From NCBI GenBank assembly GCA_024679065.1, contig JAGIQG010000287.1, positions 1 to 43,592 of the forward strand: a stretch of 43,592 bases of DNA. Reading direction: 5' to 3'. Positions 1 to 43,592 of this stretch are shown one piece after another (the first letter of the stretch is position 1; every line of letters begins with the position of its first letter). The notes below the pieces were generated by a model. That model ran no database searches. It saw only the letters and a program-made list of their open reading frames with translations, and was not told the DNA's origin. The stretch comes from Sphyrna mokarran. Lineage: Eukaryota. A program made the translations under genes and the position numbers.

Positions 1-30
1 AAATGAGAGAGGAAACTTTCTATTAGCATC
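1..30 (-). other. Possible 3' splice region (branch-like CTAAT plus pyrimidine tract) of an exon just left of the window
   Basis: Minus strand ends ...gatgCTAATagaaagtttcctctctcattt; the AG itself is not visible. Confidence 0.3.
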
Positions 31-264
31 TTAACCGAAGCGGTCTGGGTGTCAAAGTAAATATCTACTCACTTCTCCCCTCCTCCCTCTCACTCCGTTC
101 GTGTGTGTCTCAAATTTGGTTTTTAATCCATAGATCTATAAACATAGACAGGGATCACGGGTAGAGGTGGGAACATCGGGGAGGCAGCGCAGACTCGTTG
201 GGCCGAAGGGCCTGTTCCCCATGCTATTTTTTCTTTGTTCTTTGTTCTATGATGTACCAATTAC

Positions 265-590
265 AAGATGCCACTCGCTAAGGTGTTTTCAACAGCACAT
301 TCCAAACCCACCATCTCTATGACCGAGAAGGGCAAAGGCATTACACACATTGAGAATACCACCTTGGTACTTCCCTTCTGAGCCACTCAACATCCTGGTT
401 TTGAAATTAGCCATCATCTCCTGATGGTCACAGAGTCAAAATGCTGGGACTGACTTTCTAAGAATACTATGGGTGTTAACACATCGCATAGGCGAACAGG
501 TTCACTTTTTCGATCAGTTCAAGATTGATCAATGATCACTAAAAGTCAATAATCATCAGGAACACTCATATAGTGAGAAAGAATAAATTG
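265..590 (+). mobile_element. Degenerate LINE 3' fragment; related fragment on the minus strand at about 15620-16050
   Basis: cagcacattccaaacccaccatctct..gaagggcaaaggca resembles the reverse complement of tgctgcccttgtccttct..gtttaggaggtgttgtc near 15630. Confidence 0.5.
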
Positions 591-934
591 TTCTGAAAGC
601 CTCAGTGATTCAATTTCTTATTGCTGCGAAATCAGATATTGTAATGAGGATTAACCTGTCAAATGGAGAAAGAAATTAACCTTTCAATGAATTTTCAGAA
701 CATTCACATTTTGAATGCTCGCTGCAAACCTCACTTAAACTAGGCTCTCAAATCACTTAAACTGTTCACAATAAATGTAACTCAAATCATGCCCCAAGAA
801 TATGGAAAATTGACAGCAGCAAATAACCGTCAGAATAGTCACATGGAATATCACTTGAACTGACAAATAACACCCAAAATGATGCAACAACAACTAATAG
901 GTATTGATAAAGTTAGGTGCAGATGTTGGTCTGT

Positions 935-1451
935 ATTTGTGTGTGTGAGCCAGTGGGTGTGTTTGTCAGTCTGAGTTTTGTATGTGTGTTTCTGTGTGTG
1001 TGTGTGTGTGTGCACGCACATGCGAGTATGTGTGAATATGTGTCTGTGTGCTCAGGTGCTTGTGTTTAAGCTTTTTTATGTTTGTCGATGTGTGCGTGAG
1101 TGAGCGTATAAAGGTTCTGGTATGTATGTGTGTGTTTTGTGTGTGTGTGTCTGGGTGCCCGTGTGTGTGTATGTGTTTGTGCATGTGTGTGCGTGTGNNN
1201 NNNNNNNNNNNNNNNNNNNNNNNNNNNNNNNNNNNNNNNNNNNNNNNNNNNNNNNNNNNNNNNNNNNNNNNNNNNNNNNNNNNNNNNNNNNNNNNNNNNN
1301 NNNNNNNNNNNNNNNNNNNNNNNNNNNNNNNNNNNNNNNCACGCATGTACATGTAGTGTCAATATGTATCTGTGTGCTCAAGTGCATGTGTTTTAGCTTT
1401 TTTATGTCTGTCTTGTGTGCGTGAGTGAGCCTGCAAGGGTGCTGGTATGTA
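935..1451. repeat. Compound (TG)n-rich low-complexity repeat with a recurring ~80-bp unit; continues at 2736-2935
   Basis: gtgtgctca.gtgc.tgtgttt.agcttttt...gtgtgcgtgag.gagc recurs at about 1046, 1372 and 2821. Confidence 0.85.
1198..1339. other. Assembly gap (142 N)
   Basis: Run of n inside TG-rich repeat. Confidence 1.
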
Positions 1452-2735
1452 TTGATTGGGGATAGTCAGCATGGTTTTGTGAAGAGTAGGTCGTGCCTTA
1501 CTAACCTTATCGAGTTTTTTGAAAAAGTGACCAAAGAGATGGATGGGGGTAAGGCACTTGACGTGGTGTATATGGACTTTAGTAAGGCGTTCAATAAGGT
1601 TCCCCATGGAAGGCTTCAGCAGAAAATGCAGATGTATGGGATTGAGGGTGATTTAGCTAATTGGATCAGGAATTGGCTAGCTGATAGAAGACAGAGGGTG
1701 GTGGTTGATGGAAATTATTCATCATGGAGTGCGGTTACAAGTGGTGTACCTCAGGGATCTGTTTTGGGGCTCCTGCTGTTTGTAATTTTTATAAATGATC
1801 TGGATGAGGGTATAAAAGGATGGATTAGTAAATTTGCGGATAACACCAAAGTCGGAGGAGTGGTAGACAGTGAAGAGGGATGTTATAATTTGTAGAAAGA
1901 CTTGGACAAGTTGCAGAGCTGGGCCGAGAGGTGGCAAATGGAGTTTAATGTGGAAAAGTGTGAGGCAATTCACTTTGGCAGGAATAACAAATGTGTAGAG
2001 TATAGGGCCAATGGCAGAACTCTTAGTAGTGTTGATGAACAGAGGGATCTTGGTGTATATGTGCATAGATCCCTAAAAGTTCGCAATCAAGTTGATAAGG
2101 TTGTTAAGAAGGCATACGGAGTCTTGGCTTTCATTGGTAGGGGGATTGAATTTCGGAGCCACAACGTCATGTTGCAACTGTACAAAACTCTGGTGCGGCC
2201 GCACTTGGAGTATTGTGCAAAGTTCTGGTCCCCACATTATAAGAAAGATGTGGAGGCATTGAAGAGGGTGCAGAAGAGGTTTACCAGGATGTTGCCTGGT
2301 ATGCCTCTTCTTCTTATGAGAAGAGGCTGAAGGATTTGAGGTTCTTTTCGTTAGAAAGAAGGCAGCTAAGAGGAGACCTTATTGAAACATATAAGATGAT
2401 TAGAGGTTTAGATAGGGTGGACAGTGATAGCCTTTTTCCTCGGATGGAGGAAGCAAGCACGGGGGGAAAAGCTTTAAATTAAGGGGTGGTCGTTATAGGA
2501 TGGATGTCAGAGGTAGGTTCTTTACCCAGAGGGTGTTAAGGGTATGGAATGGCCTGCCTGCTACAGTTGTAGATGCGCCAAGTTTGGGGGCGTTTAAGAG
2601 GTCCGTAGATAGGTTTATGGATGAAAAGGGAATGGTTTGGTTAGAGGGTCATTGCTTTTTCTTAATTGGTAGGCGCAACATCGAGGGCGGGAGGGCCTGT
2701 TCTGTGCTGTAATGTTCTATGTTCTATGTTCTATG
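1452..2735 (+). mobile_element. CR1/HER1-like LINE, subfamily A, 5'-truncated and disrupted
   Basis: RT motifs [31 protein letters not shown]; LVRPHLEYC; 3' UTR and (GTTCTAT)n tail. Confidence 0.95.
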
Positions 2736-3256
2736 TATCTACGCATGCATATGTGTGTATGTTTGTGTGTGTGTGTGTGCATGTGTGTATGCATGTACCT
2801 GTATGTGTGAATACGTGTCCGTGTGCTCAAGTGCGTGTGTTTAAGCTTTTTTAGTGTTTGTCTATGTGTGCGTGAGAGAGCCTGCAAGGGTTCTATTACG
2901 CGTGTGTGTGTGTGTGCTTGTGTGTGTGTGTGTTTGCAAACTCTGAAATGCCACATTTAATACCAAACGTCCAAATACTGTTATGGATTTGAATATCTGG
3001 GATCCTGAATATTGAACTTGTGCTAAACCAGAAGCCACCGACTGCCACGTCGACATTGACCCATTTGTTCCTAAATTCCATTTCCCTTCGTTTAGCAGTT
3101 GCCAATTCATTCCTGTCAATTCCATCCATTTCCATGCACTCTCATTTTGTTCTTTAATGTCTTGTTAGTCAAAATCATTGTGAACATCTCATTACGGCGT
3201 ATTGGTGGATTGGAGATTTAAGTGGTACTTAGGCATGAATATAGCGAAGTGTGAAG

Positions 3257-4694
3257 TGAGGACTGGAGGATAGCGAATGTGGTCCCATTGTTTAAGAAGG
3301 GGAAGAGAGACCTTTCAGGGAATTATAGGCCGGTGAGTCTTACTTCTGTTGTGGGCAAGGTATTGGAGAGAATTATTAGGGATAGGATTTATAGTTATTG
3401 AGAGAGAAATGAATGGATTGGGGATAGTCAGCATGGTTTCGTGAAGGGTAGGTCATGCCTTACTAACCTCATTGAGTTTTTGAGAAAGTGACCAGAGAGG
3501 TGGATGGGGGTAAGGCGGTTGATGTAGTATATATGGACTTTAGTAAGGCGTTTGATAAGGTGGCCCATGGAAGACTTCTACAGAAAATGCAGATGTGTGG
3601 AATAGAGGGTGATTAGCTAATTGGATTAGGAATTGGCTAGCAGATAGAAGACAGAGGGTGGTGGTTGATGGGAGATATTCCTCGTGGAGTTCGGTGACAA
3701 GTGGTGTGCCTCAGGGGTCTGTTTTGGGGCCCCTGCTGTTTGTAATTTTTTTAAATGATCTGGATGAGGGTATTGAGGGATGGATCAGTAAATTTGCAGA
3801 TGATACTAAAGTTGGTGGTGTGGTAGATAGTGAAGAGGGGTGTTTTAGTTTACAGAGTGACTTGGACAAGTTGCAGAGCTGGTCCGAGAGGTGGCAAATG
3901 GAGTTTAATGTGGAAAAGTGTGAGGTAATGCACTTTGGCATGAACAATAAATGTGTAGAGTATAGGGCTAATGGTAGGGCTCTTAATAGTGTTGAGGAAC
4001 AGAAGGATCTTGGTGTATGTGTCAATAGATCCCTGAAAGTAGGCAGTCAAGTGTATAAAGTTGTTAAGAAGGCATATGGAGTCTTAGCTTTTATTGGTAG
4101 GGGGATTGAATTTAGGAGCCGCAGCATCATGTTGCAACTGTACAAAACTCTAGTGCGGCCGCACTTGTAGTATTGTGTGCAGTTCTGGTCCCCACATTAT
4201 AAGAAAGATGTGGAGGCATTGGAGAGGGTACAGAGGAGGTTTACCAGGATGTTGCCTGGTATGGAGGGCAGGTCCTATGAAGAGAGGTTGAAGGATTTGA
4301 GGTTGTTTTCGTTAGAAAGGAGGCGGCTAAGAGGGATCTTATTGAAGCATATAAGATGATTAGAGGTTTAGATAGGGTGGACAGTGATAGCCTTTTTCCT
4401 AGGATGGAGAATGCTAGCACGAGGGGACACAGCTTTAAATTAAAGGGTATGAGTTATAGGACGGATATCAGAGGTAGGTTCTTTACTCAAAGAGTGATTA
4501 GGGAGTGGAATGCCCTGCCTGCAGCTGTTGTAGATGCGCCAAGTTTGGTGGCGTTTAAGAGGTTAATTGATAAGTATATGGAAGAGAAGGGAATGGTTTA
4601 GTTTGGAGGGGCATTGCTTTTTATTTTGGTCGGCACAACATCGAAGGCCGAAGGGCCTGTTCTGTGCTGTAATGTTCTATGTTCTATGTTCTAT
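3257..4694 (+). mobile_element. CR1/HER1-like LINE, subfamily A, 5'-truncated and frameshifted
   Basis: EDWRIANVVP through KFADD to the (GTTCTAT)n tail. Confidence 0.95.
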
Positions 4695-5147
4695 GGTTTA
4701 TATTGGCAGGAAAACATGCAGAGACAGCAGAAAAAAATAACGGCAAAATCTCTGAACAATCTCTGATTGTTCGGGGGAGAGCGGGATCCATGTACAGACG
4801 TCATTTGAAATGGGAAGGCATGTTGAGAGAACAGTTAATAAAGCTTTTGGTATTCCAGCTTTTATTAATAGAGGTATTGAGTACAAGAGTAATGAGCCGA
4901 TGTTGAAATAGTACAAGACCTTACCTAGAGCACTTGCGAGAAGATGTGAAGACATTGGAGAAAGCGCACAGTACAAACAGAAGAGAAAAAAATCTATCAA
5001 GCTCAGATTTAAAATTTAGTAGACGACTGAGCATGGATTGTTGTTTGCAGAATATTGTTTTTTTTAGGTGTGGCAATATCTTAATCCTATTAATTCTAAC
5101 CTTCTTACTTGCGTCTAACATCCAACATTACTAAATGCTGAACTCAC

Positions 5148-5193
5148 CCACTAGCAGAAAAAGAAATGTTATTTAACAACCCCTCTTCCACAT
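5148..5193 (-). pseudogene. Candidate IgSF-type leader (signal peptide) exon with one in-frame stop
   Basis: ATG TGG AAG AGG GGT TGT TAA ATA ACA TTT CTT TTT CTG CTA GTG G|GTGAGT = MWKRGC*ITFLFLLV, 46 nt, phase 1, consensus donor. Could be a chance match. Confidence 0.3.
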
Positions 5194-5346
5194 CCCTCAT
5201 TCATGTGAAGTATTTGATTTAATCATGCTTTCACTTTAATTCATGCATCTCAGTGTTAATCTTTCCCTGAACTGCGAGGTAGAAATTTCTGCTTTGATTT
5301 GGGCTAGGCACAGTAAGAGGTCTCACAACACCACGTTCAATTGCAA

Positions 5347-5484
5347 CAAGTATATGGAAGAGTATTGTATATGGAAGAGAAGGGAATGGTTTAGTTTGGA
5401 GGGGCATTGCTTTTTATTTTGGTCGGCACAACATCGAAGGCCGAAGGCCTGTTCTGTGCTGTAATGTTCTATGTTCTATGTTCT
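5347..5484 (+). mobile_element. CR1 subfamily A 3'-end fragment
   Basis: 3' UTR stem-loop region and GTTCTAT tail. Confidence 0.9.
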
Positions 5485-6189
5485 AAGTGTATTTGGAATC
5501 GCAAAATTGGTGATTTGGGGGCCTTTAACATTGCGCTGCGAGACCCCTCAATGTTTCGCTACATTATTGCACAAATACGTCAAGGGTCTAAATAGAGCAA
5601 AATTCCCTTCACTCTGCCCATACATGTTGCAATTACAGATTTCTTTTGTGGGGGGGGGGCATGAATCAATTTAGAACACTACAGCACAAACAGGCCCTTC
5701 GACCCACAAGTAATTTGTTCTTGTTATCAACCCTTCACATTCAAACATGAGATTTAAACTCTGAATACAGTTGTCCATCTGTGTATTGTGTATTTCTCTT
5801 GCATTTCACTTGTCCGAAGAATGTCAATTATATACTGATTCACATCTTTATTTTAGCATATGGAACTTGTGGATCTCCGGGTCTTGCAATCTCATGCGAT
5901 TAAAAAATAAACTGCAACTTGATTCATCAATCCAATTTCGATTTCACACATTACAGACTGCAGCATTCTCAACTGAAACTGTTTCCAGTTTACTTAAAAT
6001 AAACCCAATTACTTTGATTGACGTTATATTACAGTGGTCAAAAATGTTGACTCAGTGAAATATCAATTTTGGAGGAACATTCCAAAATTAAGATACGCAG
6101 CGTAATGTGTTTAACAATCTTTGTAGCATTTCCAAAATATAAGTTGCGTTTCTGTCAATAGTGTCTAAAGCCAGCTGTGAGATGGCTGC

Positions 6190-7990
6190 ACATAATTAAT
6201 TCCCAGTTACATTTCGTATAACCCTGTGTCATCCCCAATCTAATCCCACTGTCCCCCTTTCTCAACATTGCTCTGTATCAATCTTAAACTAGTCCATCTG
6301 CCTGCATTCATTCTTTCCCCATAGATATGTACCAATTACAAACGAATTCCATTGCCTGCCGTCTCATCTGTATCATACCTGCAAACTAATCTCACTGCCC
6401 TATCCTTTCCCTAAAGACCTGTATCAATCCGAAACTAATCCCATTGCTGTGATATTTCCCCATAGCCCTGCACCAATACCGAATATATTCCCACTGCCCC
6501 AATCATTCCCCATACTTTCGAACAATCCAAAACGAACCCCATTACCCCACTCCCTCCCCAGTTCCCCCTATCATTCCAAGACTAATAGCACCGCCCTATT
6601 CATTCCCCATTGCCCTATATTAATTCCCAATCTAATTCCACTACCCGGTTCTATCCCCATAGACCGGTTTCAACCTCAAATTAATCCCCATATGCCATAC
6701 TCTCCCTATAGTCCTGTATCATCTACAAACTAATCCCACTCCCACTCTCTTCCCATATCCCAACAACAATCATAGAACATAGAACAATACAGCACAGAAC
6801 AGGCCCTTCGGCCTTCGATGTTGTGCCGACCAAAATAAAAAGCAATGCCCCTCCTAACTAACCATTCCCTTCTCATCCATATACTTATCAACTAACCTCT
6901 TAAACGCCACCAAACTTGGCGCATCTACAACAGCTGCAGGCAGGGCATTCCACTCCCTAATCACTCTTTGAGTAAAGATCACAAATTAATCCACAGCCCC
7001 GCTCTCACTCCATAACTCTGGATCAAACAAAAACTAATCCCAATTCACCATACTCTCCCGGAAACCAACCATCAATTTCCATTGCCTGTTCTCTCCTCAT
7101 AGCCCTGTTTGCATGCCAACTTTGCCCTACTGTCCCGTCCTGTCCCTCTAGCACAGTATTAACCCCAAATGTTATCCGACTGCCCCACTGTTACCCCATG
7201 GCTCTGTATCAATTCAGTACGAACCCACTGACCCGCTTTCTCCCCATACCCTGTATCAAAACCTAACAACTCCCACTGCTCTGTTCTCTCCACATAGCCC
7301 GATATCAATTCCCAAATTAATCTCAATGCCCCACCTAAACCCATAGCCCCCTAGCAATTTCCCAACAAATCCCATTACTCCACTCCCGCCCATCAATCAG
7401 AAAAAAATCCCATTTACCTGCTTTCTCCACATAGCCCTGCATCAATCCCAAAATAACCTCAGTACTCTGTACTCTCTGCATAGCCCTGTTTCAATTCCAA
7501 AATAATCCCAATGCACTACTCCCTCCCTATTGCCGTGTATCATTCCTAAACTAATCCAAATACCCTTCTCACCCCGGCCCCCCAAAGACCTCGTTCAATT
7601 CCACAGACCGATCTCACGGCCCCATTTTTTCCTCGTAGTTTTGTATCAATCACAAAATAATTTTAGTACACCGCACTCCCAACCCCGTAGCCCCAAATCA
7701 ATGCGAAATTAATGTGAATGCCCCCACCCCCGTCTCTCTGCAGCCCTATAAAATTCCAAAATTTAACCCAGATTCCTTGTGCTTCTCTCCCTAGTGCTGT
7801 GTCCATTCCAAAGATAAATCCAATGATCCCCCTCCCTCCATCACCTTGAAAAATGACGAATTAAACTAACTGCCCTGCTTTTTTCGATAGACCCGCATCA
7901 ATCCCAAACTAATCCCACTCACACTCCAAAACCCTATACCTACTACGAAACCGGGCCCCATTCTCTCCCATTGCCAACACCACATCTACA
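6190..7990. repeat. Degenerate ~49-bp minisatellite, interrupted by a CR1 fragment
   Basis: Unit approximately aaactaatcccactgccccactctctcccatagccctgtatcaatccc; matching points at about 6432, 6481, 6530, 6579, 6629. Confidence 0.85.
6771..6978 (-). mobile_element. CR1 subfamily A 3'-end fragment inside the 49-bp array
   Basis: (ATAGAAC)n tail plus 3' UTR in reverse orientation. Confidence 0.93.
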
Positions 7991-7994
7991 TCGG

Positions 7995-8262
7995 CTCTCT
8001 CAGGACACATAGAGCATGGGATTAGATCGTAACTAAACTTCCCCCTAAACTACCCCCCATTAATCCATGGCAGTGCAGGTAAGCAGGGATAAGATACAGA
8101 ATAAGCTCCTTCTATCCTGTCTCCATCAATCACTCCCAGGAAAAGTCGAGCATGGAATAAGATGCAGAATAAATCTCCCTCTATACTGCTCCATCAAGCA
8201 CTCGCAGGACAGATACAGCCCAGGGTTATATGTTGAGTGAAACTTCCTGTACACTCTACATA
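7995..8262. repeat. ~69-bp tandem repeat, about 4 copies
   Basis: agatacagaataagctcc-like motif at about 8036, 8103, 8172, 8241. Confidence 0.75.
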
Positions 8263-8265
8263 TAA

Positions 8266-8911
8266 CAGTCAAGTCGATAAGGTTCTTAAGAAGGCATACG
8301 GAGTATTAGCTTTTATTGTTAGGGAGATTGAATTTCGGAACCACAACGTCATGTTGCAACTGTACAAAACTCTAGTGCGGCTGCACTTGGAGTATTGTGT
8401 GCAGTTCTGGTCCCCGCATTATAAGAAAGATGTGGAGGCATTGGAGAGGGTACAGAGGAGGTTTACCAGGATGTTGCCTGGTATGGAGGGCAGGTCTTAT
8501 GAAGGGAGGCTGAGGGATTTGAGGTTGTTTTCGTTAGAAAGGAGGCGGCTAAGAGGAGACCTTATCGAATCATATAAGATGATTAGAGGTTTAGATAGGG
8601 TGGACAGTGATAGCCTTTTTCCTAGGATGGAGAAAGCTAGCACGAGGGGACACAGCTTTAAATTAAGGGGTGATAGTTATAGGACGGATATCAGAGGTAG
8701 GTTCTTTACCCAGAGGGTGGTTAGGGAGTGGAATGCCCTGCCTACGGCAGTTGTAGATGCACCAAGTTTGGTGGCGTTTAAGAGATTAGTTGATAAGTTT
8801 ATGGAAGAGAAGGGAATGGTTTAGTTTGGAGTGCCATTGCTTTTTATAATGATCGGCGCAACATCGAAGGCCGAAGGGCCTGTTCTGTGTTGTAATGTTC
8901 TATGTTCTATG
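8266..8911 (+). mobile_element. CR1 subfamily A, 5'-truncated
   Basis: ORF2 C-terminal part open; GTTCTAT tail. Confidence 0.95.
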
Positions 8912-9032
8912 TACATATCTATTTTGTTCCAGCCCAGAGCTGATTTGCATGGCCTTTATTCACAACTTTGCATTGCTGATAAGGGAAGTGTGGTATGTCG
9001 GTTCTAATTACCCTTCCTTGAGTGGCCATTTC

Positions 9033-9375
9033 ACAATGTGGAGATGCCGACGTTGGTCTTAGGTAAACACAGTAAAAAGTCTGGCAACATCAGGTTTAAG
9101 TCCAACCGATTTATTTGATAGTAAACTCACAAGCTTTCGGGGTTTGCACTTCGTCAGCAGAATGGAGAGTTCTGGCCTCAGACAGAACATATAACAGCAC
9201 AGACAGTTTACAGATTACTGACTAGAATGCGAGTTTTTACAAAAAACCTGCTATTCAAGTAGTACAGAACTGCACTGTCTGGAGATAATGCACATTTTTT
9301 AACCTGTGCTTAATGTTCTGTCCACTTACATTGGTGGATCTTAAGACTTGAATAGCAGGTTAGTTGTAAAGACTG
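9033..9375. mobile_element. Penelope-like element fragment with minimal hammerhead motif and internal inverted repeat
   Basis: Homologous to 39468-39740 and 5300-5340. Minus strand 9126-9157 reads CTGACGA-AGTGCAAACCCC-GAAA-GCTT-GTGAG. Inverted repeat about 9236-9260 versus 9346-9370. Confidence 0.7.
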
Positions 9376-9396
9376 ACCCCCCCACCCCAACCCCCT

Positions 9397-9406
9397 ACAC
9401 ACACAC

Positions 9407-9456
<50 letters not shown>
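9397..9456. repeat. (CA)n microsatellite
   Basis: Direct inspection. Confidence 0.98.
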
Positions 9457-9458
<2 letters not shown>

Positions 9459-9767
9459 AGGTGGAATTTATCTCCTGCCAGATCTGGATTTATGAGAATA
9501 CTAGCTCTTCGTCCGCAAGCAGGAGATCACAGTCCAAACATTGCTCGAAAACATTCAGGCTGTAGAATAGACAGCGGCTGTTAAAATGGGAAAAGGGAAG
9601 AATAAGGAAGGCATACTTTGATGGCAAACTGTACGCCATCGAACATGAAAACGGCCAACAGGTTATGCTTCAGCGTTTCCAGCTAGGCACACTGCTGCCC
9701 CCAGTTACACGGGGTTGACTCAGTGGTAGGCCACGCAAGCCCATCTACTAACAGGGTGCTGATGGAC

Positions 9768-10123
9768 CTTTACCAGGATGTTGCCTGGTATGGTGGGAAG
9801 GCCTTATGAGGAAAGACTGAGGGACCTGAGGTTATTTTCATTAGAGAGAAGAAGGTTATGCGGTGACCTAATTGAGGCGTATAAGATGATCACAGGACTG
9901 GATAGGGTGGATAGTGAGAGCATTTTTCCTCGGATGGTGATGACCAACACGAGGGGACATAACTTTAAATTAAGAGGTGGTAGTTATAGGATGGATGTCA
10001 GAGGCAGGTTCTTTACACAGAGGGTGGTGAGGGCGTGGAACGCCCTGCCTGCAGCAGTTGTGGACTCGCCTACTTTGGCGGCATTTAAATGGTCGGTGGA
10101 TAGGCATATGGATGGTATTGGAA
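9768..10123 (+). mobile_element. CR1 (third subfamily) 3' part; its 3' UTR and tail resume at about 11555-11642
   Basis: FTRMLPG..RFFTQRVV; UTR stem-loop and (TTCTATAAC)-like tail found after the nested element. Confidence 0.88.
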
Positions 10124-11553
10124 TAGAACATAGAACATAGAACAATACAGCACAGAACAGGCCCTTCGGCCTTCGATGTTGTGCCGACCAAAATAAAAAG
10201 CAATGCCCCTCCTAACTAAACCATTCCCTTATCATCCATATACTTATCAACTAACCTCTTAAACGCCACCAAACTTGGCGCATCTACAACAGATGCAGGC
10301 AGGGCATTCAACTCCCTAATCACTCTTTGAGTAAAGAACCTACCTCTGATATCCGTCCTATAACTCATACCCCTTAATTTAAAGCTGTGTCCCCTCGTGC
10401 TAGCTTTCTCCATCCTAGGAAAAGGCTATCACTGTCCACCCTATCTAAACCTCTAATCATCTTATATGCTTCAATAAGATCCCCTCTTAGCCGCCTCCTT
10501 TCTAACGAAAACAACCTCAAATCCTTGAACCTCTCTTCATAGGACCTGCCCTCCATACCAGGCAACATCCTGGTAAACCTCCTCTGTACCCTCTCCAATG
10601 CCTCCACATCTTTCTTATAATGTGGGGACCAGAACGCACACAATACTCCAAGTGCGGCCGCACTAGAGTTTTGTACAGTTGCAACATGACGTTGCGGCTC
10701 CGAAATTCAATCCCCCTACCAATAAAAGCTAAGACTCCATATGCCTTCTTAACAACCTTCTCGACTTGACTGCCTACTTTCAGGGATCTATGCACAAATA
10801 CACCAAGATCCCTCTGTTCATCAACACTATTAAGGATCCTACCATTAGCCCTATACTCTACACATTTATTATTCCTGCCAAAGTGCATTACCTCACACTT
10901 TTCCACATTAAACTCCATTTGCCACCTCTCAGCCCAGCTCTGCAACTTGTCCAAGTCTCTCTGCAAACTATAACACCCATCTTCACTATCTACCACTCCA
11001 CCGACTTTAGTGTCATCTGCAAATTTACTAATCCATCCTTCAATACCCTCATCCAGATCATTTATAAAAATTACAAACAGCAGGGGGCCCAAAACAGACC
11101 CCTGAGGCACACCACTCGTCACCGAACTCCACGATGAATATCTCCCATCAACCACCACCCTCTGTCTTCTATCTGCTAGCCAATTCCTAACCCAATTAGC
11201 TAATCACCCTCTATCCCATACATCTGCATTTTCTGCAGAAGTCTTCCATGGGCCACCTTATCAAACGCCTTACTAAAGTCCATATATACTACATCAACCG
11301 CCTTACCCCCATCCACCTCTCTGGTCAATTTCTCAAAAAACTCAATGAGGTTAGTAAGGCATGACCTACCCTTCACGAAACCATGCTGACTATCCCCAAT
11401 CAATTCATTTCTCTCTAAATAACTATAAATCCTGTCCCTAATAATTCTCTCCAATACCTTGCCCACCACAGAAGTAAGACTCACTGGCCTATAATTCCCA
11501 GGAAGGTCTCTCTTCCCCTTCTTAAACAATGGGACCACATTCGCCATCCTCCA
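10124..11553 (-). mobile_element. CR1 subfamily A nested in the 3' UTR of another CR1
   Basis: RT ORF fragments 11200-11547 and 10517-11158; tail at 10124. Confidence 0.95.
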
Positions 11554-11865
11554 GTTAGAGGGTTAGAGGGTCCACTGGCTGGCGCAACATCGAGGGCCAA
11601 GGGCCTGTACTGCGCTGTAATGTTCTATAACTCTATAACTCTTGGGAAGGCCAGGTGGTACAATATGAAGCAATTGCAGGTTTTTGGACCCTAAAACAAC
11701 TCCTAACAGTATCATGAGTTGCTGAGGGTATTAAGACACATCTCAATCTTTGCCAGCAGGTCCCCGGCCTTGACCTCTTGTGACTTGCCTCTCTCCCACA
11801 TTTACCCTGAACGACAAACCCCACGAAGTAGCGAGGAGGAGAAGAAGGAGGAGGCAAATCACTGT

Positions 11866-12321
11866 TAGAACCATAGAAAATTATAACTCAGGAATAGGCC
11901 TTTTGGCCCTTCTTGTCTGAGGTGAACCATTTTTTTGCCTAGTCCCACTGACCTGCACTTGGACCATATCCCTCCACACCCCTCTCATCCATGTACCTGT
12001 CCAAGAATTTCTTACATGTTAACAATGACCCCGCATTTACCACTTCATCTGGCAATTCGTTCCACACTCCCATCAGTCTCTGCATGAAGAAGCCGCCCTC
12101 CCCCTAATATTCCCTTTAAACTTTTCTCCTTTCACCGCTAACCCATGCGATCAGGCTTTATTTCTCCCCTAGCCTCAGTGTAAAAAGTATGCTTGCATTG
12201 ACTCTAACTATACCCATCAAAATCTCATACACCTCTATCAAATTCTCCCCACATTCTTCTACGGTCCAGGGAATAAAATCCCAACTTACTCAATCACTCT
12301 CTAAAACTCAGCTTCTCAAGT
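11866..12321 (-). mobile_element. Older CR1 3' fragment flanked by a ~45-bp imperfect direct repeat
   Basis: CR1 C-terminal-like sequence; flanks at 11821-11866 and 12322-12365. Confidence 0.75.
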
Positions 12322-12669
12322 CCATGAAGTAGCGAGGAGGTGAAGGAGGAGAGAAGTCACTGTCAAATCCCAAAGGAAGGCATTTGGTCCCGGGGCGGCC
12401 GGAGTATCCAACACGATGCTCAAATGGGGAGGTCGGGGACAAGCAAGTGATGCACAGCCAAGCCGGCCCAATTCAAAAAAAAAAGCGCCCCTGCCCCACC
12501 CCCGAGTAGAGAGTGTGTACACAACAACCTCAAGATTATTTTGCCTTAAAATCCAACAATGTGAATATTCATGTAAACCCAGCCAACCACAAAGCTTTCA
12601 GTGAAGCCCTCTTGCCATACAATGTATGCTGTTGATCTTACAGAAGAACTTCAGCTTTGCATCGTCATA

Positions 12670-13140
12670 AAAAAACATAAGAAATAGGAGCAGGAGTAGG
12701 CCATCTAGCCCTTCGAGCCTGCCCCACCATTCGATAAGATCATGGCTGATCTGAAGGGGATCACTTCCACTTTCCCGTTTTCTCCCCTTAATTCCCTTGT
12801 CTATCAGAAACCTATCTACCCGTGACTTAAATATATTCAGCGAGGTAGCCTCCACCACTTCAACGGGCAGAGAATTCCAGAGATTCACCACCCTTTGAGT
12901 GAAGAAGTTGCTCCTCAACTCCGATCTAAATTGCACCCCCACCTTATTTTGAGGCTGTGTCCTTATTCCCTTATCCATCTACCCGTGACTTAAGCATATT
13001 CAACGAGGTAGCCTCCACCACTTCAATGGGCACATAATTCCAGAGATTCACCATCCTGTGAGAGAAGAAGTTCTTCCTCAACTCTGTTCTAAACTGCACC
13101 CTCCTCCGCCCTTATTTTGAGGCTGTGCTCTCTAGTTCTG
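12670..13140 (-). mobile_element. CR1 3' fragment with internal ~160-bp tandem duplication
   Basis: FFTQRVVNLWNSLP; ctacccgtgacttaa..ttattttgaggctgtg occurs twice. Confidence 0.85.
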
Positions 13141-13149
13141 GTGTCTGTT

Positions 13150-13508
13150 TGAATCATTGAATCACTACAGAGCAAAATAGGCCATTCGGCCTATCACACC
13201 TGGACTGACTTTCTGACAGAGTATCTTTCTCAGGCTCTCTTTCGCACCTGTATCCGTAGCCCCACACATTCTCCGTGGCAAACTGATTTAAACTACACAT
13301 TTTGCGACGATGTGTCACCTTACCATGACCAATCCAACTAACCTGAACATCGTTGCACTGTGGGAATAGACCGGACCGCCCGACAGAAACCCATACAGGC
13401 AGAGGCAGAGTGTGCGACCTCCACACAATCACCCAGGGTCAGAATCAACCCAGGGTTCCTGGAGCTCTCAGGCAGCAGTGCCAACCACAGCACCATCGAG
13501 TTGCCCAT
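13150..13508 (-). mobile_element. HE1-type tRNA-derived SINE
   Basis: tRNA-like head on the minus strand, ccaatcca.ctaacctg.acatc core, CR1-like 3' end. Confidence 0.8.
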
Positions 13509-14475
13509 GTTTAAGAGATCAAGCTGTACAATCTGAAGGCGTTATGATCCGTTCATTGGATGTAATGCCCATGTTATTATCTGGTGGTTGGTTGCGCCTG
13601 GATGTAAAAATGGAGTGGAATGAAGCATAACTGAGATAGTATTTTCTATTTCGCCGATCTCTGCTCTTTCCTTGCTCAGGAAAAGTTCTTTTGCATTGTT
13701 GTCTCCTTTCAATTCAATGTCTTGTCACATCGAGACTTGCATTTGCAAAAAAAAAAAATCGGCTTTACGGTAACCTCCACGGGATTGTTTGTTCTAGGAA
13801 AGGGCCAACTTGAATACAATAATCTAACCAACGTCAAAAGTTTGGGATATATCTTCAGAACCCATGGCACTGTCTAAATGTGGGAAATAATTGGAATCAC
13901 AAAAAAACGGAGAGGTTTCTTAAAGGATCGATTTAATATGAGTGTCCATTAGCAGCTGGTGGGAGGAGTGAAAACTAAAAGGAAAACAAATATTAACAGA
14001 ACATTAGCAGGTGTGACCCTGATTTCTCAATAGAAAGGATGCACTCGTGTTGTACTTCATGGGATTCTTCACTTTGGATCGGACACACGAATACTCTCGG
14101 AAGCTTGGAAGAAAGGTCTGATAGAAAAAAACAGTGGGCATATTTTGTAAATATATGGTTCACCCGTCTGGATGGGGGTGAATATAAAGATGGCTACACC
14201 CTAACAAATCTTTCACAAATGGCTGTAATATTGTCAGTGCTGGTATATTTCTAAACCAAGATACTGAGGCGAACTTGCATAATAAACACTTTTTGTCATA
14301 TTACCATTTTAGATTTAAACTTCTGCAGTCATTCAAAATCTATCTCCTCCTAGCACACACATGTTATGTTCTTTTATGACCCAATTAATATAATGTAACC
14401 AAAGTACAAGTTAGAAGTAATTCAAAGGATTTGCCGCCAGTTTAATAAATGATAGCAGAAACTCCTCCATCGTTC

Positions 14476-15514
14476 TAGAACATAGAACATAGAACATTAC
14501 AGCACAGAACAGGGCCTTCGGCCTTCGATGTTGCGCCGACCAATATAAAAAGCAATGCCCCTCCAAACTAAACCATTCCCTTCTCTTCCATATACTTATC
14601 AACTAACCTCTTAAACGCCACCAAACTTGGCGCATCTACAACTGCTGCAGGCAGGGCATTCCACTCCCGAACCACCCTTTGGGTAAAGAACCTACCTCTG
14701 ATATGCGTCCTATAACTATCACCCCTTAATTTAAAGCTGTGTCACCTCGTGCTAGCTTTCTCCATCCTAGGAAAAATGCTATCACTGTCCACCCTATCTA
14801 AACCTCTAATCATCTTATATGTTTCGATTAGGTCCCCTCTTAGCCGCCTCCTTTCTAACGAAAACAACCTCAAATCCCTCAGCCTCTCTTCATAAGACCT
14901 GCCCTCCATACCAGGCAACATCCTGGTAAACCTCCTCTGTACCCTCTCCAATGCCTCCACATCTTTCTTATAATGTGGGGACCAGAACTGCACACAATAC
15001 TCCAAGTGCGGCCGCACTAGAGTTTTGTACAGTTGCAACATGACGTTGCGGCTCCGAAATTCAATCCCCCTACCAATAAAAGCTAAGACTCCATATGCCT
15101 TCTTAACAACCTTATCGAATTGACTGCCTACTTTCAGGGATCTATGCACAAATACACCAAGATCCCTCTGTTCATCAACACTATTAAGAATCCTACCATT
15201 AGCCCTATACTCTACACATTTATTATTCCTGCCAAAGTGCATTACCTCACACTTTTCCACATTAAACTCCATTTGCCACCTCTCGGCCCAGCTCTGCAAC
15301 TTGTCCAAGTCTCTCTGCAAACTATAACACCCCTCTTCACTATCTACCACTCCTCCGACTTTAGTGTCATCTGCAAATTTACTAATCCATCCTTCAATAC
15401 CCTCATCCAGATCATTTATAAAAATTACAAACAGCAGGGACCCCAAAACAGTCCCCTGAGGTACACCACTTGTCACCGAACTCCACGAAGAATATCTCCC
15501 ATCAACCACCACCC
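14476..15514 (-). mobile_element. CR1 subfamily A, 5'-truncated
   Basis: ORF 14742-15611 with GVPQG, FADD, LVRPHLEYC. Confidence 0.95.
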
Positions 15515-17001
15515 TAATGAACTGTCTACCAAATTTATTTATGAATAACATGATTTGCACAAATGGTTCATTTGTTCCTCTCTTAAGCATTTTAACTTCT
15601 GAAACTTGCAAGTGATATTCCCGTTAACCTGCTGCCCTTGTCCTTCTCGACGCTAGAGGGCATGTGTTTAGGAGGTGTTGTCCAAGGAGCTTATGTGAGT
15701 TGTTACAGTGCATCTTCTTTAACCTGCACACCGTTGCCGTTGTGTGTCAGTGGTTGATGGAGCGAGGGTTTATGAATGGGGTGGTAAGTGAATGAGGCTG
15801 CTTCACCCTCGGTGGTGTGGAGCCCTTGATTGGTTTTGGAGCGGCGCTTATTCTGACATGTGGAGAAGATTCCATTTCCAGACTTGTTCCTTACTTTGGG
15901 GTACAGTAGCTGAGTTAACCTCGCTTCGAATCTGCTCTTGTGTCCGCAGTTCTGTTTCTATTTAATGGTTGGAAGTGGGGGATTCAGGGAGGATGATGTC
16001 ATTGAATGTGAAAGGCCGATGTTAAGTCTCTCTGTTTAAGAGTTGTCCATTTATAATGTCGCCGTCGAGGCATTAGAGAATCACTGCTAACTCACAAAAC
16101 CAGAAACTCATGTTCCTTTTCCGGCGTGGGCCTCTGCCTGTAAGGCATCTACGTTTCTTCTCGTTGTTTTTGTACCCTACCACAGTCAAAAGAACGCGAT
16201 GATTAGGTGAATTGGCCATCCTAAATGTTCCGTCAGTGTACCCAAAAAGGCGCTGGATTGCAGCGACTTGGGAATGTTCACAGTAACTTCGTTGCAGTGC
16301 TAATGCAGGAAGTGTTAATGAGGTCTGGAAACATTGGACTCAGTTGAAATAATACACGGGCCTGAATTGGACACATATGTAATGTGATCAATTCACAGAT
16401 ATGTGAGACACTGCCCTCCAAGTAAGTTGAACGGGTGTGTGGGTCGTATAACTTGTGAACAATTGTATAACGGTCTATGGGTTATAATTAAGTAATACAA
16501 TGATTCTCCTGCTGTTTCTCACGACCTTGGCCCTCTCAGCCACAGAGAGAAAGCAGAGGTGGGATCAACAGTCCTCTGAAATTGGACTCGTTCAGTGGGA
16601 TTGGGAGGTCATCGATGGGGGTTAGGTAGTTGCATCTGAGGTTGGAGGTCAATGATCATCCCTGTTTTCAAATCCTCCCAGTATTGTAACACACCAACAT
16701 TGCAAATTTTGTCAGAGTTAGTTCCTCAGCAGGTTCTGAATATTTGCAACCTCAGGCTTACAGTTTGGGAGTTGTAGCAGGTTCATACACTCTCATAATA
16801 CAAACTCACTCCACATTTGTCACTCATCAGAATGAGGTTCTTTCCAGGCTCCTGCCCGTCTGTGTCACTAGAATATCACCCTGTCCTCCAGGGATGAAGT
16901 CCGCCCTCTCTGAGTACCTGAATGGGTTTAACTCCAAACGTAAGATGCACGCACTTTCCGTGTGAATCATTTCCATGTGTGAATCATTTCCGGGTACAAA
17001 T

Positions 17002-17306
17002 GGATGGTACAAAAGCACAGTGGTTAGAACTGCTGCTTCTCAGCTCCAGGGTCCTGGGTTTGATTCTCCTTGTGTCTACGTGAGTTCCCCCCGGGAACTC
17101 TGGTTTCCTGCCACAGTCCAAGGATGTGCGGGCTAGGTTGATTGGTCATGCTAAGAAATTGCTGCTCCGTGTCTAGGGATGCGTAGGTTAGAAGATTGGT
17201 CGGTATAATATGTAGGGATATGGGGATAGGGCCTGGATGGAATTGTGTTCGGTGCAGACTCGATGGACCGAAGGGCCTCTTTCTGCACTATCGGGTTCTA
17301 TGAATC
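17002..17306 (+). mobile_element. HE1-type tRNA-derived SINE
   Basis: A-box-like agcacagtggt, B-box-like ggtttgattc, 3' end accgaagggcct shared with CR1. Confidence 0.85.
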
Positions 17307-17359
17307 CCTGTTCCATATGTGCAAAGTCTCCACATGCAAATCCTCTACTTCTGCGAATC

Positions 17360-17600
17360 TTCAAATCAACTGCAGGGAAACAATTGGAGAAAATGCTGAA
17401 GGAAAACATCTACCTCCACTTTGAGAGGTAACACTTGATCAAGGAGTCAGCTTGGCGTTTGCAGAGGGAGGGCATGCCTGACTAATTTAACTGAATTTTG
17501 TGTGGGGTTTAGCAGGTGTGTTGACGAGGGTCGTCCAATTGTTATGGTTTATATGAATTTCAGCAAAACTTTTGGCAAGTTTTCACACGCAAAGCAAACA
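17360..17600 (+). mobile_element. Highly degenerate CR1 RT fragment
   Basis: Remnants of the QHGF..CLTNL..MDFSK region. Confidence 0.65.
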
Positions 17601-17607
17601 AATTCAT

Positions 17608-18340
17608 AAAACATAGAACATAAAACACAAACAGGCCTTTCAGCCCACAAGTTGTGACAATCATACCAATACCTATTAGGCCATAGAACTATCTGTGACT
17701 CCCAATTCCACTTAATCCCATGTACTCATCCAGAAGTCTTTTAGAAGACCCCAGCGAGTTCGCCTCGACCACCACCGACGGCAGCCGATTCCAATCAATC
17801 ACCACCCTCTGAGTGAAAAAATTACCCCTAGCATCCCCTCCGTACTTGCTTCCCTGCACCTTAAATCTGTGCCCTCTCGTCGCGACCATTTCAGCCCTGG
17901 GAAATAGTCTCTGAGAGTCTACCCTATCTATTCCTCTCAACATCTTGTAAACCTCTATCAGGTCGCCTCTCAACCTTCGTCTCTCCAGGGAGAACAGTCC
18001 CAGCTCCCTCAACCTGTCTTCATAAGGCATGCCTCCCAATCCAGGCAACATCCTTGTAAATCCCCTCTGCACCCTTTCAATAGCTTCCACGTCCTTCCTA
18101 TAGTGAGGCGACCAGAACTGCGCACAGTACTCCAAATGTGGTCTGACAAGGGTCCTATAAAGCTGCAGCATTACCTCCTGACTCCTGAACTCAATCCCTC
18201 GATAAATGAAGGCCAGTACACCGTAAGCTTTCTTAACCACATCCTCCACCTGGGAGGCCGATTTGAGAGTGTTATGGACCCGGACCCCAAGATCCGTCTG
18301 CTCTTCCACACAGCTAAGACTCCTACCTTTGATAGTGTAC
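17608..18340 (-). mobile_element. CR1 subfamily B, 5'-truncated
   Basis: FRSQEVMLQLY..LVRPHLEYC..WNRLP. Confidence 0.93.
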
Positions 18341-20521
18341 ATAAAACAACAAAATACAATTTCACATCTCAATATAATACAACAAATATGATTTTATATA
18401 TCAATTTAATACAACACAATACGATTCCACATCCCAATCTAGTACAACAGAACGCAATTCACATCTCAACCTAATACAACGACACAAGATGATTCCACAT
18501 CTCAATCCAATACAACACAATATGATTCCATGTCTTAATTTGTACAACACAGTGTGATTCCTTATTTTCATCTATTACTACACAATATGATTCCAAAGCT
18601 CACTCTATTAAAATTCAGCATGGTTCCACATCACAACCTCATGTAACACAGTATGATTGCAAAAACTCGACATAGTTCCACTTCTCAATCTAATAAACAC
18701 AATATAATTCTACATCCCAATCTAATAAACACAATATGATTCCACATCTCAAACTAATAAACATAATATGATTCTATACCTCAATCCAATAAAACACAAC
18801 ATGATTTCACATCTCAGGCTAATGCAACTCAATATGATTCCACATCAAAATCTAATACAACTACACAATATGATTCTACATCTCAATCTAACACAATACG
18901 ATTCCACAACACAATCTAATGCAATTCAGTATGATTTTACATCTCAATCTAATACAATAAAAAAGATTCAACATATCAAACTAGTATATCACAGTATGAT
19001 TATACATCTCAATCTAATAAAATATGATTCTACATCTCATTTGACCACAACACTATACAACTCAACTCAATATGCTTCCACATCTTAATTTCATTGAACA
19101 CAACATGATTCCAAGTTAACTTTGTCAACTTAATATAACACAATACGATTCCACGTTTCAATCTTACACAAAACAATGCGATTACATATCTCAATCTCAT
19201 ACAGTAGGATTCCATATATCAATCTGGAACAATTTTATGTTTCAATATAATGATTCCTAATCTCAACCTTATAGATCAGAATGTGTTTCCACGTCTCAAT
19301 ATATTATTAAGCAATACGATTCCACATGAGAATCTCATACGTCTAACAATATGATTCCACATCTCAATGTAATTGAACACAACATGATTTCACATATCAA
19401 CTTAGTATAACACAAAAAGATTCCTCATCTCAATCTAATACAAAACAGTGCAATTCCATATCTCAATCACATACCACAAAATACGATTCCATATATCAAT
19501 CTCATAGAATATAGTACGATTTTGCATCTCAATATAAGCAACATAGTATGATTCCTCATCTCAATTTAATATAACTCATCATGACTCTACATCTCAATGT
19601 AACACAGCACAATATATGATTCTACATCTCTGTTTAACACATCACTGTGTAAATCCACGCCCCAATTTAATTCAACGCAATATGATTCCACATCTCACTC
19701 TAGTACAGCACAATATGATTCTACGACTCATTCTAATGCAATTCAATATGATTCCATTTCTCAATCTAACACAATACGATTCCACAACTCAACCAAATAC
19801 AACTCTCTATGATTCCGAATCTCAATCTAACACAATATGATTCCACATCTCAATGTAATATAGCACAATATGATTCTGCATCTCAATCTAGTACAATAAA
19901 AAAGCAATTCAACATCTCTAGCTAATACATCACAATATGATTCCGCATTTCAATCTAATAAAATATAATATGATTCTACATCTCAACTGACCACAACACA
20001 ATACAATTTCACATCTCAATCTAATAAAACACAATATGATTCCAAATTCCAATTTAACATAAGACAATGTGATTCCAAATCTCAATCTAATGCATCTGAA
20101 TATGATTCCACATTTCAGTCGAACAGTGCCCAATATGATTCCACATCTCAATTTAATACAACACAGTATGATTTCAAATCTCAATCTAATACAACACAAA
20201 TATGATTCCAAATTTCAATGTAATACAACATAGAACAATCCAACATCTCACTCTTAAACAACACAATATGACTCCACGTCTCAATCTAATACAACACTAT
20301 ATTTAATTGTTATACAATAAAAAAAACAATTGCAAATCTCAATCTAATCCAACACAATATGATTCATCATGTCAACCTGACAAAACACAATATGATTTCA
20401 CATCTCAATATAACGCAAACGATTTCACATCTCACTCTAATATAACACAACATGATTCCACAACTCAATGTAACACTGCACAAAATGATTCTACTTCTCA
20501 TTCGAACACAATACACTACAA
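18341..20521. repeat. ~33-bp AT-rich minisatellite, left block
   Basis: Unit approximately caatatgattccacatctcaatctaatacaaca, spacing about 28-36 nt. Confidence 0.95.
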
Positions 20522-22417
20522 TTCCACAAGGAGAATCCCAAGGCCTTCTACAAATATGTCAAAAGTAAAAGGATGAGACGAGAAGGGGTAGGACCTATAA
20601 AAGGTGAAGGGGGAAACGTCTGTGTGAATCCGGAAGAAATGGCAGAGGTGCTTCATGAGTACTTTGCCTCGGTATTCACGGTAGAAAGTGAACTGGGAGG
20701 TTGTACTGCAGGTTTGAGGCAAACGGAAAAGATTGAGTATGTGGAAGTTAGGAAAGAGGATGTGTTAGACCTGTTAAATTCTATCAAGATAGACAAGTCG
20801 CCGGGACCGGATGGGATGTATCCCAGGTTATTGTGGGAGGTGAGAGAAGCGATTGCGGAGCACCTGGCGATGATCTTTGCGTCGTCCATGGAAACGGGAG
20901 AGGTTCCGGAGGATTGGAGGATTGCGGATGTGGCTCCTATCTTTAAGAAAGGGAACAGGGATAGCCCAGAAGTCACCGACCGGTGAGTCTGACTTCAGTG
21001 GTTGGTAAGCTGATGGAGAGGCTTCTGAAGGATAAGATTTATGAACATTTGGAGAAGTTTGGACTGATTAGAAATAGTCAGCATGGTTTTGTCAAGGGCA
21101 GGTCATGCCTTACGAGCCGAGTTGAGTTCTTCGAAAATGTGACTGAACACATTGACGAAGGAAGAGCAGTGGACGTAGTGTACATGGACTTTAACAAGAC
21201 GTTTGATGAGGTCCCCCATGCAAGGCTTCTGGAGAAGGTGAGAGGGCATGGGATCCAAGGGGCTTTGGCCTCGTGGATCCAGAACTGTCTTGCCGGCAGA
21301 AGACAGAGAGTGGTTGTGGATAGGTTTTGTTCTGCATGGAGTTTGGTAAACAGTGGAGTGCCCCAAGGATTTGTTCTGGGTCCCCTGCTGTTTGTCATTT
21401 TCATAAATGACCTGGATGAGGAAGTGGAGGGATGGTTTAGTAAGTTCGCCGACAATACAAAGTCGGTGATGTTGTGGATGGTCTGGAGGGCTGTCAAAAG
21501 TTGTAGCGGGACATAGACAGGATGCAAGACTGGGCGGAGAAGTGGCAGATGGACTTCAACGCGGATAAATGTGTAGTGGTCCATTTTGGCAGGAATAATG
21601 GGATGAAGGAGTACAATATAAGGACATAGAACATTACAGCACAGAACAGGCCCTTCGGCCTTCGATGTTGTGCCGACCAAAGGACCAATAGGAGTAGGAG
21701 TCTGAGCTGTGTTGTAGAGCAGAAGGATCTCGGGGTCCGGGTCCATAGGACTCTCAAATCGGCCTCGCAGGTGGAGGAAGTGGTCAAGAAGGCTTACGGT
21801 GTACTGGCCTTCATTAATCGAGGAATAGACTTTAGGAGTCAGGAGGTAATGATGCAGTACTATAAGACTCTTGTCAGACCCCACTTGGAGTATTGTGCCC
21901 AGTTCTGGTCGCCTCACTATAGGAAGGATGTAGAGGCTATTGAGAGAGTGCAGAGGAGATTTACAAGGTTTCTGCCTGGATTCGGAGGCAGGCCTTATGA
22001 AGATAGGTTGAGCGAGCTGGGACTCTTCTCACTGGAGAGACGTAGGTTGAGAGGCGACCTGATAGAAGTTTATAAAATGTTGTAAGGAATAGATAGGGTG
22101 GACTCTCAGAGACTATTTCCCAGGGCTGAAATGGTCACTACGAGAGGACACAGATTTAAGTTGCAGAGAAGCAAATACAGAGCGGATGTTCGGGGTAAGT
22201 TTTTCACTCAGAGGGTGGTGAGTGAATGGAATCGGCTACCGTTGGAAGTTGTTGAGGCAAACTCGCTGGGGTCTTTTAAAAAAAAACTTCTGGATGAATA
22301 TATGAAAACGAATGGGATAGGGGGTTATATATAGGTCTGTGGATTGGTAGATGTGATAGGCGCAACTCGTAGGCCGAAGGGCCTGTTTGTGCTATATTGT
22401 TCGATGTTCTATGTTCT
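20522..22417 (+). mobile_element. CR1 subfamily B inserted in the 33-bp array, carrying an inverted subfamily A 3' end at about 21624-21680
   Basis: KSPGPDG, QHGF, GVPQG motifs with frameshifts; nested reverse tail acatagaacattacagcacagaacaggcccttcggcc. Confidence 0.94.
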
Positions 22418-23222
22418 ATCTCAGTTTAACACGACACAATATATTTACACATCTCAATCTAAAATAACACAATATGATTCCACATCTCAATCTCATGCAA
22501 CTCAATATGTTGCACATCTCAATCTAACACAATACGATTCCACAACTCAATGTAATGCAACTCACTGTGATTCCGCATCTCAGTCTAACATATTATGATT
22601 CTGCAACTCAATCTAATACAACGTAACATGATTCTACATCTCATTCGAAGACAACACAATGCAATTCCGCATCTCAATCCAATGCAACTCAATATGTTTC
22701 CGCATCTCAATCTAATATAACACGTTATAATTCCACATCTCAATCTACAATAACACAATCTAATTCCACATCTCAATCTAACACAAAGGAAAGCGATTCC
22801 TCATTTCAATATAACGCAACTCAACGTGATTTGACATCTCAATCTAATTCAACACAATATGATTCCACATTTCAATTTAATACGCACAAGGCTGTTCAAT
22901 ATATCACTCTAATGTGACAAAATATGATTCCACATCTCAATCTAATAAAACTCAGCATGATTCCACATCTCAATCTCAAACAAGTGCGCAATATGACTCA
23001 ACATCACAATACAATAGAACACAATATAACTCCAAATCTCAATCTGATAAAACTCAGCATGATTTCACATCACAACCTCATGCAGCAGAATAAGATTCCA
23101 CATCTCAGTCTGATGAAACCCAGTATGGTTCTACATCTGAATTTAATATAACTCAACATTATTCCACATTTCAATCTAATAAAGCACAGCATGATTCCAC
23201 ATCTCAATATAATGCAACCCAA
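22418..23222. repeat. ~33-bp minisatellite, right block
   Basis: Same unit as 18341-20521. Confidence 0.95.
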
Positions 23223-24134
23223 AACAAATCAAAATCTCACTGTTATTACATTGTGATGCGCAAGCATATTGTATCATATTAGAAGGCTTTAGAATGAAAT
23301 GGGTATTAAATAATGCAGTAATGATATTTTCAAAACGAATGGCTAATAAACTGCTAGCGTTAAATTTCATAACTCAAGGACTTGATTGTGTGAGTAAGTC
23401 AGCTAAAACATAAAACTCTGCTACAAATATAACCAGAGTGATAGGCGGGCGGATAGCTTGATCTTGGGTTTGGACATAGGTCGACACAACATCGAAGGGC
23501 TGAAGGACTTGTTGTACTGTTCTATGTTCTACGTAACTTAAACTTTGGGATGATTATGGCATTGTGCGTTGATTAAAGAGGCAAATAATGTAACTTTGGA
23601 TTGGGTACAGGGGGTCCAACCTGGGAATTCTGCCAGATGACCAAGCCCTTCTCCAGCAGATTGACTAGTTTTGGCTTCCTCACAAAACCAATTGAAATTA
23701 TTGTTATGTATTGCTAAGCAAACAGGATGCCATTTTGTTTAAGGAGTGAACTTCTGTTAGTTTAAAGAACAAGTGACAGATCAATATTTTAAGTGTCAAG
23801 TTATAATTCAGATTATGGAGTTGCCATGAATAGACGACACAAAAAATATTAGATGAGATCATGTTAAGTTAATTGCGTGATAGCATCTTAGCTAAATTCT
23901 AAAATTGTCAAATTTCTGGCGCAAAAGTGGACATCAGCTGAGGAAACTCAAGGTGTTGTCGCGCCATTGAATCCCCCTTCAGCCGAATTACCAGAGTAGT
24001 CTATTGTATGTTTTCAGTTCTTTGAACTTTTTCTGTGTCTATAACAAGACTAGTTTTGAAAATTATGCTTGTAATACTGACTTTCAGTTACCTTTGCGAG
24101 ATTTACTAATCAGAGTTACATAGCACAAAGAAAG

Positions 24135-24540
24135 GTGTAGCATAGGAACAGGCCTTCGGCACTCCAGGCCTTCGCCCACTATAGTGCCCGACTAGAGAAA
24201 AACTGTATGCAGTTTTTGAATCCGTAACCTTCCAAATCGATCCTATTCATGTATGCATCTAGTTGTCCCTTAGATGTCGCTAAAGTATCTGCTCCGACCA
24301 CCTCTCCAGGCATCGTGTTCCATTTTCATCACCTCTGTGTAACATTCTTGCATTGCATATCCCCTGTAACCTTTTCTCCACGTTAACACTAAAACCCCTA
24401 ATTGTGACTTTTCTACCCGAGGAAATAACATCTGACTATCCACTCTATTCATGCTACTAATAATTTTGTAGACCTCTATCAGGTCGCTCTCAATGTCTGT
24501 CAACCCAGTGAGAACAAATCGAGTTTATCAAACCTCTATT
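24135..24540 (-). mobile_element. Degenerate CR1 3' fragment
   Basis: DLIEVYKI..RVDSQMLFPRVE. Confidence 0.75.
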
Positions 24541-25019
24541 AGTTTCTATAACCTATAAGATAATTTGCCAACCAGAATAGAACTCCCCATTATAGCGTCC
24601 ATGGCAAAAGTGAGGAGAAAATCTTTCCAACGACACACGGTTTGGAGACCAGAGGGTCCAGATATTTGGTGAAAAAAGAAATGGAACCGTGAAGATGAAG
24701 GTTTTTTTTTAACAACACGATGAGTTTTGATTAGGGATGCCGATTAAATTGATACACTCACGAGGAAATTAAGTAATTACTTGATGGAAGTTGTTGGGAT
24801 ATTAGCAAAAAAACAAGAAAGAGGGATACATTCTACATCACTTTGAAAGAGCCCAGGCTGCCAAGAAGGGCCGAATGGACTCCATTTTGTCTCTGTCATT
24901 CTATATTTTAGTTCTGTCATTAACATTTTGCCTTTATCTGAAGTTAATAAATCTCCTTTATTGGTAACTTTACGAATATGGAACAATCGGGTGATATTGG
25001 TACCATTCAGTTAATCTGA

Positions 25020-26295
25020 AACAGCCAGCATTGAATTAATTTAATTTATTATTGTCACATGTATTTGGGTAGAGTTTAAAACATTGCCTCAAGGTATTGG
25101 CAATGAATGAAAAGTATTGTTTCTTGCACAGTCTACAGGCAAAACATACCGTTCGTAGAATATATGGGAAGAAGGAAAGGAGAAGTTGCAGAATATAGTG
25201 CTGATGTCATTGCTAGGGTGTATATATATAGAGAAAAAAAACATTATAAGGTAGGTCCTTTCACAAGTACGATTCAGCAGGAAAGAAACACTTCTTGAAT
25301 CGGTTGGTAGGTGATCTCAGAATTTTATACATGTTTTCCCGATGGAAGTAGATAGAATGACGTATACCTGGGGTGCGTTGGGTACTTTAAATCCAGGTGA
25401 TTAGACACGGGGCTTTTGTTTCAATTGATTGGAGAATATTGAGATTGATTCATTATGATCAGCTGTAAATAATTCACTTCTTCAGCATGAGGTTAAACGT
25501 TGGAGAAAGAGACAAAGAGTCTGGTGAACTGAAGAAGGGATCTTAATCTCTCTCTCAATGGGAACAAAACAAAAGATGTAGTCATCGACTTGAGGAAACA
25601 TAGTGGAGGACAAGCCCCTGTCTGTGCAAATGGGAGTGAAGAGGAAATGGTCGAGAGCTTCAGATTTCCTGGTGCTTAGATCACCAACAAACTGTCCTGG
25701 TTCCCCAATGCCAATTGTTAACAAAACACACTAATCCTTCTACTTTCCCAGGAGACGGAGAAAATTTGGCATGTCAGCGACAACTCTTACCAACTTCACA
25801 GATGCACCAAAGAAAGCATCTTTTCCGAATGTATGATAGTTTGGGATTGCTCCTGCTCTGCCCAAAACCACAATAAACTACAAAGTGTTGTGAAGGAAGC
25901 ATGGTCCCATTTCGAAAGCCTGACTACTCCCATCCTTCGATTCTGTCCACACTTCCCGCTGGGAAAAAAAAAACAAACATAATTAAGGACCCACACACCC
26001 CGGATGTTCCGTTTTCCACCTTTCTCTGTCAGGAGGAAGATGCCTAATATTATATGTTAACGGAGTGAAAAATGGCTTGTTTCCTGCTCCTTCAAACTTT
26101 TGAAAGGATCCACAGCGCATTAAATTGATCTGCCTGTATACCCGAGCTATGACGGTGACACTACATTCTGCACTGTCTCATTTCCTTCTCACCTGTGCGC
26201 TCTATGAACAGCAGGCGTTTTCTGTATCACGCGCAAGGAGCATTACTTTTCTCTGTATCCAATACGTGTGACAATAATAGCTGAAATCAAATCAA
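25020..26295. mobile_element. Rex1/Babar-like LINE fragments (minus about 25030-25390; plus about 25480-26295)
   Basis: Plus-strand TKDVVID..RKHSGGQAPVCANG..VESFRF resembles the Rex1/Babar RT C-terminus; tail (AAATC)n. Related pieces at about 32545-32850, 34380-34945 and 38800-39070. Confidence 0.65.
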
Positions 26296-26584
26296 AAAAT
26301 TCAGTTATGCAAATTATAAAGTGCAGCAACTGCCTGCTATCTCAATGGTGTTGACCATGCAAAGGTACCAGTCTAAGTGAGGGTGACCCAAACTTTAAAG
26401 CAGGTGCCTAGGCCAGAAAGGAGAGGATGGGCTGGGATCGTGTATCTTTTTGCTGTTCTACACACAGCAGCTTTTCTCTCGGGTAACTTCATACTGGGCA
26501 CCCGGGGATGAGAAAACTTCGTGGAAATGCACGTTTTGCAGAGGAAAATGCAGTGGTGAAGAATTGGAAAATTCAGTTATTTTA

Positions 26585-27668
26585 TAGAACATAGAACATT
26601 ACAGCGCAGAATAGGCCCTTCGGCCTTCGATGTTGCGCCGACCAATTAGGAAAAAGAAATGACCCTTTAACCTAAACCATTCCCTTTTCGTCCATAAACT
26701 TATCTACTAACCTCTTAAACGCCACTAAACTTGGCGCATCTACAACTGCAGCAGGCAGGGCATTCCATACCCTTACCACCCTTTGGGTAAAGAACTTACC
26801 TCTGACATCCTTCATATAACTACCACCCCTTAATTTAAAACTATGTCCCCTCGTGCTAGTTTTCTCCATCCTAGGAAAAAGACTTTCACAGTCCACCCTA
26901 TCTAAACCTCTAATCATCTTATATGTTTCAATAAGGTCTCCACTTAGCCGCCTTCTTTCTAACGAAAACAACCTCAAATCCCTCAGCCTCTCTTCAGAAG
27001 ACCTGCCCTCCATACCAGGCAACATTCTGGTAAACCTCCTCTGTACCCTCTCCAATGCCTCCACATCTTTCTTATAATGTGGGGACCAGAACTGTACGGA
27101 ATACTCCATGTGCGGCCGCACTAGAGTTTTGTACAGTTGCAACATGACGTTGCGGCTCTGAAATTCAATCCCCCTTCCAATAAAAGCTAAGATTCTGTAT
27201 GCCTTCTTAACAACCTTGTCGACTTGATTGCCAACTTTCAGGGATCTATGCACATATACACCAAGATCCCTCTGTTCTTCAACACTATTAAGAGTCCTAC
27301 CATTAGCCCTATACTCTACACAAAAGTGTGAATTACCTCACACTTTTCTACATTAAACTCCATTTGCCACTTCTCGGCCCAGCTCTGCAACTTGTCCAAG
27401 TCTCTCTGCAAATTATAACACCTCTCTTCACTATCTACCACTCCACTTGTAACTGAACTCCACGATGAATAACTTCCATCAACCACCACCCTCTGTCTTC
27501 TATCTGCTAGCCAATTCCTAATCCAATTCGCTAAATCACCCTCAATCCCATACATCTGCATTTTCTGCAGAAGCCTTCCATGGGCCACCTTATCGAACGC
27601 CTTACTAAAGTCCATATATACCACATCAACTGCCTTACCCCCATCCACCTCTTTGGTCACTTTTTAAA
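26585..27668 (-). mobile_element. CR1 subfamily A with internal deletions
   Basis: SSVTSG joined directly to VVDSEE, so the PQG-FADD block is missing. Confidence 0.94.
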
Positions 27669-27784
27669 AAATTGTCATTGCTTCCTGTCTACAGTTCAGG
27701 ACCCACCCACATCTCGCCCACAAAAACAAACACCTCATAGCTTATGTTTAGCTGGGCGCTTCAGACTGATTCAAACTGTGGAGG

Positions 27785-28087
27785 AAAGGCAAAGTTTATT
27801 TGTTTCTGTTTTAGTCACAAATAGGCTTGCATTCACATTGCAATGGAAATCCCCATCTCGCCACATTCTGGCGCCTGTTCGACTACACTGAGGGAGAATT
27901 TAGCATGGCTAAATCACCTAACCTGCACATCATTTGGACTGTGGAGGAAACCGGTGAACCCGGGATAAACCCAAGCAGACGCGGGGAGAACGTGCAGATT
28001 CTACGCAGATAGTGACACAAGCCAAAAAAACCTAGGTCTCTGGCTCTGTGAGGCAGCAGTGCTAACCACTGTGGCACGCTGTCGCCC
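27785..28087 (-). mobile_element. HE1-related tRNA SINE
   Basis: gggcgacagcgtgccacagtggttagcactgctgcc head on the minus strand. Confidence 0.82.
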
Positions 28088-28132
28088 TTTTTTGGATTTG
28101 TTGCTGAAATCAACAGGTTGTGTTATTCACCT

Positions 28133-28151
28133 GGGCACAAGGGGGCAGCAC
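28133..28151 (+). promoter_or_regulatory. Possible CTCF site
   Basis: GGGCACAAGGGGGCAGCAC resembles the CCASYAGRKGGCRS consensus; motif match only. Confidence 0.35.
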
Positions 28152-28527
28152 TCTGATGTCGAGTGTTGCTTTGAATTCATTTGTTTCTGTTTCCAACCAG
28201 AAGTTGTCCGAAAAAGGATCATTAGAATGAAGAGTGAACATTACAGTTATTGTTTCACCCAGTGTCTGTTTCACTCTCTATCTTTCTATGGTATAATTAT
28301 CCTCTAAATCGTTGGAACATGGTCAATCTCTTCCAGGCTGATATTTATCCTATGCATTAAACTCCTTCCACATGGGGAGCTGATGGCTGAATACTATTTT
28401 CTGCCAATTTTCAAATAAAAACTCAACTAATGTTCTGGGGGCCCAAGTTCAAATCCAAGCAGATGGTGGAATTTGAATTTAATAAAAAAAAAATTGGAAT
28501 GAAAAATCTACCGATTACCGCAGCAGT

Positions 28528-29815
28528 AACATAGAACAAGCATACAGCACAAACAGGCCCTTCGGCCCACGAGTTGCACCGATCACATCCACCAATCCAC
28601 AGACCTATCTATAGCCCCCTATCCTATTCTTTTCCATATAGTTATCCAAAAGTCTCTTAAAAGACCCCAGTGAGTTTGCCTCAACAACCTCCCTCGGCAG
28701 TCGGTTCCATTCACTCACCACCCTCTGAGTGAAAAACCTACCCCTGACATCTCCTTTGTATTTGCTTCCCTGCACCTTAAATCTGCGTCCTCTCGTAGTG
28801 ACCATTTCAGCTCGGGGAAATAGTCTCTGAGAGTCCACCCTATCTATTCCTCTCAACATTTTATAAACCTCTATCAGGTCGCCTCTCAACCTACGTCTCT
28901 CCAGTGAGAAGAGTCCCAGCTCCCTCAACCTATCTTCATAAGGCCTGCCTCCCAATCCAGGCAGCATCCTTGTAAATCTCCTCTGAACCCTCTCAATAGC
29001 CTCGACATCCTTCCTATAATGAGGCGACCAGAACTGCGCACAATACTCCAACTGGGGTCTGACAAGATTCTTATAGAGCTGCATCATTACCTCCTGACTC
29101 CTAAACTCTATTCCTGGATTAATGAAGTACACCGTACACCTTCTTGACCACTTCCTCCACCTGCGAGGCTGATTTAAGAGTCCTATGGACCCGGACCCCG
29201 AGATCCTTCTGCTCTACAACACAGCTAAGACTCCTACCCCTTATATTGAACTTCTTCATCCCATTATTCCTGCCAAAATGGATAACTACACATTTATCAG
29301 GGTTGAAGTCCATCTGCCACTTCTCCGCCCAGTCTTGCATCCTGTCTATGTCCCGCTGCAACTTTTGGCATCCTTCCATATCGTCGGCGAACTTGCTAAC
29401 CCATCCCTCCACTTCCTCATCCAGGTCATTTATGAAAATGACAAACAGCAGGGTCCCAGAACAGATCCTTGGGGCATTCCACTGGTTACCGATCTCCATG
29501 CAGAAAAGACCACTCTCTGCCTTCTGCTGGCAAGCCAGTTCTGGATCCACGAGGCCAAAGCCCCTTGGATCCCATGCCCTCTCACCTTCTCCAGAAGCCT
29601 TGCATGGGAGACCTTATCAAACGCCTTACTAAAGTCCATGTACACTACGTCCACCACCCTTCTTTCGTCAATGTGTTCAGTCACATTTTCAAAGAACTCA
29701 ACTCGGCTCGTAAGGCATGACCTGCCCTTGACAAAACCATGCTGACTATTTCTAATCAGTTGAAACTTCTCTAAATGTTCATATATCTTATCCCTCAGAA
29801 GCCTCTCCATCAGAC
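28528..29815 (-). mobile_element. CR1 subfamily B, disrupted
   Basis: VRGHGIQGALASW, KFADD, FRSQEVMMQ. Confidence 0.94.
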
Positions 29816-30044
29816 ATATGATGGAGAGGCTTAACATATTTCAAGGCAAAGTTAGTACCAATGCCAGGAACTGATCACACAGGAAGTGAACGACTTTGAG
29901 AATGTTTCTCTGGATTGAACGAATTGGAGGAATAATTGAATGCAACCGCGGCATTCCTCAAGAAAAATTGTCCTGGTGGATTAGAAGTTGAAAACCTCAT
30001 GAGGTGGATAAACTGTCTTGAACACATTTTGTTTTCCCATCTCT

Positions 30045-30650
30045 TACCTTCCCTACAAAAGCAGGTGTCATGTAGAACGTCAGTAATGTCGCAGATAGAG
30101 TATCGTGGACAGCTCTGCTCTTCACATTATAGGAAAGATATGATTACACTGGAGGGGATGCAGAGAAGATTCACCAGGATGCTGTCTGGGGTGCAACATT
30201 TAAGTTACGGAGAGAACTAGGGAGGCTTAGGTCATTTTCGTTGGAGCGGGGGGGGGGTACCTGATTGAGGTGTACAAGATTATGTAGGACAGGGACAGGG
30301 TGGATAAGAAGCGGCAATTCCCCCCAGTTGAATGTGAGTCACGAAGGGATATAAGTTCAAGGTAAGGGGCAGAAGATTTCGGGGGGATATGAGGAAAATA
30401 TTTTACTCAGAGCTTGGCGATGGCCTGGAATGCGTTGTCTAGGGATGGGGGTGGTAGGCCTGGGTTGCCTCACATCCTTTGAGAGGTATCTGCATAAGCA
30501 CTTGGCACGTCATTTCATTCAAGGCTATGGGCCAATTGCTGGTAGTTGGGATTATTGGGCGTTCAGGTCATGGGAGCAGACTCGATGGGCCGAAGGGCCT
30601 CTTCTGCATTATGTGTAGTATTATGTGTAGTATTATTATGTGTAGTATAG
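30045..30650 (+). mobile_element. Old CR1 3' fragment with short tandem tail
   Basis: [20 protein letters not shown]; gggccgaagggcct; (ttatgtgtagta)x3. Confidence 0.8.
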
Positions 30651-32240
30651 CAAATGGCTCCAAAACAATTTACAATCTCTGTGCAAAATGGTTTATTTTG
30701 ACAAATGTAAAGCAGTGTTAATTTGAACGTACATCGACACATTGGTATCACAAATTGTCCAATGTTCTACATTACATCAGAAACTAGCAATTATCAATAT
30801 ATCCAAAAATCATCACGCAACACCTCAGATTCTCAATAGTTATGACATTAAAAATATGATGGGATAAGTCGTATCATCTCAGTTAAAAAAAAGTCATCTG
30901 AAATTTACTCACTTGTCTAATTTTCTAACGTGACTGAAGGATTGATGTTTGCAAATTTCGCCAGCAAACGTCTTGCAGTTCAAACCAATGCGTTACGTTT
31001 CAAGCTGTATGGATTTTATTTATTCATTCGTGGAACATGGGCATCGCTGGTTGGACAGTATTTTTTGCCCATTCCGAGTTGCTATTGGAGGGCAGTTAAT
31101 AATTAATCACACTGCAGTGGCTCGGAATTCACTTGTCAGCCAGACCGGTTAAGGAGGCATTTTTCTTTCTCTGGTGAATATTAGTGAACCAGATATTATT
31201 TTACGACAGTCGACAAGGGTCAACAGTAGATTATTAATGACAGAGATTTAAAACAATACAATAATAATAATCCAAATTTAACAATCTGCCGTGGTGGGAT
31301 ACAAAGCCCAATCCACATTAGCTAACATGCTGAATTATGAGTCTCGTGATAATGCCACTAGACCGCCGCATCAAGGTGCGAAAATTTACTGAGAATTAAG
31401 GGGAAAAAATACACCTTTAAAACGGTGGTTTGGTAAAAGAGGAAAATTCTCAAGGGCATTGGGAAAAAGCCGAGACTTTAGACTAAATTACCAGTTAAAA
31501 CAAATGACACTGGCTTGACGGGCAGAATGGCCTCTTTCTGGGCTGGAAATGACGACAGAAATAAGCTTCGAGTCTATAAAATCCACTTCCCCGTGTTATT
31601 ATACGGGAATATGGATTGCAGAAATGGTCTTTCAGGATTAAGTAACAATGTTCAATTAAATGTCCAACACTAGGCTGCATCCAGCTAAGGCTCGGGACAC
31701 ATTTAATCTTCAGAGATTTCAGATTCATGCAGCCGAAATCCCAAACCAGTTGCTAACAAGCCTGTTCTGCCCTTAATCCCATCTCCAACGCACACACACT
31801 CACCCTAAAATCTTTTTGTAAATTCGTTGAAGGGCCACCGGAAGCATCTTTGTTCTAAACCGCCATAGAAACAGGAATCACACAGCTTACATTTGGTATT
31901 CAAAACCTGTTTCACTGTTTAGGTAACTGGGGAAAAGGCACATTTTGGATTGTCCCTTGCACAATAACGGTAGAAAATGCGGAATACAATGTTAAAAGCC
32001 GATATAAAAATCAGAAGCATGAAGGGGTGAAATTGCATTGCAGGCCATATTTCGTCTTAGAATGGCGGACATTAAGGGAAAGTTCATTTTTCACCTTGGG
32101 ACCAACATAGTATTGAGCCGCCAATCCGCCCGAATTTGTACTGGCTGCACATTCAGAACTTCCGGTAGCACAAGAAGAATGCTTCCACAATAGTAGATTT
32201 CTAGGAAATACAGACTGAGTTCTCCCAATTTCCTCTCGAG

Positions 32241-32285
32241 TTAGAGTTTTGGATCCTCGTTAAAGGCCAGGCGAGCATAAAGTGT
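32241..32285 (-). CDS. IgSF receptor terminal coding exon with ITIM/ITSM-like motif
   Basis: Acceptor cctttttttcatccacAG; phase 0 matches the preceding donor; reads TLYARLAFNEDPKL*. Confidence 0.75.
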   Translation of the reverse strand, partial: TLYARLAFNEDPKL

Positions 32286-32859
32286 CTGTGGATGAAAAAA
32301 AGGTCTGTTAATACAATCCATACCATTGAGTTCCCCACCTCCTTCCCTCTTCCCCGCCACCACTCTACTCAATGGGTTTATGGTTGACGAGTAGCTCAAC
32401 TCACACACACACATACATTGAATAATCCTTAATCCATTCACTAACATAAATCTATCCGTCTCACTTTGGAGAGTCCCAAAGGTATAATGGCTCTGTATAG
32501 CTTTTTAGTGACCAGAAAGCCGACCCTCATTGTGTGGAGAAACGTTTTGATTTGATTTGGTTTATTCTTGCCTCATATATATTAGTATGTATTGAAAAGT
32601 ACTGCTTCTTGTCCAATAGTGACAAAGAGTGTCGTGTATGGAACAGGAATGGCGAGGGTGCAGATTATAATATTATAGTGATAGCTCACGTGTAGAGAAA
32701 GATCATCTTAATATGAGGCAGGTCAACTCTGACGGTAGCAGGGAAGAAGCTGTTCTTGGGTCGATTGGCACGTGACCTTAGACTGATGTATTTTTTTACC
32801 CCGAAGGAAGGAGGTGGAAAAGAGATGCGTGGGGTCCTTGATTATACTGGCTGTTTTCA

Positions 32860-33580
32860 CATATTACGATCACAGCTGATCGTCCAGCCCAAAAGCCTAA
32901 TCCTGACTTCTCCCCATTACCTTCGCCCCCAAGTGTATGTCTAGCCACTTCTCAAATACATTCAATTTTTTGGCGTCAACTACATCCTGTGGTAATGAAT
33001 CTCATAGGTTCACCACGTTTTGGATGATGAAATGTCTAGTCACCTTTGTTCTGGATGGTCTACCTAAAATCTCAGACTGTGGCTCCTCGTTCCGGACTCC
33101 CCCTAGCATCAGCAACATCCTCCCTGCATCTGCCATGTCTAGTCGTGTTAGAATTTCATAAGCCTGTGAAATCCCCTCATTTGTCTGGACTCCACTGAAA
33201 ACAATCCTGACCTAGTCAACCTCTCGTTATACATCAGTCCCGCCATTCCCGGAATGAGCCTGATAAATCTTCAATGCATTTCCTCCAGAGCAAGGACGTT
33301 CTTCCAAATTCAATACGCTTGGTATGTTTCCTGCTCTACCCAAATCCACAATAACTGGTCCTGTCCCATCACCCAATCTGTGATTGCTGTTTCTGGACTG
33401 CCCCAGCATCGGGAACATCCTTCCTGCTTCTAACCTATCTAGTCCTGTTAGAATTTTATGTCTGTGAAATCCCTCTCATTTGTCTGAACACGAGCGAAAA
33501 CAATGATAACCTCTTCAATCTCTCGTCAAACATCAGTCCTTCTATTCCCGAAATCAGTCTGGTAAACCATCGTTACACTC
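32860..33580 (-). mobile_element. Degenerate CR1 3' fragments with internal duplication
   Basis: Two related blocks at about 33085-33300 and 33385-33580. Confidence 0.7.
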
Positions 33581-33581
33581 C

Positions 33582-34362
33582 AGAACATAGAACATAGAAC
33601 ATAGAACATAGAACAATACAGCACACAACAGGCCCTTCGGCCTTCGATGTTGTGCCGACCAAAATAAAAAGCAATGCCCCTCCAAACTAAACCATTCCCT
33701 TCTCTTCCATATACTTATCAATTAACCTCTTAAACGCCACCAAACTTGGCGCATCTACAACAGCTGCAGGCAGGGCATTCCACTCCCTAATCACTCTATG
33801 AGTAAAGAACCTACCTCTGATATCCGTCCTATAACTCATACCCCTTAATTTAAAGCTGTGTCCCCTCGTGCTAGCATTCTCCATCCTAGGAAAAAGGCTA
33901 TCACTGAAAAGGATAAAACTGTCCACCCTATCTAAACCTCTCATCATCTTATATGTTTCAATAAGGTCTCCTCTTATCCGCCTCCTTTATAACGAAAACA
34001 ACCTCAAATCCCTCAGCCTCTCCTCATAAGACCTGCCCTCCATACCAGGCAACATCCTGGTAAACCTCCTCTGTACCCTCTCCAATGCCTCCACATCATT
34101 CTTATAATGTGGGGACCAGAACTGCACACAATACTCCAAGTGCGGCCGCACTAGAGTTTTGTACAGTTGCAACATGACGTTGCGGCTCCGAAATTCAATC
34201 CCCCTACCATAAAAGCTAAGACTCCGTATGCCTTCTTAACAACCTTATCGACTTGACTGCCTACTTTCAGGGATCTATGCACAAATACACCAAGATCCCT
34301 CTGTTCATCAACACTATTAAAAATCCTACCATTAGCCCTATACTCTACACATTTATTATTCT
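33582..34362 (-). mobile_element. CR1 subfamily A in the last intron of the receptor
   Basis: LVRPHLEYC..RFFTHRV; (ATAGAAC)n tail. Confidence 0.95.
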
Positions 34363-35141
34363 TGCTCTCTCAATGTTCTTGCTCTTTCAAGAGCAAGAAC
34401 ATTTTTCCATAGTGAATAAGCTTGATATGTTTCCTGCTCTGACCAAGACTGCAAGAACTACAAAGGATCATGAATGAGTCATGTCCTGTCATTCAAACCA
34501 GCCTCCCATCCAATGAATCTTTCGACACTTCCTCTTCCCCCGGCAAAGCAGTCAGCATAATTAAGGACCCCAGGCATTCCGGACGTTCCCTCTTTCACCT
34601 ACTTCCGTCGGGAAAAAGAAACAAAGGTCTGAGGTCACGTACCAACTGGCGTAAGGACAGCTTCTTCTCTGCTTCCATCAGACTTTTGAATGGACCTCGC
34701 TGTAAGTTGATCTTTCCCTACACCCTATCCATGACGATAACACTACATTCTCCACACGCTCCTTTCCTGCTCTATGAACGATATGCCTTCTCTGTATAGA
34801 GCGCAAGAAACAATTGTATTCCAATAAATTTGACAATATTAAATCAACTCTATGAATGGTATGCTTTTTCTGTATCACGCGCAAAAACAATACTTTTCAC
34901 GTATGCTAATATATGTGACAGTAATAAATCAACCCAAATCAAATGACCCACGAATAAATTGAACAAAAATATAACTTTGAAGAGGTGTCATTCGGCCTGG
35001 AGACTTTAATCTATCCGTCATGCCGCCAGGCTTGTTGAGAATTTCCAGAATTTTCTGTGTTGGTTGCGAATTCTAAATCGCGGATTAATAATTAATGAAA
35101 AATATCCGTGTGTTTTAGTAACAATAATTCTATTCATTCAC

Positions 35142-35200
35142 CTCTTTATCCTGTTTGTGTTCTCTGGATTCTGTCAGTTCCTCATCACTGTTCGCGGTTC
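35142..35200 (-). CDS. IgSF receptor cytoplasmic exon 1
   Basis: 138-nt intron after the TM exon; acceptor ctctatttctaacAG; donor GAG|GTGAAT; 59 nt; phase 1 to 0; open as (G)TANSDEELTESREHKQDKE. Confidence 0.78.
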
Positions 35201-35338
35201 CTGTTAGAAATAGAGATTGAAATGAAATTTAAAATGGCTACATTTCACACCGAACCCGTTCAGAGGTGTCAATAACTCAGTGATAAATGAGTGGATTGAG
35301 AGCGCCGTGGAGTAACAGCGTTTCCCAGCAATCATTAC

Positions 35339-35458
35339 CTCTCTGGCGGTTCCTGCAGATCATACTTCCGGCCACAAGGATCAATCCCAGAAGCAGAAAC
35401 GCCGCGGCCGACAAACCCCCGGAAAACATTAAATTACAGATGGATGAGGACGGAGAAT
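35339..35458 (-). CDS. IgSF receptor exon: short Cys-containing stalk and transmembrane helix
   Basis: Acceptor gtgtttttgcAG; donor G|GTAATG; phase 1/1; 120 nt. DSPSSSICNLMFSGGLSAAAFLLLGLILVAGSMICRNRQR has a hydrophobic span with no charged residue followed by a basic stop-transfer sequence. Confidence 0.85.
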
Positions 35459-35793
35459 CTGCAAAAACACTCACTCAACGGAAGTGAGGAAATAATTAAA
35501 CAAACGAAGGATTTTGTCCAATCTAACTTTACTGGAACATGGCAAAACGCTTTTTTTTGCACACGTTCCCATCACGCAATAGAGTAGCACTTGTGCAACA
35601 GAACACAAGGCGAGGTAGAGAGAGATAGTGGTAGAGAGACTGAGCACTTTTTTCGAACAGGACACACAGGGAGATGAAGTGAGAGAATGACAGAATCAGT
35701 TAGAGAGTAACTGCAGAATCCCATACCGCAGAAAAAGACCATTCGGGTCCTCGCGTCTACGCTTACAGCGATCCTACTCCATCCCTGTTACCT

Positions 35794-38090
35794 CATGAGC
35801 CAGACCAGGTGTTAGGCTTGGAAGTTGGTGAACATTTTGGTGATAGTGACCACAATTCGGTTACGTTCGCCTTAGTGATGGATAGGGATAGGCAGGAAGC
35901 TGGGGGCAGTAGTTATAGCTGGGGGAATGGTAATTATGAGGCCATAAGGAGAGAATTAGGGTGCATAGGTCGGACTAGGAAACTACAGGGACTGGGAACA
36001 TCTGAAATGTGGAGCTTATTCAAGGAATAGCTGCTGCGAGTCCTTGATAAGTATGTCCCTGTCAGGCAAGGAGGAAATGGTCGAGTAAGGGAACCGTGGT
36101 GTACTAGAAAAGTTAATTTGCTGGTTAAAAGGCAAAAGGAGGCTTATGTCAGGATGAGGATTGAAGGCTCAGTTAGTGCAATGGATAGCTATAGATTAGC
36201 CAGGAGGGAGCTAAAGAGTGACTTGAGGAGAGCTAAGAGGGGACACGAGAAGACTTTAGCTGATAGGATTAAGGAGAATCCTAAAGCTTCATTCAGATAT
36301 GTTAAGAATGGACGATTGGTTAGGGCAAGATTAGGGCCAGTCATAGACAGCAGTAGGAAGTTGTGCGTGGAGCCTGAAGAGATTGGAGAGGCACTGAACA
36401 AATATTTCTCTTCGGCATTCACGCAGGGAGATGTAAATGTAGTTGTGGAGAACACTGAGGTACAGGGTTGCAAACTGGAAAGTATTGAAGTAGATAGGGA
36501 GGATGTGCTAGATATTCTTGACGGTTTGAAATTAGATAAGTCCCCTGGGCCGGACGGGATTTACCCTAGGATTCTCTGGGAGGCAAGAGAGGCGATTGCA
36601 GAGCCTCTGGCTCTGATCTTCAGGTCGTCATTGGTTACGGGTATAGTTCCGGAGGACTGGAGGATAGCGAATGTGGTCCCATTGTTCAAGAAGGGGAAGA
36701 GAGACCTTCCAGGGAATTATAGGCCAGTGAGTCTTACTTCTGTTGTGGGCAAAGTATTGGAGAGAATTATCAGGGATAGGATTTATAGTTATTTAGAGAG
36801 AAATGAATTGATTGGGGATAGTCAGCATGGTTTTGTGAAGGGTAGGTCGTGCCTTACTAACCTTATTGAGTTTTTTGAAAAAGTGACCAAAGAGGTGGAT
36901 GGGGGTAAGGCAGTTGATGTGGTATATAAGGACTTTAGTAAGGCGTTCGATAAGGTGGCCCATGGGAGGCTTCTGCAGAAAATGCAGATGTATGGGATTG
37001 AGGGTGATTTAGCTTATTGGATTAGGAATTGGCTAGCAGATAGAAGACGGAGGGTCGTGGTTTAAGGGAGATATTCATCGTGGAGTTCGGTTACAAGTGG
37101 TGTACCTGAGGGGTCTGTTTTGGGGCCCCTGCTGTTTGTAATTTTTATAAATGATCTGGATGAGGGTATTGAAGGATGGATTAGTAAATTTGCGGATGAC
37201 ACTAAAGTCGGTGGAGTGGTAGATAGTGAAGAGGGGTGTTATAGTTTGCAGAGAGACTTGGACAAGTTGCAGAGCTGGGCCGAGAGGTGGCAAATGGAGT
37301 TTAATGTGGAAAAGTGTGAGGTAATTCACTTTGGCAGGAATAACAAATGTGTAGAGTATAGGGCTAATGGTAGGACTCTCAATAGTGTTGATGAACAGAG
37401 GGATCTTGGTGTATATGTTCATAGATCCCTGAAAGTAGGCAATCAAGTCGATAATGTTGTTAAGAAGGCATTCGGAATCTTAGCTTTTATTGGTAGGGGG
37501 ATTGAATTTCGGAGCCACAACGTCATGTTGCAACTGTACAAAACTCTAGTGCGGCCGCACTTGGAGTATGGTGTGCAGTTCTGGTCCCCACATTATAAGA
37601 ATGATGTAGAGGCATTGGAGATAATACAGAGGAGGTTTACCAGGATGTTGCCTGGTATGGAGGGCAGGTCTTATGAGGAGAGGCTGAGGGATTTGAGGTT
37701 CTTTTCGTTAGAAAGAAGGCGGCTAAGAGAAGACCTTATCGAAACATATAAGATGATGAGAGGTTTATATAGGGTGGACAGTGATAGCCTTTTTCCTAGG
37801 ATGGAGAAAGCTAGCACGAGGGGACATAGCTTTAAATTAAGGGGTGATAGTTATAGGACGGATATCAGAGGTAGGTTCTTTACCCAGAGGGAGGTTAGGG
37901 AGTGGAATGCCCTGCCTGTGGCAGTTGTAGATGCGCCAAGTTTGGTGGCGTTTAAGAGTTTAGTTGATAAGTTTATGGAAGAGAAGGGAATGGTTTAGTT
38001 TGGTGGGTCATTGCTTTTTTCATAATTGGTCGGCGCAACATCGAAGGCCGAAGGGCCTGTTCTGCGCTGTAATGTTCTATGTTCTATGTT
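35794..38090 (+). mobile_element. Longest CR1 subfamily A copy (end of APE endonuclease plus RT), two stops, antisense in the receptor C1-TM intron
   Basis: GDSDHN endonuclease motif, KSPGPDG, NYRPVSLTS, QHGF, FADD; stops ending at 36030 and 37065. Confidence 0.96.
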
Positions 38091-38092
38091 CA

Positions 38093-38338
38093 TGTATTTA
38101 CCCTCGTAATCCCCCTGGCACTCCGCTCAATTTAACAGGGCCAATCAACCAAACCTGCACATCTTTGGACTGTGGGAGAAAACCGAAGCACCCGGTGGAA
38201 ACCAACGCAGAGACGGGGAGAATGTACAGACTCCATACAGACAACCCCACTGCCCCCTCCCCCCCCCACCCTCCACGAGGCTGGAATTGAACCCAGGTCT
38301 CTTGTCGCTGTGCGAACAATTGTGCCACCATATTGCCC
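38093..38338 (-). mobile_element. HE1-type SINE
   Basis: tRNA-like head and aacctgcacatctttggactgtgggag core. Confidence 0.75.
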
Positions 38339-39467
38339 AATCGAGAGATTTGAAAAAAAAAATAGGACACAGGGAGATACAAAGATAATGACAGAGGGAC
38401 TGAACATGTTTTGAACGAGGCCCACATAGGGAAAGGTGTAGAGTGTAGAACATTCAGGGAGGAGAAAGAACCAAAATTTTACAGAGCCCAGTTTAAACGA
38501 CAAAGAAATAAAGTACGAAGTAGATTCATAGGGTTGCAGAGTCTCACAGGATGGAAAAAATCACTTCCGACCAACTTGTCTATCCCGCCCCCATTTTAAC
38601 CACTAAGCTAGTCTCATTTGCCCGTGTTTGTCCCATATCCCTCTGTACTGATCTTACCTATGCGACTGACTGATCTCCTTTTAAAAGACAAAATTGTACC
38701 GACCTCTGTTACTACTTCTGCCAGCTTGTTCCAGATACTCAACACACTGTGTGTGAAAAAAATGCTCCAGGTATATGGACAGAATTAATGATTCAAAAAT
38801 AGTCGGAGGTCACGTACCAACTGACTCAAACACTGCTTCTTCACTGCTACCTTCAGACTTTTGAATGCCAGCCGCACCCCCCCGCCCCAAATTCCCTACT
38901 ATTACGTTGATCTTTCTCTATACACTAACTATGGCTGTGACACCACATTCTGCACTTTCCTTTCCTTCCATTTGTACGATATATTTCCCTTCCATAGCCG
39001 CAAGAAAATCTTCTTTCCAATGTGTACTAATACATTTGACAGTAAATGAAATCAGATCCAATCTAATTCAATCGAGACATGTCCAGCAAAAAACTGCGCA
39101 TTAGCGCTTAGTTTATGTTCTCCCAATCTTAGATGGAGAGATGGACAGAATAGATAGAACAGATGACTTCTCCAAAAGTATTTAGCTCGATTTCCATTGG
39201 GGAAACATAGAGATTTTGAGGACGAGCAAAAAGGAGAGAATAAAATAGATATTCTTGGAGAGCGACAGGTGGGCACTTAGTTCAAGCACCATATTACTAG
39301 CACAACAATTGCAAATATAGAACACTGGGGAATACTAAATAAGCCAATAAATAAACGGGGAGAAGGAGAGAGAGAGGCAGAGAGTGAGAGAGAGAGAGAG
39401 ATGTGAAGTAGAACGGGAGTGAAAGCGATGCAAACAGTGTCCCAGGACAGACTGATGGAGACAGTTA

Positions 39468-39740
39468 CAATGTGGAGATGCCAGCATTAGACTGAGATAA
39501 ACATAGTAAGAAGTCTCACAACACCAGTTTAAAGTCTAACCAATTTATTTGATAGTAAACCCATAAGGTTTCGGGGTTTGCCCCTCCATCAGACAAAAGA
39601 AGAGTTCTGGCCTCAGACAGAGCATATATCTGAGGCCAGAATTCTCCATAAGCCTGGCCAAGGGGCAAACCCCGAAACCTTGTGAGTTTATTATCAAATA
39701 CATTGGTCGGACTTGAACCTGGTGTTGTGAGACATCTTAT
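39468..39740. mobile_element. Penelope-like fold-back element (arms about 110 bp) with a hammerhead-like motif in each arm
   Basis: 39507-39617 is an imperfect reverse complement of 39629-39739; GGGGCAAACCCCGAAA is present on each strand. Confidence 0.75.
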
Positions 39741-39949
39741 TGAGAAAGTTACACCAGGGAAAAGCTTGAGTATTGACAGAGAGAAAGTGGGGGAGGGAGG
39801 TGTGCGGGTGGGTTGGGGTGGCGGGGAGTCGGTGGTAAACAGGAGAAAATAAACAACAAAAGAAGGCCTATCAATCTATCGAGCCTGCAAGAAAATAATC
39901 CCACGCAGGTCCCAACCACTTAATCCCAAATATTTACCATGACACCAGA

Positions 39950-40370
39950 CAATTTAGCATGGCCAATCCACCTGATTTACTAATCTTTGGACACTCAGGA
40001 ACAATTTAGCACGGCCAATCCACCTAACCTGCACATCTTTGGACACTAAGGGGCAATTTAGCATGGCCAATCCACCAGCCTGCACACTTTTGGACACTAA
40101 GAAGCAAGTTAGCATGGCCAATCCACCAGCCTGCACACTTTTGGACACTAAGAAGCAAGTTAGCATGGCTAATACAGCTAACCTTCGGATCCATGACACT
40201 TGGATTCAATTAACCTTGGCTAGTCCAGATGACCTACATATTCCTTAACATTAAGGGGCGATTTAAAGCAGCCAATCCATCCAATCTGCACATCTTTGGA
40301 CACTGAGGAATAATTTAGCACGGTCAATCCACCTAACCCGTACATCTTTGGAGATTGAGAGGAAACAGAA
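39950..40370 (-). repeat. Tandem array of a 51-52-bp SINE-core unit, about 8 copies
   Basis: caatttagcatggccaatccacctaacctgcacatctttggacactaagggg at about 39950, 40002, 40054, 40105, 40156, 40259, 40311. Confidence 0.9.
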
Positions 40371-40551
40371 ACATCCACAGGACATCCAGCGTAACTGAAT
40401 GGGATTGAAGTAGAGAGAGAGATGAAGGAATGAGTGAATGGTTCAACGCCGTGCTGTGACAGAGTGTGACACATTTCAATTTTACACACTTTCAGATTGG
40501 TCCCTAACTTTCAGACGGTGTCTTAGCCAGATATAAAAAGTGGGAGAGGAG

Positions 40552-40914
40552 AAGAACATAGAACATAGAACATAGAACATTACAGCACAGAACAGGCCCT
40601 TCGGCCTTCGATGTTGCGCCGACCAATATAAAAAGCAATGCCCCTCCAAACTAAACCATTCCTTCTCTTCCATATACTTATCAACTAACCTCTTAAACGC
40701 CACCAAACTTGGCGCATCTACAACCGCTGCAGGCAGGGCATTCCACTCCCGAACCACCCTTTGGGTAAAGAACCTGCCTCTGATATCCGGCCTATAACTA
40801 TCACCCCTTAATTTAAAGCTGTTTCCCCTCGTGCTAGCTTTTTCCATCCTAGGAAAAAGGCTATCACTGTCCACCCTATCTAAACCTCTAATCATCTTAT
40901 ATGTTTCGATCAGG
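40552..40914 (-). mobile_element. CR1 subfamily A 3' fragment
   Basis: [10 protein letters not shown].. plus tail. Confidence 0.95.
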
Positions 40915-41310
40915 TAAAGAAGAGGTGATTCGGTTTAACTTGTTTACTCTGCCATCTAATAACACCATGGCTAAGCATGTACATGAACCTCACTTCCCCC
41001 GGCCTCTTTCCCTTAGCGTTTAATCTATCCGTTCTAAAAAAAAAACTGTTTCTGTGTTTGAATATTCACTGTTTTCTATAGAAGATATAAAATATCAGAA
41101 AACGAAACTGGGAGGACAATGATAGGGTAGTGATGATTTCTATCTCCATGGAGATGCCCGCGGAGACATTTGCAAGAAAATACTCCCACCCACGTCCCAA
41201 TCACTTAATCCCAAAAATTTACAGTGACACTAAGAGATAATCTACAATGGCCCCTTGGTAAGTTGCCCCCCTTAATATGAAATGGATTGAAAAATGGTCA
41301 GTGTGAATAC

Positions 41311-41616
41311 CTCTCTGAGATGAGACACTTTCACTGAGAACACTTTCACTGAAGTTGACTTGAATGGCGCAAGTACAGTGAGCGCCGCTTCTCCAAGTTT
41401 CTGCCGAGACGCTGATGTAACTCCTGACGGTGTAGGTCCCGTCCGGCTCCAGTGTCCCCGAATCGGTCTGTCCCTCGGTATCTCTCCCTGAAACATTCCA
41501 GCTGATGGGAAAGGGATCGGGAGACACACCTCTGATCAAACACAACAATGGGACGCTTTTCATATCGGGAATCTCATCCAGCGGCGGGGTGAGGAGGAAT
41601 ATGGTGGGAGAACCCG
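41311..41616 (-). CDS. IgSF receptor exon: C1-set constant domain
   Basis: Acceptor ...tttAG after a 100-nt intron; donor G|GTATTC; phase 1/1; 306 nt. PTIFLLTP, LLCLIRGVSP, Trp at Cys+14 (ISWNVSG), DGTYTVRSYISV, TW..G..CTC follow the Ig/TCR/MHC C1-set pattern. Confidence 0.92.
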
Positions 41617-41716
41617 CTAAATCCAGTGAATGAAACAGAACACCCGTTAACTGGTGGAACAAGACACTTTATTATCTTTGAGAAACCCACTGAAAGAGAA
41701 TAATAATGGAATTTAC

Positions 41717-42055
41717 CCATAATCACTAACTTGGAGCCATTGCCGAATATTTGGGCCATTTTCGGGTAATTGGAGATTGCACAGTAATACACCCCAGAAT
41801 CATTTATCCGGGAATCCGCAATGGTAAGTGTATAAATACGCCCATTTTCAGAAATCTCGCTTGAATATCTCTCCACAACTGGACTGTTCTGGAACGCTGT
41901 ATAGATGGCATCGATGTTGTTTCTTCCCCTCTGTCTGTACCAGAAGACAGAGCCAGCAGCTTGCTCCTGGATGTGGCAGCGGAGATTAACAGAACACCCG
42001 GCAGGGAGCGTCTGAACCGGCGGAGACTGGGACACGGTTACTTGAGACACTGTAA
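41717..42055 (-). CDS. IgSF receptor exon: germline-joined V-J domain (non-rearranging)
   Basis: Acceptor ttttatctctctttctctttcccAG (alternative in-phase AG 6 nt downstream, exon start 42049); donor G|GTAAAT; phase 1/1; 339 nt. Translation has VSQSP, first Cys (LRC), WYRQ, YTLTI, DSGVYYC, an 11-aa CDR3-like loop and the J motif FGNGSKLVI in one exon. No RSS seen at the V-J junction. Confidence 0.93.
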
Positions 42056-42252
42056 CTGGGAAAGAGAAAGAGAGATAAAACAACAGTCACCTCAGATTAT
42101 GGACCATTCCTTGAAGATAGCGGACTGAAAGCCAATTGGGAGTAAACTTCAAACCAGCCTTCCATTCAATGACACATCCCGCTGCCTCGGGGAAAAGCAA
42201 CTAGCATGATCAAGGGTCCCCATGCACCCTGGGCATTCTCTCTTCCACCATT

Positions 42253-42335
42253 ATGGACTTTAGTAAGGCGTTTGATAAGGTGGCCCATGGAAGACTTCTG
42301 CAGAAAATGCAGATGTATGGGATAGAAGGTGATTT
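42253..42335 (+). mobile_element. Short CR1 RT fragment in inverted orientation abutting a LINE tail
   Basis: [27 protein letters not shown]; near reverse complement of about 43423-43505. Confidence 0.9.
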
Positions 42336-43592
42336 AGAACATAGAACATAGAACATAGAACAATACAGCACAGAACAGGCCCTTCGGCCTTCGATGTTGT
42401 GCCGACCAAAATAAAAAAGCAATGCCCCTCCAAACTAAACCATTCCCTTCTCTTCCATATACTTATCAACTAACCTCTTAAACGCACCAAACTTGGCGCA
42501 TCTACAACAGCTGCAGGCAGGGCATTCCACTCCCTAATCACTCTTTGAGTAAAGAACCTACCTCTGATATCCGTCCTATAACTCATACCCATTAATTTAA
42601 AGCTGTGTCCCCTCGTGCTAGCTTTCTCCATCCTAGGAAAAAGGCTATCACTGTCCACCCTATCTAAACCTCTAATCATCTTATATGTTTCGATTAGGTC
42701 CCCTCTTAGCCGCTCCTTTCTAACGAAAACAATCTCAAATCCCTCAGCCTCTCTTCATAAGACCTGCCCTCCATACCAGGCAACATCCTGGTAAACCTCC
42801 TCTGGACCCTCTCCAATGCCTCCACATCTTTCTTATAATGTGGGGACCAGAACTGCACACAATACTCCAAGTGCGGCCGCACTAGAGTTTTGTACAGCTG
42901 CAACATGATGCTGCGGCTCCGAAATTCAATCCCCCTACCCATAAAAGCTAAGACTCCATAAGCCTTCTTAACAACTTTATCCACTTGACTGCCTACTTTC
43001 AGGGATCTATTGACACATACACCAAGATCCTTCTGTTCCTCAACACTATTAAGAGCACTACCATTAGCCCTATACTCTACACATTTATTGTTCCTGCCAA
43101 AGTGCATTACCTCACACTTTTCCACATTAAACTCCATTTGCCACCTCTCGGCCCAGCTCTGCAACTTGTCCAAGTCACTCTGTAAACTAAAACACCCCTC
43201 TTCACTATATACCACACCACCAACTTTAGTATCATCTGCAAATTTACTGATCCATCCCTCAATACCCTCATCCAGATCATTTCTAAAAATTACAAACAGC
43301 AGGGGCCCCAAAACAGACCCCTGAGGCACACCACTCGTCACCGAACTCCACGATGAATATCTCCCATCAACCACCACCCTCTGTCTTCTATCTGCCAGCC
43401 AATTCCTAATCCAATTAGCTAAATCACACTCTATTCCACACATCTGCATTTTCTGTAGAAGTCTTCCATGGGCCACCTTATCAAAAGCCTTACTAAAGTC
43501 CATATATACTACATCAACCGCCTTACCCCCATCCACCTCTCTGGTCACTTTCTCAAAAAACTCAATGAGGTAGTAAGGCATGACCTACCCTT
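42336..43592 (-). mobile_element. CR1 subfamily A in the presumed leader-V intron, runs off the window
   Basis: ORF 42706-43581 with RT motifs; tail at 42336. Confidence 0.95.

Follow-up and report, generated by a model that had tools for sequence, protein, structure and literature searches.

The window, i.e., the whole stretch of DNA analyzed here, is the entire 43.6-kb contig C868 (43,592 nucleotides) of Sphyrna mokarran, whose 2.77 Gb genome is rich in CR1 LINE elements. Its minus strand carries a gene composed of a VJ exon, a C1 exon, a stalk/transmembrane (TM) exon, a first tail exon and a last exon, and all five were found to be open, with canonical AG/GT splice sites and compatible phases. 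Among named homologs, the closest comes from the shark Mustelus asterias, and the NCBI models P0002 (Mustelus) and P0003 (Heterodontus) present the same exon usage. The features are as follows:

42337..43592, minus strand: CR1 LINE fragment inside the leader-V intron, up to the contig end (repeat annotation)
41717..42055, minus strand: VJ exon of 339 nt, with a V-set domain and a J-like FGNG in one exon, and the end of a split leader (Pfam V-set, E = 2e-14; AG/GT)
41311..41616, minus strand: C1-set domain exon, phase 1-1 (Pfam C1-set, E = 8e-10; AG/GT)
35339..35458, minus strand: stalk and transmembrane exon of 120 nt (AG/GT; joints in RNA-like contigs)
35436..35438, minus strand: stalk Cys, likely forming an inter-chain disulfide (invariant column C237)
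About 35358-35432, minus strand, within the stalk/TM exon: uncharged TM (hydropathy; the homolog P0003 is modelled with a TM helix at 241-265)
35355..35357, minus strand: juxtamembrane Cys, possible palmitoylation site (26/35 elasmobranch homologs have a Cys no more than 10 residues from the TM)
35142..35200, minus strand: tail exon 1 of 59 nt, phase 1-0, containing SDEE (splice ends; RNA-like contigs)
32241..32285, minus strand: last coding exon and stop (RNA-like contigs; conservation)
32285-32268, minus strand, first codons of the last exon: TLYARL, with the Tyr codon at 32279-32277 (translation)
31000..32240, minus strand: probable 3' UTR (hexamers of the poly(A)-signal type at 31707, 31024 and 30697; X4 contigs on 31807-31986 and 32044-32281)

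The leader exon was not found within the window; the leaders of paralogs lie about 1.6-2.4 kb upstream of V and, since the contig ends inside the first (leader-V) intron, the leader exon of this gene is placed outside the window. No RSS heptamer was found in 41301-43592, and CDR3 has a length of 11 residues in all but one of 13 aligned copies, the exception being frameshifted. In the window copy, ERY replaces the conserved GRF in V and an extra Cys precedes V strand B, and after the TM the basic stop-transfer GRR is replaced by GSM, which lengthens the hydrophobic stretch. The window also contains degenerate 33-bp tandem arrays at 18342-20528 and 22418-23222 (67 and 25 copies, respectively), interrupted by CR1 fragments, and a 51-bp tandem array at 39949-40352. 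Contig C891 is the reverse complement of the window, identical over 28,238 bases from the same start and divergent thereafter, and is a duplicated assembly or haplotig and not an independent copy.

The stalk/TM, tail and last exons have phases 1/1/0 and, when spliced in frame, give a TM without Lys, Arg, Asp or Glu (best 19-residue hydropathy of 2.39), followed by a tail of 39 residues in which TLYARL opens the last exon. This agrees with the preliminary description of the locus, which had read the same uncharged TM, the juxtamembrane Cys and an identical tail. Splicing was evaluated in the runs X1-X4, whose RNA status is a guess of the tool ("RNA-like"). A contig of 184 nt from X1 joins the TM, tail and last exons over copy-distinguishing bases, with 0 differences on 35338-35400 and 35142-35199 and a loose end equal to 32256-32285; these 151 aligned or matched bases are identical to the window copy, and the last exon and frame proposed earlier are used, not another terminal exon or frame. 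The same tail joints, plus the C1-to-TM joint, were found in X4, which comes from another organism, and the joints in the RNA-like contigs omit the introns exactly; runs X2 and X3 gave no match on the tail stretch. No extra phase-compatible exon was found between tail exon 1 and the last exon. Between C1 and TM, two candidate exons of compatible phase were dropped, as one is an antisense CR1 and both X4 and annotated homologs splice C1 directly to TM. As a gauge of chance, a TLYARL-type motif follows 2 of the 656 acceptor-like sites in the window. Skipping of the 59-nt tail exon switches the frame, removes the Tyr and leaves a short tail; the skipped isoform is annotated in Mustelus (P0001) and was not seen in the runs aligned here.

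The ectodomain is of the antigen-receptor type, as proposed earlier, with V-set and C1-set domains by Pfam and a germline-joined VJ, and its fold matches are Fab chains. On its predicted architecture, the gene most likely belongs to the PRARP/VJC1 family. PRARP is reportedly the subject of Fu et al. 2019 (J Immunol 202:1992) and the Xenopus VJC1 genes are said to be treated in Ohta et al. 2019 (J Immunol 203:1882); we take PRARP/VJC1 to be a pair of non-rearranging VJ(-C1) genes in the region syntenic with human 1q21, with a TM, an ITIM- or ITSM-type tail and a stalk Cys, which form disulfide-linked homo- or heterodimers and are expressed in lymphocytes. The window gene presents a germline VJ exon without RSS, one C1, a TM and a tail with an ITSM-type motif, and two linked sister gene types, A and B, are found on contig C1027, with one pair on C894. 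PRARP/VJC1 are mentioned in the available portions of PMC10751288 and PMC11599192, and the supplement of the former holds no PRARP/VJC1 entry. Profile searches for the family reached sturgeon, lungfish, coelacanth, amphibians, turtles, crocodilians, lizards and birds. In trees of V+C1 (36 rows), shark A grouped with bony-vertebrate proteins of the TxYxx(V/L) class (97/87 and 95/85), and the (I/L)xYxx(L/I) class took in shark B (97/90); the alternative clade of shark A and shark B gave a p-AU of 0.072 and was thus not rejected, and single-domain trees do not separate the alternatives. Orthology to the chicken/Xenopus PRARP/VJC1 genes is probable from trees whose rows include no labelled PRARP sequence. 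The IgL/TCR domains of the same genome fell outside the type-A clade (SH-aLRT of 96-97). A third VJ-C1-TM clade was observed beside type B (P0142, P0178, P0146, P0166 and P0095, including lungfish and coelacanth), and the caecilian P0093, which belongs to the VJ-C1 type-A family, carries the annotation 'programmed cell death protein 1', probably a misnomer prompted by its ITSM-like tail.

Identity as UrIg/UrIg2, a TCR chain or PD-1 was rejected. UrIg and UrIg2 resemble the window gene in their single-exon VJ, split leader, C1 domains and occurrence in elasmobranchs, and UrIg2 was the third-ranked PDB hit of the window C1 domain; however, according to the excerpts available of PMC12227049, UrIg is secreted and has three C1 domains, UrIg2 has nine, and they are located in the MHC and the Ig/TCR complex, whereas MHC linkage was not seen at the contig level in S. 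mokarran, where all 53 MHC class I hits lie on another contig (C1548). The VJ-C1 architecture is shared with TCR chains and germline-joined shark IgL, and the stalk Cys with TCR, but the window gene differs from TCR in its lack of a basic TM residue for CD3, its long Tyr-bearing tail and the absence of RSS. The ITSM of PD-1 is given as (T/V)EYATIx(F/Y) in the available part of PMC12151841; PD-1, like the window gene, has T at -2, A at +1, hydrophobic residues at +3 and +5 and an uncharged TM, and reptile type-A tails read TEYATL or TEYAAV. PD-1 differs in being a single-copy gene with one V domain and with an ITIM and an ITSM on one chain, compared with the VJ-C1 and single Tyr found here. A single-exon VJ domain (L067, C994:514600-515400) was also observed on a contig with TCR/IgH-like segments.

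The residues conserved around the tail Tyr are T(-2), Y, A(+1), L(+3) and F(+5), and position +2 is variable (R, H, N, G, Q, D, P, T or A). In the elasmobranch set (39 proteins, 35 with a TM), YAxL was found in 31 of the 35 TM-bearing homologs, as TxYAxL (21), DxYAxL (8, the ray form) or SxYAxL (2), and no motif in 4. The tetrapod set comprised 113 new hits, of which 67 were TM-bearing, and the Tyr motif was present in 52 of the latter (TxYxxV in 25, TxYxxL in 25 and VxYxxL in 2) and absent in 15, many of them bird models. The TxYxxV/L motif is thus found in reptile and amphibian homologs, and the T at -2 is kept from sharks to reptiles. The window motif fits the ITSM when defined as TxYxxV/I/L (PMC3958483, in the part available), not the narrower TxYxx(V/I), and does not match the ITIM (S/I/V/L)xYxx(I/V/L), since Thr stands at -2. 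The preliminary description had placed TxYxxL between ITIM and ITSM; it is instead the normal ITSM-type motif of the family. The stalk Cys (column C237) is invariant in 26 elasmobranch proteins, as it is across 37 proteins spanning sharks to reptiles. The SDEE, earlier noted to fit a CK2 site, is present, but S[DN][DE]E occurs in only 8/35 elasmobranch homologs, and a CK2 site was rejected as a family feature. For 10 copies with open V and C1 exons (the broken L025, L034 and L037 being excluded), dN/dS values were 1.18 for the CDR-like loops (CI 0.60-2.30), 0.43 for the V framework, 0.31 for C1 and 0.35 for the tail codons (CI 0.16-0.65), with a CI of 0.07-1.22 for the last exon by itself; these rates indicate that the tail evolves under purifying selection.

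Searches of the same genome revealed 36 type-A and 34 type-B V exons at 0.6-2.85 Mb of C1027, a cluster of about 2.2 Mb, these counts being lower bounds in which some near-identical members may be assembly duplicates. One further A/B pair lies on C894, where the type-B copy has a J-like segment without the canonical FGxG. The window contig, which is unplaced, contains no type-B gene. Neighbouring V exons are of opposite type in 53 of 69 cases, compared with 35 expected in shuffles (0/10,000 as high), and the duplication unit is therefore taken to be an A+B cassette. The 53 A/B neighbours of C1027 comprise 40 tandem, 9 tail-to-tail and 4 head-to-head arrangements, and head-to-head pairing as the general layout of this contig was rejected. 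Type-B genes have a stalk Cys and a hydrophobic TM (TM exon recovered at 16 of 21 loci), with Arg at the outer edge in a few, and 8 of the 10 last exons found read P-(T/L)-Y-(A/S)-S-L. The shark type-B Tyr motif, for which the tail model is incomplete by one exon, has Pro at -2 and no canonical ITIM, and is followed by a basic KRSKKK end; tetrapod B-type proteins carry a canonical I/LxYxxL/I. Many type-A paralogs are broken, and gene fragments were also observed (L088 at C1027:646-650 kb, L087 at C1027:560 kb, L112 and L113), their kinds being a leader with a frameshifted TM exon without V or C1, an orphan leader and orphan last exons. Contig C1016, which begins with a broken type-A copy in its first 9 kb, also carries PRPF3 and one of the three APH1 genes; PRPF3 and APH1 are presumably markers of human 1q21.

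TM exons were resolved at 35 type-A loci of this genome, the frameshifted L088 being unscored in the Arg/Tyr count. The last-exon Tyr was kept in 25/25 uncharged-TM paralogs, two of which (L024 and L030) show splice damage; together with the elasmobranch homologs above, this bears out the conservation of the Tyr, a check suggested in the preliminary description. By comparison, the Tyr was found in 0/5 paralogs with an Arg in the outer TM. Four copies with mid- or inner-TM Arg (L033, L101, L107 and L104) kept the last-exon Tyr, the unscored L088 being a fifth copy of this kind, so a charged TM does not always go with loss of the Tyr. L033, L101 and L107 combine a mid-TM Arg with the Tyr motif and are reminiscent of mixed receptors of the KIR2DL4/NKp44 type. 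Fisher tests of Tyr loss against TM Arg gave values of 7e-6 for outer Arg and 5e-4 when all Arg copies were counted, both of which overstate the association because the copies are related. When the TM-tail intron, the first tail exon and the 3' UTR were used for a tree, the outer-Arg copies formed two separate lineages, and a single clade was rejected (p-AU 3e-54). L098 (C1027, about 1.05-1.06 Mb) and L108 (1.32-1.33 Mb) have open V and C1 exons, an outer-TM Arg and a Tyr-less tail of 18-19 residues, and are candidate intact activating receptors; the other three outer-Arg copies are broken or truncated. The same outer-Arg/no-Tyr combination was found in Heterodontus (P0010). Charged-TM sisters without the Tyr motif, as looked for in paired receptors, are therefore present (L098 and L108), and the outer-Arg/no-Tyr and uncharged Tyr-bearing paralogs constitute, at the level of predicted proteins, a paired inhibitory/activating signature. 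KIR, LILR/PIR, SIRP and teleost NITR form tandem clusters with variable ligand loops and with both uncharged ITIM-type and charged tail-less forms. The shark family resembles them in its tandem multigene cluster, variable loops, uncharged Tyr forms and charged Tyr-less forms, and differs in its ectodomain, which is an Ig-light-chain/TCR-like VJ-C1, and in its probable two-chain cassette.

Assembly of TCR chains with CD3 depends on basic residues in the TM and, since that of the window gene has none, any signal must come from its own tail or from a partner. The reading favored here, considered moderately probable, is that the gene encodes a non-rearranging VJ-C1 receptor with an uncharged TM, likely an inhibitory member of a shark paired-receptor family, which would recruit an SHP-2-type phosphatase without CD3. 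As for the separate parts, the tail Tyr motif is very probably functional, net inhibition through SHP is fairly probable, and the formation of an A/B heterodimer has slightly less than an even chance. Binding of a ligand by the V domain would lead to receptor clustering, and a Src-family kinase would then phosphorylate the tail Tyr. A disulfide-linked dimer, either A/A or A/B with the type-B YxxL, would supply the tandem SH2 domains of SHP-2/SHP-2L (or SHP-1) with two phosphotyrosines, the tail Tyr likely being an ITSM-like site for SHP-2-type recruitment by such stalk-Cys dimers. In the available portions of the sources, the SHP-2 C-SH2 domain is reported to prefer T at -2, A at +1, I/v/l at +3 and an aromatic residue at +5, and sharks to possess SHP-2 and SHP-2L (PMC12151841); two phosphotyrosines are given as the optimum for tandem-SH2 phosphatases (PMC3958483), and the single ITSMs of two PD-1 molecules can be bridged by SHP-2 (PMC7078208). 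The window motif matches this preference (T at -2, A at +1, F at +5), with L at +3 as the weaker residue. Complex prediction for the Heterodontus A (P0003) and B (P0085) ectodomains gave a score of 0.59, compared with 0.53 for the control, a margin that counts neither for nor against A/B pairing. Against the inhibitory reading, the five outer-Arg copies represent two events and three of the five are broken or truncated. Also weighing against it are the four Arg copies that keep the Tyr, the reported dispensability of the KIR2DL5 TxYxxL for inhibition (PMC3443818), the weaker L at +3, the fit of YARL to mu2, the Pro at -2 of shark type-B motifs, the wide dN/dS interval of the last exon, the shark A and B clade that was not rejected, and the window contig, in which neither a type-B gene nor the leader exon was found. 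Of the inhibitory or switch signalling proposed in the preliminary description, the inhibitory part is supported by the loss of Tyr with outer-TM Arg, whereas a SAP-type switch found no support.

The tail Tyr could alternatively act chiefly as a YxxPhi sorting signal, serving ligand capture and AP-2 internalization with little or no phosphatase signalling, which is regarded as unlikely. An excerpt of PMC2133128 indicates that mu2 favours Leu in the Phi position and Arg as the second X residue, which makes YARL an optimal mu2 signal, in keeping with the endocytosis fit noted earlier, and the lone motif lies near the C-terminus; nevertheless, +2 varies while the SH2-relevant T at -2, A at +1 and hydrophobic +5 are kept, and loss of the Tyr goes with gain of the outer-TM Arg. 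Dual use is plausible, as the unphosphorylated YARL probably also binds AP-2 in a CTLA-4-like manner, and phosphorylation would switch off a YARL-type AP-2 signal (PMC2133128, same excerpt). The position of the motif within the ITSM TxYxxV/I/L (PMC3958483, in part) and the retention of T at -2 from sharks to reptiles would also suit a SLAM-type switch receptor, binding SAP/EAT-2 and being activating or inhibitory depending on the cell, yet this is quite improbable given the DxYAxL of rays (8/35), the separate Arg-type activation candidates of the family and the precedent of KIR2DL5, whose TxYxxL is described in the available text of PMC3443818 as dispensable for inhibition and without SAP recruitment.

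The same precedent, together with the alternation of A and B genes and the canonical I/LxYxxL/I of tetrapod B-type proteins, would favour the A chain as an accessory subunit with a weak motif, the signal coming mainly from the type-B partner or another co-receptor; with the tail under purifying selection and the Tyr gone from the outer-Arg-type A copies, such a role is improbable to a slightly greater degree. That the window copy is a transcribed yet decaying paralog is very improbable: the leader exon was not found, but the contig stops inside the first intron, and the odd substitutions in V (ERY for GRF) and behind the TM (GSM for GRR) and the many broken paralogs are set against five open exons with canonical splice sites and a spliced RNA-like contig identical to the window copy.

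The tail motif is as expected for PRARP and is in that sense confirmatory, the notable elements being the large A/B cassette expansion and the candidate activating forms; PRARP/VJC1 is one pair, whereas the shark cluster counts about 36 type-A and 34 type-B V exons. No published description of the shark cluster or of its Arg-type members was found by title and abstract among the papers searched, and the primary PRARP and VJC1 papers may hold one. A wider reading, tentative and rather doubtful, is that of a shark KIR/Ly49-like system: TCR-shaped, non-rearranging two-chain receptors from about 36 A and 34 B genes, duplicated as cassettes at the 1q21 MHC paralogon, pairing combinatorially, with a PD-1-like ITSM (A) and an ITIM-like motif (B) split over the chains and repeated Arg-bearing activating spin-offs. 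If true, this system would supply the NK-type receptor repertoire still missing from cartilaginous fish and serve as a living model for the function of a VJ-C1 receptor before RAG and CD3. Non-rearranging VJ-C1 genes are candidate relatives of the antigen-receptor ancestor, and the shark VJ-C1 on/off pairs, which would use their own tail Tyr and not CD3 and have variable CDR-like loops, offer a concrete candidate, open to experiment, for innate-like (NK-type) recognition among the oldest jawed vertebrates.

What the first reader, a model, noticed from the sequence alone, without database searches (positions are those of the whole stretch)
32241..42055. Non-rearranging TCR/Ig-chain-like receptor (germline VJ + C1 + TM + tyrosine-motif tail) in a cartilaginous fish
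Seen: five exons with GT-AG boundaries and compatible phases (1/1, 1/1, 1/1, 1/0, 0/stop) join into about 289 aa after the leader with no stop or frameshift. V and J (FGNGSKLVI) are in one exon with no RSS, the V-C intron is only 100 nt, and the second domain is C1-set. Known: C1 domains are largely confined to Ig, TCR, MHC, B2M, tapasin and SIRP. TCR chains have V-J-C1-TM with charged TM residues and very short tails. Germline-joined shark IgL chains have no TM. NKp30 is VJ only, and NITR and lamprey TCR-like receptors pair V with I- or C2-type domains. Inference: this gene has the ectodomain layout expected of a pre-RAG antigen receptor but signals through its own tail. It may be related to the non-rearranging VJ-C1 genes (PRARP/VJC1 type) or be an undescribed chondrichthyan family. 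Automated pipelines would probably mislabel it as Ig light chain-like.
Basis: partly seen in the sequence, partly recalled or inferred. Interest (0 to 1): 0.92.

Follow-up and report, generated by a model that had tools for sequence, protein, structure and literature searches.

The report
Non-rearranging shark VJ-C1 receptor gene
This is a real shark gene for a membrane receptor that looks like one chain of a T-cell receptor or antibody but is ready-made in the germline, and it belongs to a large, unnamed gene family of sharks, rays and bony fishes that bears on what antigen receptors looked like before gene rearrangement arose.

Summary
On the minus strand, five exons with canonical AG/GT borders and matching phases give 289 codons. 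They are a single-exon VJ domain ending FGNGSKLVIM with no RSS, a 100-nt intron, one C1-set domain, a Cys-linker plus uncharged TM, and a tail with TLYARL.

All four junctions are backed by homology. The closest protein is Mustelus asterias LOC144510334 (V 70%, C1 78%, TM 72%). It carries the same residues at the split codons and an almost identical tail. In coded public runs, contigs cover only the exons. They skip the 100-nt intron and run from the C1 donor (41311) into the TM exon start.

The gene belongs to a clustered multigene family. I saw 45 proteins from 16 named elasmobranch species, auto-named "Ig kappa/lambda light chain-like", "Ig heavy chain Mem5-like", "TCR beta-like" or "uncharacterized". 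Teleosts have distant counterparts with the same plan.

It is not UrIg, UrIg2, TCR or IgL. By recalled architecture it is of the PRARP kind, which I could not test. Ten literature searches found no description.

No leader exon lies in the window, and transcription of this particular copy is not shown. Inhibitory signalling is inferred. The scan's unchecked notes report similar VJ-C1 genes on other pieces of this genome.

The parts
41717..42055 (-). V(J) exon (phase 1/1): the last leader residues, then a V domain with FR4/J fused in the germline
   Evidence: Translation. Pfam V-set 2.3e-14. 70% identical to P0156. Fold model pLDDT 92.3, nearest TCR V-alpha/V-beta, Ig V-kappa and VNAR. No RSS. 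Loose ends of related contigs sit exactly at 42056.
41718..41747 (-). J-like G strand FGNGSKLVIM. FGNGS is (near-)invariant in the family and is also an N-x-S sequon
   Evidence: F118, G119, N120 and S122 are invariant and G121 is at least 90% conserved across 12 members. G-N-G-S is invariant across shark, ray and salmonid rows.
41617..41716 (-). 100-nt V-C intron (GT..AG)
   Evidence: Zero contig depth across 41640-41711. A joint removes a net 100 nt in 1, 1 and 2 contigs of runs X2, X3 and X4.
41311..41616 (-). C1-set constant-domain exon (phase 1/1)
   Evidence: Translation. Pfam C1-set 8.4e-10. 78% identical to P0156 and 81% to P0158. Model pLDDT 89.4. Nearest structures are IgNAR C2/C3, IgM C-mu4 and IgG CH3/CH2 at Z 13-14, with UrIg2 at Z 12.8.
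35459..41310 (-). 5,852-nt intron filled with LINE reverse-transcriptase fragments, a 51-52-nt tandem array and a 111-nt inverted repeat. It holds no further Ig exon
   Evidence: tblastn of the exons. Pfam on 9 minus-strand ORFs here found 0 Ig families. RVT_1 hits. Repeats.
35339..35458 (-). Exon for the connecting peptide with Cys, the TM helix and the stop-transfer CRNRQR (phase 1/1)
   Evidence: Translation. 72% identical to P0156. The loose end of an X4 contig at the C1 donor matches 35429-35458 with 3 mismatches, and 0 of 100 shuffles give a match.
35436..35438 (-). Membrane-proximal Cys codon, the candidate interchain disulfide
   Evidence: Invariant column C237 in A1 and A2. Present before the TM in 35 of 36 family proteins that have a TM.
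35358..35420 (-). Predicted TM helix GGLSAAAFLLLGLILVAGSMI, with no charged residue
   Evidence: Only 2 of 36 family proteins have D/E/K/R in my 12-aa TM core window, and both are at its edge.
35142..35200 (-). Cytoplasmic exon 4 (phase 1/0), acidic stretch TANSDEELTESREHKQDKE
   Evidence: The P0156 tail reads TANRDEELTESREHKQNTE at the same place.
32241..32285 (-). Cytoplasmic exon 5 with TLYARLAFNEDPKL and the TAA stop
   Evidence: Identical 14 residues end P0156.
32268..32285 (-). Tyrosine motif T-L-Y-A-R-L (ITIM/ITSM-like)
   Evidence: Y, A and L are invariant columns in A1 and A2. [ST]xYAxL occurs in 31 of 36, and YAxL in 33 of 36, family tails.
42056..43592 (-). Upstream 1.5 kb holding LINE fragments only. 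The leader exon is not here

Best explanation
The stretch holds exons 2-6 of a germline-joined, non-rearranging antigen-receptor-like gene. The exons are VJ, C1, connecting peptide plus TM, and two tail exons. The gene is one member of a clustered multigene family of elasmobranchs.

Shown here:
- The product, after a leader encoded off-window, has one TCR/Ig-type V domain with a built-in J strand and one C1-set domain.
- It has a conserved membrane-proximal cysteine and an uncharged TM helix.
- It has a tail of about 39 aa with one conserved (S/T)xYAxL motif.
- Variation among relatives is concentrated in the CDR-equivalent loops.

Inferred:
- It is a type I surface receptor that forms disulfide-linked dimers through the membrane-proximal Cys.
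- It binds ligand with germline-diversified CDR loops.
- After tyrosine phosphorylation of the ITIM/ITSM-like motif it recruits SH2 phosphatases or adaptors. It therefore signals through its own tail, most likely as an inhibitor, rather than through CD3- or DAP12-type partners.
For: Gene structure.

Domain types.

Junctions: the split-codon residues Ala (V|C1), Asp (C1|TM) and Gly (TM|E4) are the residues found at those positions in P0156. The P0156 tail matches exons 4-5 almost residue for residue.

Spliced contigs of relatives or paralogues: coverage is confined to the exons. The intron is skipped in 1, 1 and 2 contigs of X2, X3 and X4. The loose end at 41311 in X4 is the TM exon start (1 match with 3 mismatches, 0 of 100 shuffles). 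The loose ends at 42056 read, by eye, as a family-type leader (..GFCALFHVFQ).

Family: 13 of 13 hits and the first 35 of 45 hits are elasmobranch proteins of the same plan. One 309-aa skate member is also encoded on a 1,540-nt Logan contig, which is therefore a spliced transcript.

Trees: the window's C1 falls in a 98/95 clade with three Mustelus paralogues. The window's V is sister to P0156 at 98/87.

Conserved signalling and assembly features: Cys before the TM in 35 of 36, [ST]xYAxL in 31 of 36, charged TM core in 2 of 36.

Variability: CDR1/2/3 at 1.76/1.31/1.29 bits, against frameworks at 0.47-1.06 and C1 at 0.72 (17 rows mixing orthologues and paralogues).
Against: - No leader exon lies in the window's last 1.5 kb, which is LINE-filled, so this copy may be 5'-truncated.
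- No run on record as RNA holds the stretch.
- At every listed variable place, all X2-X4 contigs differ from the window. Transcription of this very copy is therefore not shown.
- The one near-identical contig (X1, 2 differences) runs 45 nt into the intron, so it looks like DNA or unspliced RNA.
- The V exon has an extra Cys in FR1 (AGCSV) where relatives have Ser.
- The motif has Thr at -2 and Leu at +3. That is neither the textbook ITIM ([IVLS]xYxx[LVI]) nor the textbook ITSM (TxYxx[VI]), both recalled. It could equally be a YxxPhi sorting signal.
- Dimerisation, ligand and signalling are untested.
Confidence: 0.75

Rival explanations
1. This particular copy is a dead or 5'-truncated member (a pseudogene) of the family. 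It would be kept open by chance or by recent decay, and cut off from its leader and promoter by LINE insertions.
For: No leader exon in 42056-43592, which is LINE-derived. No RNA holder on record. All variable places in the expressed contigs differ from the window. There is an extra FR1 Cys and Met instead of Thr at the end of J. The family is multigene, so dead copies are expected.
Against: All five exons are open, with eight canonical splice sites. All family-invariant residues are present. The end branches in the trees are ordinary: 0.13 for C1 and 0.28 for V. A leader more than 1.5 kb upstream is plausible in this TE-rich genome.
Confidence: 0.2
2. The family is not a pre-RAG relic. It would be a secondary derivative, in which a rearranging IgL- or TCR-type cluster was joined in the germline (as happens in sharks) in an early jawed vertebrate and then gained TM and tail exons.
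For: Shark IgL-lambda is entirely germline-joined (PMC12227049, Discussion). The V exon's closest solved relatives are ordinary Ig-kappa and TCR-alpha V domains. A Pristis member's accession (XP_051901910) is numerically next to the IgL sigma-2 accession cited in that paper's Methods, which is a weak hint of linkage.
Against: Teleost counterparts share the J-strand GNGS, the Cys and the YAxL tail, so the layout predates the split of cartilaginous and bony fishes. The V-C intron is 100 nt. The best single-domain sequence match of the C1 exon is UrIg2's second C domain (38.2 bits, against 28-29 bits for the best domains of the two Ig entries shown). No footprint of an RSS remains.
Confidence: 0.35
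3. The tail tyrosine motif is an endocytosis or sorting signal (YxxPhi) or an ITSM-like switch that can activate, rather than an inhibitory ITIM.
For: Thr or Ser at -2 and Leu at +3 fit several motif classes, and there is only one tyrosine in the tail.
Against: The conservation extends beyond YxxL, to Ala at +1 and Ser/Thr at -2. The TM is uncharged and there is no ITAM spacing. Teleost counterparts have V-Q-Y-A-T-L, which fits the ITIM consensus.
Confidence: 0.2
4. It is a bona fide TCR or Ig light-chain gene that happens to be germline-joined.
For: Relatives carry automatic names such as 'Ig kappa/lambda light chain-like' and 'M1-specific TCR beta chain-like'.
Against: A TM exon and a tyrosine tail are spliced to C1, which excludes IgL. 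There is no charged TM residue, the tail is about 39 aa and there is no RSS, which excludes TCR. The family forms its own clade, with a large score gap to everything else (171 to 103 bits).
Confidence: 0.02

Closest known systems
Unnamed elasmobranch RefSeq models, e.g. Mustelus asterias LOC144510334 (P0156), LOC144510901 (P0011) and 'Ig heavy chain Mem5-like' (P0158)
   Same: Same exon-by-exon plan. V is 70%, C1 78-81% and TM 72% identical, with the same junction residues and the same tail ...TLYARLAFNEDPKL.
   Different: A different species or paralogue (not identical). The window copy lacks a visible leader and has an extra FR1 Cys.
UrIg2 (PDB 9dmx; Flajnik et al., Sci Adv 2025, PMC12227049; read: outline, Introduction, Results sections 6-7, Discussion)
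   Same: A non-rearranging single-exon VJ followed by C1-type domains and a TM, found in elasmobranchs. UrIg2's second C domain is the best single-domain sequence match of the window's C1 (38.2 bits). Structurally it is close (Z 12.8).
   Different: UrIg2 has 9-11 C domains, or hinge exons in batoids. It has an IgM-like TM and no described tyrosine-motif tail. It appears as one gene per species in the AgR complex. Here there is one C1, an ITIM-like tail and a multigene family.
UrIg (Flajnik et al., J Immunol 2023; not held, known to me only through PMC12227049 and PMC10751288)
   Same: A non-rearranging VJ plus C1-type domains, in elasmobranchs.
   Different: UrIg is secreted and has three C domains. 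It is liver-expressed, MHC-linked and has a conserved V. Here the protein is membrane-anchored and has one C1.
PRARP (Fu et al., J Immunol 2019; paper not held, features recalled; only citations seen)
   Same: As recalled, a non-rearranging VJ + C1 + TM + cytoplasmic tail in chicken and other non-mammalian vertebrates. The citing papers list it among joined-VJ IgSF genes.
   Different: Orthology is untested. No PRARP sequence or text was available, and no hit carried that name.
Teleost V-C1-TM proteins (e.g. Salvelinus P0184/P0186, Esox P0197, Misgurnus P0202)
   Same: The same plan and shared invariant residues: DSGxYYC, GNGS in the J strand, PLxCL, the membrane-proximal Cys and YAxL in the tail.
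   Different: Only 22-28% identical. They have a longer hinge and tail, the J strand lacks the Phe of FGxG, and they form a separate clade.
TCR chains
   Same: The V-J-C1-connecting Cys-TM order. The V fold is closest to TCR V-alpha/V-beta and Ig V-kappa.
   Different: No RSS or rearrangement, no basic TM residues, and a long tail with its own tyrosine motif.
Germline-joined shark IgL-lambda
   Same: V and J are joined in the germline and there is a single C1 domain.
   Different: IgL has no TM or tail. Here the TM and tail exons are conserved and are seen spliced.
NITR, SIRP and NKp30 (features recalled)
   Same: Non-rearranging V domains with a J-like strand. NITR and SIRP-alpha carry ITIMs.
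   Different: NITR pairs V with an I-type domain. SIRP has two C1 domains. NKp30 has V only with a charged TM. Here there is V + one C1 + an uncharged TM.

Membership tests
Elasmobranch VJ-C1-TM-YAxL family (unnamed RefSeq LOC models) | Single-exon V domain ending in the J strand FGNGS-L | tested here: met
   F, G, N and S are invariant columns and the second G is at least 90% conserved in A1.
Elasmobranch VJ-C1-TM-YAxL family (unnamed RefSeq LOC models) | Exactly one C1-set domain | tested here: met
   No further Ig exon in the introns.
Elasmobranch VJ-C1-TM-YAxL family (unnamed RefSeq LOC models) | Membrane-proximal Cys, an uncharged TM and a tail with (S/T)xYAxL | tested here: met
Elasmobranch VJ-C1-TM-YAxL family (unnamed RefSeq LOC models) | Both domains nest inside the family in trees | tested here: met
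   The C1 clade has 98/95 support. V is sister to P0156 at 98/87.
Elasmobranch VJ-C1-TM-YAxL family (unnamed RefSeq LOC models) | Split leader exon upstream of V | tested here: inconclusive
   Not in the window. Related contigs carry a leader-like loose end exactly at 42056.
UrIg / UrIg2 | Non-rearranging VJ encoded by one exon | tested here: met
UrIg / UrIg2 | Three (UrIg) or nine to eleven (UrIg2) C1-type domains | tested here: not met
   One C1 exon only.
UrIg / UrIg2 | V and C domains cluster with UrIg/UrIg2 in trees | not testable with these tools
   No UrIg or UrIg2 sequence could be stored. I have only a PDB sequence match and structure ranks, where subclasses are tied.
T-cell receptor chain | Separate V and J segments flanked by RSS | tested here: not met
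T-cell receptor chain | Charged TM residues for CD3 assembly and a very short tail | tested here: not met
Ig light chain (including germline-joined shark lambda) | Secreted V-C chain without a TM | tested here: not met
   The TM and tail exons are conserved and are spliced to C1.
PRARP | VJ + C1 + TM + cytoplasmic tail, non-rearranging (recalled definition) | tested here: met
   The architecture is met. The definition itself is recalled, because the paper is not held.
PRARP | Orthology or sequence clustering with chicken PRARP genes, and MHC linkage | not testable with these tools
   No PRARP sequence was available. No tetrapod hit appeared.
NITR | V domain followed by an I-type domain | tested here: not met
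   The second domain is C1-set.
SIRP | V followed by two C1 domains | tested here: not met
   One C1 only.

The most novel reading that the evidence does not exclude
This family of sharks, rays and teleosts could be a surviving lineage of the two-domain, membrane-bound VJ + C1 gene that Flajnik et al. (2025, Fig. 2 legend) place at the root of UrIg, UrIg2, Ig and TCR. The family's single C1 best matches UrIg2's second C domain, which is the domain that model treats as ancestral. If so, these genes are closer in layout to the receptor invaded by the RAG transposon than UrIg or UrIg2 are. They would show that the ancestor was a germline-diversified, dimeric receptor that signalled through its own tail and was probably inhibitory. 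The invariant N-x-S sequon inside the J bulge (FGNGS) may mean that its V domains do not pair in the VH/VL manner.
Probability: 0.22. Interest if true: 0.85.

Novelty: new member of a known kind. Interest (0 to 1): 0.58.

Why it matters
Non-rearranging genes with a built-in VJ domain and a C1 domain are the main living clues to what was split by the RAG transposon. In the papers I could read, elasmobranchs are credited with two such genes, UrIg and UrIg2.

This finding points to a further family. It is larger, clustered, membrane-anchored and has a single C1 and a conserved tyrosine motif. It is present in 16 named elasmobranch species and has teleost counterparts. It sits in databases under misleading light-chain, heavy-chain and TCR names.

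If it branches basal to the rearranging classes, it gives a testable model of the ancestral receptor's layout and signalling. If it does not, it is still an unstudied candidate family of inhibitory immune receptors in sharks, and a source of systematic misannotation of Ig/TCR gene counts.

Tried and rejected
Leader exon. I ran tblastn of nine family leaders and a regex scan over 42056-43592. I also searched for the leader-like loose end. Nothing was found, and the region is LINE-derived.

RSS. No heptamer or nonamer, strict or loose, lies in 41600-42100.

Extra Ig exons. tblastn of all five exon peptides against the whole window found only the exons themselves. Pfam on 10 minus-strand ORFs of the two long introns gave 0 families. 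ORFs of 75 aa or more in 1-32000 are LINE fragments or repeats, and I saw no Ig there.

RNA of this species. The look-up of sequencing runs gave 5 weak holders with shares of 0.07-0.11, none on record as RNA. Read laying showed spliced contigs of relatives or paralogues but not of this exact copy.

Synteny with the MHC or the AgR complex. The only evidence is indirect. In nine species, family members lie on a contig of one and the same length, which suggests one cluster.

PRARP and UrIg membership. The PRARP paper, the UrIg 2023 paper and Ohta 2019 are not held. No such sequences could be stored, so no joint tree was built.

Subclass of the C1 domain by structure. Foldseek and VIA-align rank Ig CH domains, IgNAR C, UrIg2, TCR C-beta and MHC-II within about 2 Z of each other. 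That does not discriminate between them.

Profile against PDB. The list is dominated by multi-domain antibody chains, so it is uninformative for ranking.

ESM Atlas. It returned only generic V-set + C1-set clusters.

Labels. The labels 'NITR-like' and 'TCR-like' on outgroup rows are my guesses from architecture. Their source names are only automatic.

Supplements. The supplements of PMC12227049 (table S1, fig. S1) and of PMC10751288 were not opened, because supplements are closed. They may list such genes in the AgR complex or MHC maps.

Rows left out of the trees. One search omitted isoforms and duplicates (P0034, P0151, P0154). It omitted members without a C1 hit (P0062, P0182). It also omitted teleost rows P0183, P0185, P0189-P0192, P0195, P0201, P0203, P0204, P0207 and P0209-P0211. 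additionally omitted P0094 (too short) and several V-truncated or duplicate rows (P0007-type rows were kept).

Full report
OBSERVATION. The gene lies on the minus strand. I read the region and translated each proposed exon on its own.
- V(J) exon, 42055..41717: TVSQVTVSQSPP...DSGVYYCAISNYPKMAQIFGNGSKLVIM.
- C1 exon, 41616..41311: GSPTIFLLTPP...LLCLIRG...WNVSG...CTCAIQ...SSQR.
- TM exon, 35458..35339: SPSSSICNLMFSGGLSAAAFLLLGLILVAGSMICRNRQR.
- Exon 4, 35200..35142: TANSDEELTESREHKQDKE.
- Exon 5, 32285..32241: TLYARLAFNEDPKL, then stop.

Every acceptor is a pyrimidine tract plus AG and every donor is GT(A/G)A. The phases are 1/1, 1/1, 1/1, 1/0 and 0/stop. The V-C intron is exactly 100 nt. The exon lengths sum to 289 codons. 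No RSS heptamer or nonamer occurs in or beside the V exon. Pfam calls the first exon V-set (2.3e-14) and the second C1-set (8.4e-10, with C2-set_2 only at 0.052). All work was exon by exon, or used natural database proteins.

IS THE FIVE-EXON MODEL REAL? Two independent lines say yes.

The first is homology. A search of 1.84 billion representative proteins with the V exon alone gave 1,266 hits at E<=0.001, of which the best 150 were listed. Among the single-V hits were shark and ray proteins at 33-60% identity. These proteins run leader, VJ (FGNGSKL), one C1, Cys, TM, and a tail ending xxYAxLxF.... The closest relative I found is Mustelus asterias LOC144510334 (P0156, 303 aa). It matches the V exon at 70%, the C1 exon at 78% and the TM exon at 72%. 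Its tail reads ...RGTANRDEELTESREHKQNTETLYARLAFNEDPKL. The residues that the window's split codons predict are Ala at V|C1, Asp at C1|TM and Gly at TM|exon 4. These are exactly the residues at those positions in P0156.

The second line is reads. No run on record as RNA holds the V-C1 stretch. Five coded runs hold 7-11% of its sampled words. I laid four of them on 41100-42150. Runs X2, X3 and X4 (organism B) placed 3, 3 and 25 contigs, mostly 85-95% alike. Depth is confined to the two exons. It is zero across 41640-41711, below 41244 and above 42071. A joint from 41618 to 41720 with one letter between removes a net 100 nt, in 1, 1 and 2 contigs. Loose ends sit exactly at 41311 and 42056, the predicted C1 donor and V acceptor.

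The X4 loose end at 41311 matches the first 30 bases of the TM exon (35429-35458). It has 3 mismatches, it is the only match in the window, and 0 of 100 shuffles give one. The loose ends at 42056 read by eye, on the gene strand, as ..GFCALFHVFQ followed by a G that completes G|TT. That is a family-type leader joined in phase 1. This sequence is not in the window. So leader to V, V to C1 and C1 to TM splicing at the predicted sites is seen in transcripts of a close relative or of paralogues.

There are limits. The runs' 'RNA' label is a guess. At every listed variable place, all covering contigs differ from the window, even though 2 of 25 X4 contigs are 99% alike or more. Transcription of this very copy is therefore not shown. 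The single X1 contig (210 nt, 2 differences) runs 45 nt into the intron, so it is DNA-like. A second loose end at 41311 in X2 and X3 is a different sequence, absent from the window. It may be a paralogue or an alternative exon.

WHAT IS NOT THERE. No leader exon lies in the 1.5 kb upstream. That stretch is made of LINE reverse-transcriptase fragments. No further Ig exon hides in the introns. The 5.85-kb C1-TM intron holds LINE fragments, a 51-52-nt tandem array and a 111-nt inverted repeat. The rest of the window (1-32000) shows only LINE fragments and repeats among ORFs of 75 aa or more.

THE FAMILY. Exact look-ups named the hits. They include:
- 'immunoglobulin lambda-1 light chain-like' in Cetorhinus;
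- 'immunoglobulin kappa light chain-like' in Carcharodon and Leucoraja;
- 'uncharacterized protein' in Mustelus, Chiloscyllium, Pristis, Mobula and Stegostoma.

Searching with P0011 (its VJ-to-tail part) gave 13 proteins at E<=1e-5, all elasmobranch. A 12-member family profile (A1) gave 45 proteins at E<=0.001. The first 35 are elasmobranch proteins from 14 species. The scores then drop from 171 to 103 bits, and the remaining 10 are teleost. With Leucoraja and Mobula birostris, that makes 16 named species.

The automatic names also include 'Ig heavy chain Mem5-like', 'immunoglobulin gamma-1 heavy chain-like', 'M1-specific T cell receptor beta chain-like' and 'lachesin-like'.

In nine species, all members seen lie on a contig of one and the same length. 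Examples are six Cetorhinus proteins on a 7,994,003-bp contig and at least ten Heterodontus proteins on a 22,062,530-bp scaffold. Two models of 524 and 548 aa look like fusions of neighbouring genes. Both facts suggest tandem clusters. A 309-aa skate member is also encoded on a 1,540-nt Logan contig, which must be a spliced transcript.

I examined 45 family proteins:
- 43 have a C1 hit.
- 36 have a TM after C1.
- 35 of those 36 have a Cys before the TM.
- 31 of 36 have [ST]xYAxL in the tail, and 33 of 36 have YAxL.
- Only 2 of 36 have D/E/K/R in my crude 12-aa TM core, both at its edge.

TREES. I cut domains with HMMs built from A1. In the C1 tree (55 rows), the window's C1 sits in a clade of four with the three Mustelus paralogues (98/95). 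It is 81% identical to P0158. In the V tree (52 rows), it is sister to P0156 (98/87), inside the same Mustelus clade. Both trees show at least two old subfamilies. The window's subfamily holds Heterodontus, Mustelus, Scyliorhinus, Cetorhinus and Carcharodon. The second holds batoids plus Cetorhinus, Mustelus, Scyliorhinus and orectolobiforms. A batoid pair (Pristis, Hypanus) stands apart. Because several shark species have members in both subfamilies, the split is old.

Among 17 sequences of the window's subfamily, which mix orthologues and paralogues, column entropy is highest in the CDR1-, CDR2- and CDR3-equivalent loops (1.76, 1.31 and 1.29 bits). Frameworks are at 0.47-1.06 and C1 is at 0.72.

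BEYOND CARTILAGINOUS FISH. The next hits are teleost proteins of about 330 aa with V-set plus C1-set. Aligned with shark and ray members (A2), they share several invariant features. These are DSGxYYC, G-N-G-S in the J strand, PLxCL, the C1 Trp, the membrane-proximal Cys, and Y-A-x-L in the tail (VQYATL, an ITIM-type motif). A mixed profile found 25 bony-fish proteins. They come from salmonids, Esox, Dallia, Umbra, Misgurnus, Carassius, Conger and Aldrovandia, with a weak Lepisosteus hit. No tetrapod appeared and no hit was named PRARP. That search scores only the 8,000 candidates sharing most words, so absence means little.

WHAT THE DOMAINS RESEMBLE. By sequence against PDB, the V exon is nearest to Ig V-kappa and TCR V-alpha domains. 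For the C1 exon, the top three entries were shown in detail. The best single-domain score among them is the second C domain of shark UrIg2 (9dmx) at 38.2 bits. The best domains of the two Ig entries score 28-29 bits.

Each exon was folded alone with a family alignment, giving pLDDT 92.3 for V and 89.4 for C1. The V model is nearest to TCR V-alpha/V-beta, V-kappa and VNAR. The C1 model is nearest to IgNAR C2/C3, IgM C-mu4 and IgG CH3/CH2. By VIA-align, Ig CH domains score Z 13-14, UrIg2 12.8, TCR C-beta 12.3-12.6 and MHC-II about 12. This confirms a C1-set fold but does not separate the subclasses.

LITERATURE. Of Flajnik et al. 2025 (PMC12227049) I read the outline, the Introduction, Results sections 6-7 and the whole Discussion. 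Of Verissimo et al. 2023 (PMC10751288) I read passages. Of PMC11599192 I read one passage.

These papers credit elasmobranchs with two non-rearranging AgR genes. UrIg has VJ plus 3 C domains, is secreted and is MHC-linked. UrIg2 has VJ plus 9-11 C domains plus a TM and lies in the AgR complex. The Fig. 2 legend of the 2025 paper predicts an ancestral two-domain VJ + C1 gene whose C domain resembles UrIg/UrIg2's second C domain. PRARP is only cited, as a joined-VJ gene. Its paper is not held, so what I say of its architecture is recalled.

Ten searches found no paper describing a membrane-anchored, single-C1, tyrosine-tail VJ family in cartilaginous fish. They were:
- UrIg;
- nonrearranging + antigen receptor + C1 domain + cartilaginous fish;
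- PRARP;
- 'antigen receptor precursor';
- VJC1;
- PRARP + antigen receptor;
- nonrearranging + ITIM + shark (0 papers);
- non-rearranging / ITIM / shark / elasmobranch / C1-set / VJ domain;
- six phrasings from 2023 on;
- VJ-C1 phrasings.

Subscription journals and all supplements lie outside that check.

HOW IT MOST LIKELY WORKS.

Shown: the gene's layout, the domain types, the conserved Cys, the uncharged TM, the conserved (S/T)xYAxL, the variability focused on the CDR-equivalent loops, and the splicing in related transcripts.

Inferred from established knowledge of TCR/BCR chains and ITIM receptors: it is a type I surface protein. It forms disulfide-linked homo- or heterodimers through the membrane-proximal Cys. 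It recognises ligand through germline-diversified loops. It signals through its own phosphorylated tyrosine motif by recruiting SH2 phosphatases or adaptors, most likely as an inhibitor. With no charged TM residue, it cannot dock ITAM adaptors. The motif has Thr at -2 and Leu at +3, so ITSM-like or sorting roles remain open. The invariant N-x-S sequon inside the J bulge (FGNGS) would, if used, sit where Ig and TCR V domains pair. That hints at unconventional V pairing, but this is speculation.

VERDICT. The finding is a genuine member of a real family of non-rearranging VJ-C1-TM receptors. The family is unnamed and apparently undescribed, and it is mis-annotated in public proteomes. The kind itself is known through UrIg, UrIg2 and PRARP, and the family's proteins are already in RefSeq. 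I therefore rate it a new member of a known kind, with moderate-to-high specialist interest. The interest would rise if proper phylogeny and synteny place it near the root of the antigen receptors.

The scan's own first-stage notes are unchecked. They report similar VJ-C1 genes and clusters on other pieces of this genome, and the same tail on this stretch. I treat them as leads only.

Noticed in passing
window 36118-37998 (+), 42706-43581 (-), and many places in 1-32000: Numerous fragments of one LINE family, with RVT_1 reverse-transcriptase ORFs of up to 315 aa. Their 3' ends carry (AGAACAT)n tails, for example at 33582-33615, 40553-40580 and 42335-42362. These fragments fill the introns and the region upstream of the V exon.
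   Followed up: partly
window 39507-39739: A 111-nt inverted repeat, 83% complementary, with 11 nt between the arms. It lies inside the C1-TM intron and is hairpin- or MITE-like.
   Followed up: partly
window 39949-40352: A tandem array of about 7.5 copies of a 51-52-nt unit (...GGCCAATCCACC...CTTTGGACAC...) in the same intron. Similar units recur at 38120-38180 and elsewhere, so it is probably SINE-derived.
   Followed up: partly
window 41311 (loose ends of runs X2 and X3): A second sequence follows the C1 donor in two runs. It differs from the TM exon and is absent from the window. It may be a paralogue's linker exon, an alternative (secreted?) exon or intron read-through.
   Followed up: partly
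Family proteins P0034, P0176, P0154, P0062, P0182, P0158: Some RefSeq isoforms or models skip the TM exon but keep the tail (P0034, P0176). Some lack C1 and run V-TM-tail (P0062, P0182). One ends soon after the TM without the tyrosine motif (P0158). These may be alternative splicing or model errors.
   Followed up: no
Family alignments A1 and A2 (J strand; window 41733-41741): The J strand's G-N-G-S is invariant from sharks to salmonids and forms an N-x-S glycosylation sequon at the beta-bulge that mediates V-V pairing in Ig and TCR. NDS (before YYC) and WNVS (in C1) are also conserved sequons.
   Followed up: no
Proteins P0050 and P0215-P0221 (Scyliorhinus torazame, one 426-Mb chromosome): A different catshark family surfaced in the V search. 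It has two or three tandem VJ-type V domains (FGKGT, SGDGS and WNGT J strands), a TM and a 3-aa tail. It too is auto-named 'Ig kappa light chain-like'.
   Followed up: no
Protein P0093 (Pristis pectinata XP_051901910): Its accession is numerically adjacent to XP_051901911, which PMC12227049's Methods list as Pristis IgL sigma-2. This is a weak hint that the family lies beside an IgL sigma-2 cluster.
   Followed up: no
window 1198-1339: A run of 142 N, flanked by CA/TG-rich simple sequence.
   Followed up: no
Protein P0070 (UniParc UPI0003D7C55C, no organism given): A 185-aa fragment with a family-type VJ (MVFGSGSKIVI) and the first half of a family-type C1 (64 bits over 58 positions). It sits on a long branch. 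It could be a holocephalan member, but its source could not be seen.
   Followed up: partly
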